64,000 bases of DNA from Mobula birostris (Eukaryota), in contig NC_092371.1 of NCBI RefSeq assembly GCF_030028105.1, positions 97,057,064 to 97,121,063 on the forward strand, given 5' to 3'. Within the stretch, counting starts at the first letter, position 1. Each line of letters opens with the position of its first letter. A program made the translations under genes and the position numbers. Positions 1 through 64,000 of this stretch are shown here, piece after piece. The notes beneath the pieces were generated by a model, which searched no databases, was not told the DNA's origin, and saw nothing but the letters and a program-made list of their open reading frames with translations.

Positions 1-153
1 CTGTGTATGTTTGAGAGTGGGAGAAAACCAGAGCACCTGGAGGAGCCCATAGAGTCAGGGAGAACATGCAAGCTTCATGCAGATGGCACCTGAGATTGGT
101 ACTGTACCCAGGTCACCAGAGCTGTGATCAGCAGCTCCGCCATTGTGCTGCCC
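1..153 (-). mobile_element. Old tRNA-derived V-SINE-like relic
   Basis: Reverse complement resembles the V-SINE 5' half (GGGCAGCAC... head, 'gtgctctggttttctccca' core-like segment); related to the better copy at 31306. Confidence 0.45.
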
Positions 154-289
154 AAGGAACTTCTAAGGAAACTGAGTAAATGAGCAAGATGCACAGTAAC
201 TGACATCAAATGAGTGTTCAATGATGTAATCTTTCTCTCTCTCCGTTGAACTCCATTGAAGAACATTTGGCTGAGTTCAATGACTTTGG

Positions 290-1730
290 AACTGGAATCG
301 GTTTACTAATGTACAGTACAAAGCTTGCCTTGCAGATCAATTCATTGCATGATGTATTCAGATGGTACAAGGTAAAACAATGCAGGATAGTGTGACACCT
401 GCAGTGAAATTATTAGTGCATGTATACAATAAGGTGCAAGGTCATAACAAGTTAGATGGTGAGGCCAAGTCCATCTTATTGAACTAGGGAACCATTCAAT
501 AGTCTTATAACAGTGGGATAGAAGTTGTCCAGAAACCTGGCTTATGTATCTTCTGCCCGATAGGAGAGCTCTAAGGTAGGTGGGGTTTTTGATTACGTTG
601 CCAGCTTTACTGAGGTAGCAAAAAGTATAGACAAAGTCCATGGAGGGAAGGTTGTTTTTTGTGATGTGCTGAGCTGTGTTGACAAGCACATGTCAAAATT
701 CTTTCCCCACTTAATGCCTTAAAGAGGTTGGTGAGCTTTATTTGCCATGGCATCTAGTTCATTGGACCAGTTCAGTCTATGGTGATGTTCACTCCCAGGA
801 ACTTCAAGCTTTCAACTCCCAGTGTCAGTAGCATTGATGTAGACAGGAGTATGTGGTTTCAGGTGCATTGGAGGCTCTTGAAGTAGGTGGTGAAATACCA
901 GTCCCTTTCTGTTTGAAAAGTAATAGAAAAATGTGTTTAGCTCATGAGTAAGGGATGTGCTGCTGCCAGTGATGCTCTCCAACTTTATTCCGTAGCCCAT
1001 TATAGCATGCCACAAATGATGAATGGTCTGGGATTAATTCTGGATTAGTATAATCTCTTAGCATCTCTGATAGCTCTGTGGAGGTTGTATCTCAATTTCT
1101 TGAGAAGGTCAGGGTCACCTGATTTGACTGCTGGAGTCCTACCCTTTAGTAGGGAGTGGATGTCCCTCATCAATCTCGATTTCTGGTTTGGGGACACCCA
1201 TGTTATGCTCTTATGCCACACAGTTCTCAACACACTTGCTGATAATGTTTGTGCAGGTGCAGATATACGCATTTGGGCTGACAGCTGAGTCTAAACATTA
1301 ACCAGTCTGCTGGCTTCATGTAGAAGTTCATCTCTTTCCTCAGATCACCAGTGTATGACTTTCTGTAATGGATTCACCTGTTTCTACTGCTGTTCGTACG
1401 CAGGGACTAGGAGAACAGCTTGGTGGTCAGATTTACCAAAGAGTGGATAAAGGAATGGGGTGGGGGTTGGAATGGAATGGTGGAGTGTGACTTGGTAGGC
1501 ATCTTTGATGGTGGTATGGCAACCATCAAGGGGTGTTTGGGATCCCGGTGGGACAGGAGAGGTCCTGGTAGCACTTCCTTAACACACTTTTGAAGTTGGC
1601 CTGGTTGAAATCATCTGCAATGATGAAGAGGGCCCCATGGTATTCTGCTTCTGTGCTGTTAACCACAGAGTATAGTTGAGCGTAGGCTTCACATTCATGT
1701 GTGGTAGGCAGCAATAGTGAAGGTGGGCAG
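290..1730 (-). mobile_element. Degenerate Rex1/Babar LINE fragments
   Basis: Minus-strand ORF pieces IIADDFNQANFKSVL (APE endonuclease), PNQK...AVKSGD...RYNLHRAIRDAKR and HTPVYINA are Rex1-type ORF motifs; many stops. Confidence 0.7.
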
Positions 1731-1783
1731 GTTAGCTGAAGTGAACTCCAATGTGAGTAGACCTGAGGAGAGCTAAGGTACCG

Positions 1784-2465
1784 GTGACCCCTGTTTCCAT
1801 CCAGGGGGTCAGGGTGGACATGGTGGAAGATTACAAATACCTGGGGATACGAATTGACAATAAACTGGACTGGTCAAAGAACACTGAGGCCGTCTACAAG
1901 GAGGGTCAGAGCCGTCTCTATTTCCTGAGGAGACTTAGGTCCTTTAATATCTGCCGGACGATACTGAGGATGTTCTATGAGTCTGTGGTGGCCAGTGCTA
2001 TCATGTTTGCTGTTGTGTGCTGGGGCAGCAGGCTGAGGGTAGCAGACACCAGCAGAATCAACAAGCTCATTTGTAAGGCCAGTGATGTTGTGGGGATGGA
2101 ACTGGACTCTCTGACGGTGGTGTCTGAAGAGAGGATGCTGTCCAAGTTGCATGCCATCTTGGACAATGTCTCCCATCCACTACATAATGTACTGGTTGGG
2201 CACAGGAGTACATTCAGCCCGAGACTCATTCCACCAAGATACAACACAGAGTGTCATAGGAAGTCATTCCTGCCTGTGGCCGTCAAACTTTACAACTCCT
2301 CCCTTGGAGGGTCAGACACCCTGAGCCAATAGGCCGGTCCTGGATTTATTTCCTGGCATAATTTACATATTACTATTTAACTATTTATGGTGTTATTACT
2401 ATTTATTATTTGTGGTGCAACTGTAATGAAAACCAATTTCCCCTGGGATCAATAAAGTATGACTA
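1784..2465 (+). mobile_element. 5'-truncated Rex1/Babar LINE (RT C-terminus plus 3' UTR)
   Basis: ORF 1784-2332 YKYLGIRIDNKLDW...RLYFLRRLRSF...FYESVVASAIMFAVVCWG...SFLPVAVKLYN; AT-rich 3' UTR ending AATAAAGTATGACTATG. Confidence 0.85.
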
Positions 2466-4052
2466 TGTAAGGGTTGGATATTCCAATCTGGGTGAGCAGA
2501 AGTTCTGCAGAACCGTCATGTCCAAGCACCATGAGGTGCTGATTAAGAAGGCACCCCCCCCCCCCACCTCTAACTTTGCCTCAGAACACCAAATGAATTG
2601 TGAAGGGCTTGGTTTGTACCACACAGTTAAGTGTGCCACGTTTCCGTGAAACAGAGCATACAGCAGTTGCTCAAGTCTCTCTTGGTAGGTCAGCTTTGTC
2701 CTTTGTTCACCAAGTTTGTTCAAGGCTAGAAAGGGGGTCTTGAACCCACGCTGTTTTGGTTTTTACCTGCAGGCCAGCCCTCTTACCACACTTCCGAGGT
2801 AAGAGGCTGCATGTGGTAGGTCCTGGAAAACCTGAAGTGGAATCGCATGGACTGGAATGCTAATGATCGCTTAAGGACAGACTTGGAAGACCTGGAGTGG
2901 ATTCCTTTGGAATGGATGGCAAATTGTTGTTCCCATATTGGTCTTAGGGGTCTGCTGAATGATGAGCAGGTTTCCCTGGCAGGTGAGTGGGGATTTAGGG
3001 GAGTCTTGGACCAGGGTGTTCCCTAGAGTAAGGCTTCAGATTGGAGAGGCATCGGCATCAAACCTCAGTGTCAGGTGTTCCCACAGCCCCGGCCAGGCCC
3101 GCATTGGGTCAGGCCTTATGCCCCAGCTCTTCTCCACCATTTAAAAAAAAATTATTTACTAAGTGCAATCGTGAACAATAGCCAGATCAGAAATGCTGTT
3201 CAAGTCAACTAGTTCCCAAGTAGAACTCTGATAGGCCAATCAGATGGTTCACTGCTGCTCAGTGATAGAACACAAAGAAATCATATGTACAATTAAGAAA
3301 CATTAAAAAATAGTAGAAATACTGGAGTCATGATGACCATGATGAGGACCATAGCCGGTCCTTGCTTTGGGTGGCAGTACTATCAGTAATACCTGCATGT
3401 TTCAGAGAACATAAGAATTAAATTGATTTGATGCAAGATCTGTGAAAACATTAAATTAATGGAAAGCAAATATAAACGGAGCCAGAAATAATGGTCGAAC
3501 TTTAAGTACGGCGCACAGGTAGACACAATGACACAGTGGTGTGATGACGTATTCCATTCACATCCTTCGTACATATAACCATAATTAATTATTTAAACAA
3601 CAAAGGGTGCTTAATCAAACAATGTATTTACCATATTATTCAAATATTACTGTTATATTAAATACACAACACTCCCTGCATAGCTATAATCACCAACTCA
3701 ATATAGTAATCACAAAATAATCTGCAGATGCTGGGGTCATATAGCATGTTTCTCAACTTACATACACATGGTATACAGTATATACAGTATGCTACATAAT
3801 ACAGCTGCTATATAGACATACACAGCATAGTAAATTTTAAATTGTCCCATTCAGGCTTAAAGATTTAATTGCTGTAGAGGATTTTTTACTCTTGTGGGAT
3901 GATGTTTTTCCTGACAAGGTGTTCACTCTGCTTGGCAGGCGAGATTTGTGGCTATGAAAACACTCTTAGGTTCTGGAGCATTCTCTGTGGTGGTTGTAGG
4001 AGTTGACTCTTAAGACTGTAGGAAGTGGTCCTAACTGCTCTGGACACCTTTC

Positions 4053-4920
4053 TTCTCCTTTTCTCAGCTTTTCTCTCTGGATCTCATTTGATCCTTGCTT
4101 CCGTCCTGGGCCCAGTTTCTTTCTCTCTCTTTATCCTACTCTTGATTCCTTTATCGGTTGACCTCCCTTTCCCGACCCTTGGTTCTCTCATGATCCCTTT
4201 CACAGTCTCACTCATGGTCTTTCTTTCTATCTCGTCTCTCCTTTTCAACTTCTTGTCTTTCTTTGTCTTGCCTTTTCTTTTTCTAGTTTCTTGTCAGTAT
4301 CTCTGTGTTTGCTAATTTCTCATGAAATTAGGCCCCATTTCCATAGCACTTATGTCATCCTTCTCTTTCTTTTCCCTTTTCTTCTTTCTAGGATGTCCAT
4401 CTTGATCTTGGGAAGGTGCATTTAGTTCATGGGAATATTCTCTTATTAATCTTTTTATTGCTCCCTTATGATCTGATCACTCCTCTCGGTTCCCTCATTC
4501 ACAACATCATGTGATGAATCCTTTGTTTTCAGATCTCCATTGACTCCCTTCTGTTTGGTCTTCCATTTGGTCTTTGGTCTTTGCATCTAATTTTATGAGC
4601 AGGTTTTTGTTTCTCACTTGAATTTCATGCAATAACCTTCATGCACACAGAGCAGATTCCGGTTGTTTTTACTTACAAAAGCTGGATGTTTGCAACTTTC
4701 CTAAAACTTCTTGAACTCTCTTCCAGCTTAAAACCAAGCCACATATCACAAGCAACTGCCTGATTAACATATCAGAAGCTTTCTCTAATATGTTGCCTAC
4801 ATAAACTGTTGTAGTCAGACCACTGCTTTCGTCATTTTTGCGATTCTGCTGAGCAGCCTGGCCCTTCCTTGGTCCAATATGCTTTCCAATCAGAAGCACA
4901 GATGTTGGCACTGACACCTG
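4053..4920 (-). pseudogene. RBM25: Processed (intronless) RBM25 fragment inside the LTR element
   Basis: Translates with stops and frameshifts as VSVPTSVLLIGKHIGPRK...NDESSGLTTTVYVGNILEKASDMLIRQLLVICGLVLSWKRVQ...GKLQ..FCK*KQPESALCA*RLLHEIQVRNKNLLIKLDAKTK...GAIKRLIREYSHELNAPSQDQDGHPRKKKREKKEKDDISAMEM...ISKHRDTDKKLEKEK..KERQEVEKERRDR. This is colinear with the RBM25 RRM and the start of its RE/RD-rich region as recalled. Confidence 0.9.
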
Positions 4921-4951
4921 TTTGCCCTCTGTTGGGCATGGAGACTGTTTT

Positions 4952-6150
4952 GGCATCATCCAGAACCTTTCTTAATTCACTTTCAGTTGACTATATTTCA
5001 GGGGATGTGGCATGCAAATGGTAGATGGAACTCCAATCAAGTTGTAGTTGACGGCACCAAGATGCTGGCCCTCCTGTATTAATTACTTAAAATGTGGCTT
5101 GCTGGTTGTTTTATCTCACCATTACAAATGTCATTTCCACAGGAATTATCTTTTCTCAAGTATAAGTTCTGAGTTGGATATCTGTAGGCTTCAGTTCTGT
5201 ATCTTTGAAATGCCGTTCAAATTAATTTTGTAGAATAACTGTAACAGCTGAGCCAGTGTCCAATTCCATTTAAATTAATTTGCTGCTCACTTCCGGTGTA
5301 AGTCATTTTGCTTGTCTATTGTTATTTTTCATACTGTAAATTGATAGACGACTCAGTCCTGTGTCACTCCCATCATTATCAGATTTTTCATCAACAGCAT
5401 GCAAATTAGTCTCTTTTTGAAGCTGCAACTTCACTTTTTAGCTTTTTCCCTTCCATGTGCATCCCATTTATTTTTGTCTGCCCAGCATGCTCTTTGCATG
5501 TGACCTACTTTGTTGCATTTTCTGCAAGTTTTACCTTTAAATCTGCATTGGTCTGGTGTACGTGAGCCCCTGCCACATCAGAACACAGTTGATTCAGCCA
5601 GGCAGGCTTCCATCTAGATGTTGCAATTTTATCCATGTTCACTTTCATTACTGACTGGAACTCTATTGCATCTTTGTCTGCTATTTCCATTGATACAGCA
5701 ATTTCAACTGCTCTTTTAAGTGTAAGTTGTGCTTCAGTTAGGAGCTGTTTTTGAATGCTTTCTCATAAGATTCCATGAATTAAACAATCGCTTACTGCAT
5801 CATTAAGCCCATCACTGAACTGACCATGCTCACAACTTTTTCAATTTAGCCACGTACGCTGAAATGGACTCCCTTTCCTTTAGATTTCACTTATGAAACC
5901 TAAAGTGTTCTGCAATCAACAATGGCTTTGGTGCTAAATGTTCCTGTATTACTTTCAATATATCAGCAAAGTTCATTTTGGCTGGTTTAGTTGGAGCAGG
6001 CAAACTTCTATACAAATCATATGCCTTTAAATCCGATACACTCAGCCAAATTGGCACTCACTTCTCATTGGCTGTTTCATTTTCTCAAAAATATTGCTCA
6101 ATATGCTTAGTAGGCGAAATCCAGTTACCTCATATGCAATTGTGTGAGTC
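4952..6150 (-). pseudogene. Gypsy gag-protease relic
   Basis: Minus-strand reading gives QEHLAPKPL, LTLKRAVEIAVSMEIADKDAIE, zinc knuckle CRKCNKVGHMQRAC, protease MELDTGSAVTVI and LQLDWSSI...ELRKVLDDA; multiple stops. Confidence 0.85.
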
Positions 6151-6495
6151 TAACTTTGTGATCTAACCAGCCTTTTCTGTGTTTTGTTAACATTTATGAT
6201 TATTATCATGCAGTATTCATAGCTTATGATGCTATGAATACACTCATTTTCTGGTTTTCTCTTGCAAAGAAAGTGTGCTGCACTTTTAAAGACTTGAACA
6301 TATCGCAGTGCTTCAACACACAGGTAGTTGTCTTTGGTTAGTTTAAAATGTCACAACTGTTATGTTTTGTAACTCCAAAACATAAATTTAATTGAAAGCA
6401 GAAACAAGGAGCTGGGAATACGGTCTAACTTTGTTATAACTTTAAGCATAAATGAGCTAGTGTGGTGACGTATGCTATTCACATACTTTGTACAT

Positions 6496-7140
6496 TAGAT
6501 TAGATTAGATTAGATTAGATTATGAGGAGACGCAGTCCTCTTTTATTGTCATTTAGTAATGCATGCATTAAGAAATGATATAGTATTCCTCCGGTGTGAT
6601 ATCACAGAAACACAGGACAGACCAAGACTGAAAAACTAACAAAAACCACATAATTATGACATATAGTTACAACAGTGCAACAATACCATAACTTGATGAA
6701 GAACAGGCCATGGGCACAGTAAAAAAGTTCAAAGTCTCTCGAATGTCCCACATCTCATGCAGACGGGAGAAGGAAGAAAACTCTCCCTGCCATGCCTGAC
6801 CACAGTCCGACTCTGAGTCCTCTGAAAGCTTCGAGCCTCCGACCAGCCCTCCGACACCGAGTACCGAGCACCATCTCTGCCGAATGCTTCAACCTCAGCC
6901 TCGGTTGCCAGCAGCAGGCAAAGCCAGGGATTTTGGGGCCGACCCTCCGGAGATTCTCGATCTCACAGTAGCAGTGGCAGCGAACCGGGCATTTCAGAAG
7001 CTTCTCCAGATGTTCCTGTGCTTCTCACGTCTGTCTCCATCAAATCAGAATTGTGCATGGCATCCTACTTACAAATACGATATCATTTCACCGGAGAGGT
7101 GCGCGCGCTGCATCATGCCGCCATCTTCTCCTTCCGCCTT
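6496..7140 (-). mobile_element. Non-autonomous LINE-derived retroposon inserted in the 5' LTR
   Basis: Minus strand starts AAGGCGGAAGGAGAAGATGGCGGC and ends AATAAAAGAGGAC...CTCAT(AATCT)n; a possible short TSD 'cat' lies at 6493-6495 and 7141-7143; it splits the LTR sequence (gtacat|atgatc). Confidence 0.65.
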
Positions 7141-7759
7141 CATATGATCATAATCAATTATTTAAGCAACAAAGAATGCTTAATCAAACAAATATTACTG
7201 ATACATCAAATACACAACAATATGTAATTTGTAGGTCTACAAATATCAATACTAGATAAATTCTGCTTCTCATGTCTGGGTGCAACTTAGACTTAAACTT
7301 ATCCTGATTATTACAAAGCATAAAATACCAATGTCTTGTTTGTTTTGAATAGTTCTATTAAAGATATATGGCAAGTGTCCTCCATGCTATAGTTTATAGG
7401 ATGACACTTTCTTGTAATTGTGCAGTTATTTCCCCAGTAACCTTGCATCCTTTGCTTTTCTCCAATCTATCTTGCCCTCTCATAAGAATATCAAGAGATT
7501 CTCCCTCCGCCACTTTATGTGGATGAGAATTTCTAAGATTCCTAACTCTGAAAGAATAAAAATGACCCCATTTCTGCCCCAAATGATCAACCCTTTATCA
7601 GAATCAGTGATTACTGGTTCTAGATTTCCCACAAGGATACTTTCAAGATTCAAGATTTAAGATTGTTTAATGCCATTTCCAGTACACAAGTGTAAAGAGG
7701 AACAAGATATTTGTCATTCCAGATCTGATGCAGCACAAAAAAAAATCTCAGTAAGAGAA

Positions 7760-7870
7760 TGCAACACACACAAAATGCTGGAGGAACTCAGCAGGCCAGG
7801 CAGCATCCTCCAGCATTTTATGTGTACTGCTTGGCTTTCCAGCATCTGCAGATATTCTCTTGTTTGTGAT
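7760..7870. mobile_element. Short Penelope terminal-repeat fragment
   Basis: acacacaaaatgctggaggaactcagcaggccaggcagc followed by the inverted tccagcattttatgtgt...ttccagcatctgcaga; same repeat as at 22.9-23.4 kb. Confidence 0.7.
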
Positions 7871-8479
7871 AGTAAGGTAAATAACAGAAAATATAAAAAA
7901 AATAATATATAAGATAGCTTATATACATAGATTGATTGTATGTCCATAAAGTGACTGAAGTGCCTGTACATAAGGTGACTGACAGGAAATGGTGAAGTTT
8001 TGGGTTTGGGTGACTTCATTTCCACATCCACCATAACTCCCCAGGATCTTAGATGTTTCAATTGCCGCCATAACACTTTTGAACTCTAGCTGATATAAGC
8101 CTAGTCTGTTCACAATTTCCTCATAATATAACATTTCATTCTAGGTTTTAGTGCAAGTAAGCCTCTGTCCTGGTTCGAATGTTAGCACCCTTAACTGAGT
8201 AGACCAATACCATGCAGTGTACTCCAGTTAAGATATCACAAATGTCCTAAATAAATGACACACAGTCTTTCCAGGCAGCGGTTCATTTCTCATCACAAAT
8301 ACAAACAGTATATTTGCCAGCTTACCTAAGTATTTGTGCTAGCCTTTAGTGAATCATGTAAGAAGGGGAGGGGAGGAAGGGAGGGAGGGAACGTTGACTC
8401 AGACCATGAGAGGCCTGCGTCAGGCATTTTCATGCCTTACAAGGTGCAGATTGGAAGTCTGTGTGGGGTGCCACTCCTC

Positions 8480-8612
8480 GCACAGACTAGAGCAACGTGT
8501 GGTTAAGTGCCTTGCTCAAAGACACAAACACGCTGCCACAGCAGAGGCTCAAACTAACAACCTTCAGATCACTGGACGAACGTCTTAACCACTTGGCCAC
8601 GTGCCCAACACG
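8480..8612 (-). mobile_element. tRNA-derived SINE head
   Basis: Reverse complement GTGTTGGGCACGTGGCCAAGTGGTTAAG (A-box-like)...GTTTGAGCC (B-box-like)...GTGTCTTTGAGCAAGGCACTTAACC. Confidence 0.6.
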
Positions 8613-8844
8613 TGTAAGAAGGGAATTTTATATTTTGGGGTTTATAAGGGCAAAGGTGTGACCATTGTTGAAGATAGCTTTGGAACATTTGGTAACAGTC
8701 TAACCTGTAATTTCAAATCTTACCCCAGAGACCTGAGCATATAAAGACATTGAAACTATTCAGATGCATTCATATGAATATCATATGCAATAGAGTAAAA
8801 TTTTGTTACTCTTACATGCATGTACTCTTAAAGTGAAGATGACC

Positions 8845-9108
8845 ATCCACCATAGATGGTCCCTAGCCCTGCCATGAATGTAGGAGTATCGGGCATGTGG
8901 TTTGCAACCCTCTACCGTAAACACCCAGAGCTACAGAAATGCCAGCAGAAGCTCCAAAGACTGCATCCCTGGGAGAAGAAGGATCTTTGAAGCTGGGCTG
9001 CTCCTGGGATAACTTGAAAGACTGGGCCAGGTCAAAGGGCTCTGGCAAGCCACTGTTGGCAGCCTATGCCCCAGTAGGGGTGATGCACTTAACTAATTAC
9101 TAACTATT
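8845..9108 (+). mobile_element. Non-autonomous element with RTE-like 3' end
   Basis: Ends ...ggctctggcaagccactgttggcagcctatgccccagtaggggtgatgcactt(aact)n-like tail, typical of RTE-clade 3' termini. Confidence 0.45.
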
Positions 9109-9779
9109 TGGCTTAACAATCACTTGCTGCATCTGAATGTTTACCTTCAGTGATTTGTATATAAGTACAGTTAGGTACTTCCCACTTTTGCATTATTTAA
9201 AATTACTGTGCTCTTCTGTTTTGTGCCACAGGCTGTACAACCTCAGATTTATTGGAATGACGTTCCAACCACCGTACTCATTCACCTTGACCTTATCCTC
9301 ACCAAATCTTCTTGGATTCTCCTCCACAACCTTGCAACTCCATCCAGTTTTGTGTTAACATGAAACTCAGGTCTCCTCGGCTGAATTGTTGATATAGATA
9401 GTGAATTGATGGGACCTTAAGGTCCAGCTTCTGTGGATATCACCAGATATCACCAGATATCCTGCTTCGGGTTTGATTTGAAGAAGGAGTCTGAGTGGGA
9501 GTGCCGAGAAAGACATTTTTGAAATTTTCGTTATTTTTTGTTCTCCAACGGCGTTCTGAGAGGCGGGACTGCGCAGGCGTGTGACGTCGGGCTGTGCAGC
9601 GCGGCAGATTTAAAAGGAACAGAGCCTCATAGAGCGGGCAGCGGAGTTTGCGGGCTGCGGAGTGAGCCGGGAGCAGAGTGAAGACTTAAGGGCTTCGGCT
9701 CAACGGGCTTAGGCGGAAACAGGCGAGGCGAGGGAGGTTTGGCATTCATTTTCTGTTGTTATTTGAGGAGAGGGGCAGT

Positions 9780-10715
9780 ATGAGTGTGAGGGCAGTTTGC
9801 TGTTCTCGGTGTCGGATGTGGGAGGCCCTGGAGTCTACAAGCCTCCCAGACGTCTACATCTGCACCAAGTGCATCGAGATGCAGCTCCTAAGGGACCGCG
9901 TTACGGAACTGGAGCTGCAGCTCGATGACCTTCGTCTGGTCAGGGAGAGTGAGGAGGTGATAGAGAGGAGTTGCAGGCAGGTGGTCACGCCGGGGCCACG
10001 GGAGGCAGACAAGTGGGTCACGGTTAGGAGGGGGAAGGGGAAAGGTCAGGTAATAGGGAGTACCCCGGTGGCTGTGCCCCTTAACAAAAGGTACTCCTGT
10101 TTGAGTACTGTTGGGGGGGACAGCCTACCCGGGGGAAGCGACAGTGGCCGTGCCTCCGGCACAGAGTCTGGCCCTGTAGCTCAGAAGGGTAGGGCAAGGA
10201 AGAGGAGGGCAGTTGTGATAGGGGACTCGATAGTAAGGGGGTCAGATAGGCGATTCTGTGGACGCAGTCCAGAGACCCGGATGGTAGTTTGCCTCCCTGG
10301 TGCCAGGGTCCGGGATATTTCTGATCGTGTCCAAGATATCCTGAAGTGGGAGGGTGAGGAGCCAGAGGTCGTGGTACATATAGGTACCAATGACATAGGT
10401 AGGAAAAGGGATGAGGTCCTGAAAGGAGAATATAGGGAGCTAGGAAGGGAGTTGAGAAAAAGGACCGCAAAGGTAGTAATCTCGGGATTACTGCCTGTGC
10501 CATGCGACAGTGAGAGTAGGAATGCGATGAGGTGGAGGATAAATGCGTGGCTGAGGGATTGGAGCAGGGGGCAGGGATTCAAGTTTTTGGATCATTGGGA
10601 CCTCTTTTGGCACAGGCGTGACCTGTACAAAAAGGACGGGTTGCACTTGAATCCTAGGGGAACCAATATCCTGGCAGGGAGATTAGCGGGGGCTGCTGAG
10701 GTGACTTTAAACTAG
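9780..10715 (+). CDS. CR1 ORF1p: zinc finger, leucine zipper and SGNH esterase (open)
   Basis: First ATG at 9780; CSRC...CTKC, heptad LRDRVTELELQLDDLRL, esterase blocks VIGDSIVRG, HIGTNDI, KDGLHLN; no internal stop. Confidence 0.9.
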   Translation: MSVRAVCCSRCRMWEALESTSLPDVYICTKCIEMQLLRDRVTELELQLDDLRLVRESEEVIERSCRQVVTPGPREADKWVTVRRGKGKGQVIGSTPVAVPLNKRYSCLSTVGGDSLPGGSDSGRASGTESGPVAQKGRARKRRAVVIGDSIVRGSDRRFCGRSPETRMVVCLPGARVRDISDRVQDILKWEGEEPEVVVHIGTNDIGRKRDEVLKGEYRELGRELRKRTAKVVISGLLPVPCDSESRNAMRWRINAWLRDWSRGQGFKFLDHWDLFWHRRDLYKKDGLHLNPRGTNILAGRLAGAAEVTLN

Positions 10716-10720
10716 AATGG

Positions 10721-13700
10721 TTGGGGGGTGGGAATCAAATTAAAGAGGCTAGGCGTGAGGAGGTTAGTTCACTACAGGGGGATGGGAACCTGTGCAGAGA
10801 GGCAGAAGGGTGTAAAGTGAGGGTAGAAACAAAAATTACTATGGAGAAAAGTAAAAGTGGCAGGCCGACAAATCCAGGGCAAGCATTAAAAAGGGCCACT
10901 TTTCAGCATAATTGTATAAGGGCTAAGAGAGTTGTAAAAGAGCGCCTGAAGGCTTTGTGTGTCAATGCAAGGAGCATTCATAATAAGGTGGATGAATTGA
11001 AAGTGCAGATTGTTATTAATGATTATGGTATAGTTGGGATCACAGAGACATGGCTCCAGGGTGACCAGGGATGGGAGCTCAACGTTCAGGGATATTCAAT
11101 ACTCAGGAGGGATAGACATGAAGGAAGGGGAGGTGGGGTGGCGTTGCTGGTCAAAGAAGAGATTAACACAATAGAAAGGAAGGACATAAGCCAGGAAGAT
11201 GTGGAATCGATATGGGTAGAGCTGTGTAACACTAAGGGGCAGAAGACGCTGGTGGGAGTTGTGTACAGGCCACCTAACAGTAGTAGTGAGGTCGGAGATG
11301 GTATTAAACAGGAAATTAGAAATGTGTGCAATAAAGGAACAGCAGTTATAATGGGTGACTTCAATCTACATGTAGATTGGGTGAACCAAATTGGTAAGGG
11401 TGCTGAGGAAGAGGATTTCTTGGAATGTATGCGGGATGGTTTTTTGAACCAACATGTCGAGGAACCGACGAGAGAGCAGGCTATTCTGGACTGGGTTTTG
11501 AGCAATGAGGAAGCGTTAATTAGTGATCTTGTCGTGAGAGGCCCCTTGGGTAAGAGTGACCATAATATGGTGGAATTCTTCATTAAGATGGAGAGTGACA
11601 TAGTTAATTCAGAAACAAAGGTTCTGAACTTGAAGAGGGGTAACTTTGAAGGTATGAGACGTGAATTAGCTAAGATAGACTGGCAAATGACACTTAAAGG
11701 ATTGACGGTGGATATGCAATGGCAAGCATTTAAAGGTTGCATGGATGAACTGCAACAAATGTTCATCCCAGTTTGGCAAAAGAATAAATCAAGGAAGGTA
11801 GTGCACCCGTGACTGACAAGAGAAATTAGGGATAGTATCAATTCCAAAGAAGAAGCATACAAGTTAGCCAGAGAAAGTGGCTCACCTGAGGACTGGGAGA
11901 AATTCAGAGTTCAGCAGAGGAGGACAAAGGGCTTAATTAGGAAGGGGAAAAAAGATTATGAGAGAAAACTGGCAGGCAACATAAAAACGGACTGTAAAAG
12001 CTTTTATAGATATGTAAAAAGGAAAAGACTGGTAAAAACAAATGTCGGTCCCCTGCAGACAGAAACAGGTGAATTGATTATGGGGAGCAAGGACATGGCA
12101 GACCAATTGAATAATTACTTTGGTTCTGTCTTCACTAAGGAGGACATAAATAATCTTCCAGAAATAGTAAGGGACAGAGGGTCCAGTGAGATGGAGGAAC
12201 TGAGCGAAATACATGTTAGTAGGGAAGTGGTGTTAGGTAAATTGAAGAGATTGAAGGCAGATAAATCCCCAGGGCCAGATGGTCTGCATCCCAGGGTGCT
12301 TAAGGAAGTAGCCCAAGAAATAGTGGATGCATTAGTGATAATTTTTCAAAACTCGTTAGATTCTGGACTAGTTCCTGAGGATTGGAGGGTGGCTAATGTA
12401 ACTCCACTTTTTAAAAAAGGAGGGAGAGAGAAACCGGGGAATTATAGACCGGTTAGCCTAACGTCGGTGGTGGGGAAACTGCTGGAGTCAGTTATCAAGG
12501 ATGTAATAACAGCACATTTGGAAAGTGGTGAAATGATCGGACAAAGTCAGCATGGATTTTTCAAAGGAAAATCATGTCTGACAAATCTCATAGAATTTTT
12601 TGAGGATGTAACTAGTAGAGTGGATAGGGGAGAACCAGTGGATGTGGTATATTTGGATTTTCAGAAGGCTTTTGACAAGGTCCCACACAGGAGATTAGTG
12701 TGCAAACTTAAAGCACACGGTATTGGGGGTAAGGTATTGGTGTGGGTGGGGAGGTGGTTAGCAGACAGGAAGCAAAGAGTGGGAATAAACGGGACCTTTT
12801 CAGAATGGCAGGCGGTGACTAGTGGGGTACCGCAAGGCTCAGTGCTGGGACCCCAGTTGTTTACAATATATATTAATGACTTGGATGAGGGAATTAAATG
12901 CAGCATCTCCAAGTTTGCGGATGACACGAAGCTGGGTGGCAGTGTTAGCTGTGAGGAGGATGCTAAGAGGATGCAGGGTGACTTGGATAGGTTGGGTGAG
13001 TGGGCAAATTCATGGCAGATGCAATTTAATGTGGATAAATGTGAAGTTATCCACTTTGGTGGCAAAAATAGGAAAACAGATTATTATCTGAATGGTGGCC
13101 GATTAGGAGAAGGGGAGGTGCAACGTGACCTGGGTGTCATTATGCACCAGTCATTGAAAGTGGGCATGCAGGTACAGCAGGCGGTGAAAAAGGCGAATGG
13201 TATGCTGGCATTTATAGCGAGAGGATTTGAGTACAGGAGCAGGGAGGTACTACTGCAGTTGTACAAGGCCTTGGTGAGACCACACCTGGAGTATTGTGTG
13301 CAGTTTTGGTCCCCTAATCTGAGGAAAGACATCCTTGCCATAGAGGGAGTACAGAGAAGGTTCACCAGATTGATTTCTGGGATGGCAGGACTTTCATATG
13401 AAGAAAGACTGGATGAACTGGGCTTGTACGCATTGGAATTTAGAAGATCGAGGGGGGATCTGATTGAGACGTATAAGATCCTAAAGCGATTGGACAGGCT
13501 AGATGCAGGAAGATTGTTCCCGATGTTGGGGAAGTCCAGAACGAGGGGTCACAGTTTGAGGATAGAGGGGAAGCCTTTTAGGACCGAGATTAGGAAAAAC
13601 TTCTTCACACAGAGAGTGATGAATCTGTGGAATTCTCTGCCACAGGAAACAGTTGAGGCCAGTTCATTGGCTATATTTAAGAGGGAGTTAGATATGGCCC

Positions 13701-13753
13701 TTGTGGCTACGGGGATCAGGGGGTATGGAGGGAAGGCTGGGGCGGTGTTCTGA
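10721..13753 (+). pseudogene. CR1 ORF2p (APE endonuclease and RT) with one premature stop
   Basis: ORFs 10721-11812 (NARSI, GITETWL, GDFN, SDH) and 12074-13753 (GPDG, NYRPVSLTS, LDFQKAFD, SGVPQGS, FADD) share a frame. The only disruption seen is CCG TGA CTG at 11810-11812, where HPWLT is expected. Confidence 0.92.
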
Positions 13754-14419
13754 GTTGGATGATCAGCCATGATCATAATAAATGGCGGTGCAGGCTCAAA
13801 GGGCCGAATGGCCTACTCCTGCACCTATTTTCTATGTTTCTATAACCTGTCAGCCTGAGACGGATCCATTTAGTTCCACTCTCTGCTTCCAGTTTCATAA
13901 CAATTCACAATTCATGTCAGTACATTACCCCCAGATCTCTGCACTTTAACTTTGCTGACCAACGTCCTGGGTGGAACCTTTCAAAAATCCAAATGCACCA
14001 TACGTATTGGTTCCCCTTGACCAGTTCTACTATTTACATCCTTAAGGAATTCCAGCAGATCAGCTTAAAAGTGTTTTCTTTCATATAGCCACTCTTACTC
14101 TGTGCAGTCTGAATATTCTTTTCAATTTGCTATATTACTTACTTAATTATAAATTCTAACATTGTCTTTACCACTGTTATTAGGCTAGCAGGATGGCCAT
14201 TCCTTACTTTTGTTCTTAGAATCATAGGGTAATAGAGTACTGCAGCACAGAAATAGGCTCTTCAGCCCATCTAGTCCATGCTGAACTATTAACCCGTCTA
14301 GTCCCAGTAACTTGCAGCTGGATCATAGCCCAAATTATCCCTCCCATCCGTGTAATTTTCCAACTTTTTCTTAAATGTTGAAATTGAAACTGCAATGTAC
14401 TTTTAAATCAACTTAATGA

Positions 14420-15068
14420 ACTGCAGATTTCAAGATCTCCTGAAGGACAAGGCGGGCATAACTCAAGCAAGCGGGTGCAGTACCTTTAAGTGGACGAGGG
14501 TTCACCATCTAGGCCGGAAGTGAAGTAGGAGAGGGGAGGATTCCAAGCCAGGTTAAAACGCAGAGGGATGAGGTCCCCTCTACCCAGCATCTTGTTAGCA
14601 AATGTGCAGTTGCTAGAGAACAAAACTGAGGACCTGAGGACAAGATTGAGGGCTAGCCTCATTAATATGCAAGAGATCTTCAAGGAGAAGTGCTTTAGGG
14701 AAGTATCATCCGACATTAAGGATCCCCACCACCCAGGACATGCTCTCTCTTCAGGATGGAGGTACAGAAGCCTGAAGGTACACACTCAGTGATTCAGGAA
14801 CAGCTTCTTCCCCTCTGCCATCAGATTTCTAAATGGATATTGAACCCATGAACACTACCTCACTACTTCTTTATTTCTGTTTTTTTTGAATATTATTTTA
14901 ACTTATCTTAATTTAACTATTTAATAGACATATATATATACTTACTGTAATTCACTTTTTTCTCTATATTTACTTATCACGTATTTCATTGTACTACTGC
15001 TGTAAGGTTAACAAATTTCACGACACACAGAATGCTGGTGATATTAATCTGATTCTGATTCTGATTGT
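14420..15068 (+). mobile_element. Internally deleted Rex1/Babar derivative
   Basis: 5' LPSILLANVQLLENK motif joined directly to 3' IKDPHHPGHAL/YRSLK motifs; (TCTGAT)n tail at 15046-15068. Confidence 0.7.
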
Positions 15069-15199
15069 TGTATTGGAGGGAAGTGAGGTACTGTTGTATT
15101 TAATGTCTGAGGGAAAATTGGCTGTCTCCCAGTACACCAGATATGGCTGTCAGACCCAAAGGGTTCTTGATTCACAGGATGGACTGAACTGCTGATTTG

Positions 15200-17820
15200 G
15201 AAAAGGCAAAAGGTGGCAGTGTGTGTTTCAGAATAAAGTCTCAGTGGTGCTCCGATGTGGTGCTTTGTTGAACTCACATTCCCTCAACCTTGAACAGCTA
15301 ACTATCAAATGCTGTCGATTCTGTTCACCTATGGAGTTCTCATCTGTGATCCTCACTGGTGTTTACATACCACCAGCAGCCAGCTATAATCTAGTGCATC
15401 AAATACTGCATGATGCCATCACCAAACAAGAAGCAGTCCATCCCAATGCATTTCAAATCATAGTTGGAGACTTCAGCCAGGCATTATTGAAGAAAACCCT
15501 GCCCAATTACCATCAGCACATAACCTATAGCACCTGAGGTCCCAACACACTTAAACTACTGTTATACTAAGATAAGGAATGCCGACTGTTCCATGCCCAG
15601 ACTGCATTTCAAGAAATCTGATTATTTGGCTGTTCTTTTCAGCATACAGAGGCTAAAGAGCAAGCTTCAGAGATTAAGACAACAAAGAGGTGGTTGCAAC
15701 AAGCAGAGGAATGGCAACAGGATTGCTTTGAAGTGGTGTACTGAGCCACGTTCCAGGACTCCTCTATGAATGGTTGTCATGGACTTTATAAAAACAGTGT
15801 CTCCACAAAATCATTCAGAATCTTCCCTAACCAGAAGCCCCAGATGAACCTTGAGATCTGCAACCTGCTGATGAGCAGAACAGAGGCATTCAAGTCTGAT
15901 GACTAACAAAGTTATAAGAGGTCCAGGTACGATCTCCAGAAAGGCATCTTATGGATGAAATAGCAATTCCAGACTAAATTTGAATCATTGAAGGATGCTC
16001 AACAGATGTGGCAGGGCTTAAATGCTATGACCTCTCATAAAGTAAAATCAAGTGACATAAGTGACAATAGGGCTTTGCTTCCAGATGAGCTCAATGCCTT
16101 CTATGCTTGCTTTGACCATCAAAACATGGAGGAACCATCATGAATTCTGAAGACCCCCGATGATTCTGTGATTTCAGTCTCTGAGGCTGACATACAAGCA
16201 GCCTTCAGGCAGGTGAACCCATGAAAAGCATCCAGCCCAGGTGGGGTACCTGGCCAATTACTAAAGATCTGTGCTGATCAGCTGGCTGGAGTCTTCACTG
16301 AGATCCTTAACCTCTCGCTTTGGCAGTCTGAGGTACCAATCTGCTTCAAGCAGGCTTCAATTATACTGGTGCCTAAGAAGAGCTTGTAACCTGCCTCAAT
16401 GACTATCATCCAGTAGCACTTACATCCACTGTGATGAAGTGTTTGGAGAAGTTGATGATGAAACATATCAATACCTGCCTGAGAAATGATTTGGATCCAC
16501 TCCAATTTGCCTACAAGCACAACAGGTCCATAGCAAATACCTTCTCATTGGCTCTTCACACAACCCTGGAACACCTGGACAGCAAAGGTGCATGCATCAG
16601 TATGCACTTTATTGATGACAGCTTGGTATTCAATGCCATCATCCCCTCAAAGCTAATCAGTAAGCTTCAAGTCTTTGGCCTCAGTACTTCCTTGTGTAAT
16701 TGGATCCTCAATTTTCTCACATGCAGACCCCAGTCACTTCAAATTGGCAACAACATCGCCTCCACAATCTCCATCAGCACTGTTACACCACAAGGCTGTG
16801 TGCTTAGTCCCCTGCTCTATTCGCTTTACACTCATGAATGTGTGGTGAAGCACATCTCCAAGTTTGCTGATGACACCGCTGACATAGGCAGAATTAGCAT
16901 ATAGGAGGGAGATTTAAAATATGGCTGAATGGTGCCACAACAGCAGCCTAATACTCAATGTCAGGAAGACCAAGGAGCAAATTGTTGACTTCAGGAGGAG
17001 GAATCAGACATCCATGAGCCAGTCTTCATCAGAGGATCAGAGATGGAGAGGATCAGCAACTTCAAATTCCTCGGTGCTATCATTTCAGAGAAGCACTCAG
17101 GGCCAACATGTAAGTGCAATTATGAAGAAAGCATAGTAGCACTTCTATTTCCTTAGGAATTTGCAAAGAATTAGCATGGCATCTAAAACTTTGACAAACT
17201 TCTATAGATGTGTGCTGGAGAGTATATTGACCCAGTGCATCACAGCCTGGTAGAGACACAACGATACCATTTAAGAGAAAATCCTACAAAAAGTAGTGGA
17301 TAAGGTAGTGGTAAAACTCACTCCACCATTGAGCACATCTACTTGACACACTGTTGCAGGAAAGTGGCATCCATCATCGGGGATATGCACCACCTACATC
17401 ATGCTTTCTTCTCAGTGTTGCCTTTAGGAACAAGGTACAGGAGCCTCAGGACATACACCACAGGCTCACCAGCAGTTATTACTCCTCAAACATCAGGGTG
17501 TTGAACAAAAGGGGATAACTTCACTCAACTTCACTTGCACCATCACTGGAATGTTTCCACAATCTATGGACTCAATTTCAAGGACTCTTCATCTCATATT
17601 CTTGATATTTATTGCTTATTTGCTTATTATTATTATTTATTTCTTTTTGCATTTGCACAGTTTGCTGTCTTTTGCACACTGATTGAATGCCCAAGTTGGT
17701 GCTGTCTTTCATTGATTCTATTATGGTTATTATTCTATTATGAATTTATTGAGAAAATTAATCTGAGGGTTTTATATGGTGATGTACATGTACTTTTATA
17801 ATAAATCTACCATGAACTTT
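15200..17820 (+). mobile_element. Degenerate Rex1/Babar LINE (EN-RT-3' UTR)
   Basis: ORF pieces SSVILTGVYIPP..IVGDFSQA, LDPLQFAY..LHTTLEHLD..PQGCVLSPLLYSLYT..KFADDT, LNVRKTKEQIVDFR. Confidence 0.8.
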
Positions 17821-17829
17821 GAGATTAGA

Positions 17830-19060
17830 AGCAACAATGGACCCAGCACCAATCCCTATGGCACACCACTAGTCACAGTCCGCAATTCAGAGAGGCAACC
17901 ATCTGCTACTACTCTCTAGCTTCTCCGTGAAGCAATGTCTAATTCAATTTACACCCTCATGCTGAATGTCAAGTAATTGAACCCTTTTATCTACTTCCCA
18001 TGTGGGACCTTGTCAAGCACCTTGCTAAAATCCATGTAGGCAACATCCATTGCCTTGCCTTCTTCAACTTTCCTGGTAACTTCCTCGAAAAGCTCTGTGA
18101 GATTGGTTAGGCACAACCTACTATGTTGACTATCCTTAACCAGTCCCTGTCTATCCAAATACTTATATATCCAGCCTCCTAGAATACCTTCCAATAGTTT
18201 ACACTCTAATGATGTCAGGCTCACCTGAAGAATATCCCGGCATATTCTTCGAGCCTTTCTTAAACAACAGACCAACACTAGCTATCCTCAAATCCTCTGG
18301 CATCTTACCCATTGTTAAATGTTTTAAAAATTTAAATATCTCTGTTAGGGCCCCTGCAATTTCTGCACTGGCCTCCCACAAGGTTGAGGGAGCACATTGT
18401 CAGGTCCTGGAGATTTAACCACCTAATTTTTCCTCAAGACAGCAAACACCTCCTACACTTTAATCTGTATATGGTCCATAACTTCACTGCTATTTTGCCT
18501 TTGTGTCTGTCTCTCAAGTAAATGTGAATGGAAAAAATTATTTAAGATGACCCCCATCTCTTTAGGTTCCATGATGGACGACCACGCTAATGTTCAAGAG
18601 GGACAAATTTGTCCCCTGTTATGTGTTTGCACTTAATATATCTGTAAAAGCCCTTGTGATTGTCTTTCACCATGGCTGCTAGAGCAAACGCTTGCCTTCC
18701 TTCAGCCCTACTAATTTCCTTTGTAAGTGTTCTCTGCATTTCTTGTACTCAAGTACCTCAACTGTTTCTTCCTGCCTATACCTGCAACACATCTCCTCTG
18801 CATAACCAGGGCCTCAATATCTTTTGATAAACAAGGACCCCTAAACCAGTTGTCCTTGGCTTTTACTCTGACAGGAACATACAAAATTCATACTCCAAAA
18901 ATTTCACTTTTGAAGGCCTCTCACTTACCAAGTACACCTTTGCCAGAAAACAACCTGTCCCAAACCACATTTGCCAAGTCCTTGCTCTACAGCTACTCCT
19001 CCTGTATTCTGTGATATGGATCTTTTGATCCTTGGGCTTAATCAGCTTCAAGCTCATCAA
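17830..19060 (-). mobile_element. CR1 ORF2 fragments
   Basis: EASAEIAGALTEIF, MPEDLRIASVGLLFKKG and AYMDFSKVLDKVPHG on the minus strand. Confidence 0.8.
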
Positions 19061-19189
19061 TACTGACCTTCAGTTCCATACTGTCCCTAGACTCTAGTAG
19101 GATTTCTGTGTATTCTGAGAGGACAGACTTATTTTTTTTTAAAAAAAAGTTCTTTGTCAAAAAGGATCTAGTGCTTTCCTGGCATATAT

Positions 19190-19285
19190 GATGAATAAAC
19201 TCTTCTCAGGCTACCAGCTGGGTACAGGTATCAATTTTAACTGATGTTTCAATGACAAACTCTGCCATCTCTATCAGGGATCAGA
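19190..19285 (-). mobile_element. Second-family Penelope-like terminal repeat with a degenerate hammerhead-like motif
   Basis: Minus strand ATCC CTGATAGA GATGGC AGAGTTT GTCATT GAAACATC (19238-19281), followed by ...GATACCTGTACCCAGCTGGTAGCCTGAGAAGAGTTTATTC. Confidence 0.5.
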
Positions 19286-20559
19286 ATCTATCATTTCTTA
19301 TTCCTCATTATTCCTCATGTGTCTGTTTGGAAGGGGCACACATCTGCTGTCACTCGTCTTCACATGCTTATAAAACATTTTACTGTCTGTTCTCAGTGTG
19401 TGCTATCAGCTTATTTTCATTTTCTGTCTTGCTTGTGTTCCTTTCTCTGGTCATCTTTTGCTGAGTTCCAAAATACTTACATTCCCCTGGCTGACTCCTA
19501 TTTCTGGGTACTTCATCAGCCTCTTCCTTTAACGTTATCTTCATGTTCTCTTGGAGGAATCATTCCACACAGGAATATTTCCCTTTTGTTTTTTTTGCAT
19601 CATTTTGCAATTGATTAACTATTTCCTTAAATGTTATCTTTCCCTGTTCTCCACAAAATCTTAATGCATGTTCCTAAACAAGTGCAGTGAATCCCTCCTC
19701 ATAACTTCATTCATCCTTTTATTAAGATCTAAAACTCCAGGTTTGGATTGAAATAAAGTACATTACTTTCAAACTCAGTGTAAATTCTACCAGGTTATGG
19801 TCACTCTTTCATAAAGATCTTTTTACAGTAATACTAATAAACTCTTTCATTGCACTAAACAAAATATGCCTTCTGATATAGTTTAGCAAGCATATATTAT
19901 GAGAAATCAATGAAAATAAAAACTTACACTCAGATACTGTACATGACAACGTTCACCCCAGTGGATCTCATAAAAGGTTTCCTTACAAACATCTGGGAGC
20001 TCTGCCACACCTGGGAAAGATGTTGCCTGGATGAGCCATTAACACCGTCTCATACCGTCAGGTGATATTACAGACTTCTGCATTCCTCTAGAAAGACAGG
20101 CTCAGGAGGAAATTTAAACTGACAAGGGAGGTATTAACCCTCAAAATTTATCTGTTATCTCGTGAAATCTCATTGTGTTAAACTGTGCACAGACAGGGAC
20201 CTTTCTTCCTACTTTCCACCTCCACCTTTGGTCATGAGATGGAACAGTATTTTTTCAAGCTGAATATCTTTTGGAAGATGCAGTAATGACCACAAGGACT
20301 CAATGTACTCTGGATGGAGGAATCTTCAATGTCTATTAACAGAAATATACCGGTTTGTGGCTGTGGCTGAATTCCAAAGAATAAACCCAAGGAGCTGATT
20401 ATTGACTAATACTGATGGACTAAATTCCTGTTTTATATAAGATTGTAGACAACTTACATTATTGCATAATGTGCAAAGGACCACTGACTGCGGAGGAGAA
20501 GTTCTGAGTTGGATCTGTTCATTTCTATTCAAAGATCCATGCCGATCCCTAGATATTCA

Positions 20560-21004
20560 AACGTACCTTGTCTTCCGGTCAGAGGGTGGAATTGTCCGGA
20601 ATGGCCGTCACGCCATGAGATATTTTAGTGTCATCTCGTGATGCTCTGAATTATTATTGGAACAAATAAGGCTTTGAATTTCCAATGACCGAGCTGATAA
20701 GCCGTAAATTGCTACCATGGATGGAGCCTGATTGGCTTTGGTGGTTTTGTGCCGTCTAACACGACACAGGGTGGGGCTGTAAACCAATGAGATGTTTACT
20801 GGCTACTTCGGTCGCTTTATCAACCAGAGCAGAGTGTCCCTTCTGAGGTCGACGTGACGTTCTAACTAGCTCACACAAAACTGAAAAGAAAGAGAGTTTT
20901 TGAATCATTTGAAATATTTACATCTGTGCGGGTGTTTAAACTCGTTTTCATTTAGCCGTCATAAACCAGATTTTTCACGAGGACGGGAGCAAAGACACTG
21001 AAAG
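20560..21004. promoter_or_regulatory. CpG-containing, probably bidirectional Pol II promoter with candidate first exons
   Basis: Non-repetitive and CpG-enriched relative to its flanks. It has CCAAT boxes (ctgATTGGct about 20730, aaCCAATga about 20783), TGACGT about 20855, an ETS-like CCGGAAG about 20572-20578 (-), a plus-strand donor AAG|GTAATT at 21004/21005 and a minus-strand donor AAG|GTACGT at 20567/20566. Confidence 0.5.
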
Positions 21005-21189
21005 GTAATTTGGATATTGTTACGAATAATGTTTGGACAATTTAAGCTGTAGCTTTTTAATAATTACAGTCAATCTACGTGTTTGTCTTTTATTGTTTAA
21101 TGTACAAGTTTAATTTCCTGTGATGCATAAGGTGGTGTCTGAAAGGGGAAACATGTTTTACTAATATGTTTTACTAATATTCACTATGA

Positions 21190-22300
21190 AGAGGCAACTA
21201 AAATTTATGATAACAATAGAGCGGATGATATTCTTTACTTGGACTTTCAGAAGACTTTTGACAAGGTACTCCACAAGAGGTTAATAACCAAATTACAAGG
21301 GTTAGGGATTCAGGGTAAGGTGTGCGAATGAGTGTAGAATTGGCTCAAAAACAGGAAACAACGAGTTAAGGTGAGAGGATCATTTTCACGCGCTAGATGT
21401 TAAAAGTGGGGTTCCGTAGGGATCACTTTTGGGGCCGTTGGGGTTTTTAATTTGCATCAACGATTTGGATAGGCACATAACAAATAAACTAGTAAAGTTT
21501 GAAGATGACACAAAATTAGGGGATCGGGCTGATAATATCCACGCAACAGAATCAATACAGTTAGATCTAAACAAAATCCAGATGTGGGCAGATACATGGC
21601 TGATGAAATTTAATGTATGTAAATGTAAACTATTACATATAGGAAGTAAAAGTATTAGATATAACCATACATTGGGGGTCTTGCATTGTATGAGAAGGAC
21701 CTGAGCATCCTGGTAGACTCATCACTATCAACATCTCGACAGTGCACAGAAACGATTAGGAAGGCCTACAGAATGTTGGGCTACGTAATGCGCTCATGTC
21801 CAGAGACGTTCTTCTTAAGCTGTATAATGCGTTTGAGGCCACACCTTGAGTACTGTGTACAATTTTCGTCTCTTTATTTTGTGAGAGATGTGTAGTTCAG
21901 AGAAGGGCGACTCGACTCATTCCAGGTCCGTAGTGTATGAACTATGAAGAAAGATCTTTTGTCTAAGTAGACGTGGAAAGAGAGGAGACAGGATAGAAGT
22001 GATTTAAACTATTAAGGCGGATGCCAGCTGCTATTTCAAAATTAATCCATCAACAAGAACACGGGACCACAAAGGGAGACTGATTAAACGGAGATTTCAG
22101 ACTAATATCAGGAAGCATTTCTTTACAGAGCGAGTTGTGGACACATGGAACAAATTACCTAGTTGTGTAGTTGACAGCAGAATCTTAGAGGCTTTCAAAT
22201 CCAAACTCGATAGTTATTTCAACACATTATGTGTACAGGAATTTGGCAAGGTTTGTTGGGGCGAATGGCCTGTTTTTGTCAAAATCTTTATAATGTTCTA
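21190..22300 (+). mobile_element. CR1 RT 3' fragment (distinct, old subfamily)
   Basis: LDFQKTFDKV, KLVKFEDDTKLG, LRPHLEYCVQF; 3' UTR gggcgaatggcctgtttttgtc. Confidence 0.8.
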
Positions 22301-22389
22301 ATTAAAAACTACGCTGCCTGTTCTATCCGATTATAGTCACAGTTGTGACGCACCGTTGCTCCATCCCGCACAAAAAGTGGGGTGTTCTG

Positions 22390-23416
22390 GTGGCTAGTTC
22401 TACTTTCTCATTCTCATTCCGACGTGCCAGTCTATGGCCTCCTCTACTGCCACGAAGAGGCCACACTCAGGTTGGAGGAGCAACTCGTTATATTCCGTCT
22501 GGGTAGCCTCCAACCTGATGGCATGAACATCGATTTCTCGAACTTCCGGTAATTGCCCCCTTCCCGCTCCTCTCCTTCACTATTCCCCATTCCTGTTCCC
22601 CTCTCTCCTTACCTGCCCATCACCTCCTTCTGGTGCTCCTTTCCTTTTTTCCATGCTATTCTGCCCTCTCCTATTAGATTCCTCCTTGTCCAGCCCCTTA
22701 TCTCTTTCTTCAATCAACTTGCCAGCTCTTTACTTCATCCCTCCCCCTTTCCCGGCACCACCTATCACCCGCCACCTTGTGCGTCTTCCTCCCTTCCCCC
22801 ACCTGCTTAGTATGACTACTTCCCCATTCCTTTCCAATCCTGATGAAAGGTTTCGGCCTGAAACGTCGACTGTACTATTTTCCATAAATGCTGCCTGGTC
22901 TGCTGAGTTCGTCCAGCATTTTGTGTGTGTTGCTTGGATTTCCAACATCTGCAGATTTTCTCTTGTTTTTTTGTGACAGGACTATTACACTGTGAAGTCT
23001 CTTCCAGGGACGCCTCTCCTGAAGAAGTTTAGATCTTCCCTTTGACAGAAGTTCAGCGAAACCCTCTCTCACTGCTTCCCCTCTATGATTCCCTATCACC
23101 TACTACCTTGTATTTATTCCTCCCCTCCCCTAACTCTCTTACTCTGACCTCATCTTTTCCTTTCTCCAGTCCGGATGAAGGGCCTCTGCCCGAAAAGTCG
23201 ACTGTACTCTTTTCCATCCATGCTGGCGGGTCTGCTGAGTTCCTCCTGCATTTGTGTGTATTGCTTTGTATTTCCAGCATCTACAGATTTTCTCGTGTTT
23301 GTGAGGTCAGCTGTTTACTCTTGTCCATAGATGCTGCCGCGCATGCTGAATTCCTCCAGCATGTTTTGTGTGTTGCTTTGGATTTCCAGCATCTGCAGAT
23401 TTTCTTGTGTTTGTGA
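22390..23416 (+). mobile_element. Penelope-like element 3' end (GIY-YIG tail) with tandem terminal repeats
   Basis: GIY-YIG C-terminal motif LEEQLVIFRLGSLQPDGMNIDF (about 22470-22540), pyrimidine-rich spacer, then two or three copies of the terminal repeat (...gctgagttc.tccagcattttgtgtgtgttgc...ttccagcatctgcaga). Confidence 0.85.
22835..22872 (+). ncRNA. Minimal type I hammerhead ribozyme motif (core intact)
   Basis: caatc CTGATGA a agg-tttcgg-cct GAAAC GTC gactg: stem I caatc/gactg (one mismatch), stem II agg/cct, palindromic ACGT in place of stem III, predicted cleavage after GUC (22867). Confidence 0.7.
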
Positions 23417-23599
23417 CCAAAATGAATTGTTGCATTGTAGTCAATAGTGCCCAGACGGAATATTGAAGCGATTTTTGAACGTGTGCTTGGGAACTGTTAC
23501 AAGTGTCTGACAGCTTCTACACGACTCCGGCAGAACCCTATATTGATTTCTCAAGGGAAATGTGCCAGGATCTCGCTCAAATTAATTGCAGCAGCCGGA

Positions 23600-25856
23600 C
23601 TGGTGGCACTGTGGTCGGTTCTGAGGCTCAACAGAGAAGGGTAAAGTCTGGCAGTTAGTAGTTATAGGGGATCTCGATAATGAGGGGGACAGAAAGGAGA
23701 TTCTGTGGCCGCAAACGAGATACCAGGATGGTGTAACACACATCAAAGTTGCTGGTGAACGCAGCAGGCCGGGCAGCATCTCTAGGAAGAGGTACAGTCG
23801 ACGTTTCAGGCCGAGACCCTGGCCTGCTGCGTTCACCAGCAACTTTGATGTGTGTTGCTTGAATTTCCAGCATCCGCAGAATTCCTGTTGTTTACCAGGA
23901 TGGTGTGCTGCTTCCCGGGTGCTAGGGTCCAGGACGTATCGGAACGGCTGCAGGATATTCTCAAGGGGGAGGGTGAACAGCCAGAGGTTGTGGTGGACAT
24001 TGGGGCAATGGCATAGGCAGAAAAAGCGAAAAGCAGTTCCTACGCAGCGAGCTAGGAAAGAAGCTGAAGAGAATAACCTCCAAGGTAGTAAACTCCGGAT
24101 TACTCTCTGTGCCACAGTCTAGTGCAGGTCGGAATGGGGTAACAGCACGGAAGAGTGGGTGGCTGAGGAGATGGTGCAGGGGACAGGGTTTCAAGTTGTT
24201 GGATCATTGGAACCTTTTCTGGGGAAGGAGTAACCCGCACAAGAGGGATGGCTTGCATCTGAACTGGAGGGGAACCAATATCCAGGCCTGGAGGTTTGCT
24301 GATGTTACTCGGGAGGGTTTAAAATAGTTTTGCAGGGAGCTGGGAACCAGAACCCCCTGATCAGTAAGTGAATGAACAGACAGGAAAATATTGAAAGGCA
24401 AAATCGAAATAACAGGTCGGATAGTTTGAAGTGTGTATACTTTAATGCTAGGGGTATTACAGATAAGGGTGATGAACGGAGCATCGATCAGTACCTGAAA
24501 TCCGATGTTGTAGCCATTACTGAAACCTTGTTGAGAGAGAGGCAGTAATGGGTGATTAATGTACCAGGTTTTCGACATTTTAGAAAAGATAGAGTGGGGG
24601 TGGGGGGTGGAGGAGTTGCACTACTAATCAGGTCGTCTCTTACCAACTCGATTGAGTTTTTTGACAAGCTGACGAGAGAGACTGATGAGGGTAGGGCAGT
24701 TGATGTTGTCCACATGGATTTTAGTAAGGCCTTTGAGAAGGTCCCTCATGGGAGGCTAATCCGGAAGATTAGGATACATAGGCTGCACGGCGAATTGGCT
24801 GTTGCATTCAGAACTGGCTTGCACATGGAAAGCAGGGACTTATTCGAGCTGGAGGTCTGTGATTAGAGATGTTCTGCAGGGATCTGTGCTGGGACCTCTG
24901 CTGTTTGTGATGTGTATAAGGGACCTAGATGAAAATGTGGATTGGTTTGTGAATAAGTTTGCGGATGATACCAAGACTGGTGGAGTTGTGGATAGCGTGG
25001 AAGACTGGCAAGTAATACGGTGCAATATAGATCAGTTACAAGCATGGGCAGAGAAATGGCAGGTGGAGTTTAACCCAGATAAATATGAGGTGATGCACCT
25101 TGGCAGGTCAAATGCCAGGAGACAGTACACTGTTAAGGGCGAAATCCTTAAGTGTTGCTGAGCAAAGAGATCTTGGGATCCAAGTTCATAGCTCCTTGAA
25201 AGTGGCTACACTAGTCCATAAGATGGCTTACAGAATTCTTGCTTATATTAATAGAAGCATTGAGTTCAAAAATCCAGAGCTTATGTTGCAACTTTATAAA
25301 ACTCTGGTTGGGGCACTTTTGGAGTATTGCAAACAGTTCTAGTCGCTCCACTATAGGAAGGATGTTGAGATTTTGGAGTGGGTGTAGAAGAGGTTTACCG
25401 GGATGCTGCCTGGTTGAGAGAGCATGTGCTATCACGAGAAGCTGGATAAACTTGGGTTGTTTTCTCTGGAGTGCCAGAGGCTGAGGGGAGATCTGATAGT
25501 TTATAAGATTAAGAGGCACAGATAGAGTAGATGGGGAGTATTTGTTTCCCAGAGTTGAAACGTCTCATGCCAGAGGGGAAGCATTGAATGTGAGAGGGGG
25601 GTAAGTTCAAGGGGGATGTGGGGGTAAGTTTTTTATTCAGAGTCATGGATACCTGGAATGTGCTGTCTGGTATGATAGTAGAGCAAATACATTACAGGCG
25701 TTTGGATAGACATGTGGAGGTAAGGAAGATGGAGGGATATGGACATATTGTAGGTAGGAGGGATTAATGTTTGGGTAGTCTTGATTTGCTTTTTAGCTGG
25801 TTCGGCACAACATTGTGGGCCGAATGGCCTGCATGCGCTGTACTGTTCTATGTTCA
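23600..25856 (+). mobile_element. Internally deleted CR1 LINE
   Basis: Esterase pieces (HKRDGLHLNWRGTN), an EN start fused to RT (VHMDFSKAFEKVPHG, NKFADDTK), and a 3' tail tgtactgttctatgttc. Confidence 0.85.
23735..23892. mobile_element. 158-bp Penelope insertion with a perfect 36-bp inverted repeat and 14-bp TSD
   Basis: Arms 23735-23770 and 23821-23856 are exact reverse complements; TSD taccaggatggtgt at 23721-23734 and 23893-23906 lies within the CR1 esterase. Confidence 0.9.
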
Positions 25857-26101
25857 AATGAGCGTCTATAGCTCCGCAAAATCCTTACGTGTTTATGTAA
25901 GCGCGTTCACAAGGGGAGAAACCCCAAAGCGACGTAACAAGTTTCAGTAGATATGTACGCAACTTCAGAATACAAGTCAGGAGCGATAGGTTGTAGAGCA
26001 ATATTCTGTCCAATAAAACAAAAGACCGATTTTTATCGATTTTCATCGACTGTATTATCTGGTGTAAAATGGCAAAGGCTGAGTAATTTCTTCCCTTGTA
26101 G

Positions 26102-26176
26102 CCTTTCGTTCCCTGGTTTTTCTACGTGTCTGCCCGCAAGTCGGTGTAAAGAGCAGGTCCTAAACAGAGTCTTCAA
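26102..26176 (+). other. Candidate non-coding 5' exon
   Basis: Acceptor aatttcttcccttgtAG at 26100-26101, donor CAA|GTAAGT at 26177; no ATG inside; unique DNA about 2.1 kb upstream of the GP1BB coding exon. Confidence 0.35.
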
Positions 26177-27679
26177 GTAAGTGTTCACCTTTGTATTGAC
26201 CCTACGCCCTTCCTTTTTATCCAGCCGGCGATTATTAAAGAAAGAGTTTGAGCAGCTTTCGATATATTTGATTTAATACCTAACATCATTTTGAGCACCA
26301 AATGATTCAACATTTCGTATGCATTCATTTGAAAAATCGATAACTTGGAACTTTTTGGCTTCCAGGGAGAGGTAGAGTAAGTCTAAATTTAATTTGAACA
26401 AGAAGTCCCTCTCTAGATGCGTTTCGTAGCAGAGTAACGAAGAAACGATACGTTGGTTACTTCATATCCCTCCCCGCACTGATGGTCAGAAACGCTGCCG
26501 CTTTAGTTCAGCGGGCCATTCAGTTCAAGTCTCTGTGAGTCAGTAGAGCTCTTAACCACCCCCCCCCCCCCATAGCAAAGGAGTGAGATAACTTTCCAAA
26601 GAAGCATAAAGTGGCAGCACCTAGTTTATGATTTCTCCATCGGAGCCTGGAAGACCCAGCAAGATTTATGGATAGCAACTCTGTTGATGAGTGCATTGGG
26701 AATTTAATTCACGATTTAACTTCCGTATGTTAACGTATTCTTCAAATGATGTTGGTTGGAAGCTATGTACAAACCACAGGATTTGGGATACAGGACTTCC
26801 CACGATTCTTCCACAATCTCTAAAGAAATTTGTGGACAATCAAGTGCACTGAAGCGCGTTTACCACTGAAATATGCATTTTTTAAACAGCGAAAATTCCT
26901 TTAAAAAGCAATGCATAACTTGAGAATTGGAAATTAGGAACAGGAGTAGGTTAGATGCCGCAATCTTTAAAGCTTGCCCCAACATTCAGAATGGCCACGG
27001 CGGATCTGCCTTAGCTTTCAACCCTTCTCGGTGCTCAAGCACCTCAGCTTTTAATTCCTGACCTTTCAAAAGCGCATCTCTGCTCCCGCCTCCTTAAGGA
27101 CCACTAATGATCTATCTTCCAATGTTCCAGAGATTCGCAACTCCCTTAGAAGAAATTTCCATCCGCCTCAGTTTTAAATTACCACTTCATTTGTTGTATC
27201 GGTATCCCTTCGTTCAGACTCTTCCACTGGCGGAAACACCTCAGTATCTATCCGGTCATGCACCTTAGAGTTTATGTTTTGGTTCTTCTACAAAGCGTAC
27301 AGATCCAGTTTCTTTAGTCTGTTAGGATAGGATAGTCCTCTCACTCCAAGTCTCTAGAGATGCTACTTGAAAGATAACACTAGACAAACGAGTCAACAAA
27401 CAATCGAAAAGGAGCGAAACGGGGTCCTTTAGGTGCACCATGGAGGCTAGATTGGGTCCAGTTTAATACTTCATCCGAAAAGTGGAATCTTTGACAGTAT
27501 AGCTTTCCCGCTGTAGCGCAGTAAGCGATCGTCATGCCCCAGCATGCAGTCACATCCCGTCAGTACTACTGCTGTGATAGCCCAAAGATGTCCCAGACCT
27601 TGCACTAAATCCACCGGTCCTACACCTAAGTTTGAAATGCACTTGAAACGGTTAAGCGCTCAATTCAATTTCTGCCTAC

Positions 27680-28190
27680 AAAACAAAAATGCGGGGCAGG
27701 AACTTACCGGGTGATACAGCATCGTCGGAGGGGAATGAACCGTCGACAACCTTCATCTGGACTGAAAGAGGAGCCATTGCAGTATAAAGAGGTGAAGGGA
27801 AGGGGCCGATCAAGCGTTAGCAAGAAGCGGGTCGATCCAGGTGAGGAGGGGTGATAGGCCGGCGGAGAGGGGAGTGCAAAGAGGCCGGGAGGCGCTACGC
27901 GAAGGCAACAAAGGGCTGCGAGTGATGGACTCTGACAGGAAAGAAAGGAGAGCATGAAGCGAAATAAGGGAGGTGGTGAGGAACGGTGAAGGGTGGGGAC
28001 CCAGTGGGAGGAGGATGTGAGTGGTGGGCAGATGGAGTGTGTGGAGGAAGGGAAAGACACTGCATGATAGGGAGTGGAGGCGGAGCAGATGTCGCGGGAA
28101 ATGAGTACGGGAGGAGTGAGCAAAGGGATGGAGGGGAGTAGTTTACCTGAAATTGCTCCAGATTTAAACATCTGCAGTCCCGTGTATTCC
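27680..28190 (-). mobile_element. Old Penelope relic just upstream of the GP1BB exon
   Basis: Minus strand: cagatgtttaaatctggagcaa (GIY-YIG tail-like), pyrimidine-rich stretch, then cagtcCAGATGAagg... (a decayed hammerhead) and terminal-repeat remnants. Confidence 0.5.
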
Positions 28191-28309
28191 CACATGCGTG
28201 ATTCTACCGGGTCCTGATGCGGGCATTTCTCACCAACAGCGACTCTATCTATCCTTGCTTAATTTCTAGGACAACTTATATTCTGTTTCCCCCTCCTCAG
28301 GTTATTACG

Positions 28310-28864
28310 ATGAGATGGCAAGAAACGTTCCTTGTATTTCTTTCCATGCTTCGTGTGGCGGTTTTCCAGTGCCCGGAAACTTGCAGCTGCTCCGGGACGT
28401 TTGTGGACTGCAGCGGACAGGAACTGGACATCAGCACGGTCCCCAAGCGCTTTATGGGCACCATCACCGAAATTAAACTGAGCAACAACAAGCTCTCCGC
28501 CATCCCCAACGGCCTCTTCGACTCTCTGCATCACCTCCGGTCTGTGTCGTTGGACAATAACCCATGGGCATGCGATTGTGATATTTTATACTTGAGATCT
28601 TGGCTTCTTAAACAAGAAGATCGTTCCCAGTATAAGCATTTAACGTGTTCCTCGCCCACTGAGCTTCAGAACAGGCGGATATTGTATCTAACCGAGGATG
28701 AAGTCATCTCCGCCTGCAATGACTGGTACTGTGACGTTGTTCTGATATGTCAGATCGCATTGTTCATCTTCATCGGCATCCAGGCCATTCTCCTGATATT
28801 TGTTATAATATATCTGAAGAGATTTGAGACTCTTTCGGAAGAAGCTATTCGATCGACAAAATAA
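28310..28864 (+). CDS. GP1BB: Platelet/thrombocyte glycoprotein Ib beta chain-like protein (184 aa from ATG 28310)
   Basis: Signal peptide MRWQETFLVFLSMLRVAVFQ; LRRNT CPETCSCSGTFVDC; one LRR (IKLSNNKLSAIPNGLFDSL); LRRCT NPWACDCDILYLRSWL...LTCSSP...YLTEDEVISAC; juxtamembrane WYCD; TM ICQIALFIFIGIQAILLIFVIIY; short basic tail. A strong acceptor ttctgtttccccctcctcAG at 28299-28300 precedes the ATG. The YLxEDE..AC and QxALL..xQA.LL patterns fit GPIb-beta better than GPIX. Confidence 0.85.
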   Translation: MRWQETFLVFLSMLRVAVFQCPETCSCSGTFVDCSGQELDISTVPKRFMGTITEIKLSNNKLSAIPNGLFDSLHHLRSVSLDNNPWACDCDILYLRSWLLKQEDRSQYKHLTCSSPTELQNRRILYLTEDEVISACNDWYCDVVLICQIALFIFIGIQAILLIFVIIYLKRFETLSEEAIRSTK

Positions 28865-31305
28865 AATCCTGTCCATTCGGGCTAGCATTGACCATCTATC
28901 TTATACCCACTCATTTGATGGAATTCCCGCATGTTCCCTATCTGTGTTCTTGAAAGTACCGCGGAAAAAAAAGTAGACTCCTGTTTTATTCCGGTGATGC
29001 TGAGATACCGCGTTGCTATTCTACAATGTCCTCTGATCTCTTTCCAAGAAACGCTTGCGGAAATTTTAAACATATGTCACCATAGATATTGGAGCCTGGA
29101 ATTGTGGCACTCTCTGGTGTTATCATTGAAAATTTTTACTGGTTGATGTTGACAAATGCTTCCCTGTGAAATTATGTAATTATCACAAATTATTTAGGAT
29201 TATTTGCTTTCAATAACTCGATGGTTAAGGAGGGGTTGAGTAGAAGTTGGGACGATTGATACAAAATGCATGAAGATGCAGTCTTGAAATTACAAATGGT
29301 CCGTCTGCAAAAGAAAGAAATGTCGATGACTCTCCAAGCAACTCTCCATTGCGGGAACGAATGTCATTGACAAAACTACTAAAGCAATGTTAAATAACAT
29401 TTTGTATCAAAGCAGATTTAATACTGATATTTCTTAAGGTTATTTTAATTCTGGAGATTGAAGTTTATCTATCGAAATGTACACTGTAATCTTGGACAAC
29501 AACTTTTTTTTCTGTGTTTAACTCAATCACAATACTGAAATCACGATGTAAGAAGAAAATGCTGGAAATTCTCAGTAGGCCTGGAAATATCTATGGAGAG
29601 TAGCCGAAGTTTGATTGAAGTCATCGACTTGACCAATTATCTCTTTTTCGCCCTTCAGATGTTACCCGACCCATAGAGCGTTTGTAACCTTTGTTTTAGT
29701 TCAGCTATCCAACATCTGCATTATTTTGATTTTGTACTTAAACATGAAATTGTACATCATTTTGTAATAACTGTATTGTTTACTATGGAAATATTGTAAT
29801 TGTAGCCTGAGGAATTTGATTAACGTAGTTTTTAATTGATTTACCATGAAGGTGAGTAGCAGGAAACTGAACATTATACAAATCAACCCCATTCGTCATG
29901 ATCCGCTTTTATTTCTTATACTGTATATTAGAGGAAGTCGGCCTGTGTCCTTCTAGCTAAAATCAATAATTCTGGCAATGATGGCGACCAAATTTGCAGT
30001 GGGGCAGATTTTTCATGTTCCTGAACACCTTACAAAGTCATTCCTATTAAGTTATGTTGAATCGCTCTGGCCATAGCGGGATAGGGACACCGTCGTCACT
30101 ATTTCTTTTTCCTTTCAGAAATTTAGAAATGTCTTAGAAATTCAATTTTTTCGTTCATTTTTTAAACTAATATATTCTTGCCCCGTTTGTTAGTTAATTG
30201 GGAGATTCGCTCTCCATTTTAATGAAAACCGCTCCACAGCGTTTCTGCAGGCTAGAGAAGGAAAATCTCTTTCAATGTGACTCCTATCGGCGGTTATTCG
30301 TCACTTTTTTTCTTTGACTCCAGCTTCCGTATTAAACCCACTTACCAAATGTAAAGATTCTGCAACTAACTCGAAACACTTGGTTCAAATCAACTCAGAA
30401 TCCAGCGTAATTGTACTCTCCTTATTCCTGGCCGGAGAAGAAAGAAGGTAGGTTAGTTGATTCGGCGACACTGTCTTTGCAGTTGTGCCTGGAACCATAG
30501 TCAATCACTGGGACATAATATTTCCTGGTACGAGTTATTTCCTCGCACCCGGGTTAAGAACTCCGACATAAGAATGGGCTGCATTAATGTAACACAAAGT
30601 TCTGACGTATACATATACTTATCCAGACGAACAGCAGAACTAGTCTGCTCTCTCTCCAATAGCTCTTTCTTATCAGTCTTATGTGTTTCAAGGCCATTCT
30701 CTACAATACCTGGAGGTATGCTAACGTATCGAATGGATTTTTTTGTTTGTATTTTGCAATTTACAGGCAAAATCGACTAACAGGAATCTGTAAAAACGAA
30801 ACCTGTTTGTTACCAGGGCACGACCTGTAAAGGGAAGATGAAGCCCTCAAGTAACGACTTGATCGAACACCTTCATCATAATGCGCAGTTATCTGACCTC
30901 ATCATAATAATACCTATATCTACATCGAAGTATCTATTACTGCAACACGCTTAGTGTGTTTTTTAAAATCTACATTGGACTATCACTCCTCACACCAGAT
31001 CCCATTGTGTGTATATCTTTCCCTATACATACCTCTCATCCTCACATTTCCAATCACCACAGTCATTCATTTTCTGATGTCATGCTTTCCCTTGCGACCG
31101 CCATTCTTACATTCTCTCAGTTAATCCATTTAAGTTATGCCTCCTTTCCTTTCTCCATAACAAGGAAAGAGAACGCTATGTGAATATGAAGTAAGCGGCA
31201 TGTGACTGATCATTTATATAATGATAACCCATAAATATTCCTCTTTTAGCAGTTATATCTACCACGACACCTTCTCCTATCCGGTGAAATGGGATTTTGA
31301 TAGTA

Positions 31306-31560
31306 GGGGCGGCACTGTAGCGTAATGGTTAGTGCAGGTGACACGGGTTCAATTCCCGCCGCTGCCTGTAATGAGCTTGTACGTTCACCCCGTGACCGGG
31401 TTCCTCTGGGTACTCTGGTTTCCCCCCACAGTCCAAAGACGTACTGGTTGGTAGGTTGATTGGTAGGGTTAACTGGACGTTGTAAATTGTCTCGTGGGTA
31501 GTTTAGGATCAAATCGGAGGATTGCTGGGCAGCGCGGCTAGAAGGTCCGGAAGGGCCCAT
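31306..31560 (+). mobile_element. tRNA-derived V-SINE/HE1-like SINE
   Basis: A box TAGCGTAATGG (31318-31328), B box GGTTCAATTCC (31346-31356), V-core-like gggttcctctgggtactctggtttccccccacagtccaaagac. Confidence 0.75.
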
Positions 31561-31574
31561 TCTGATATGTCCAC

Positions 31575-32128
31575 ACATTTTAATTCCACGTCCCATTCCC
31601 ATTCTGATATGTCTATCCACGGCCTCCTCGACTGTAAAGATGAAGCCACACGCAGGTTGGAGGAACAACACCTTATATTCCGTCTAGGTAGCCTCCAACC
31701 TGATGGCATGAACATTGACTTCTAAAACTTCCGCTAATGCCCCAACTCCACCTCGTACCCCATCCGTTATTTATTTATATACACACATTCTTTCTCTCTC
31801 TCTCTCCTTTTTCTCCCTCTGTCCCTCTCACTATACACCTTACCCATCCTCTGGGTTCCCCCCCCTCCCCCTTTTCTTTCTCCCTAGGCCTCCTGTCCCA
31901 TGATCCTCTCATAGCCCTTTTGCCAATCACCTGTCCAGCTCTTGGCTCCATCCCTCCCCCTCCTGTCTTCTCCTATCATTTTGGATCTCCCCTCCCCCTC
32001 CTACTTTCAAATCCCTTACTAGCTATAGCTCTTCTTTCAGTTAGTCCTGACAAAGGTTCTCAGCCCGAAACATCGACTGTGCCTCTTCCTAGAGATGCTG
32101 CCTGGCCTGCTGCGTTCACCAGCAACAT
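31575..32128 (+). mobile_element. Penelope-like element 3' end with a decayed hammerhead (32042-32079)
   Basis: SHSHSDMSIHGLLDCKDEATRRLEEQHLIFRLGSLQPDGMNIDF; tagtc CTGACAA agg..ccc GAAACATC gactg (core substitutions). Confidence 0.85.
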
Positions 32129-33025
32129 GAGCCGCGAAATGTACGTGAAGCCAGGGGAAATTCCCTGATGGAGTGAAGATAATGAAAGTGGCAGGACCTG
32201 CGCTTATTTCACAGGATTAACTCTGAGCTGTCAGAATCTGGTGTAGCAAATATGTATTATGTAACTTATCCAACAAGCCTGAGTTTGCAGACACAAATAC
32301 TTATAGTGTTCTTTATTCTAACGTTAAAGCACTTAATATTCTAGAGATAAGCGTTGTTCCTTGAGTCTGCGCTTGTTCATATTGTGACAGAGCTTCTGAC
32401 TTGCCGGGGAATCAAATATAAAAGCATTCTCATAAACAATTGTACACATACTTTTGTGCAGTTGGAACGTATTTCTGCCCTAGTGGTAGACGGAGTGAAT
32501 GTTTATGGTGGAACAGTTGTTCCAATAAATTTTAAAAAAATTACTTGAATGGCGTCATGCTTCGTAAGCGTTGTTAGAACGGTATCCATCCAATTAACGC
32601 ATCGTGTGGTGATAGAAAGGTTTTTTGATCTCCCTTTGGAATAAAGCATCCCTCTGCCAATTTCCAGCTTGATGGAATAGTACCTTTGGCCCAGACCTTT
32701 TCTCATGATTATCTCTTAAAAATTGCTCGTGCAGCTTCTTCGAAGCTTTATCTCCTTTACTTACCTTAGGAACACGTTGCTTTCGAGTATCTTTTAAAGT
32801 CGCATGAAACAAATCACTAATTACTTTATAAGTATGGTTTATAGAAGAGATTTTTTCACTCAAATTAATCTTTGTTAGTACTTAAAGAATTAGTTACCTT
32901 CTCACCCCGCAAGTTATAAAGATTAAGGGAAATATTAACGAACACTTGGTAACTGGATGTAAAAAAACTGGGTATTGTCTTTTTCTAAAAGAGTCGATAA
33001 ATGGCAGATTTCACTCCATAAATAC

Positions 33026-33170
33026 CTTCCGTACAGGTAGAATTTGGTTTCTTTTCCGAAGCTAAATCTACTATTGCCCCACATACCACAGCAAAAATCA
33101 GCGGCGTCTTCCCATTGTACGTTGGTAATGGTTAAATGCATCTGATTCCTCGATGAGTCCACGCTCTGAC
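33026..33170 (-). pseudogene. Immunoglobulin light chain (lambda-like) germline-joined V-J relic, FR3-CDR3-J only
   Basis: SVDSSRNQMHLTITNVQWEDAADFCCGMWGNSRFSFGKETKF matches the elasmobranch lambda pattern SVDSSxNxMHLTITNVQSEDAADYYCxxW...FGxGTKL as recalled. V and J are contiguous with no RSS, and a GT donor-like site follows at 33025. No leader, FR1 or FR2 was found upstream. Confidence 0.7.
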
Positions 33171-33590
33171 CCCTCTGAGTTATGTGGGTGTGCGGCCACG
33201 CAGTAACTGAAATGCTCCTGTGCACGTAGCCTTTGTTGCCGCATAGCTGAAATGTTCTTTTATTAACTGTTAATATAATTTAAAATTATGCTAATATAAT
33301 CTTGAAATCTCTGTTAGTATACAGTATTTGTAAAATGTGAGCACGAGCTACCCCGAGGAAAAGCTCAGAGACGAGTCGAAAACATGGTCGGTTACATTCC
33401 TCGCTGATTAAGGTGTCGATGTAGATTGAAACAACGAAGCAAATGTGGAGGAGAGCGAGCGTTTCGTGTCCTTGCCCTCGGAGAGGCCGCTGGTTCGACT
33501 CCTTGCCGTCGGAGGGGCTGCTGGGTCCCGATACTCTCGGACATGTTATTGAAATTCTGAGATTTATGGATTGGACTGTAGTATAAACTA

Positions 33591-34450
33591 CCGTGGCATG
33601 AAAAGGTTTGGGCACCCTGGTCAAAATTTCTGTTACTGTGAATAGCTGAGTAAAAGATGAAATGATTTCCAAAAGGAATAAAGTTAAAGATGACACATTT
33701 CTTTAATATTTTAAGCAAGAAAACTTTCTTATTTCCATCTTTTACAGTTTCAAAGTAACAAAAAAAGGAAAAGGGCCAGAAGCAAAAGTTTGGGCACCCT
33801 GCATGGCAGTACTTAGTAACACCCCCTTTGGCAAGTATCACAGCTTGTAAACACTTTTTGTAGCCAGCTACGAGTCTTTCAATTCTTGTTTGGGGGATTT
33901 TCTCCCATTCTTCCTTGCAAAAGACTTCTAGTTCTGTGAGTTTCTTGGGCCGTCTTGCATGCACTGCTCTTTTGAGGTCTATCCACAGATTTTCGATGAT
34001 GTTTAGGTCAGGGGACTATGAGGGCCATAGCAAAACCTTCAGCTTGCGCCTCTTCAGGTAGTCCATTGTGGATTTTGAGGTGTGTTTAGGTTCATTATCC
34101 TGTTTTAGAGCCATCCTCTTTTCATCTTCGGCTTTTTTTTTTTTTTACAGACCGTGTGATGGTTGCTTCCAGAATTTGCTGATATTTAATTGAATTTATT
34201 CTTCCCTGTACCAGTAAATGTTCCCCGTGCCACTGGCTGCAACACAAGCCCAAAGCGTGATCGATCCACCCGTGCTTAACAGTTGGAGAGGGTTTTTTCA
34301 TGAAATTCTGCACCCTTTTTCTCCAAACATACCTTTGCTCATTGCGGCCAAAAAGTTCTATTTTAACTGCATCAGTCCACAGGACTTGTTTCCAAAATGC
34401 ATCAGGCTTGTTTACATGTTCCTTTGAACATTTTGAATAGAACTTTTTGG
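33591..34450 (-). mobile_element. Tc1/mariner (IR-DR type) DNA transposon, one end only
   Basis: TA at 33589-33590, then TIR CCGTGGCATGAAAAGGTTTGGGCACCC with the inner direct repeat GCAAAAGTTTGGGCACCC at about 33782. Transposase motifs VLWTDAVKIELFG, PTVKHG, DNEPKHT, PDLNIIENLW, AVILAKGGVTKY. Confidence 0.9.
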
Positions 34451-35046
34451 CCACAATGAGAGGGGCGGCGAGTGGGTGGGTGTGGATTGCTGTCTTTCTT
34501 TCAACTAATACATGGTTTTCTGTATTCTATGGCTATCTGGAAAAGAGACAAATTTCAGAGTTGTATTTTGCATACAATACTTCGATAATAAAATGAACCC
34601 TTGAACCTTTGAATCTTTTGAACCTTTGAAACACTCTGTAATTGATTGTGTTAATGAACATAATCTATAATTTTCTAAATAATAAGCATAGCACAACCTT
34701 TACATCTTACAGCTTAAATTACATTGTTAGTGTTTCGAGTTATAACACTTACAAATTGTAACAATAAATACAGAATGGAAGTCGGTAGCTGATTGTTACC
34801 ATCCAGTCAAAACACTTAACTTTTATCATTGTGCCTGTCTGTTGTTTTGACTGCCTAAAATTGTTTATTTGTGTTGTGAGTTGTGATTTAGATTTTTTTT
34901 TTTATGTGAAAAATTCTTATTCTGACTTTTTTGGTAAGTGATCCTCCAAAAAAAAATCAATCTAATAAGAATAATTTAAATTAAAATATTAGAACAAGAA
35001 AGATTCGTTTCTATAGAACAGTTGCATAACCGATTAGTTTATTAAA

Positions 35047-35705
35047 CATAGAAACAGAAAATTTACAGCACAATACAGGCCATTTGGCCCACAATGCTGT
35101 GCCGAACATGTACTTACTTTAGAAATTACTAGAGGTACCCATAGCCCACTGTTTTTCTAAGCTCCATGTACCTATCCAAAAGACTCTTAAAAGACCCTAA
35201 CGTATCCATGTCCACCACCGTCACCGGCAGCCCATTCCACGCACTCACCACTCTCTGCGTAAAAAAACTTATCCCTGACATCTCCTCTGTACCTACTTCC
35301 AAGCACCTTAAAACCATGCCCTCTCATGATAGCCATTTCAGCTCTGGGGAAAAAAAGCCTCTGACTATCCACACGATCAATGCCTCTCATCATCTTATAC
35401 CCCTCTATCAGTTCACCTCTCATCCTCCGCCGCTCCAAGGAGAAAAGGCCTAGTTCACTTAACCTATTCTAAAAAGGCATGCTCCCCAATCCAGGCAACA
35501 TCTTTGTAAATCTCCTCTGCACCCTTTCTGTAGTTTCCACATCCTTCCTCTAGTGAGGTGACCAGAACTGAGCACAGTACTCCAAGTGGGGTTTGACCCG
35601 GGTCCTATATAGCTGTACATTACTTCTCGGCTTTAAACTCAGTCCCACGATTGATGAAGGGCAATGCATCGTATGCTTTCTTAACCAGAGAGTTAACCTG
35701 CACAG
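35047..35705 (-). mobile_element. CR1 3' end
   Basis: Minus ORFs MRGELIEGYKMMRGIDRVDSQRLF and FFTQRVVSAWNGLP; tail ...tttctgtttctatgttt. Confidence 0.85.
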
Positions 35706-35879
35706 CAGGTTATAATTTATAAAATTACAAATTTTCGACTTACCTTGTAATTTTTTTTCAAATAATAGTAATAATGATAATGTTTTAGTATTCTCATTTA
35801 ATAATTATTATCGTTTTTAGTAACCAAAGGATATCAAAAAATTAAAGCAGAGGAAGAGTTCACTGTTTTGAAGAGCAGA

Positions 35880-36870
35880 GCTTGTACAAAATTTAAGGTA
35901 GAATGGCTTTGGCAACTCATAGGTGCTGAACTACCGGCTTCATGAAAAAAAAAGTCACTATATTTACATGTCAAGACACTGGAGATGGATGCACCATTTG
36001 TGCAGAAGTGAAAGATGGAGACTATTTCAGTAGTGCAAAAATGGGAATTATGGAAGTTAAATTACATTAAATGAAATCTTAACCAGAGGGTTCACGTAGA
36101 TGCAGTTACCAAGTTATGCAACCCGAAGAAATGTGGAATTTTGCACTTGTTAACTGAAACTCCAAGAGAGCATGAAGCAAAATGCATGAAGAAATCAAAT
36201 TCTGATATCGTCAGCAGTAATTGATAACATTTTCTTAGCAATTAAAATTAAGTTTCAATGCATTCAGAGAAAGTAATTGGCAGGAAGAATTATGCGTTTG
36301 TATTTGTTGTGTGCATCAGCTTTGTGCTTCAAAAACAGATAGTGGAAGAATTGCGGATGTCTGCTTTCTGTACAGTAACTGCTGGTGAAAGGACAGACCT
36401 TTCCGTACATAAAATGTTAGTCTTGTATTTTAAGTTTCGACCAAAAGTGAAACTTCTCTAAAACTGTGTTGATTGGTATTTTGAAACTAACCCCATGTGG
36501 CATTATCACTATTGTTGAAACAGTAAACACATTTTATATCAGCAACAATCTTGATAGTCAAAATGTTTACGTCATACAGGGCAATTGTTATGGCTGGGAA
36601 GAACAATGGCATGGCAGCATTTCTTCGAAGAGAAATAAAGCATCTGGATGAGCAACTTAGACAACGCAGGGGAAAGAGCATGCAGGAAATAGAAGCACCA
36701 CTACAGGCAGTGTATACAATGTTCAACAAGTAGTCAGTTAAAACAAAAAGAAAAGCTAGACGATTTAGCTAATGTCACACAATGTGATTTTGAGTCATTA
36801 AACGAAGTCAAGACATTTTTGCCGTTACTACTTTAATAAGTAGCTATGAAGTTTTAATCGAGTATTGCAA
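35880..36870 (+). mobile_element. Degenerate hAT-superfamily transposase relic (ZNF862/DUF4371-like)
   Basis: Consecutive frameshifted pieces KNYAF..CISFVLQKQIVEELRMSAFCTVTAGERTDLSVHKMLVLYFKFR / LIGILKLTPC...IVETVNTFY..NNLD / AIVMAGKNNGMAAFLRREIKHL / MQEIEAPLQAVYTMF follow the hAT order DESTD...DGAxVMxGKxNGV...HCxAH. Confidence 0.6.
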
Positions 36871-36886
36871 AGATCAAATTAATGAA

Positions 36887-37706
36887 TGTAATGATCAAAT
36901 TAGCAACTGATACCTGTGTATAGTGTATGGGTGAGATGTGTAGGTATGAAAATTGGCATGGCAGGGAAATGGTTAACAATTAGGAATTTATGGGCCTGTT
37001 ATGTTGTTGGGCAGATTGACCCTTGATACTAGGTAAGGGGAGAACAACATGTGACTCTGGTCTACTGGATAACATGCCTGAGAGCTGCTAACAGTGCTGA
37101 TTTGTGTAAAAGTAATGAATCACCTTGTCTCTAAAGAATGTTTTTTTTTTAACCCCCCACATTGTTTGGTTGTAAGATTAATAGGATGCATTGTCCCTGA
37201 GGGGGTAAAGGTCGGGGTTGTTAAAGGTCACCTGACCTTGGTTCTTTCAGGTACGGAGGATGTTTGTTGGCTTAATACGTGGCCAGGACTTGGATTGGCC
37301 CAAGTTAGGGTCGTGTAAGCGTCAGATTGGATGCCTAGCCCCTTCCAGCTGGACTGGGAGGTGGCGATAGTGCTATAAAGGCGAGAAAGTTCTTTCTTGG
37401 GTAGGCCATTCACCTGGGTTCCACCTGCAGACCGAGCAGCTGAACCAGCGCCAAGGACCTCCACCCTAGTCAGTCCACAGTCGGTCGCCTGCTTCAAGGA
37501 CCACGCAGACGTTGCTAAGTATACTCGGTGGTGTAGATTACTAGGGGCTGCTTAAGTTAGCCCCACCTATTAGTGGTGTAGGTAATGTACAATATAAGGC
37601 ATTTCTCGAAACTCTATTTTCTTTTCTCTATTAACAATAAAGTGAGTCTCGTAGGAATAACGGAGTCTGGGTCCATTTGTTCAAGCGAACCCAAATAGTT
37701 GCAGCA
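36887..37706 (+). mobile_element. Probable solo LTR
   Basis: Starts TGTAATGA, has a TATA-like CTATAAAG at about 37373 and AATAAA at about 37637, ends ...GCA; no clear TSD. Confidence 0.4.
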
Positions 37707-37847
37707 TCCACCCATCACAGTTATTATTGGGTATCACTTTTGGAACAGCCTGAAGATTCTTGACAATCCACAACATCAAGTTTTGGAAAATCTGACATCT
37801 CTTTGTAAATTCTTTCAGAAAAGCTGTTTGAATACAAATAAAGCACT

Positions 37848-40800
37848 TAGAACCATAGAACCGTAGAAACTACAGCACAGAAACAGGCCCTTTGGCCCTT
37901 CTTGGCTGTGCCGAACCATTTTCTGCCTAGTCCCACTGACCTGCACACGGACCATATCCCTCCATACACCTCCCATCCATTTATCTGTCCAATTTATTCT
38001 TAAATGTTAAAAAAGAACCCGCATTTACCACCTCGTCTGGCAGCTCATTCCATACTCCCACCACTCTCTGTGTGAAGCAGCCCCCCCTAATGTTCCCTTT
38101 AAACTTTTCCCCCCTCACCCTTAACCCATGTCCTCTGGTTTTTTTTCTCCCCTTGCCTCAGTGGAAAAAGCCTGCTTGCATTCACTCTATCTATACCCAT
38201 CATAATTTTATATACCTCCATCAAATCTCCCCTCATTCTTCTACACTCCAGCAAATAAAGTCCTAACCTATTCAACCTTACTCTGTAACTGAGTTTCTCA
38301 AGTCCTGGCAACATCCTTGTAAACCTTCTCTGCACTCTTTCAAACTTATTTTTATCCTTCCTGTAATTTGGTGACCAAAACTGAACACAATACTCCAGAT
38401 TCGGCCTCAATGCCTTATACAACCTCATCATAACATTCCAGCTCTTATACTCAATGCTTTGATTAATAAAGGCCAATGTAACAAAAGCTCTCTTTACGAC
38501 CCTATCTACCTGTGATGACACTTTTAGGGAATTTTGTATCTGTATTCCCAGATCCCTCTGTTCCACTGCACTCCTCAGTGCCTTGCCATTAACCCTGTAT
38601 GTTCTACCTTGGTTTGTCCTTTCAACGTGCAATACCTCACACTTGTCAGTATTAAACTCCATCTGCCATTTTTCAGCCCATTTTTCCAGCTGGTCCAAGT
38701 CCCTCTGCAGGCTCTGAAAACCTTCCTCACTGTCTACTACACCTCCAATCTTTGTATCATCAGCAAACTTGCTGATCCAATTTACCACATTATCATCCAG
38801 ATCATTGATATAGATGACAAATAACAATGGACCCAGCACCGATCCCTGTGGCACACCACTAGTCACAGGCCTCCACTCAGAGAAGCAATTCTCTACCACC
38901 ACTCTCTGGCTTCTTCCATCGAGCCAATATCTAATCCAATATACCACCTCTCCATGTATACCTAGCGACTGAATTTTCCTAACTAACTTCCCATGCGGGA
39001 CCTTGTCAAAGGCCTTACTGAAGTCCATGTAGACAATATCCACTGCTTTCCCTTCATCCACTTTCCTGGTAACCTCCTCAAAAAACTCCAACAGATTGGT
39101 CAAACATGACCTACCACACACAAAGCTATGTTGACTCTCCCTAATAAGTCCCTGTCTATCCAAATGCTTGTAGATTCTGTCTCTTAGTACTCCCTCCAAT
39201 AATTTACCTACTACTGACATTAAACTCACCAGCCTATAATTTCCCAGATTACTTTTTGATCCTTTTTTAAACAATGGAACAACATGAGCCACTCTCCAAT
39301 CCTCCGGCACTTCACCTGTAGACAGCGACATTTTAAATATTTCTGCCAGGGCCCCCGCAATTTCAACACTAGTCTCCTTCAAGGTCCGAGGGAACTCTGT
39401 CAGGTCGCGGGGATTTATCCACTTTAGTTTTCCTCAAGACAGCAAGCATCTCCTCCTTTTCAATCTGTACAGTTTCCATGGTCTCACTACTTGATTCCCT
39501 TAATTCCATAAATTTCATGCCAGCTTCCTTAGTAAATACAGACGCAAAAAACCTATTTAAGATCTCCGCCATTTCCTTTGGTTCCGCACAAAGCCGACCA
39601 CTCTGATCTTCAAGAGGACCAATTTTATCCCTTACAATCCTTTTGCTCTTAATATACTTGTAAAAGCTCTTTGGATTATCCTTCACTTTGACTGCCAAGG
39701 CAACCTCATGTCTTCTTTTAGCCCTCCTGATTTTTTTCTTAAGTATTTTCTTGCACTTCTTATACTCTTCAAGCACCTGATTTACCCCCTGTTTCCTATT
39801 CATTTCATACAACTCCCTCTTCTTCTTTATCAGAGTTGCAATATCCCTTGAGAACCAAGGCTCCTTATTCCTATTCAATTTGCCTTTAATCCTGACAGGA
39901 ACATACAAACTCTGCACTCTCAAAATTTCCACTTTGAACGCTTCCCACCTACCAATCACATCTTTGCCAGAGAACAACCTGTCCCAATCCACACTTTTTA
40001 GATCCTTTCTCATTTCTTCAAATTTGGCCTTCTTCCAGTTCAGAACCTCAACCCTAGGACCAGATCTATCCTTGTCCATGATCAAATTGAAACTAATGGT
40101 GTTATGATCACTGGGACCAAAGTGCTCCCCTACACAGACTTCTGTCACTTGCCCTAATTCATTTCCTAACAGGAGATCCAATATTGCATCCCCTCTAGTT
40201 GGTCCCTCTATATATTGATTTAGAAAACTTTCCTGAACACATTTTACAAACTCTAAACCATCTAGACCCCTAACAGTATGGGAGTCCCAATCAATGTATA
40301 GAAAATTAAAATCCCCTACCACTACAACTTTATGTTTCCTGCAGTTGCCTGCTATCTCTCTGCAGATTTGCTCTTCCAAGTCTCGTTGACTATTCGGTGG
40401 TCTGTAATACAATCCCACTAATGTGGCCATACCTTTCCTGTTTCTCAGCTCCACCCATAAGGACTCAGTAGACAAGCCCTCTAATCTGTCCTGCCTGAGC
40501 ACTGCTGTAATATTTTCCCTAACAAGCAATGCTACTCCCCCACCTTTCATTCCTCTACCTCGATCACATCTGAAACATCGGAACCCTGGAATATTAAGCT
40601 GCCAGTCCTGCCCCTCATGTAGCCAAGTTTCACTAATTGCTACAACATCATAATTCCACATGTCAATCCACACCCTCAACTCATCCGCCTTCCCCGCAAT
40701 ACTCCTAGCATTGAAATATATACACCTCAGAAGATTTTTACCACCACTAACAACCTTTCTATCAGCAGATTTGCTTAAACTTTCATCATTTATTTTCACC

Positions 40801-42184
40801 CCAGCCACACTGTCAGCTCTGGCACTCTGGTTCCCATCCCCCTGCAAATCTAGTTTAAAGCCTCCCCAATAGCACTAACAAACCTCCCTGAAAGGATATT
40901 GGTCCCCCTGTGGTTCAAGTGTAACCCGTCTCTCTTGTACATGTCCCACCTGCCCCAGAAGAGGTCCCAGTGATCCTGAAATCTGAAACCCGAAACCCTG
41001 CCCCTTACACCAGTTCCTCAGCCACTTGTTCCTCCTCCAGAGCATCCTATTCCTACCCTCACTGGCATGTAGCACAGGTAGCAATCCTGAGATTACCACC
41101 CTTGAGGTCCTGTTTTTCAACTTCCTACCAAGCTCTCTATACTCACTGTCCAGGACCTCTTCACTCTTCCTTGCTATGTCATTGGTACCGATGTGCACCA
41201 CGACATCTGGCTGGTCACCCTCCCACTTCAGAATGTCATGCAATTGATCAGAGACATCCTTGACCCTGGCACCCGGGAGGCAACAAACCATCCTGGATTC
41301 TCTGTCACGACCACAGAACCTTCTATCTGTACCTCTAACTATCAAGTCCCCTATCACTACCGCTCTCCTCTTTCCCCACCCTCCCTTCTGCACTGCAGAG
41401 CCAAACTCAGTGCCAGAGATCCAGCTACAGCAGCTTGTCCCAGGTAAGTCATCCCCCCCAACAGTATCCAATGCGGTATACTTGTTGCTGAGGGGAATGG
41501 CCACAGGGGAACCCTGCTCTGCCTGCCCTTCCCTCTTCCCTCACCTGACAGTGACCCAATTTCCCGTCCTCTGCTCCTTTGGCGTAACTACCTCCCTGTA
41601 GCTACGATCTATAATCTCCTCATTCTCCCGAATGATCCGCAGGTCATCCAGCTCCTGCTCCAGTTCCCTAACGCAGTTTGTTAGGAACTGCAGCTGGATG
41701 CACTTCTTGCAGGTGTCATTGTCAGGGACACCAGAGGGCTCCCTGACTTCCCACATCCTGCAAGAGGAGCATTCCAACATCCTGCCTGGCATTCTCACTG
41801 CACTAAACAATCTGAACAAAAAACTTACCAGAACCTACCCTGGCCTCTGCCTGTGCTCGCCGAAGCCTGTTTGAGCCAATGCCGTCCCACTCTGACTCAG
41901 TCCACTCCGACGATGGCCACTGAAAATGGTGGCCTGCTTTTTAAATCTTGGCGCCCTACGTCACGCGCCTGCGCAGTGCAGACCCTTCTCCCCGAGCAGT
42001 TTAAAAAAAAACGACTTTTTCTATCCGATTTCTTCACTCCTTCTTAGCTGCTTGCTTCGACTGAAACAAGAACCGTTGAAAATTTCTCTTTTTAAACCTC
42101 GGCGCGCTACGTCACGCGCCTGCGCAGTGCAGACCCGTCTCCCCGAGCAGTTTAAAAAAACTTTTTCTACCCGATTTCTTCACT
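37848..42184 (-). mobile_element. Near full-length CR1 LINE (second family; frameshifted ORFs)
   Basis: ORF1 zinc finger/esterase in 41819-40875 (CSSC..CKKC, VIGDLIVRG, HIGTNDI; frameshifted). ORF2 EN 40847-39369 and RT 39382-38099 are separated by a frameshift near 39385. The tail is TTCTACGGTTCTATGGTTCTA at 37848-37868, and the 5' UTR carries duplicated monomers. Confidence 0.93.
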
Positions 42185-42952
42185 TGTTACAATAGAGCGT
42201 ATGGGGCGGACCCAGCGCAGGACACAGACAAGGAGGTGACATTAGCAGAAGTGTGTTCACTAATAGTTGCCAGGGAACGAGGATAGAATCCTTACACGGA
42301 CGAGGATGCGGGACAACAAACGGGACTCGGGACTCGGGACTCGGACAGGGAGAGACAGAATTTCCTACTCGGAGTAGCGGCAAACGGCCGGACCTACTCA
42401 GCTGGAAACGAGACAACTAACCCAACCAACGACCGACAATACGAACCTTGACACGGAATAGCTCGTGCGGCAAATGGCCGGTAATCACTCAGCTGGACAC
42501 GAAGAGACAGAATTCCCAACTCGGAGTAGCGGCAAACGGCCGGACTTACTCAGCTGAAAACGAGATGACAAAAACTAAACAATGACAGACCATTTGTATC
42601 TTGGCTCGGAGTGGCGGCAATCGGCCAGCAAATCTCAACCGGGCAGGAAAACGACAGAATTTGCGTCTTGACTCCGAGTAGCGGATGGCCGGCAACTCAG
42701 CTGGACACGAAAACGACTGAATTCACTAAGCAGCCACAGCACTGAAACAACTTAGAGTCCATGATTCTCGGCAGCTCCAGGACAAGCATGGCCACACTGT
42801 CTACAGTGACAAACCAGCAGCAGGTAGATGTAAGCCAGAGTATTTATGCTGCCGGTTCGAATGAGGATTAGGTGTCCTAATCAAGGAGCCCAGTGGAACA
42901 CGGGGAAAAGGAAATTAGCTGAAATGAGGAGTCGATGGAATGGACCGTGACA
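42185..42952 (-). mobile_element. Gypsy-type solo LTR
   Basis: TGTTAC...GTGACA termini; TATA-like GCATAAATA on the minus strand near 42845; internal repeats ctcggagtagcggcaaacggccggac; same layout as the LTR at 54176. Confidence 0.7.
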
Positions 42953-43671
42953 GCATTGTCGTATGCAAAAGCAAAAAGGATAGGTTTCGGTCACAGTATT
43001 CTGGCAATACGGTTTATTAACGTGACAAACTGAAAGATCTGCTTGTATGTATAATTTCTGACGTCGATACTGCGCGTATTATTTGATTCATTCAACGTGC
43101 GTATAATTACTTGATTTCTTGACGGTGAGTTAAGAGAATGATTTGTAATATAACATCCCAACTCCTATATATTATGCTAGTCCCTACGAAGGCAAATATA
43201 TGTTATCCTTTCTTGCCCTCCCCCCACCGTCTCAGCAGCCCCATCCAGCCGTGTTGCAATTTTCAGGGAACTATATGCTAGTGTGCTTTGTTCGTTAGCT
43301 TTTCTTAATGCCCTGCCATTTATTGTATATGTTCTACCCCATTTGACTTTTTACAACGCATCATCTCAAATTGTCAGGATTAAATCCACTTGCTAATGTT
43401 TCACCCAACTTCCACTGATCGATATCTTGCTATAGCCTTAGACAATCTTCACCCCTATCTGGAACACGACCGGTATACTGTGATTAGTATGATCTGCATA
43501 GCCCCTACAGTCTATATAAATAACAGATACAGCCCTGCCTTCAACAAACCCATTTGTTAATTTTTCAAAAAACTCAGTCACATTGCCGGGCCAGATTTCA
43601 CCCAGTACAAAGCCATGGTAATTGTCACTAATGAATCCTTGCCTTTCCAAACACGCATAAATCTTGTCCCG

Positions 43672-44200
43672 CAAACATGAGGAAATCTGCAGATGCTGGA
43701 ATTTCAAGCAACACACATAAAAGTTGCTGGTGAACGCAGCAGCCCAGGCAGCATCTCTAGGAAGAGGTACAGTCAACGTTTCGGGCCGAGACCCTTCATC
43801 AGGACTAACTGAAGGAAGAGCTAGTAAGAAATTTGAAAGTGGGAGGGGGAGGGGGAGATCCGAAATGATAGGAGAAGACAGGAGGGGGAGGGATGGAGCC
43901 AAGAGCTGGACAATTGATTAGCAAAAGGGATATGAGAGGATCATGGGACAGGAGGCCCAGTAAGAAAGTAAAGAGGGGGGGGGAAGCCCAGAGGATGGGC
44001 AAGGGATATAGTGAGAGGGTCAGAGGGAGAAAAAGCAGACAGAGAAAAAGAATGTGTGTGTATATAAATAAATAGCGGATGGGGTACGAGGGGGAGGTGG
44101 GACATTAGCGGAAGTTTGAGAAGTCAATGTTCATGCCATCAAGTTGGAGGCTACCCAGACGGAATATAAGGTGTTGTTCCTCCAACTTGAGTGTGACTTT
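43672..44200 (-). mobile_element. Penelope-like element 3' end inserted in a CR1 relic
   Basis: KLEEQHLIFRLGSLQLDGMNIDFSNFR, pyrimidine-rich spacer, hammerhead, terminal repeat. Confidence 0.85.
43770..43807 (-). ncRNA. Minimal type I hammerhead ribozyme motif (core intact)
   Basis: Minus strand tagtc CTGATGA a ggg-tctcgg-ccc GAAAC GTT gactg: stem I tagtc/gactg (G-U plus 4 bp), 3-bp GC stem II, ACGT palindrome, GUU triplet. Confidence 0.72.
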
Positions 44201-44505
44201 ATCACTCCTGTCCCGCGGAGTTTTCTTGTCCCTCAGTACTGTCCTTACCACTGACGTAATGCGCACCCACCTGTAGTTACCTAGTACATCACAAGGTATG
44301 TAGCACAAAGGTTCAAAAAGAGGATGTGGAAACGCTGGTTTTGTAGCGTAGATCAGATATTATTGAGGCGTCTTTGTAAATACAATATATCCTTTTCAAT
44401 TCTCTGATAAGAAGTTTGACACTACGTTTAATTGGTTTGCCTGAATTCGGTATTAAATTGAAGAGTGCAGAAGAGGGGAGAGCTGATTGAAATATATAAA
44501 ATTAC

Positions 44506-44540
44506 GAGAGATAGAGATAGAGATAGAGATAGATAGAGAT

Positions 44541-44589
<49 letters not shown>

Positions 44590-44600
44590 TAGATAGATAT
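44506..44600. repeat. Compound (AGAT/AGAGAT)n-(AG)n microsatellite inside a CR1 3' relic
   Basis: Visible directly; it sits where CR1 normally reads gatagggtagatag. Confidence 0.95.
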
Positions 44601-47600
44601 GAGCCGGAATCATATTCCCAGTGTAGAAGTGTCGAATAGGAGAACACATAGGGCAAAGTGAGAGAGAGAAGGTTTACTGAGGATGTGCGGTGCTCTTGTA
44701 TTTACACAGAAAGCAGTGAGTGTCAGGGACAGCTGCCACAGCTGGCAGTGATACCAGATGTGATGGACGTGTTCAATAAGCTATTAGATAAGCACACGAA
44801 GAAGCTGGGTGTGGAGGGACGTGCATCATGGTCAGGCAGAAGAGACTAGTTTAATTTAGCATCATGTTCGGTGCAGCTGTGGGCGAAGGGTCTGTTCCTC
44901 TGCTGTATTGCTGTATGTTTTATGTTCTATGTTCAAAATCCCCTCCTTACCGCTGACGGTGGATCAACAATTGAATGTTTCCGCAGTTGTATACAAATAC
45001 TGAAGACCCAAAATCAGTCGCCGAGTTCCACCAGTCATCTGCCCCTCCCTCCCGCGCCCTGTCCACCACTGACGCCGAGATTGCGTAACATTTACACCTG
45101 ATCTCCGATCAGGTGGCACAGGAGAAGAACGCTAAAGTACAGCAACTTGCATTTTATCAGAAGTGTCTGATTTTCTTTCAGTGTTTCCAATTGATAAGAA
45201 TTGTGTCGATTTTAGGATTGAAGTTTCTTTTTTTTAAGTTGTCTCGCATCAGTTTAATTTACCAGTTGATTGATTGCTAAAGACTTTTAGAGATATCAAC
45301 AGAGCTTTGTGGGTTCTGACAGAGGACGAAACCGGGATCGTGCTTTGGCATCTGTTTCATGTTTCTTGTACGTCGGGCTTTCTGTTGCTCATTCACACCA
45401 CTCTGTTTCGATGTCCGTGGTCGTACTGCCGCTGATGCCCCAGTCTGAATCGATTGGACGTAGGAAAAGGAAAGTCAATGGGATGGAAATTAAATGCGCT
45501 AGTGTTGCAGCAGACTGTATTCAAGAAAATCTAAGCTCTTTTGGTTTTGTTGGACCCCATCGTTGCAAATGAAATATAGTGCGAAGGCTGTGTGGTTTCA
45601 GTATTCAAGGCTCTGGTTGAGAGGATCATCTTCCCCTCGGTTCCCACAATCCATGTGAGGTTGAAGCGACGCGACAGCCCCACCTACCGGCGCAGAGGTA
45701 TATGACAAACGTGAATATCATAAGACGGAAGACATTGGAGCACAATTAGGCATTTCGGCCCGTAGAGTCTAGTCGGCTTCGTAGTCCGTTGTGCTGAAAG
45801 CAATAATATAAAGAGTTATCACTGATATATAACAGAAAAGTAAAGGTAGGAGTAGATATAGGTCGCTTTCAACTTGAGTTTGCTTCACCATTTCAAAGTA
45901 TCCTGGTTGATTGAATTTGAAAATCTACTTCGCATTCCTGCCTAAACTCTTTTGGTTTCTAATGATCTTTCTCTGCCTTAAATATGTTCCAAGACTCGAC
46001 TCCCACTGCCTTCTGTGAAAGGACTCCAAACTCGTTACCTTAAGCGATAAAGAAAAGGTCTTGTCTGTTTTAAATGGCAAATTCGTATTTTAACAGTCCT
46101 TACTAAATTTTGAGTTCTCGTGAAAGAAACATCTTCTCCACATTCGCTCTATAAGGACCACTAGATTTCATTCAAGTCCCATATTATTCTCATGAACTCC
46201 AGTAAATGGATGTCAAGCCTATTCAATACTTCTCCTCGGATAACGAGCCACCAACGAATTAGTTCTTGTAAACCTTCTCTGAACTTCTACCATATTTACC
46301 TCATTTCTTAAAGTAAGACTAATACAGTCCACATTTGGTCCTTCACGGCCCTGTCACATGAAGCATAACGCCCACAAATTTTGTACTTAATTCCCCTAAT
46401 ATGTTCATTGTCTTTTTAATTACTTGCACCAGAATAACAGCCTTTTGTGAATTACACACTATGATGACATAAAACGCCCTTACCCCTCTTTAGCTTGCAG
46501 GGTAATATTCTCCCACTACTTAGAAAATATGCTGTTGAAGTGTTTTTCATTCCAACACAGTCAATTTGTATTTTCCTGCTTTCTGCTTTGCCAGATTTTA
46601 GCTCACCCACTTGCACTATCGCTATCTCTCCGCAGCTTTCTGACGTCCTCGTCACACTGTAATTACCTATCTATCTCTTATTGTCATCAGTGAAGTGGAA
46701 GTGCCCGAATTCTTTCACACATTTCTGGTTATATCATTCCAGCGAATCGGCCATTTATGCCTGCACTTCATTTTTTGTCAGCCAATCAATTTTCTACCCA
46801 TGCCAGTATGTTATCATCCATTATTTTCCCTCGCTGAAGAGTTCTCCCCACTTACTTAACCCAGACAGGTAAATAACTCCACTCCCGGCGTAGCTGTAGT
46901 TAAAGGCGGTTTTATTATTCAGCAACGTGTTGCAGTACGCAAAGAGCCGATGTAAAAAGACATTATTTCTCGGTGTTCTAACGAAAGGCAGATTCAAATA
47001 TTGATTGAAATTCTAACAAGTGCTTCTAAGGAATGAATACAAGCGGTTGTATAATGGCCGAGCTGATGACAAAAGCTGATTGCTTAACAACGCGGTAATG
47101 AGTAATTAACAATTAAGCAGTGAGATCTAGTAATTAGAAATAAAATAACAATTCAAATCAGGACATATATAACACTTATACCATAAAGGTTTATTTTCCA
47201 GGTTAACCATTGATATGACGTTTACCGATGTTTCAAAGCAGGAATACACGGAAATGACAAATCTGAAGGACTTACAACGTAACTCGTAAAACGTAGAAAC
47301 ATGGCGCTATCCAAGACTCTTTATCAAACCACAACCCGTGTCTACATGAACCAGACAGTGTTCGTCAGCGTGTCACGTGTCCATGCCCTGTTTAAAAACA
47401 AGAAAACATTGCTCAGTGATTTATGAAACAATTGTTTTATATTGGGCGAGGATATCGCTAAGATTGTGAAACGTTTAATCGGTTTGAGGAAAACAATGAC
47501 CTTGCATCAATTTGGAAAGCCATTACCTAAAAAGAATGATAATAACAGTTATTTGCCTTTTAATCTTGGAGGAAGTGACCTCATCCCCGATCCGTATTAT

Positions 47601-47911
47601 TTACCTCTGTGATTCGTCTAAGAACGCCACTATTACAGGACGAATCGCAGACGGCGATGTGCTAGCGCAGCAGCGACATGGGACATCTATTTGACCAGGG
47701 CCGCAAACAACAAATTCTTCCTCAATGTTTGTAAAACTAATGGACTGATTATTGATTTCAGAACTCAGAAGTAGGCCGTACATGCGCCAGTTGACATTCG
47801 TGGATCGGCGGAAAAGAGGATCAAAATCTTTAAATTAGTCATTACATATCGATGCTTTTCTTGTGCCAGGCCTAGAGATGCAATCACAAGAAAGGCGTGC
47901 CTGTATCTTTA

Positions 47912-50900
47912 TGTAACACTTGCTTCTCCTGGCCGCTTAATAGAGGAGTTGATAACCCCCATGCCCGACCAAACCTAAGACATCCCGTTTGGATGGATGC
48001 TGCGCGATGTGTCCCCTGTTACAATCAGTACCCCGAAAACACAAACCGTACACAATATGCGATTAAACGATTAAGCTTTATAACTCTTACTTTGACTATA
48101 TGGTTAGTAGAGAAACAAAATATAAAAGAAAAGATGCCAATAATATTATTAAATAGTCATGTGCACACGAAGTTGGAGCTCACGCAGTCCAGCAGTTTTT
48201 CTTCCCCCATCGATCTGCACCTTCGGACCCCCGCTCGGAGTCCCCGTCCCCCCCGGGTCGGACGGCCCACCAACTCGCTCAAGTCGCGTCTCCTCTCTTC
48301 ATTCCCTTCGCGCCTTCTCCAAAAGCCCGCAAAACCAACAGGTTTCAGACACACAAGAAAGAATAACATTTCCCCCATTGGATCTCTAGTTATCTCTAAT
48401 TATAACTCAAACATTGCTGCTGCAGAGAAACCGTTACCTCATCAGTTAATATTCTTCCCCCGATCTATCACTCTTGTCCCCCTGCATCTCGGAAGCCTCT
48501 ACCCCGTGTCCAGGCCCCGTCTCCTCTCCTTCAGTATCCTGCTGTAACCCAGTCTACCTACAGCTAGCCCCCTCCACTTCACCTGACTCAGTGGGAGAAG
48601 GGCCGGGGTCTCTTCCTCAATCAATGGGGAGTTAGCGAACGGCAGCATGTATCACACATCCAGATCATCATCCTCCGGATCAATTTTCCGCTCATGGGCG
48701 GAGCCCGGCTCAGCCTCGCCCGCTGTGGGGCCTGCAGTCGCCCCGCGTTTTCGCAGAGTCCTCTTACTAGGTGTAGGCTCCAAGTCGGTCTCCTGGTCCA
48801 CCTGCACCTCTTGTCCCAAGGGCAACAGGTGGTTCCGATGGAGAACCTTGACAGGCCCCTTCCCCTCCTCGGGCCTCACCCGGAAAACCGGTAGGTTTGG
48901 CATCTGATTCTCCACCACATAGGGTGTGGCCGCGAAGCGGTCAGCAAGTTTGTGCTTTCCAGGTACGGTAGTCCCAAATTCCTTATGAGGACTCAGTCTC
49001 CCGGCAGGAGTTGGGAGAACCTCACTTTCTGATCATGCCTCCTCTTATTCCCTCGATTCTTCTTGGCAGCCGCAACCCTAGCCAATACATAAGCACTTTT
49101 CAGCTCTCTCCTCATATCAGACACATACTTCAGATAAGGCTTCTGTGGTAAGTCACTCGCATTAGTCCCAAAACAAAGGTCAAAGGGCAATCTCGCCTCA
49201 CGCCCAAACATCAGATAATATGGCGAATACCCAGTAACTTCATTTCGTGTACAGTTGTAACAGTGAACCAGATGCCCAATATATTGACTCCACCTGCTGT
49301 TCTTGCTGATCTCCATGGTCCTGAGTATGTGTAGTGTTACGTACCCCGTAACTGGGTTGCCAAACCAGCAGAAATGGACCACTTAGTTGGAGTCTGGATT
49401 GCTGGAACTAAGAAAGTTTTATTAAAGAAATAAGTAACACAGTACTCTAATAGTAAGGATATAAATGCAACAGGTTAGCAATGAATAAACACACATGTAC
49501 ACAGAACTAGGATAATAGGATCAATCAAGCTCTATCGCAGTCTAGGGGTAAAATGATCAGTCTCAAGTGACGCAGAGTTCAGTTCAGCTGAGTACAGTTC
49601 GCAGCAATCACTGTTGTGCCGTTGGAGAAGAGAGAGAGAGAGAGAGAGCGCGAGCGAATGCAAATTTTGATTTACAGACCTTTGATGTTCCTCGCAGTTA
49701 GCTTTTGGGCGAGCCCTTTTTTAATGTCTTCTGAGGTCACCGACTGTGACCCCTCCGTTCCGGATACGATCGTCCTTCCGCGGTGAACCCGGCACCCAGG
49801 CAAGGGCGGACACACACACCAGGTTCCCGCCGATCGTACCGTCTCACCCTGTGCGTCTATGGTCGATTCCCGCGACCAGACCTCCAAAACTCTCATCCAC
49901 TTGTGGGGGCACACCGCACCTCCAGGGTCTGGTTATCTCGTGATCTCGTGGTGTCTGTCTTGCCTTAGCGAACCTGTTCCTTTTATCCCCCAGATGGGGT
50001 ATCGCCTGTCCATCAAACTTCAAACAGTTTAGTTTCAAAGCAACTGGTCTGACAATACTCGGAACTGTGTCTATTTTCGTTAATCTCTCTCGTCTCTCAT
50101 TAACATGTCTGAATGCTGCTCCATTGTCTCACTTATCTCTCTCATTAGCATCAATCTTCTGATAACTTGGTCTTTCGTCACAGTAGCAAGGCCCGATTAA
50201 ACCTCTCAGGCTGGGGATCTCCGTGCGGGTGATAGGGCGTGGTCCCCGACTTCTCAACTCCAAGCATGCCCAGTAACTCACAGATGAGTCTGTTCGCGAA
50301 GTCCCGTCCCTGGTCACTATGTATCCACCTGAGAAGGCCATAATGTACGTAACACTTCCCCCATAACACCTTTGCCACCGTACTCGCCCTCTGGTCCTTG
50401 GTAGGAAAAGCCTGAGCATTTTTGGTGCAGTGGTCCGTGATGACTAAGACACTCGTCGTGTTGCTGGCATCGGCTTCTATGGACAGGAAATCCATACACA
50501 CCAGGTCCAGGGACCCTGCGCTCTGCTAGTGGGACAAAGGAGCTACCCGCCTAGGCAGTGTCTTCCCGCGTATGAAGCGAATGCACGATATGCAGTATTC
50601 TTCAACCTCCGACTTCATGCGGGGCCAGTAAAACGGTCTTTGAGCAATCCATAGGTGTTTTCCACCCCCAACTGTCCAGAATCATCCATGTAGTGACTTC
50701 AACGCAATCCTCCGATACTCGTCGGGCAGCACCAGCTGGCAACGGCGAGGTCGGTCCGGGGGTGACGTGACCCGGTATAAGATCTGGTTCTTCAACTCCA
50801 ACCGAGGCCATTCTTTCAGTAATGGAGGCACCGAAGCGTGTTTCGACTTCTCCGCCTGAGCCGTGTCTCCCTTCTCAACCGCAGACCAAATAGTGTCAAG

Positions 50901-53819
50901 CCCGGGTCATCTCACTGAGCAGCTGCCACTTCCCCAGAACGCAAATCCGGCAGCTGATTTGTCTTCAAAGCAGTCAGGTTACAGTAAACTGGGGGTATGG
51001 CGTCATCAGAAACCCTCAATTGATCCACTGCTCAATCTGGCCTCTCCTTTTCCTCTGACCTCACGGTGATGGTAAACTGACACATGGCCTTCATCCCAGG
51101 AGCAGGAACGCTCTCCCACTCCTCGAACCTGTCCAGTCCCTCATGCACCCGTCAGGACAAAGCATCCACATCAATGTTCCAGCTCCTTGCCGGTACTTCA
51201 GGCTGAAATCATAGGCAAACAACGCTGCAAACCACCGATGGCCTGTGGCATCCAGTTTCGCTGAGGTCAAGATATAAGTGAGCTGGTTGTTCTCCGTCCT
51301 CACCTCAAACTTGGCCCCGTAGAGATAGTCACTCAGCTTATCCACCACTGCTCATTTCAACGCCAGGAATTCAACTTGTGCGAGGGATAGTTTGTCTCGG
51401 AGGGCGACAAACTCTGGCTGACAAACACCACAGGCCTCAACCCAGTGCCCTGATCCTGAGAGAGGACGCCCCCTATAACCCCTCTCTGCTGGCATCTGTG
51501 AGTAGTACATACGGCAATAGGGGGTCCGCAAAAACCAGGACCGGTGCCGAGGTCAGTAACTCTTTCAGCGACTGAAAAGCCTCCTCACATTTTGCATCCC
51601 ACCTCTGTCCGAAGAGCTCCGATGGGTTTAGATATTCTCCACCCTCCCGTCTTCTTTTTCCTTTTCCTTTCTTCCCGAAGGGAGAGTAACCACACAGAAG
51701 CTGATTCAAGGGGTGATTCATTTTGGCGCAGCCCTTCACGAAAATCTCCCATAGCAACCACAGAACCCAAGGAACGAGCGCAGAACGCTCACAGTCTGGG
51801 GCCTCCGCCAAGCTGTCATCGCTTCTATCTTAGCCTGGTACTTGTCCAGGGAAAGTTTTAAGCCTTCAGATTTCCGGCGGCCGAGCACCTTCAGTAGCTT
51901 CGCTTTGTGTTCTTCCAAGTTGGACCCAAATACTATAAGATAAGGTCATGCAAATACACCAGCACCTCAAGCAAGTTCATACACCCAACGTCTTCAACAT
52001 GACCCTCTGGAAGGTTGCAGGGGCTCCCGATATGCCCTGGGGCATCCTTTCGAACTGGAAAAATCCCAGGGGACATATAAATGCCGTCTTCTCTTTGTCG
52101 GCCTCACTCATCGGGATCTGGTAGTATCCACTCCTTTAATCCAGCACACTGAACCACTTTGCACCACTCAGACAGGCCAGTGCGTCCTCTCCACCCGTCC
52201 TATCATGCGAAGGGTTCACACCCGCCATGACTCCCGTGACCTCAGTTCTCAGCTCTGCCACCACCTCCTTTACCATTTCCCGGGTTGCGCTGGCCCCGGT
52301 CACTTCACCACAAGGGGCTACTACCGAGGACTGCATCCTGCTGGCGGACCCCAACGTGTCCGTCTCCAACGGACACGGACCCAACGGCGCCAACGTGTTC
52401 TCAGCCTCCCGCACCTCTCTGATCAGCTGAACGAACGATGGAGAGAGGCGCGTTTTACGGGACTGCCGGAGATCCTGAGCAATCCTGTCCTGGGCCTGGG
52501 CTAGTTACCTAGTCCAGCCTTAACTTATCCACCTTGGCTATCCGAATGACACTCCGGCGCCGCAAGCGATTTAGCCGTCTCTAGCCGAAAAAGGTACGCG
52601 GAAAGCTTCTCCCCCTTCTCCTGACGCACGTTTTGAAAATTCCCCAGGATCTCCCAGGAGCTGCCGGTCGGAACAAAAGCGCTGTCCAGGGCTTGCAGAT
52701 AATTTACAGACGTCGCTGCGGGATAATCTAACCTGACAGTTCTGACAACGTCAGCAGCTCGCCCATTCAAACTTTCAACCAATCACTGTCGCTTTTCATC
52801 ATGCGAGCACGACCACTCATTTAACAACTGAGAGGTCAGTCCCCCCAAGCCTCATACTCCTCCTCCCCGTTAGGGGTGGGCGTTATTCCAGAGAATCGGC
52901 GGAGCCTGCCATAGCTGGGACTTTGACTCTGATCTTTCCATTTATTCGCCAGAGAAGTAAGGACGGATACTACCTCAGAATTCTCACTCTTCACCGGGGG
53001 ATGTGGACTAATTAGACATTCCAAATCCGATCACTCTTTCCTCTCACTCCTCAGAAATGATAGAACTCTGTCTTTGAAATCTCCGCCTCCAGCTACCTCA
53101 GCGCTGGTCTGCATTAAAGCGAGAGCTGCGCCCGCTATTTTATCAAACCTCCGCTCACAATCGCAACTTTAACAGTGGAATTAACAATCCATCCGGAGTA
53201 CAGATATCTCCCCAACTGGTTCACTGCTCAGGGTAACCACACAGTATCCAACGGAATCAATCCCGAACGTAGCCCCCACAATTCTAACACTTGCTTCGCC
53301 TAGCGGCTTAATCTCGGGGGTGATAACCACACTGTCCGGCGGAATTTAAGAAATCTCGTTTGGGTGGATGCTGCGCGATGTTTCCCCTGTTACAATCAGT
53401 ACCCCGAAATAACAAACTGTACACAATATGCGATTAAACGATTAAGCTTTATAACTCTTACTTTGAATATATGGTTAGTAGAGAAACAAAATATAAAAGA
53501 AAAGGCGCCCATAATGTTATTAAATAGTCATGTGCACTCAAAGTTGGAGCTCACGCAGTCCAGCAGTTCTTCTTCCCCCACCGATCTCCTCCTTCGGACC
53601 CCCGCTCGGATTCCCCCCCCCCCGATCGGACGGCCCACCGACTCGCTCAAGTCGTGTCTCCTCTCTTCATTCCCCTCGCACCTTCTCCAAAAGCCCGTGA
53701 AACTAACAGGTTTTAGACACACAAGAAAGATTAACATTTCCCCCATTGGATCTCTAGTTATTTCTAATTATAACTCAAACATTGCTGCTACACAGAAATC
53801 ATTACCTCATTAGTTAACA
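47912..53819 (-). mobile_element. Gypsy LTR retrotransposon with PNMA-like gag (RT-RH-IN order), internally deleted
   Basis: LTRs 53819-53283 and 48451-47912; tRNA-Pro-like PBS TGGGGGCTACGTTCGGGAT (53278-53260); PPT GGGGGAAGAA (48461-48452). Gag YGRLRRFSG..PNGEEEYEAW / ESLNGRAADVV; RT GAKWFSVLD; RH TDASREGL, FEVRTENNQL; IN MDFLSIE..SDQGRDF..TTPYHPHGDPQPERFN. Confidence 0.93.
49335..50182. mobile_element. Solo LTR nested in the integrase of the 47.9-53.8 kb element
   Basis: TGTTAC...GTCACA termini with 4-bp TSD GTAG (49331-49334, 50183-50186); removing it rejoins ERFNRALL|HILRTME; shares accagcagaaatgg...ttggagtc with the LTRs at 57379 and 62382. Confidence 0.9.
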
Positions 53820-54175
53820 TTACTGAGAATCCATTACATTAACTTTCTCAGAAGGTTAAGGAGCTTTGGGGTGTCACCGAACACCAAGCGAGTGATGGAA
53901 AGAATGATGGAGAGAACTTCGACAGAGGTGTTGTTCAAAGTATCCTGACTGGTTCCATTCTGCTCTGATGCTCCAATATCTGCTACTGTGTCTAAGAAGC
54001 TGCCGGTAGGAGCGAACTCAGCCCAATACGTCACGACGCATCCTTCCTCAGTGTCGGTGGATTCTGTGATATATGCTATCTTTAGAAGGCACTGCCTCAG
54101 GAAGGCAATAGCTATCATCAAAGATCCCCACCATTAAGCCAGATGATAACAAATCCAACGTAGTTCAGACTATAG

Positions 54176-55860
54176 TGTCAATCGGAGGTGGCTGGGAACG
54201 GACCCAAGTGCAAGACACAGACACTGAAGTACTAGGGACAGGACTAGGATACAGGTTGACGGCAAGGACATGGACACGAAAACCAGGAACCTGGAACAGG
54301 ACTGGACAAGAGAGCTAGGAGCCCGGGCTTGGACTCCGAGACAGAGACTGGACAAGGACCTAGTACCTGGGTCTTGCCTCTGGCTCGGACCCCAGAACCC
54401 GGCAAGGACGAGGCTTGGCAGGCAGGCAGGACGAGGCTGGAGTCTTCAGGCTTGAGGCTAGAAGCGAGATTTGGCAGGAGGCAGGAGGCTGGAGTCTTCA
54501 GGCTTGAGGCTAGAGGCGGGGCTTGGCAGGAGGCAGGAGGCTGGAGTCTTCAGGCTTGAAGTTTGAGGCTAGAGGAGAGGCTTGGCAGGAGGCAGGATGG
54601 ACTCCGAGCCAGAGACTGGACAAGGACCCAGTACCTGGGTCTTGCCTCTGGCTCGGACCCCAGAACTAGGCAAGGACGAGGCTGGAGTCTTCAGGCTTGA
54701 GGCTAGAGGCAAGACTTGGCAGGAGACAGGAGGCTGGAGTCTTCAGGCTTGAGGCTAGAAGCGAGGCCTGGCAGGAGGCAGGAGGCTGGAGTCTTCAGGC
54801 TTGAGGCTTGAGGCTAGAAGCTAGAGACTTGGCTTGGCTTGGCAAGAGGCTAGAGGCTAGAGACTTGGCTTGGCTTGGCAAGAGGCTAGAGGCTAGAGGC
54901 TGGAGTCTTCAGGCCTGAGGCTGGGCAGGAAGCTGGAGTCCTCAGGCTTGAGGCTAGGCAGGAGGCTGGAGTCTTGAGGTGAGGCAAGGCTGCAGGCTGG
55001 AGGCAGGAGACTTGAGGTGAGGCAAGGCCGGAGACTGGAGGCAGGAGACTTGAGGCGAGGCGAGGCTGGAGGCTGGAGGCTGGAGACTTGAGGCGAGGCG
55101 AGGCTGGAGTCTTCAGGTTTGAGGCTAGGCAGGCTCCTCCGGGGCCATTCACCTGGGCAGGGCGCGGTACTCCTGGGCAGGGCACGGATCACCTGGGCAG
55201 GGCGCGGATCTCCTGGGCAGGGCGCGGTGCTCCTGGGCAGGGCGCGGTTCACCACCCGACGGAGGCATGGGACAGGAAAGGACAGAACCAACCGCAGGTA
55301 ACGGCGAGATGGCCTGGCTTACCCGACGGATGCAAGGGACGTGAAGGGACAAAACCAACCCCAGGTAACGGCAAGACGGCCTGGCTTACCTGGGCGAGGC
55401 AAGGGACAGGAAGGGACAGAACCAACCCCAGGTAACGGCAAGACGGCCTGGCTTACCTGGGCAGAGGCAAGGGACAGGAAGGGAGCTAGGTACACGGTGG
55501 CTCCAGGACAAGACTGCAGACGAGACGAGACGAGAGTTACCAGCAAGACAAGGCAAGCCTTCAGGCAATGCAAGGCGAAACGAGAACTTCAGGCGAGGCG
55601 AGAGTTACTGGCAAGACAAGGCAAGGCTTCAGGCGAGGAAACAGAAGGCAGAGGAAGGGATACAAGGAGTAAGGACAAGAACAATCCAGCAGCCACACCC
55701 TGGTCTCTGAAGATATTTATGCAGCCAGCCCCAACAAGCATCAGCTGCCTTAATTAGTGCTTAATAGGAACAGAAACAGGGTAGACAGGAATACCTGGAG
55801 CAAGGGTCGATGGACAGGACCGTGAACCGGAATACGGACTTCACAGACCGGACCATGACA
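54176..55860 (-). mobile_element. Long solo LTR expanded by internal tandem repeats
   Basis: TGTCAA...ATGACA termini, 5-bp TSD TATAG (54171-54175, 55861-55865); TATA-like GCATAAATA on the minus strand near 55715. Confidence 0.85.
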
Positions 55861-56879
55861 TATAGTCCTGATGTTCGTTTCATTTAATGAATTTAAATCG
55901 AATCCATAACACCTGATGATTCTCTGTCCATATTTGTAACTTACCTATAAACCCCACAATTTTACCAGTCCTGGTGTCATCCTCAATCTTGCTCATCCAC
56001 CCAACTGCATTTTTATCCAAGTCACAGATATATATCACAACCAAGAAGTTCAAACACTGAATTCTGGAACACATTTGGTCATGGAACTCCAGTCAGCAAA
56101 ACAGCCTTCTACTCTAACTCTGTCTTTCATGGGAAAGCCATTTCCAAATATAAACATATAATACACATTGGATCTCATGTATCTTTATCTTCTGAATCAA
56201 CCTACCACGAGGGACCTTTCCAAATGCTTTATTAATGTTCATATAGATAATTTTCACTGCATTACCTCATTAAGGACAGTAGTCACCTCCTCAAAAACTC
56301 CACTCAAGTTTGTAAGACAATACCAGCCCACACAACGTCGTGCTGACTGTACCTAAGCACAGAAATTATATTCATAAGTATCCTCTCCAATAGCATCCTT
56401 ACAACTGACAGAGTGCTCACTCGCCTATAATTACGTGAAATATTCCTATTTCTATTTTGAATAAAGGTATAATATTTGTTACTTTCTTGTCCCCCAGGAC
56501 CTCGCCTACAGCTAGTCAAGACACTAAAATCGTCCACAATGACAACACTTGCTTCTGTCAATATGCCGGAATAGTTGCCATCAGACTCTGAGGATTTATC
56601 CACCTTAATGCTTTTCAGAAGACCCTGCACTAATTCCTCCGGCATCTCAAAATGTCACGGCACATTCACATGCTGCACCCTGCCTTCAATATCCTGCAAA
56701 TCCTTCTCCTCGGTAAATACCGACGCCAAGTACTACTTTAGCACCTCAGCTACTTGTATGGGCTCAAAGCACAAATTTCATACTTCATCCATGAGTGGAC
56801 AAATCCTCTCGCTAGGTATCCTCTTTTCCCTAATCTAAGTATAAAATGCCTTGGGATTATCATTGATCCTTGTTTAATA

Positions 56880-58320
56880 GGGGTTCTCCCTGTCAGACGT
56901 GGATGGTAGGGTGAAGGAAACATCCCGTCAAGAGGATAAAAGAGGCACACTTAAGGTTTATGAAGCAAAGATCAGACAGAGCTCTAGAGGACTACAAAGT
57001 AGCCAGGAAGGAGTTGAAGAATGGACTTTAGAGAGCTAGAGGGCGGAATGAGAAGGCCTTGGATAGTAGGATTAAGAAAAACCCCAAGACTTTCTACACG
57101 TATGTGAAGAACAGGAAGATGACTAGAATGAGTGTAGGATTGATCAGTGAAAGAAGACGAAAAATGTGCCTGGAGTCGGAGGAGGTAAGAGAGGTCCTTT
57201 CTGAATAGTTTGCTTCAGTATTCACCACTGAGAGGACTTGACTTTTGTGAGGACAGCGTAAAACAGGTTGACATGCGAGAATATGTGACATTAAGAAAGA
57301 CTGTTCTGGAACTTTTGAAAGAAAAACGAGTCCCCGAGGCCAAATGGGATATAACTGAGGTTACAACGGGAAGTGAGGTGTCACGAACCCCGTGACGGGA
57401 ATAAAGAACCAGCAGAAATGGAAAACACTTTGGAGTCCAGTATTGCTATAAACTAATAATATTTATTAGTAACTACGCAATACAGTAATATAAATGTAGA
57501 TAAATCAAACAGATTAGCAATGATTTTATATATGTGTGTGTGTAAATATATATGTAAGTAAGTATATCAGTAAGTGTGGTAATATATGTATAAAAAACCA
57601 AGCTTCTTTAAGCCTAGGGGTAAAAAGATACAGTCTTACGATGATGAGTAAAGTTCAGTTCAGTTCGGTTCGTGGTATTGAGTTGAGTAGTGATGGAGAG
57701 AGAGTGAGGGAGACATTTGAGTTTTCAGGTGAGCTGACGCCGTCGATCTTCTCGTTGTGCTTTGAAATCCTTTAACAGTCACCGACGTTGACTTTAACAA
57801 AGGGGACCGGTTTTTCTGTGGTGGAGCAATCCCCTAGGCGAGGGTGGACACATGGACAACTCCACACCAGTCAACCCTTTTCCTCCTTTCCACTGCAAGA
57901 GCGACGGATCGATCCACCTGATCGATCTTCCAAAACCCAGTTTTTCTGCGGACACAGCAATGCTCATTCAGGGTCCAGAGCATGTATCTGAGGTCTATCA
58001 TCTGACCTCCTATTTTATCTTCCCGTGCTGAGCATCAACTGTCAGTCAAATTATCCCTCCTTCCTTTCTCTGTGAAGAAATGCACAAGCAGGCAAAAGTC
58101 CTTGAAGAAGTATCAACAACCTGCTGAAAATCATAACATCAATTTTCCATTTAATAACGCCCTCGGTCACCATAGCAACTTATGAGCTGCTCGGTGCTAT
58201 CTCCACTTCAGCAGAAATCCAACAGTTGACCAGTTCTTTCGCGTTCCTTAAAGTGACAGTCCAACAGTTAGTCATCGTCTCTCTCTCTCTCTTTTTCAAA
58301 AGAAAATGTCGGTGGTAAAT

Positions 58321-58354
<34 letters not shown>

Positions 58355-61300
58355 AAAAGCACAGTTAATAGGGGTAATTCAGGACCCCGTTACACTCCCC
58401 TTCCTCAGAGAGAAAAACATTGACGAAGACGATTTTTTTTGTCTAAATGTAGATTACAGAGTTTTAACCAATACAGGTAAAACATCAGCAGATGACAGAA
58501 CAAAATGTGTACAGATTCCAACTTAATATCTGGATAAGTAATCAGCTATAATATTGTCAGTACCTGTCACATGTTTGATTGTTACGTCACATTCTTGCAA
58601 TATCAGACTCCAATTTAACAACCTTCTATTCTTATCCTTCATCTTAGTTAGAAATATCAACGGATAATAACCCATGTAAATCACAAGTGGTCTCTGGGCA
58701 ACAGAAAGATTTCGAGGCCTCTACACATAGACCTCAAAATATTGTAAGATCAGAATAAGTGCTAATAATTCCTTTTCAACAATTGAATAATTTTTTTGGT
58801 GCACCTTAAAGTTCTTTGAGGAATAAGCTACTAGATGTTCAATGTCATTCACTCCTTCGTGTAACAGTACTGCCCCAGCAGCTTCATCACTAGCGTCTGT
58901 TGCTATAGAAAATGGCTTTGAAAAATAAAGTGCTTTGAGCACAGGATGATAACACAGAATGGTTTTCAGATGTTCAAATGCCTCCTGGAAAAGGTCATTC
59001 CACACAAATCTTTCATTCTTCCCCAATAGTATTGTTAGGGGAGAGCGACGTCAGCAAAGTTCTTACAACACTTATGATGATGTCCAACCATTCCTAAAAA
59101 CCTTCTCAAAGCTTCTTTGCCAGTCGGAACAGGAACTTCAGCAATAGCTTGAACCTTGGCCTGTACAGGATCCAGGTGGCCCTGGTTTACTACGTAGCCA
59201 AGATAAATAACAGCAGCATGACCGAACTCACTTTTAGCGAGGTTCACAGTAAGATTAACCTTGGAAAGTCTGTCAAACAGTTTTTCTACAGCTGCAATCT
59301 GCTCTTCCCACGTGTCATTCCAGACCACTAAATCATTGATATAAACCCCTGTGCTTTCCAACCCTCCACTCACAGAATTGACCATTCCTTGAAATGTCCC
59401 TGGAGCATTTTTCATCCAGAAGGTTAAAATATTGTACCCATACAGTCTAGATGGTGTCACAAATGCTGATATCTCTTTAGCCCTCTCTATTAATGGAACA
59501 CCCCAGTGTCCTTTTAATAAGTCAATCTTAATAAGGTATTTAGCCTTCCCCAATATATCAATACAGTAATCTACTCTCTGTCCTTGCTCTTTCTGGTTTC
59601 TAACTCCTTCTGCAACCATTTTACCTTCCTCAAAGTTCACTCTGTGAAGATGGCGTTTCATAGGCTGGGCTGAATGTATAATGACGAGATGCACTGCACC
59701 TGTGCACCATTTCAAAATGCCAATTAGTTCTTTCGCTTGTTGTTGCAGTCTAGGCTCCACCTGATGGACCTTATCAGTAATGTTTTCCAAAACAATGGAA
59801 TTCTGACATTTTGGTGAGACTAGATTCAGTGGTTAAACATGTTTTTCCACTCCACTATCAGATTGCACGACTCCATTTTGTTCCATAACAATTCTCCCAG
59901 CTACTATTCTAGCAAACAACTGTTTCATTTTGATTCAACTACCTTGTAAACTTTCCTTTGCAAGGACACAAAGCTTACTAAAGCTTTCCCAGAATTTTAA
60001 AACATACTTAAACACACTGATACATCTTTCTAAATCAGACCATAGTTCTCTGAGTAAGGTCAAATGCCCTTTTGGCCTGTAACCGAATACAGCTTTCAAC
60101 AAACTACCCTCCAATGCCTTCTGAATCGAATCTCCAATGACAAATAAGAGGAGGGGAACCCCCTCATCCTAATTTTTCCCATTTCTCACACAATATGCTT
60201 TAATCATGGTCTCAGGAGTTGAGCCGTTTCAAGGCTCCCTTGGACTCTGTGTGATATGTAGATGACATCATGTGCTTAGCTTCCAATTGTCTAACTGTCC
60301 CCAGGAATGTTCTCGAAGTAAAATTACTGCCCTGGTCAAATTGAATTTCTTTGGGCAGACCTACCAGTGTGAAAAACTTACTGAATGCTGTTACCACAGT
60401 CTTGGCCTCGGTGTTTTCAAAACACACTGCTTCAGGGGACCGAGACACAGCACACACAATTATTAACTCATACTGATAACCAGCCACAGTCTTTCGCAAT
60501 GGGCCTACACAATCCACTATGACCACAGGAAAAATTTCACCTAAAGCAGATATCGGTTTAAGTAGTGTTACCTGAATAACCTGATTAGATTTCCCCTCAA
60601 CTTGACAGGTATGGTCAGTCCTGTAAAAATTCACAACATTCTTCCTTAAACTAGGCCAGTAAAATTCCTTCATAATCCTATTCACTGTCTTTCTCACTCC
60701 ATGAGGTCCACCTAAAGGCATACTGTGAGCCATGTTTAAAATTTCAGCCCTATAGACTTTCAGAACCACCACGTGACTTTTAGGCACAGTGGCTGGTCTC
60801 CACTTCCTCATCAACACCTTATCTTTAAGGTAATGTCCCACTGACTCTCTCTGAACCTCCTCTCCTGTGAGAGCTATCTCCCTTAAAGCCACCACTCCAG
60901 AATCTCGCTTCTGTTTCTCTATAAATTCCTTCCTCAATAAAGACAAACCTTTCTCATATACCTTATTTTCATCAGCTGTACTATCCTCTAAGTCCTGCTG
61001 AAATCTGGAAGGTAGAAAAGGCTGTGACACATCATCATAATTTAACCCTTTTGTTTTGCTATCATAGGCCTCAACAGGCTGCTTACTCATGAGCTGAAAA
61101 GCCTTATTCATCAGCTGAATTACTGAAACACTCTTATCTTGGAGAGGTGTCAACATGCCTCCATTGTTTACTAAACTCAGCACCATCACCAGGCTGATGA
61201 GAACCATGTATACATTATGGAAGAGACCAAACAATCTACCCATCTGATTACGACCTTCACTACGCCTTGCTTCCATAGCAACTTCCACTCCAAAACCATA

Positions 61301-64000
61301 ACAATTCATCCTTTCCTCAACAACATAACCTTGCAGGTGTCCACATGTCCAAACAAAATTCAACAGAGTAGCCCATCCTTTCTCAGCAGGCCTCTGCCCT
61401 GCAAGCAGGGTTAAAGGTCACACAACCAATCCAACCTTTTCCAGCACTTTATCCAAAAGTCCAGGAACAGCACTTTTCCCATTATTTTCATCAACACCAA
61501 CCTCACCAGCTTTTAAAACACCCACGTCTAATACAAATGACTGAGAATCCTCACATTCCACTGGTACCAAGGTTAACCCCTTATTCACTGAATCAAACTC
61601 ATCTGACACACAAAAACTGCATTCCGTTTCAACCAAGTCAGACACTTCAGTATTTAACTGAGCTTTAACATAGGGTTCAGAACTCTGTGAATTCACAGGT
61701 GCTTCCACAACCTGAACACATTCAATCAGAAAGCTGCCTCTCCTGGGCTGTCATCACTTGTCCCAGTTTCAAATTCAAGGTCACCCCGAACCTGTCAGCT
61801 ATTCCCTGGCAAACTCTTTTCTGGCGTAAACTCAACCTTGTGGGTTAAAACCTCTTCATCTGCTTTCTTATCAAACCCCTGCAAGGTAGTGGCATCCTCT
61901 GCATCTGGGTATACCCTTACATCATCAAGAACACAATTTTTAAATTCATTGATCAAAACAAGCCCTTCCAAACTTTAAAAATGATCAGGGTCCGACTTCA
62001 GACTTTTTGCTGCAACCTCTCTACCTTTTCCAGCTCGAACCGTCTCTGCTTGACTGCCACGTGATCCTCACGTTGCCATTTCTCCCTTTCAAACTGTCTC
62101 TGTTTTTCTTCCTCTTGAGTCCGTTTTGCTGCCTCTGCTCCCTGTTTTGCTGCTTCTTCTCTCTGCTTTGCCTCTAGCCTCTCTCTTGAGCTGTTTTAAT
62201 TTCAATTCATGCTGTCTTTGCTCTTCCTTTAATTTTTCCAACAGGAGCTGAAGCTGATCTTCAATACTAACATCCATTTCTGCTGTATTTCCACACAACC
62301 AACTCAAAAGGGTATTTCCCCCAATCAACTCATACAAGCCTCCCAACCAATTTGTTCATATCCCGGACGAGCCTCCAATTTTGTCACGAACTTCATGACG
62401 GGAATAAAGAACCAGCAGAGATGGAAAACACTTTGGAGTCCAGTATTGCTATAAACTAATAATATTTATTAGTAACTACGCAATACAGTAATATAAATGT
62501 AGATAAATCAAGCAGGTTAGCAATGATTATATACATAAGTGAGTATATCAGTAAGTGTGGAAATATATGTATGAAAAACCAAGCTTCCAAGCCTAGGGGT
62601 AAAAAGATACAGTCTTACGATGATGAGTAACGTTCAGTTTAGTTCGGTTCGTGGTATTGAGTTGTGAAGTGACGGAGAGAGAGAGAGGGAGAGGTTTGAG
62701 TTTTCAGGTGAGCCGACGCCGTCGATCTTCTCGTTGTCCTTTGAAATCCTTTAACAATCACCGACTGTGACTTTAACAAAGGGAACCGGTTTTCTGTGGT
62801 GGAGCTATCCGCCAGGCGAGGGTGGATACATGGACAACTCTCCAGCAGTCAACCCTTTTCCTCCTTTCCACTGCAAGAGCGACGGATCGATCCGCCTGAT
62901 CGATGCTCCAAAACCAACTATTCCTGCGGGCAAAATAATGCTCATTCAGTGTCCAGAACATGTGTCTGAGGTCTATCATCTGATCTCCTATTTTATCTTC
63001 CCGTGCTGAGCATCAACTGTCATTCAAATAATCCTTCCTGCATCTCTCTGTGAAGAAATGCACAAGCAGGCAAAAGTCCTTGAAGAAGTATCCACAACCT
63101 GCCGAAAATCATAACATCAGTTGTCCATTTAATAACGCCCTCGGTCACCATAGCAACTTATGAGCTGCTCGGTGCTATCTCCACTTCAGCAGAAATCCAA
63201 CAGTTGACCAGTTCTTTCTCGTTCCTTAAAGTGATAGTCCAACAGTTAGTCTTCGTCTCTCTCCCTCTCTTTCAAAAGAAAATGTCGGTGGTAAATAACT
63301 CTCTCTCTCTCTCTCGCTTTTCAAAAGCACAGTGAATAGGGGCCATTCAGGACCCCGTCACAGAGGGAAGAGATTGTTCCCTCTTGGCGACGATCTTGCA
63401 TTCTGACTAGCCACAGGAGGATTGCTAGAAAATCGGAAGGTCTCAAATGTTATTACTTTGTTGAAGAAAGGGAATAGGGATATTCCTAGGAATTATAGAC
63501 CAATGATTTGCCTGTCAGTTGTGGGCAAAATTTTGACAATGATTCTTAGATTCAGGAGGAGCATAGTCTGATTCCATATATTAGCAAGGCTTTGTAAGGG
63601 GCACGTCCTAGCTCACGAGACTGATTGCCTTTTTCAAGAAAGTGACAAAACAAATCGATGAAGGTAGAGCAGTGGATGTGGTGTCCATGGATCTTGGTAG
63701 GGCGTTCCTATATTGTGTGCAGTTCTGGACACGTACCTACCTTCTGGAAAGATATTAATAAAGTTAAAAGAGTACCGATAAAATTTACAAGGAACTTGAG
63801 GCCGAAGTCACAGGGAAAAGCTGAAGAGGTTAGCACTTTTTTCCCCTGGAGCATGGGCGAATGAGGGGAGATTTGACAGATGTATACAAAATTATAAGGG
63901 GAATAAACTGTGTAAATTCAAGCAGGCTTTTTCTACTGAGGTTGGGTGAGACTAGAATGAAGTCGCCAGTGGAAGTGGTGGATGCGGTTTCGATTTCAAT
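56880..64000 (+). mobile_element. Old CR1 ORF2 relic interrupted by the Gmr1-like element
   Basis: IKKNPKTFYTYVKNRK before the insertion; across the TSD the reading continues ...REV|REEI...; then KVDEGRAVDV-like and 3' motifs to the window end. Confidence 0.75.
57379..63362 (-). mobile_element. Gmr1-like LTR retrotransposon (IN upstream of RT-RH), degenerate
   Basis: LTRs 63362-62382 and 58394-57379; TSD GAGG (57375-57378, 63363-63366); PBS TGGAGGCTCGTCCGGGAT (62377-62360, tRNA-Pro); PPT GAGGAAGGGGAG next to 58394. IN in ORF 61363-60212 (AHS..GG.HG...FYWP...VDCVGPL...DQGSNF), RT in 59790-59035 (KIDLLKGHW..NAPGTFQ..YINDL), RH in 59026-58721 (TDASD..YSIVEKELLA). Confidence 0.92.

Follow-up and report, generated by a model that had tools for sequence, protein, structure and literature searches.

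The window analyzed here, a stretch of 64,000 nucleotides from Mobula birostris, holds at 7219-3443 on the minus strand an LTR element of Gypsy type whose RT, RNase H, and integrase are swapped for a piece of the host splicing-factor gene RBM25. Read on that strand, its parts are 5′ LTR, gag remnant, zinc knuckle, protease, RBM25 piece, last pol codons, polypurine tract, and 3′ LTR. Each was found as the initial annotation of this DNA had listed it, except that the 5′ LTR, rightly recognized there, is split by a younger repeat (7140-6496).

7220-7224 (-): 5′ target-site duplication copy, CATAT, matching the 3′ copy at 4 of 5 letters
6358-7219 (-): 5′ LTR (TG...CA), about 220 nt in two pieces, 7219-7141 and about 6495-6358
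6496-7140 (-): younger 645-nt interspersed repeat within the 5′ LTR, outside the chimera and ending in a 5-nt tandem repeat
6345-6357 (-): putative, decayed primer-binding site region, assigned by its position inside the 5′ LTR and the TGG-like start in other copies
5481-6100 (-): gag remnant, start approximate, collinear with RBM25-free copies
5532-5485 (-): CCHC zinc knuckle (PF00098, E 1.1e-4)
4952-5300 (-): aspartic protease remnant and linker, with ELDTGS, which we take to be the aspartic protease motif, near 5266-5249; ends ...RKVLDDA (4952), RT expected next
4949-4955 (-): putative 5′ switch point, TGCCACA, 7 nt common to element and host mRNA, with one substitution in the window copy
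4918-4945 (-): remnant of a 48-nt in-frame cassette exon, 20 nt deleted in the window copy
4049-4917 (-): spliced RBM25 e4-e9 and the first 28 nt of e10, encoding the RRM and the start of the RE/RD region (e4 4917-4747; e5 4746-4689; e6 4688-4536; e7 4535-4360; e8 4359-4290; e9 4289-4077; e10 4076-4049)
4049-4057 (-): putative 3′ switch point, GAGAAGAAA, 9 nt common to element and host mRNA
3857-4048 (-): pol C-terminal tail, out of frame relative to the RBM25 piece
3672-3687 (-): polypurine tract
3443-3671 (-): 3′ LTR, 229 nt, with 17 nt lost near its end
3438-3442 (-): 3′ target-site duplication copy, CAGAT

Stops and frameshifts break every reading frame of the window copy, and Pfam searches with its decayed gag, protease, and RRM pieces recognized the zinc knuckle alone. 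Its two LTRs differ by 20% over 196 columns, and the target duplication of the whole element is 5 bp and degenerate. The 645-nt repeat has 8142 first-look candidates, and all 39 scored non-self matches are 92-95% identical to it; an Rfam search of window positions 1-12000 gave no match.

The insert (4955-4049, 907 nt) stands for 1,072 nt of mRNA. In protein comparisons 174 of 203 candidates pass E 0.001, and the named ones among the best 120 are RBM25 or unnamed or hypothetical RRM proteins; a PDB sequence search returned only a weak SF3B4 RRM match (E 0.86). The genome's own RBM25 gene, located with a C-terminal protein query, is 86% identical to the insert over 911 columns (two genes from a PWI-domain search turned out to be other genes). 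Nine host exons spanning 28 kb are joined at splice sites, and the insert begins within the final 10 nt of host exon e3 and ends inside coding exon e10. The initial annotation had correctly identified the piece as spliced, intronless RBM25, but its extent of about 870 nt (about 4920-4053) fell short and it left out the 48-nt cassette exon, which the insert does include. In the host gene this exon lies at G000:C1:154450900-154450947 with AG/GT ends; its comparison across species was made at the protein level.

Copies of the element that lack RBM25 share its protease end and its tail. Between the two lie RT, RNase H, and integrase, in that order, RT starting directly after the protease end point; this arrangement bears out the earlier view that RBM25 sits in place of these genes. 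In these relatives the span between the switch points is about 2.4-2.5 kb (2,410-2,480 nt in 3 of the 12 copies examined, the others having indels or a 3′ point that could not be located). The domains of relative L159 follow as RVT_1, RT_RNaseH, Integrase_H2C2, and rve, likewise in L154, and judging from this pol order (protease-RT-RNase H-integrase) the element is of Ty3/Gypsy type. Microhomology had been suggested at the 3′ junction, and the 9 nt there are indeed common to the mRNA and the RBM25-free copies, as are the 7 nt at the 5′ junction, which sit 10 to 4 nt before the junction of e3 and the cassette exon. For a random breakpoint pair, a shared stretch of at least 7 nt has a chance of about 6-7 in 10,000 and one of at least 9 nt about 5-9 in 100,000. 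Decay at the 5′ junction of the window copy lets 5 nt fit either parent.

This structure had been attributed to template-switch capture of a cellular mRNA, or LTR-mediated retroposition, and three findings had been named that would speak against it: a fragment not spanning multiple RBM25 exons, traces of an independent LINE-type insertion, and flanks from two elements. None of these was found. The insert crosses eight host exon-exon junctions; it lacks both a poly(A) tail and a target duplication separate from that of the element, both LTRs are present, and its ends fall in the shared 7 and 9 nt; and the RBM25-free copies link the same protease end and tail, with LTR pairs bounded by 5-bp duplications. 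Alternatively, a LINE-made processed pseudogene of RBM25 might have come first and been fused with the element as DNA, by insertion plus deletion or by microhomology-using ectopic repair, before non-autonomous retrotransposition, given that DNA repair too yields junction microhomology. L2/CR1/Rex LINEs are described as abundant in batoid genomes (bioRxiv 10.64898/2026.10.27.761883). However, the mRNA 3′ end, where LINE copying starts, is missing from the piece, both piece ends are common to the element itself, and a query with the C-terminal 112 aa of RBM25 found three gene exons only and no retrocopy (3 matches among 10 candidates). Instead of the 3′ anchoring, poly(A), and own duplication of a processed pseudogene, the cargo ends inside e10 at the element-shared stretch. 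We regard a LINE origin as extremely improbable and already largely refuted.

Template-switch capture is thus supported at this locus, and the same chimera recurs across the genome. Its 5′ junction 24-mer occurs with at most one mismatch at 519 places genome-wide, on both strands of many contigs, and the native junction 24-mer at 994; reversed-pattern controls for both gave 0 matches, and the chimera makes up about a third of junction-bearing copies. Since 11 of 55 known chimeric copies pass the 24-mer filter, the count extrapolates to about 2,600 copies, in agreement with 2,866 first-look candidates. All 19 fetched RBM25 matches are joined to the same tail and 17 of them to the protease. The prediction that a recurring chimera would constitute a non-autonomous LTR family is borne out by these copies, which are numerous, dispersed, and alike in internal structure. 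Letters of the 5-bp flanks match at 60 of 95 positions in 19 elements (11 chimeric), against 28 in shuffles, with 0 of 20,000 shuffles as high, and the same test at 4 and 6 bp gave no signal. Both LTRs could be assigned in 11 of 20 extended chimeric loci, where 37 of 55 duplication letters match; together with the TG...CA ends, primer site, and polypurine tract this fits insertion of each copy by integrase. Pol-bearing relatives have the same LTR, gag, and tail as the chimera; all those sampled are now broken, and no intact helper copy was found among 20 extended relatives. The hybrid was likely copied in trans, by relatives then intact, to an estimated 2,600 sites.

The copies also resemble one another in detail. 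The same mRNA position begins 69 of 83, the cassette exon is present in 74 of 83, and 17 near-fixed differences from the present-day gene are common to the chimeric copies. Deletion forms with common breakpoints (e8 is absent in 52 of 70 anchored copies; the shortest form accounts for 34) make up nested subfamilies in which the RRM-coding part is kept and the 3′ purine-rich part is repeatedly lost. A 23-mer with 181 exact copies, against 55 for the host-like form, was considered as a deletion junction and rejected: 5 of 43 marker copies still hold e8, and its counts therefore mark a subfamily and not the e8 deletion. In a gag-protease tree the chimeric copies do not form one clade (9 label changes in 52 rows versus 17 in shuffles); the tree is near-star with almost no supported branches, and 27 of 79 copies were dropped because fewer than 700 of 900 nt were covered. 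Our case for a single origin consequently rests on the shared junction and not on the tree. The missing clade would fit a history in which RBM25 was captured independently several times at shared hot spots, as would the 3′ purine-rich site, which also ends deletions in RBM25-free copies (L109, L118, L148, L152), and the one recurrent switch-back site described for BLASTOPIA (Tan et al. 2016, PMC5131818). The common 5′ position, cassette exon, near-fixed differences, and internal deletions argue against repeated capture, which we consider very unlikely; recombination of co-packaged hybrid and helper RNAs, or a lack of signal, may explain the tree. A single acquisition of RBM25, through two template switches guided by microhomology, is the likely history.

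We therefore propose, with a probability of roughly 90%, that a Gypsy-type element took up a spliced RBM25 mRNA in place of pol and then spread as a hybrid. Host RBM25 mRNA, in an isoform that would have included the cassette exon and been expressed in the germline at the time, was presumably co-packaged with element RNA. RT would have switched template onto the mRNA and back at the 7- and 9-nt shared stretches, such that the RT, RNase H, and integrase region was probably lost and 907 nt of spliced RBM25 came to stand in its place, and enzymes supplied by intact relatives would then have amplified the product. Given that the hybrid appears to have lost none of its cis signals (LTRs, primer site, polypurine tract) and to be shorter than its helper, we posit that the cargo was a passenger.

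Amino-acid changes in the RBM25 cargo are neutral. The nonsynonymous/synonymous observed-to-expected ratio is 0.99-1.04 and substitution rates by codon position are 0.110, 0.105, and 0.104; the host RBM25 gene has accumulated 16 synonymous changes to 1 nonsynonymous since capture. The cargo shows neither the open frame nor the purifying selection of a functional retrogene: with a ratio near 1.0, frames are broken in 75 of 76 copies, a single copy being free of both stops and frameshifting deletions, and of 184 distinct short deletions only 31 preserve it. Substitutions that create stops in the RBM25 frame nonetheless reach only 0.66-0.80 of the expected number when all copies are taken together (0.87-1.11 in the other frames), a deficit of 20-34% that pure neutrality does not predict; hidden CpG decay removes part of it only, leaving 0.71-0.80. 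This deficit could indicate selection on the cargo: either the fusion of Gag-protease with the RBM25 RRM or the RNA of RBM25 would have aided hybrid replication through splicing, export, stability, or escape from silencing. The in-frame 5′ fusion, the retention of the RRM-coding part over the purine-rich part, and the hybrid's share of about a third of junction-bearing copies point the same way. An in-frame join has a prior of 1 in 3, however, the losses of the purine-rich part are accounted for by its many short repeats, and gag-protease, upstream in the same frame, has no stop deficit (0.98-0.99). Together with the neutral amino-acid changes and the broken frames, these observations make selection on the cargo very unlikely in our view. 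Most divergence arose after insertion, so that selection on the replicating lineages would be hard to detect either way. It is likewise very unlikely, if marginally easier to entertain, that the cargo, as an in-frame Gag-protease-RRM fusion or as RBM25 sequence within the element RNA, was no passenger but gave a defective element a replication advantage that explains its growth to about a third of the family; camouflage from small-RNA silencing would be an example, since such silencing would hit an essential host gene. On this unlikely reading, copies that are transcribed might even now act back on RBM25.

In acutely transforming retroviruses, gag-onc fusions place spliced host sequence in frame behind gag, the replication genes are replaced, and the virus depends on a helper. 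The RBM25 chimera resembles them in its in-frame spliced host piece behind gag, its replaced replication genes, and its probable dependence on a helper, but it is a germline retrotransposon in which we saw no envelope gene and no sign of a selected cargo protein; should selection on the cargo be demonstrated, the chimera would represent oncogene capture in retrotransposon form. LTR-mediated retrocopies of animals are another parallel (Tan et al. 2016, Genome Res, PMC5131818): as described there, a partial, spliced, sense mRNA piece replaces part of an internal ORF, microsimilarity occurs at both junctions (median 6 bp), poly(A) and an own target duplication are absent, in-frame fusions are common, and renewed non-autonomous movement is possible. 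The mechanism is therefore already published, and the scale here goes beyond the single-capture cases in that account, which are young and spread little (two retrocopies in Drosophila occupy more than one site, although the supplementary tables may hold higher copy numbers); the RBM25 chimera was counted at hundreds of sites and is estimated at about 2,600, has deletion subfamilies, and is old and decayed. Maize Bs1 is also an LTR element with spliced host gene pieces and switch points common to all copies, but is given with one to five copies, three parent genes, and a reported function (PMC5131818), in contrast to one parent gene, an estimated thousands of copies, and no amino-acid constraint here. 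In pepper and other plants, NLR genes retroduplicated by LTR elements (86-123 per pepper genome) likewise multiplied inside mostly non-autonomous elements, yet are described as having several parents, purifying selection, and mostly no gag or pol (PMC5664825), whereas a single neutral fragment with gag-protease kept is found here. In the literature searched, which included few subscription journals and did not extend to Repbase or Dfam, we found no description of an RBM25-carrying element. In this vertebrate family each step of the template-switch model can be followed cleanly in the sequence, and the family suggests that one capture can give rise to partial gene copies by the thousands, far above the one to five in the published cases as described. 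Its copies record the splice isoform that was packaged, and they will push up counts of retrocopies and mislead both the annotation of RBM25 and the mapping of reads.

The chimera is old: LTR pairs are about 25% diverged (median 0.25 in 11 chimeric copies and 0.22 in 9 pol-bearing relatives, the potential helpers thus being of similar age), and the window insertion is shared with sequencing runs of two other organisms. The epaulette-shark rate of 7e-10 per generation (PMC10587355) would imply about 180 million generations; as this figure is not credible, we state no absolute age. The copies amount to thousands of neutrally evolving replicas of one known host sequence. They offer a mutation spectrum and a clock for comparison with host synonymous change, which should help with the question of a slow clock in cartilaginous fishes. 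A protein search with the stop-free junction frame of copy L187 found 46 proteins, all with coverage of 49% or less of the query and hence no annotated fusion in the 92-296 aa range, and sets no bound on the family's taxonomic range. In runs X2 and X13 flank coverage is lacking, which is not evidence by itself. Contigs of one run, RNA by guess only since no run is recorded as RNA, cover 3710-6332 with 0-1 differences each, a weak hint that the window copy is transcribed.

On the minus strand from window 7219 to 3443, the element consists of an LTR, gag, a zinc knuckle, protease, RBM25, the tail of pol, a polypurine tract, and a second LTR, in the order that the initial annotation gave. The zinc knuckle scores above the Pfam cut-off and the insert matches RBM25 with up to 79% identity over one 58-aa frame; no reading frame is left unbroken in this copy. 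Between the same points, RBM25-free copies encode RT and RNase H followed by the zinc finger and core of integrase, which is the Gypsy arrangement, bearing out the proposal that RBM25 took the place of these domains. Among 29 non-self loci picked by protease, RBM25 comes next in 4 and RT in most of the rest, and among 29 picked by the tail, RBM25 lies upstream in 15 (BLAST) plus 2 (by eye), the integrase end in 8, and other deletions in 4. Both ends of the cargo fall in sequence common to host mRNA and RBM25-free copies: TGCCACA marks the 5' switch, and GAGAAGAAA marks the 3' switch, where microhomology had been suggested; random breakpoint pairs share such lengths about 7 times in 10,000 (5') and less than once in 10,000 (3'). 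The 5' join is in frame, so that protease reads through into RBM25 in natural copies, and upstream of it the commonest codon is never a stop in 304 codon columns; at the 3' join RBM25 and the pol tail are in different frames. Four RBM25-free deletion derivatives (L109, L118, L148, and L152) have the integrase zinc-finger region fused to the same purine-rich 3' site, which suggests that this site is a hot spot for switching and that they form another non-autonomous subfamily.

The window is G000:C3:97057064-97121063 of a 4.0-Gb genome. The parent RBM25 gene lies at 154.44–154.49 Mb of another contig (G000:C1), and its exons share 89–100% identity with the shark protein model P0002, which points to a cartilaginous fish as the host. 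Once spliced together at the AG/GT borders, these exons match the insert with 86% identity over 911 columns, the insert comprising the last 10 nt of e3 (our exon numbering), a 48-nt exon, e4 to e9, and 28 nt of e10. As first proposed, the cargo is therefore intronless and multi-exonic, crossing eight junctions and 28 kb of the host gene. The 48-nt exon is the following feature:

G000:C1:154450900-154450947, in-frame 48-nt RBM25 cassette exon with two in-frame ATGs inside

Because this exon is in frame and matched in the shark model (14 of 14 comparable residues identical), yet occurs in only 1 of the 120 RBM25 proteins fetched, we infer from these sequences that it is probably a lineage-restricted cassette exon. 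At least half of it is retained in 74 of 83 copies. In the gene, 5.8 kb separate the cassette exon from the 5' shared stretch, which sits upstream in e3; the template must therefore have been RNA that was already spliced.

The chimera recurs, a possibility the initial annotation had raised: 519 places in the genome match a chimeric 24-mer with at most one mismatch, and 994 match the native 24-mer at the same threshold. Of the 55 chimeric copies already known, this filter catches just 11, from which we extrapolate to a family of about 2,600, from a sample skewed to better-preserved copies. Both LTR starts could be assigned in 20 of 40 extended loci, of which an end-quality filter left 19; in these 19 elements 60 of 95 letters of the 5-bp flanks match (28 expected), and 4-bp and 6-bp flanks of the same elements give no signal. 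These integrase-type duplications indicate that copies integrated one by one. Deletion forms were counted in 70 anchored copies (13 of the 83 have no anchor): e8 is retained in 18, as in the window copy, and absent from 52, almost all sequence past e7 is gone in 34, and an intermediate form has the same breakpoints at several loci. The cargo thus shrank stepwise, and additional cycles of retrotransposition are needed to account for deletions common to several copies. Three copies (L040, L153, and L104) carry markers from more than one subfamily, or join native pol to a 3' end like that of the chimera, and are likely recombinants between co-packaged RNAs. Miniature chimeric forms (L005, L007, L011, and L146) lack most of gag and have the 5' LTR near the cargo or protease. 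A pol-bearing copy, L151, contains a long tandem array (oriented 4520–5770) that matches a stretch of an insertion in L155 (oriented about 4190–4370).

Median K2P divergence of LTR pairs is 0.25 for 11 chimeric elements versus 0.22 for 9 others, the median distance of copies to the column yardstick is 0.10, and the gag-protease tree is near-star: its terminal branches measure about 0.13, and chimeric copies are intermixed with native ones. The similar LTR divergence and the intermixed tree argue that hybrid and helper spread in one old burst, since when host RBM25 has acquired 16 synonymous and 1 nonsynonymous near-fixed changes (0.117 per synonymous site). Contigs of organism B span both borders of the window element (2–3% different) and one contig of organism D spans the 5' border (6% different); the insertion therefore predates those splits.

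The chimera shows the sequence hallmarks given for LTR-mediated retrocopies by Tan et al. (2016; PMC5131818), where single-capture retrocopies spread to a few sites and maize Bs1 has one to five copies. By analogy with their model (section 9), we infer that a germline particle co-packaged RBM25 mRNA, that RT would have switched from the element RNA to this mRNA just short of the polypurine end of pol, and gone back at the protease–RT boundary after copying about 1.07 kb, and that the hybrid, retaining every cis signal, would have been mobilised by helpers. The pepper NLRs (PMC5664825) number 86–123 but have a gene-family source. Among the papers searched, none dealt with an RBM25-carrying element. 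We conclude that the RBM25 chimera is a real, well-explained, large-scale variant of a known process.

In 83 copies with 4,923 substitutions, the cargo has a nonsynonymous-to-synonymous ratio of 1.0 against a frame-blind expectation, its codon positions change at equal rates, and frameshift avoidance is not seen. Running counter to this, stop-creating substitutions in the RBM25 frame (host mRNA 153–777) are 0.66–0.80 of expectation, with intervals excluding 1, compared with 0.87–1.11 in other cargo frames and 0.93–0.99 for gag-protease in its own frame. Since stops are not depleted farther upstream in that frame, host sequence context would in our view be a likelier cause of this 20–34% shortfall beside neutral missense change than selection on the cargo. 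In one run guessed to be RNA, contigs cover window 3710–6332 with 0–1 differences, and three further runs guessed to be RNA hold 67–73% of sampled words, faintly hinting at transcription of the window copy.

The 5' LTR is interrupted by a repeat:

Window 6496-7140, minus strand, young 645-nt repeat (8142 first-look candidates, best matches 92–95% identical)

Its closest relatives being 92–95% identical, this repeat is far younger than the element that carries it. It consists of a GC-rich head, containing what we take to be a YY1-like motif, and a 5-nt tandem tail, and could serve as a promoter source for the element behind it. Organisms A and B are far richer in its copies than organism D. A very high copy SINE-like short repeat lies in the flank of the element (window 7760–7840), and a 38-nt stretch of the element's 3' untranslated region (window 3697–3734) is related to it.
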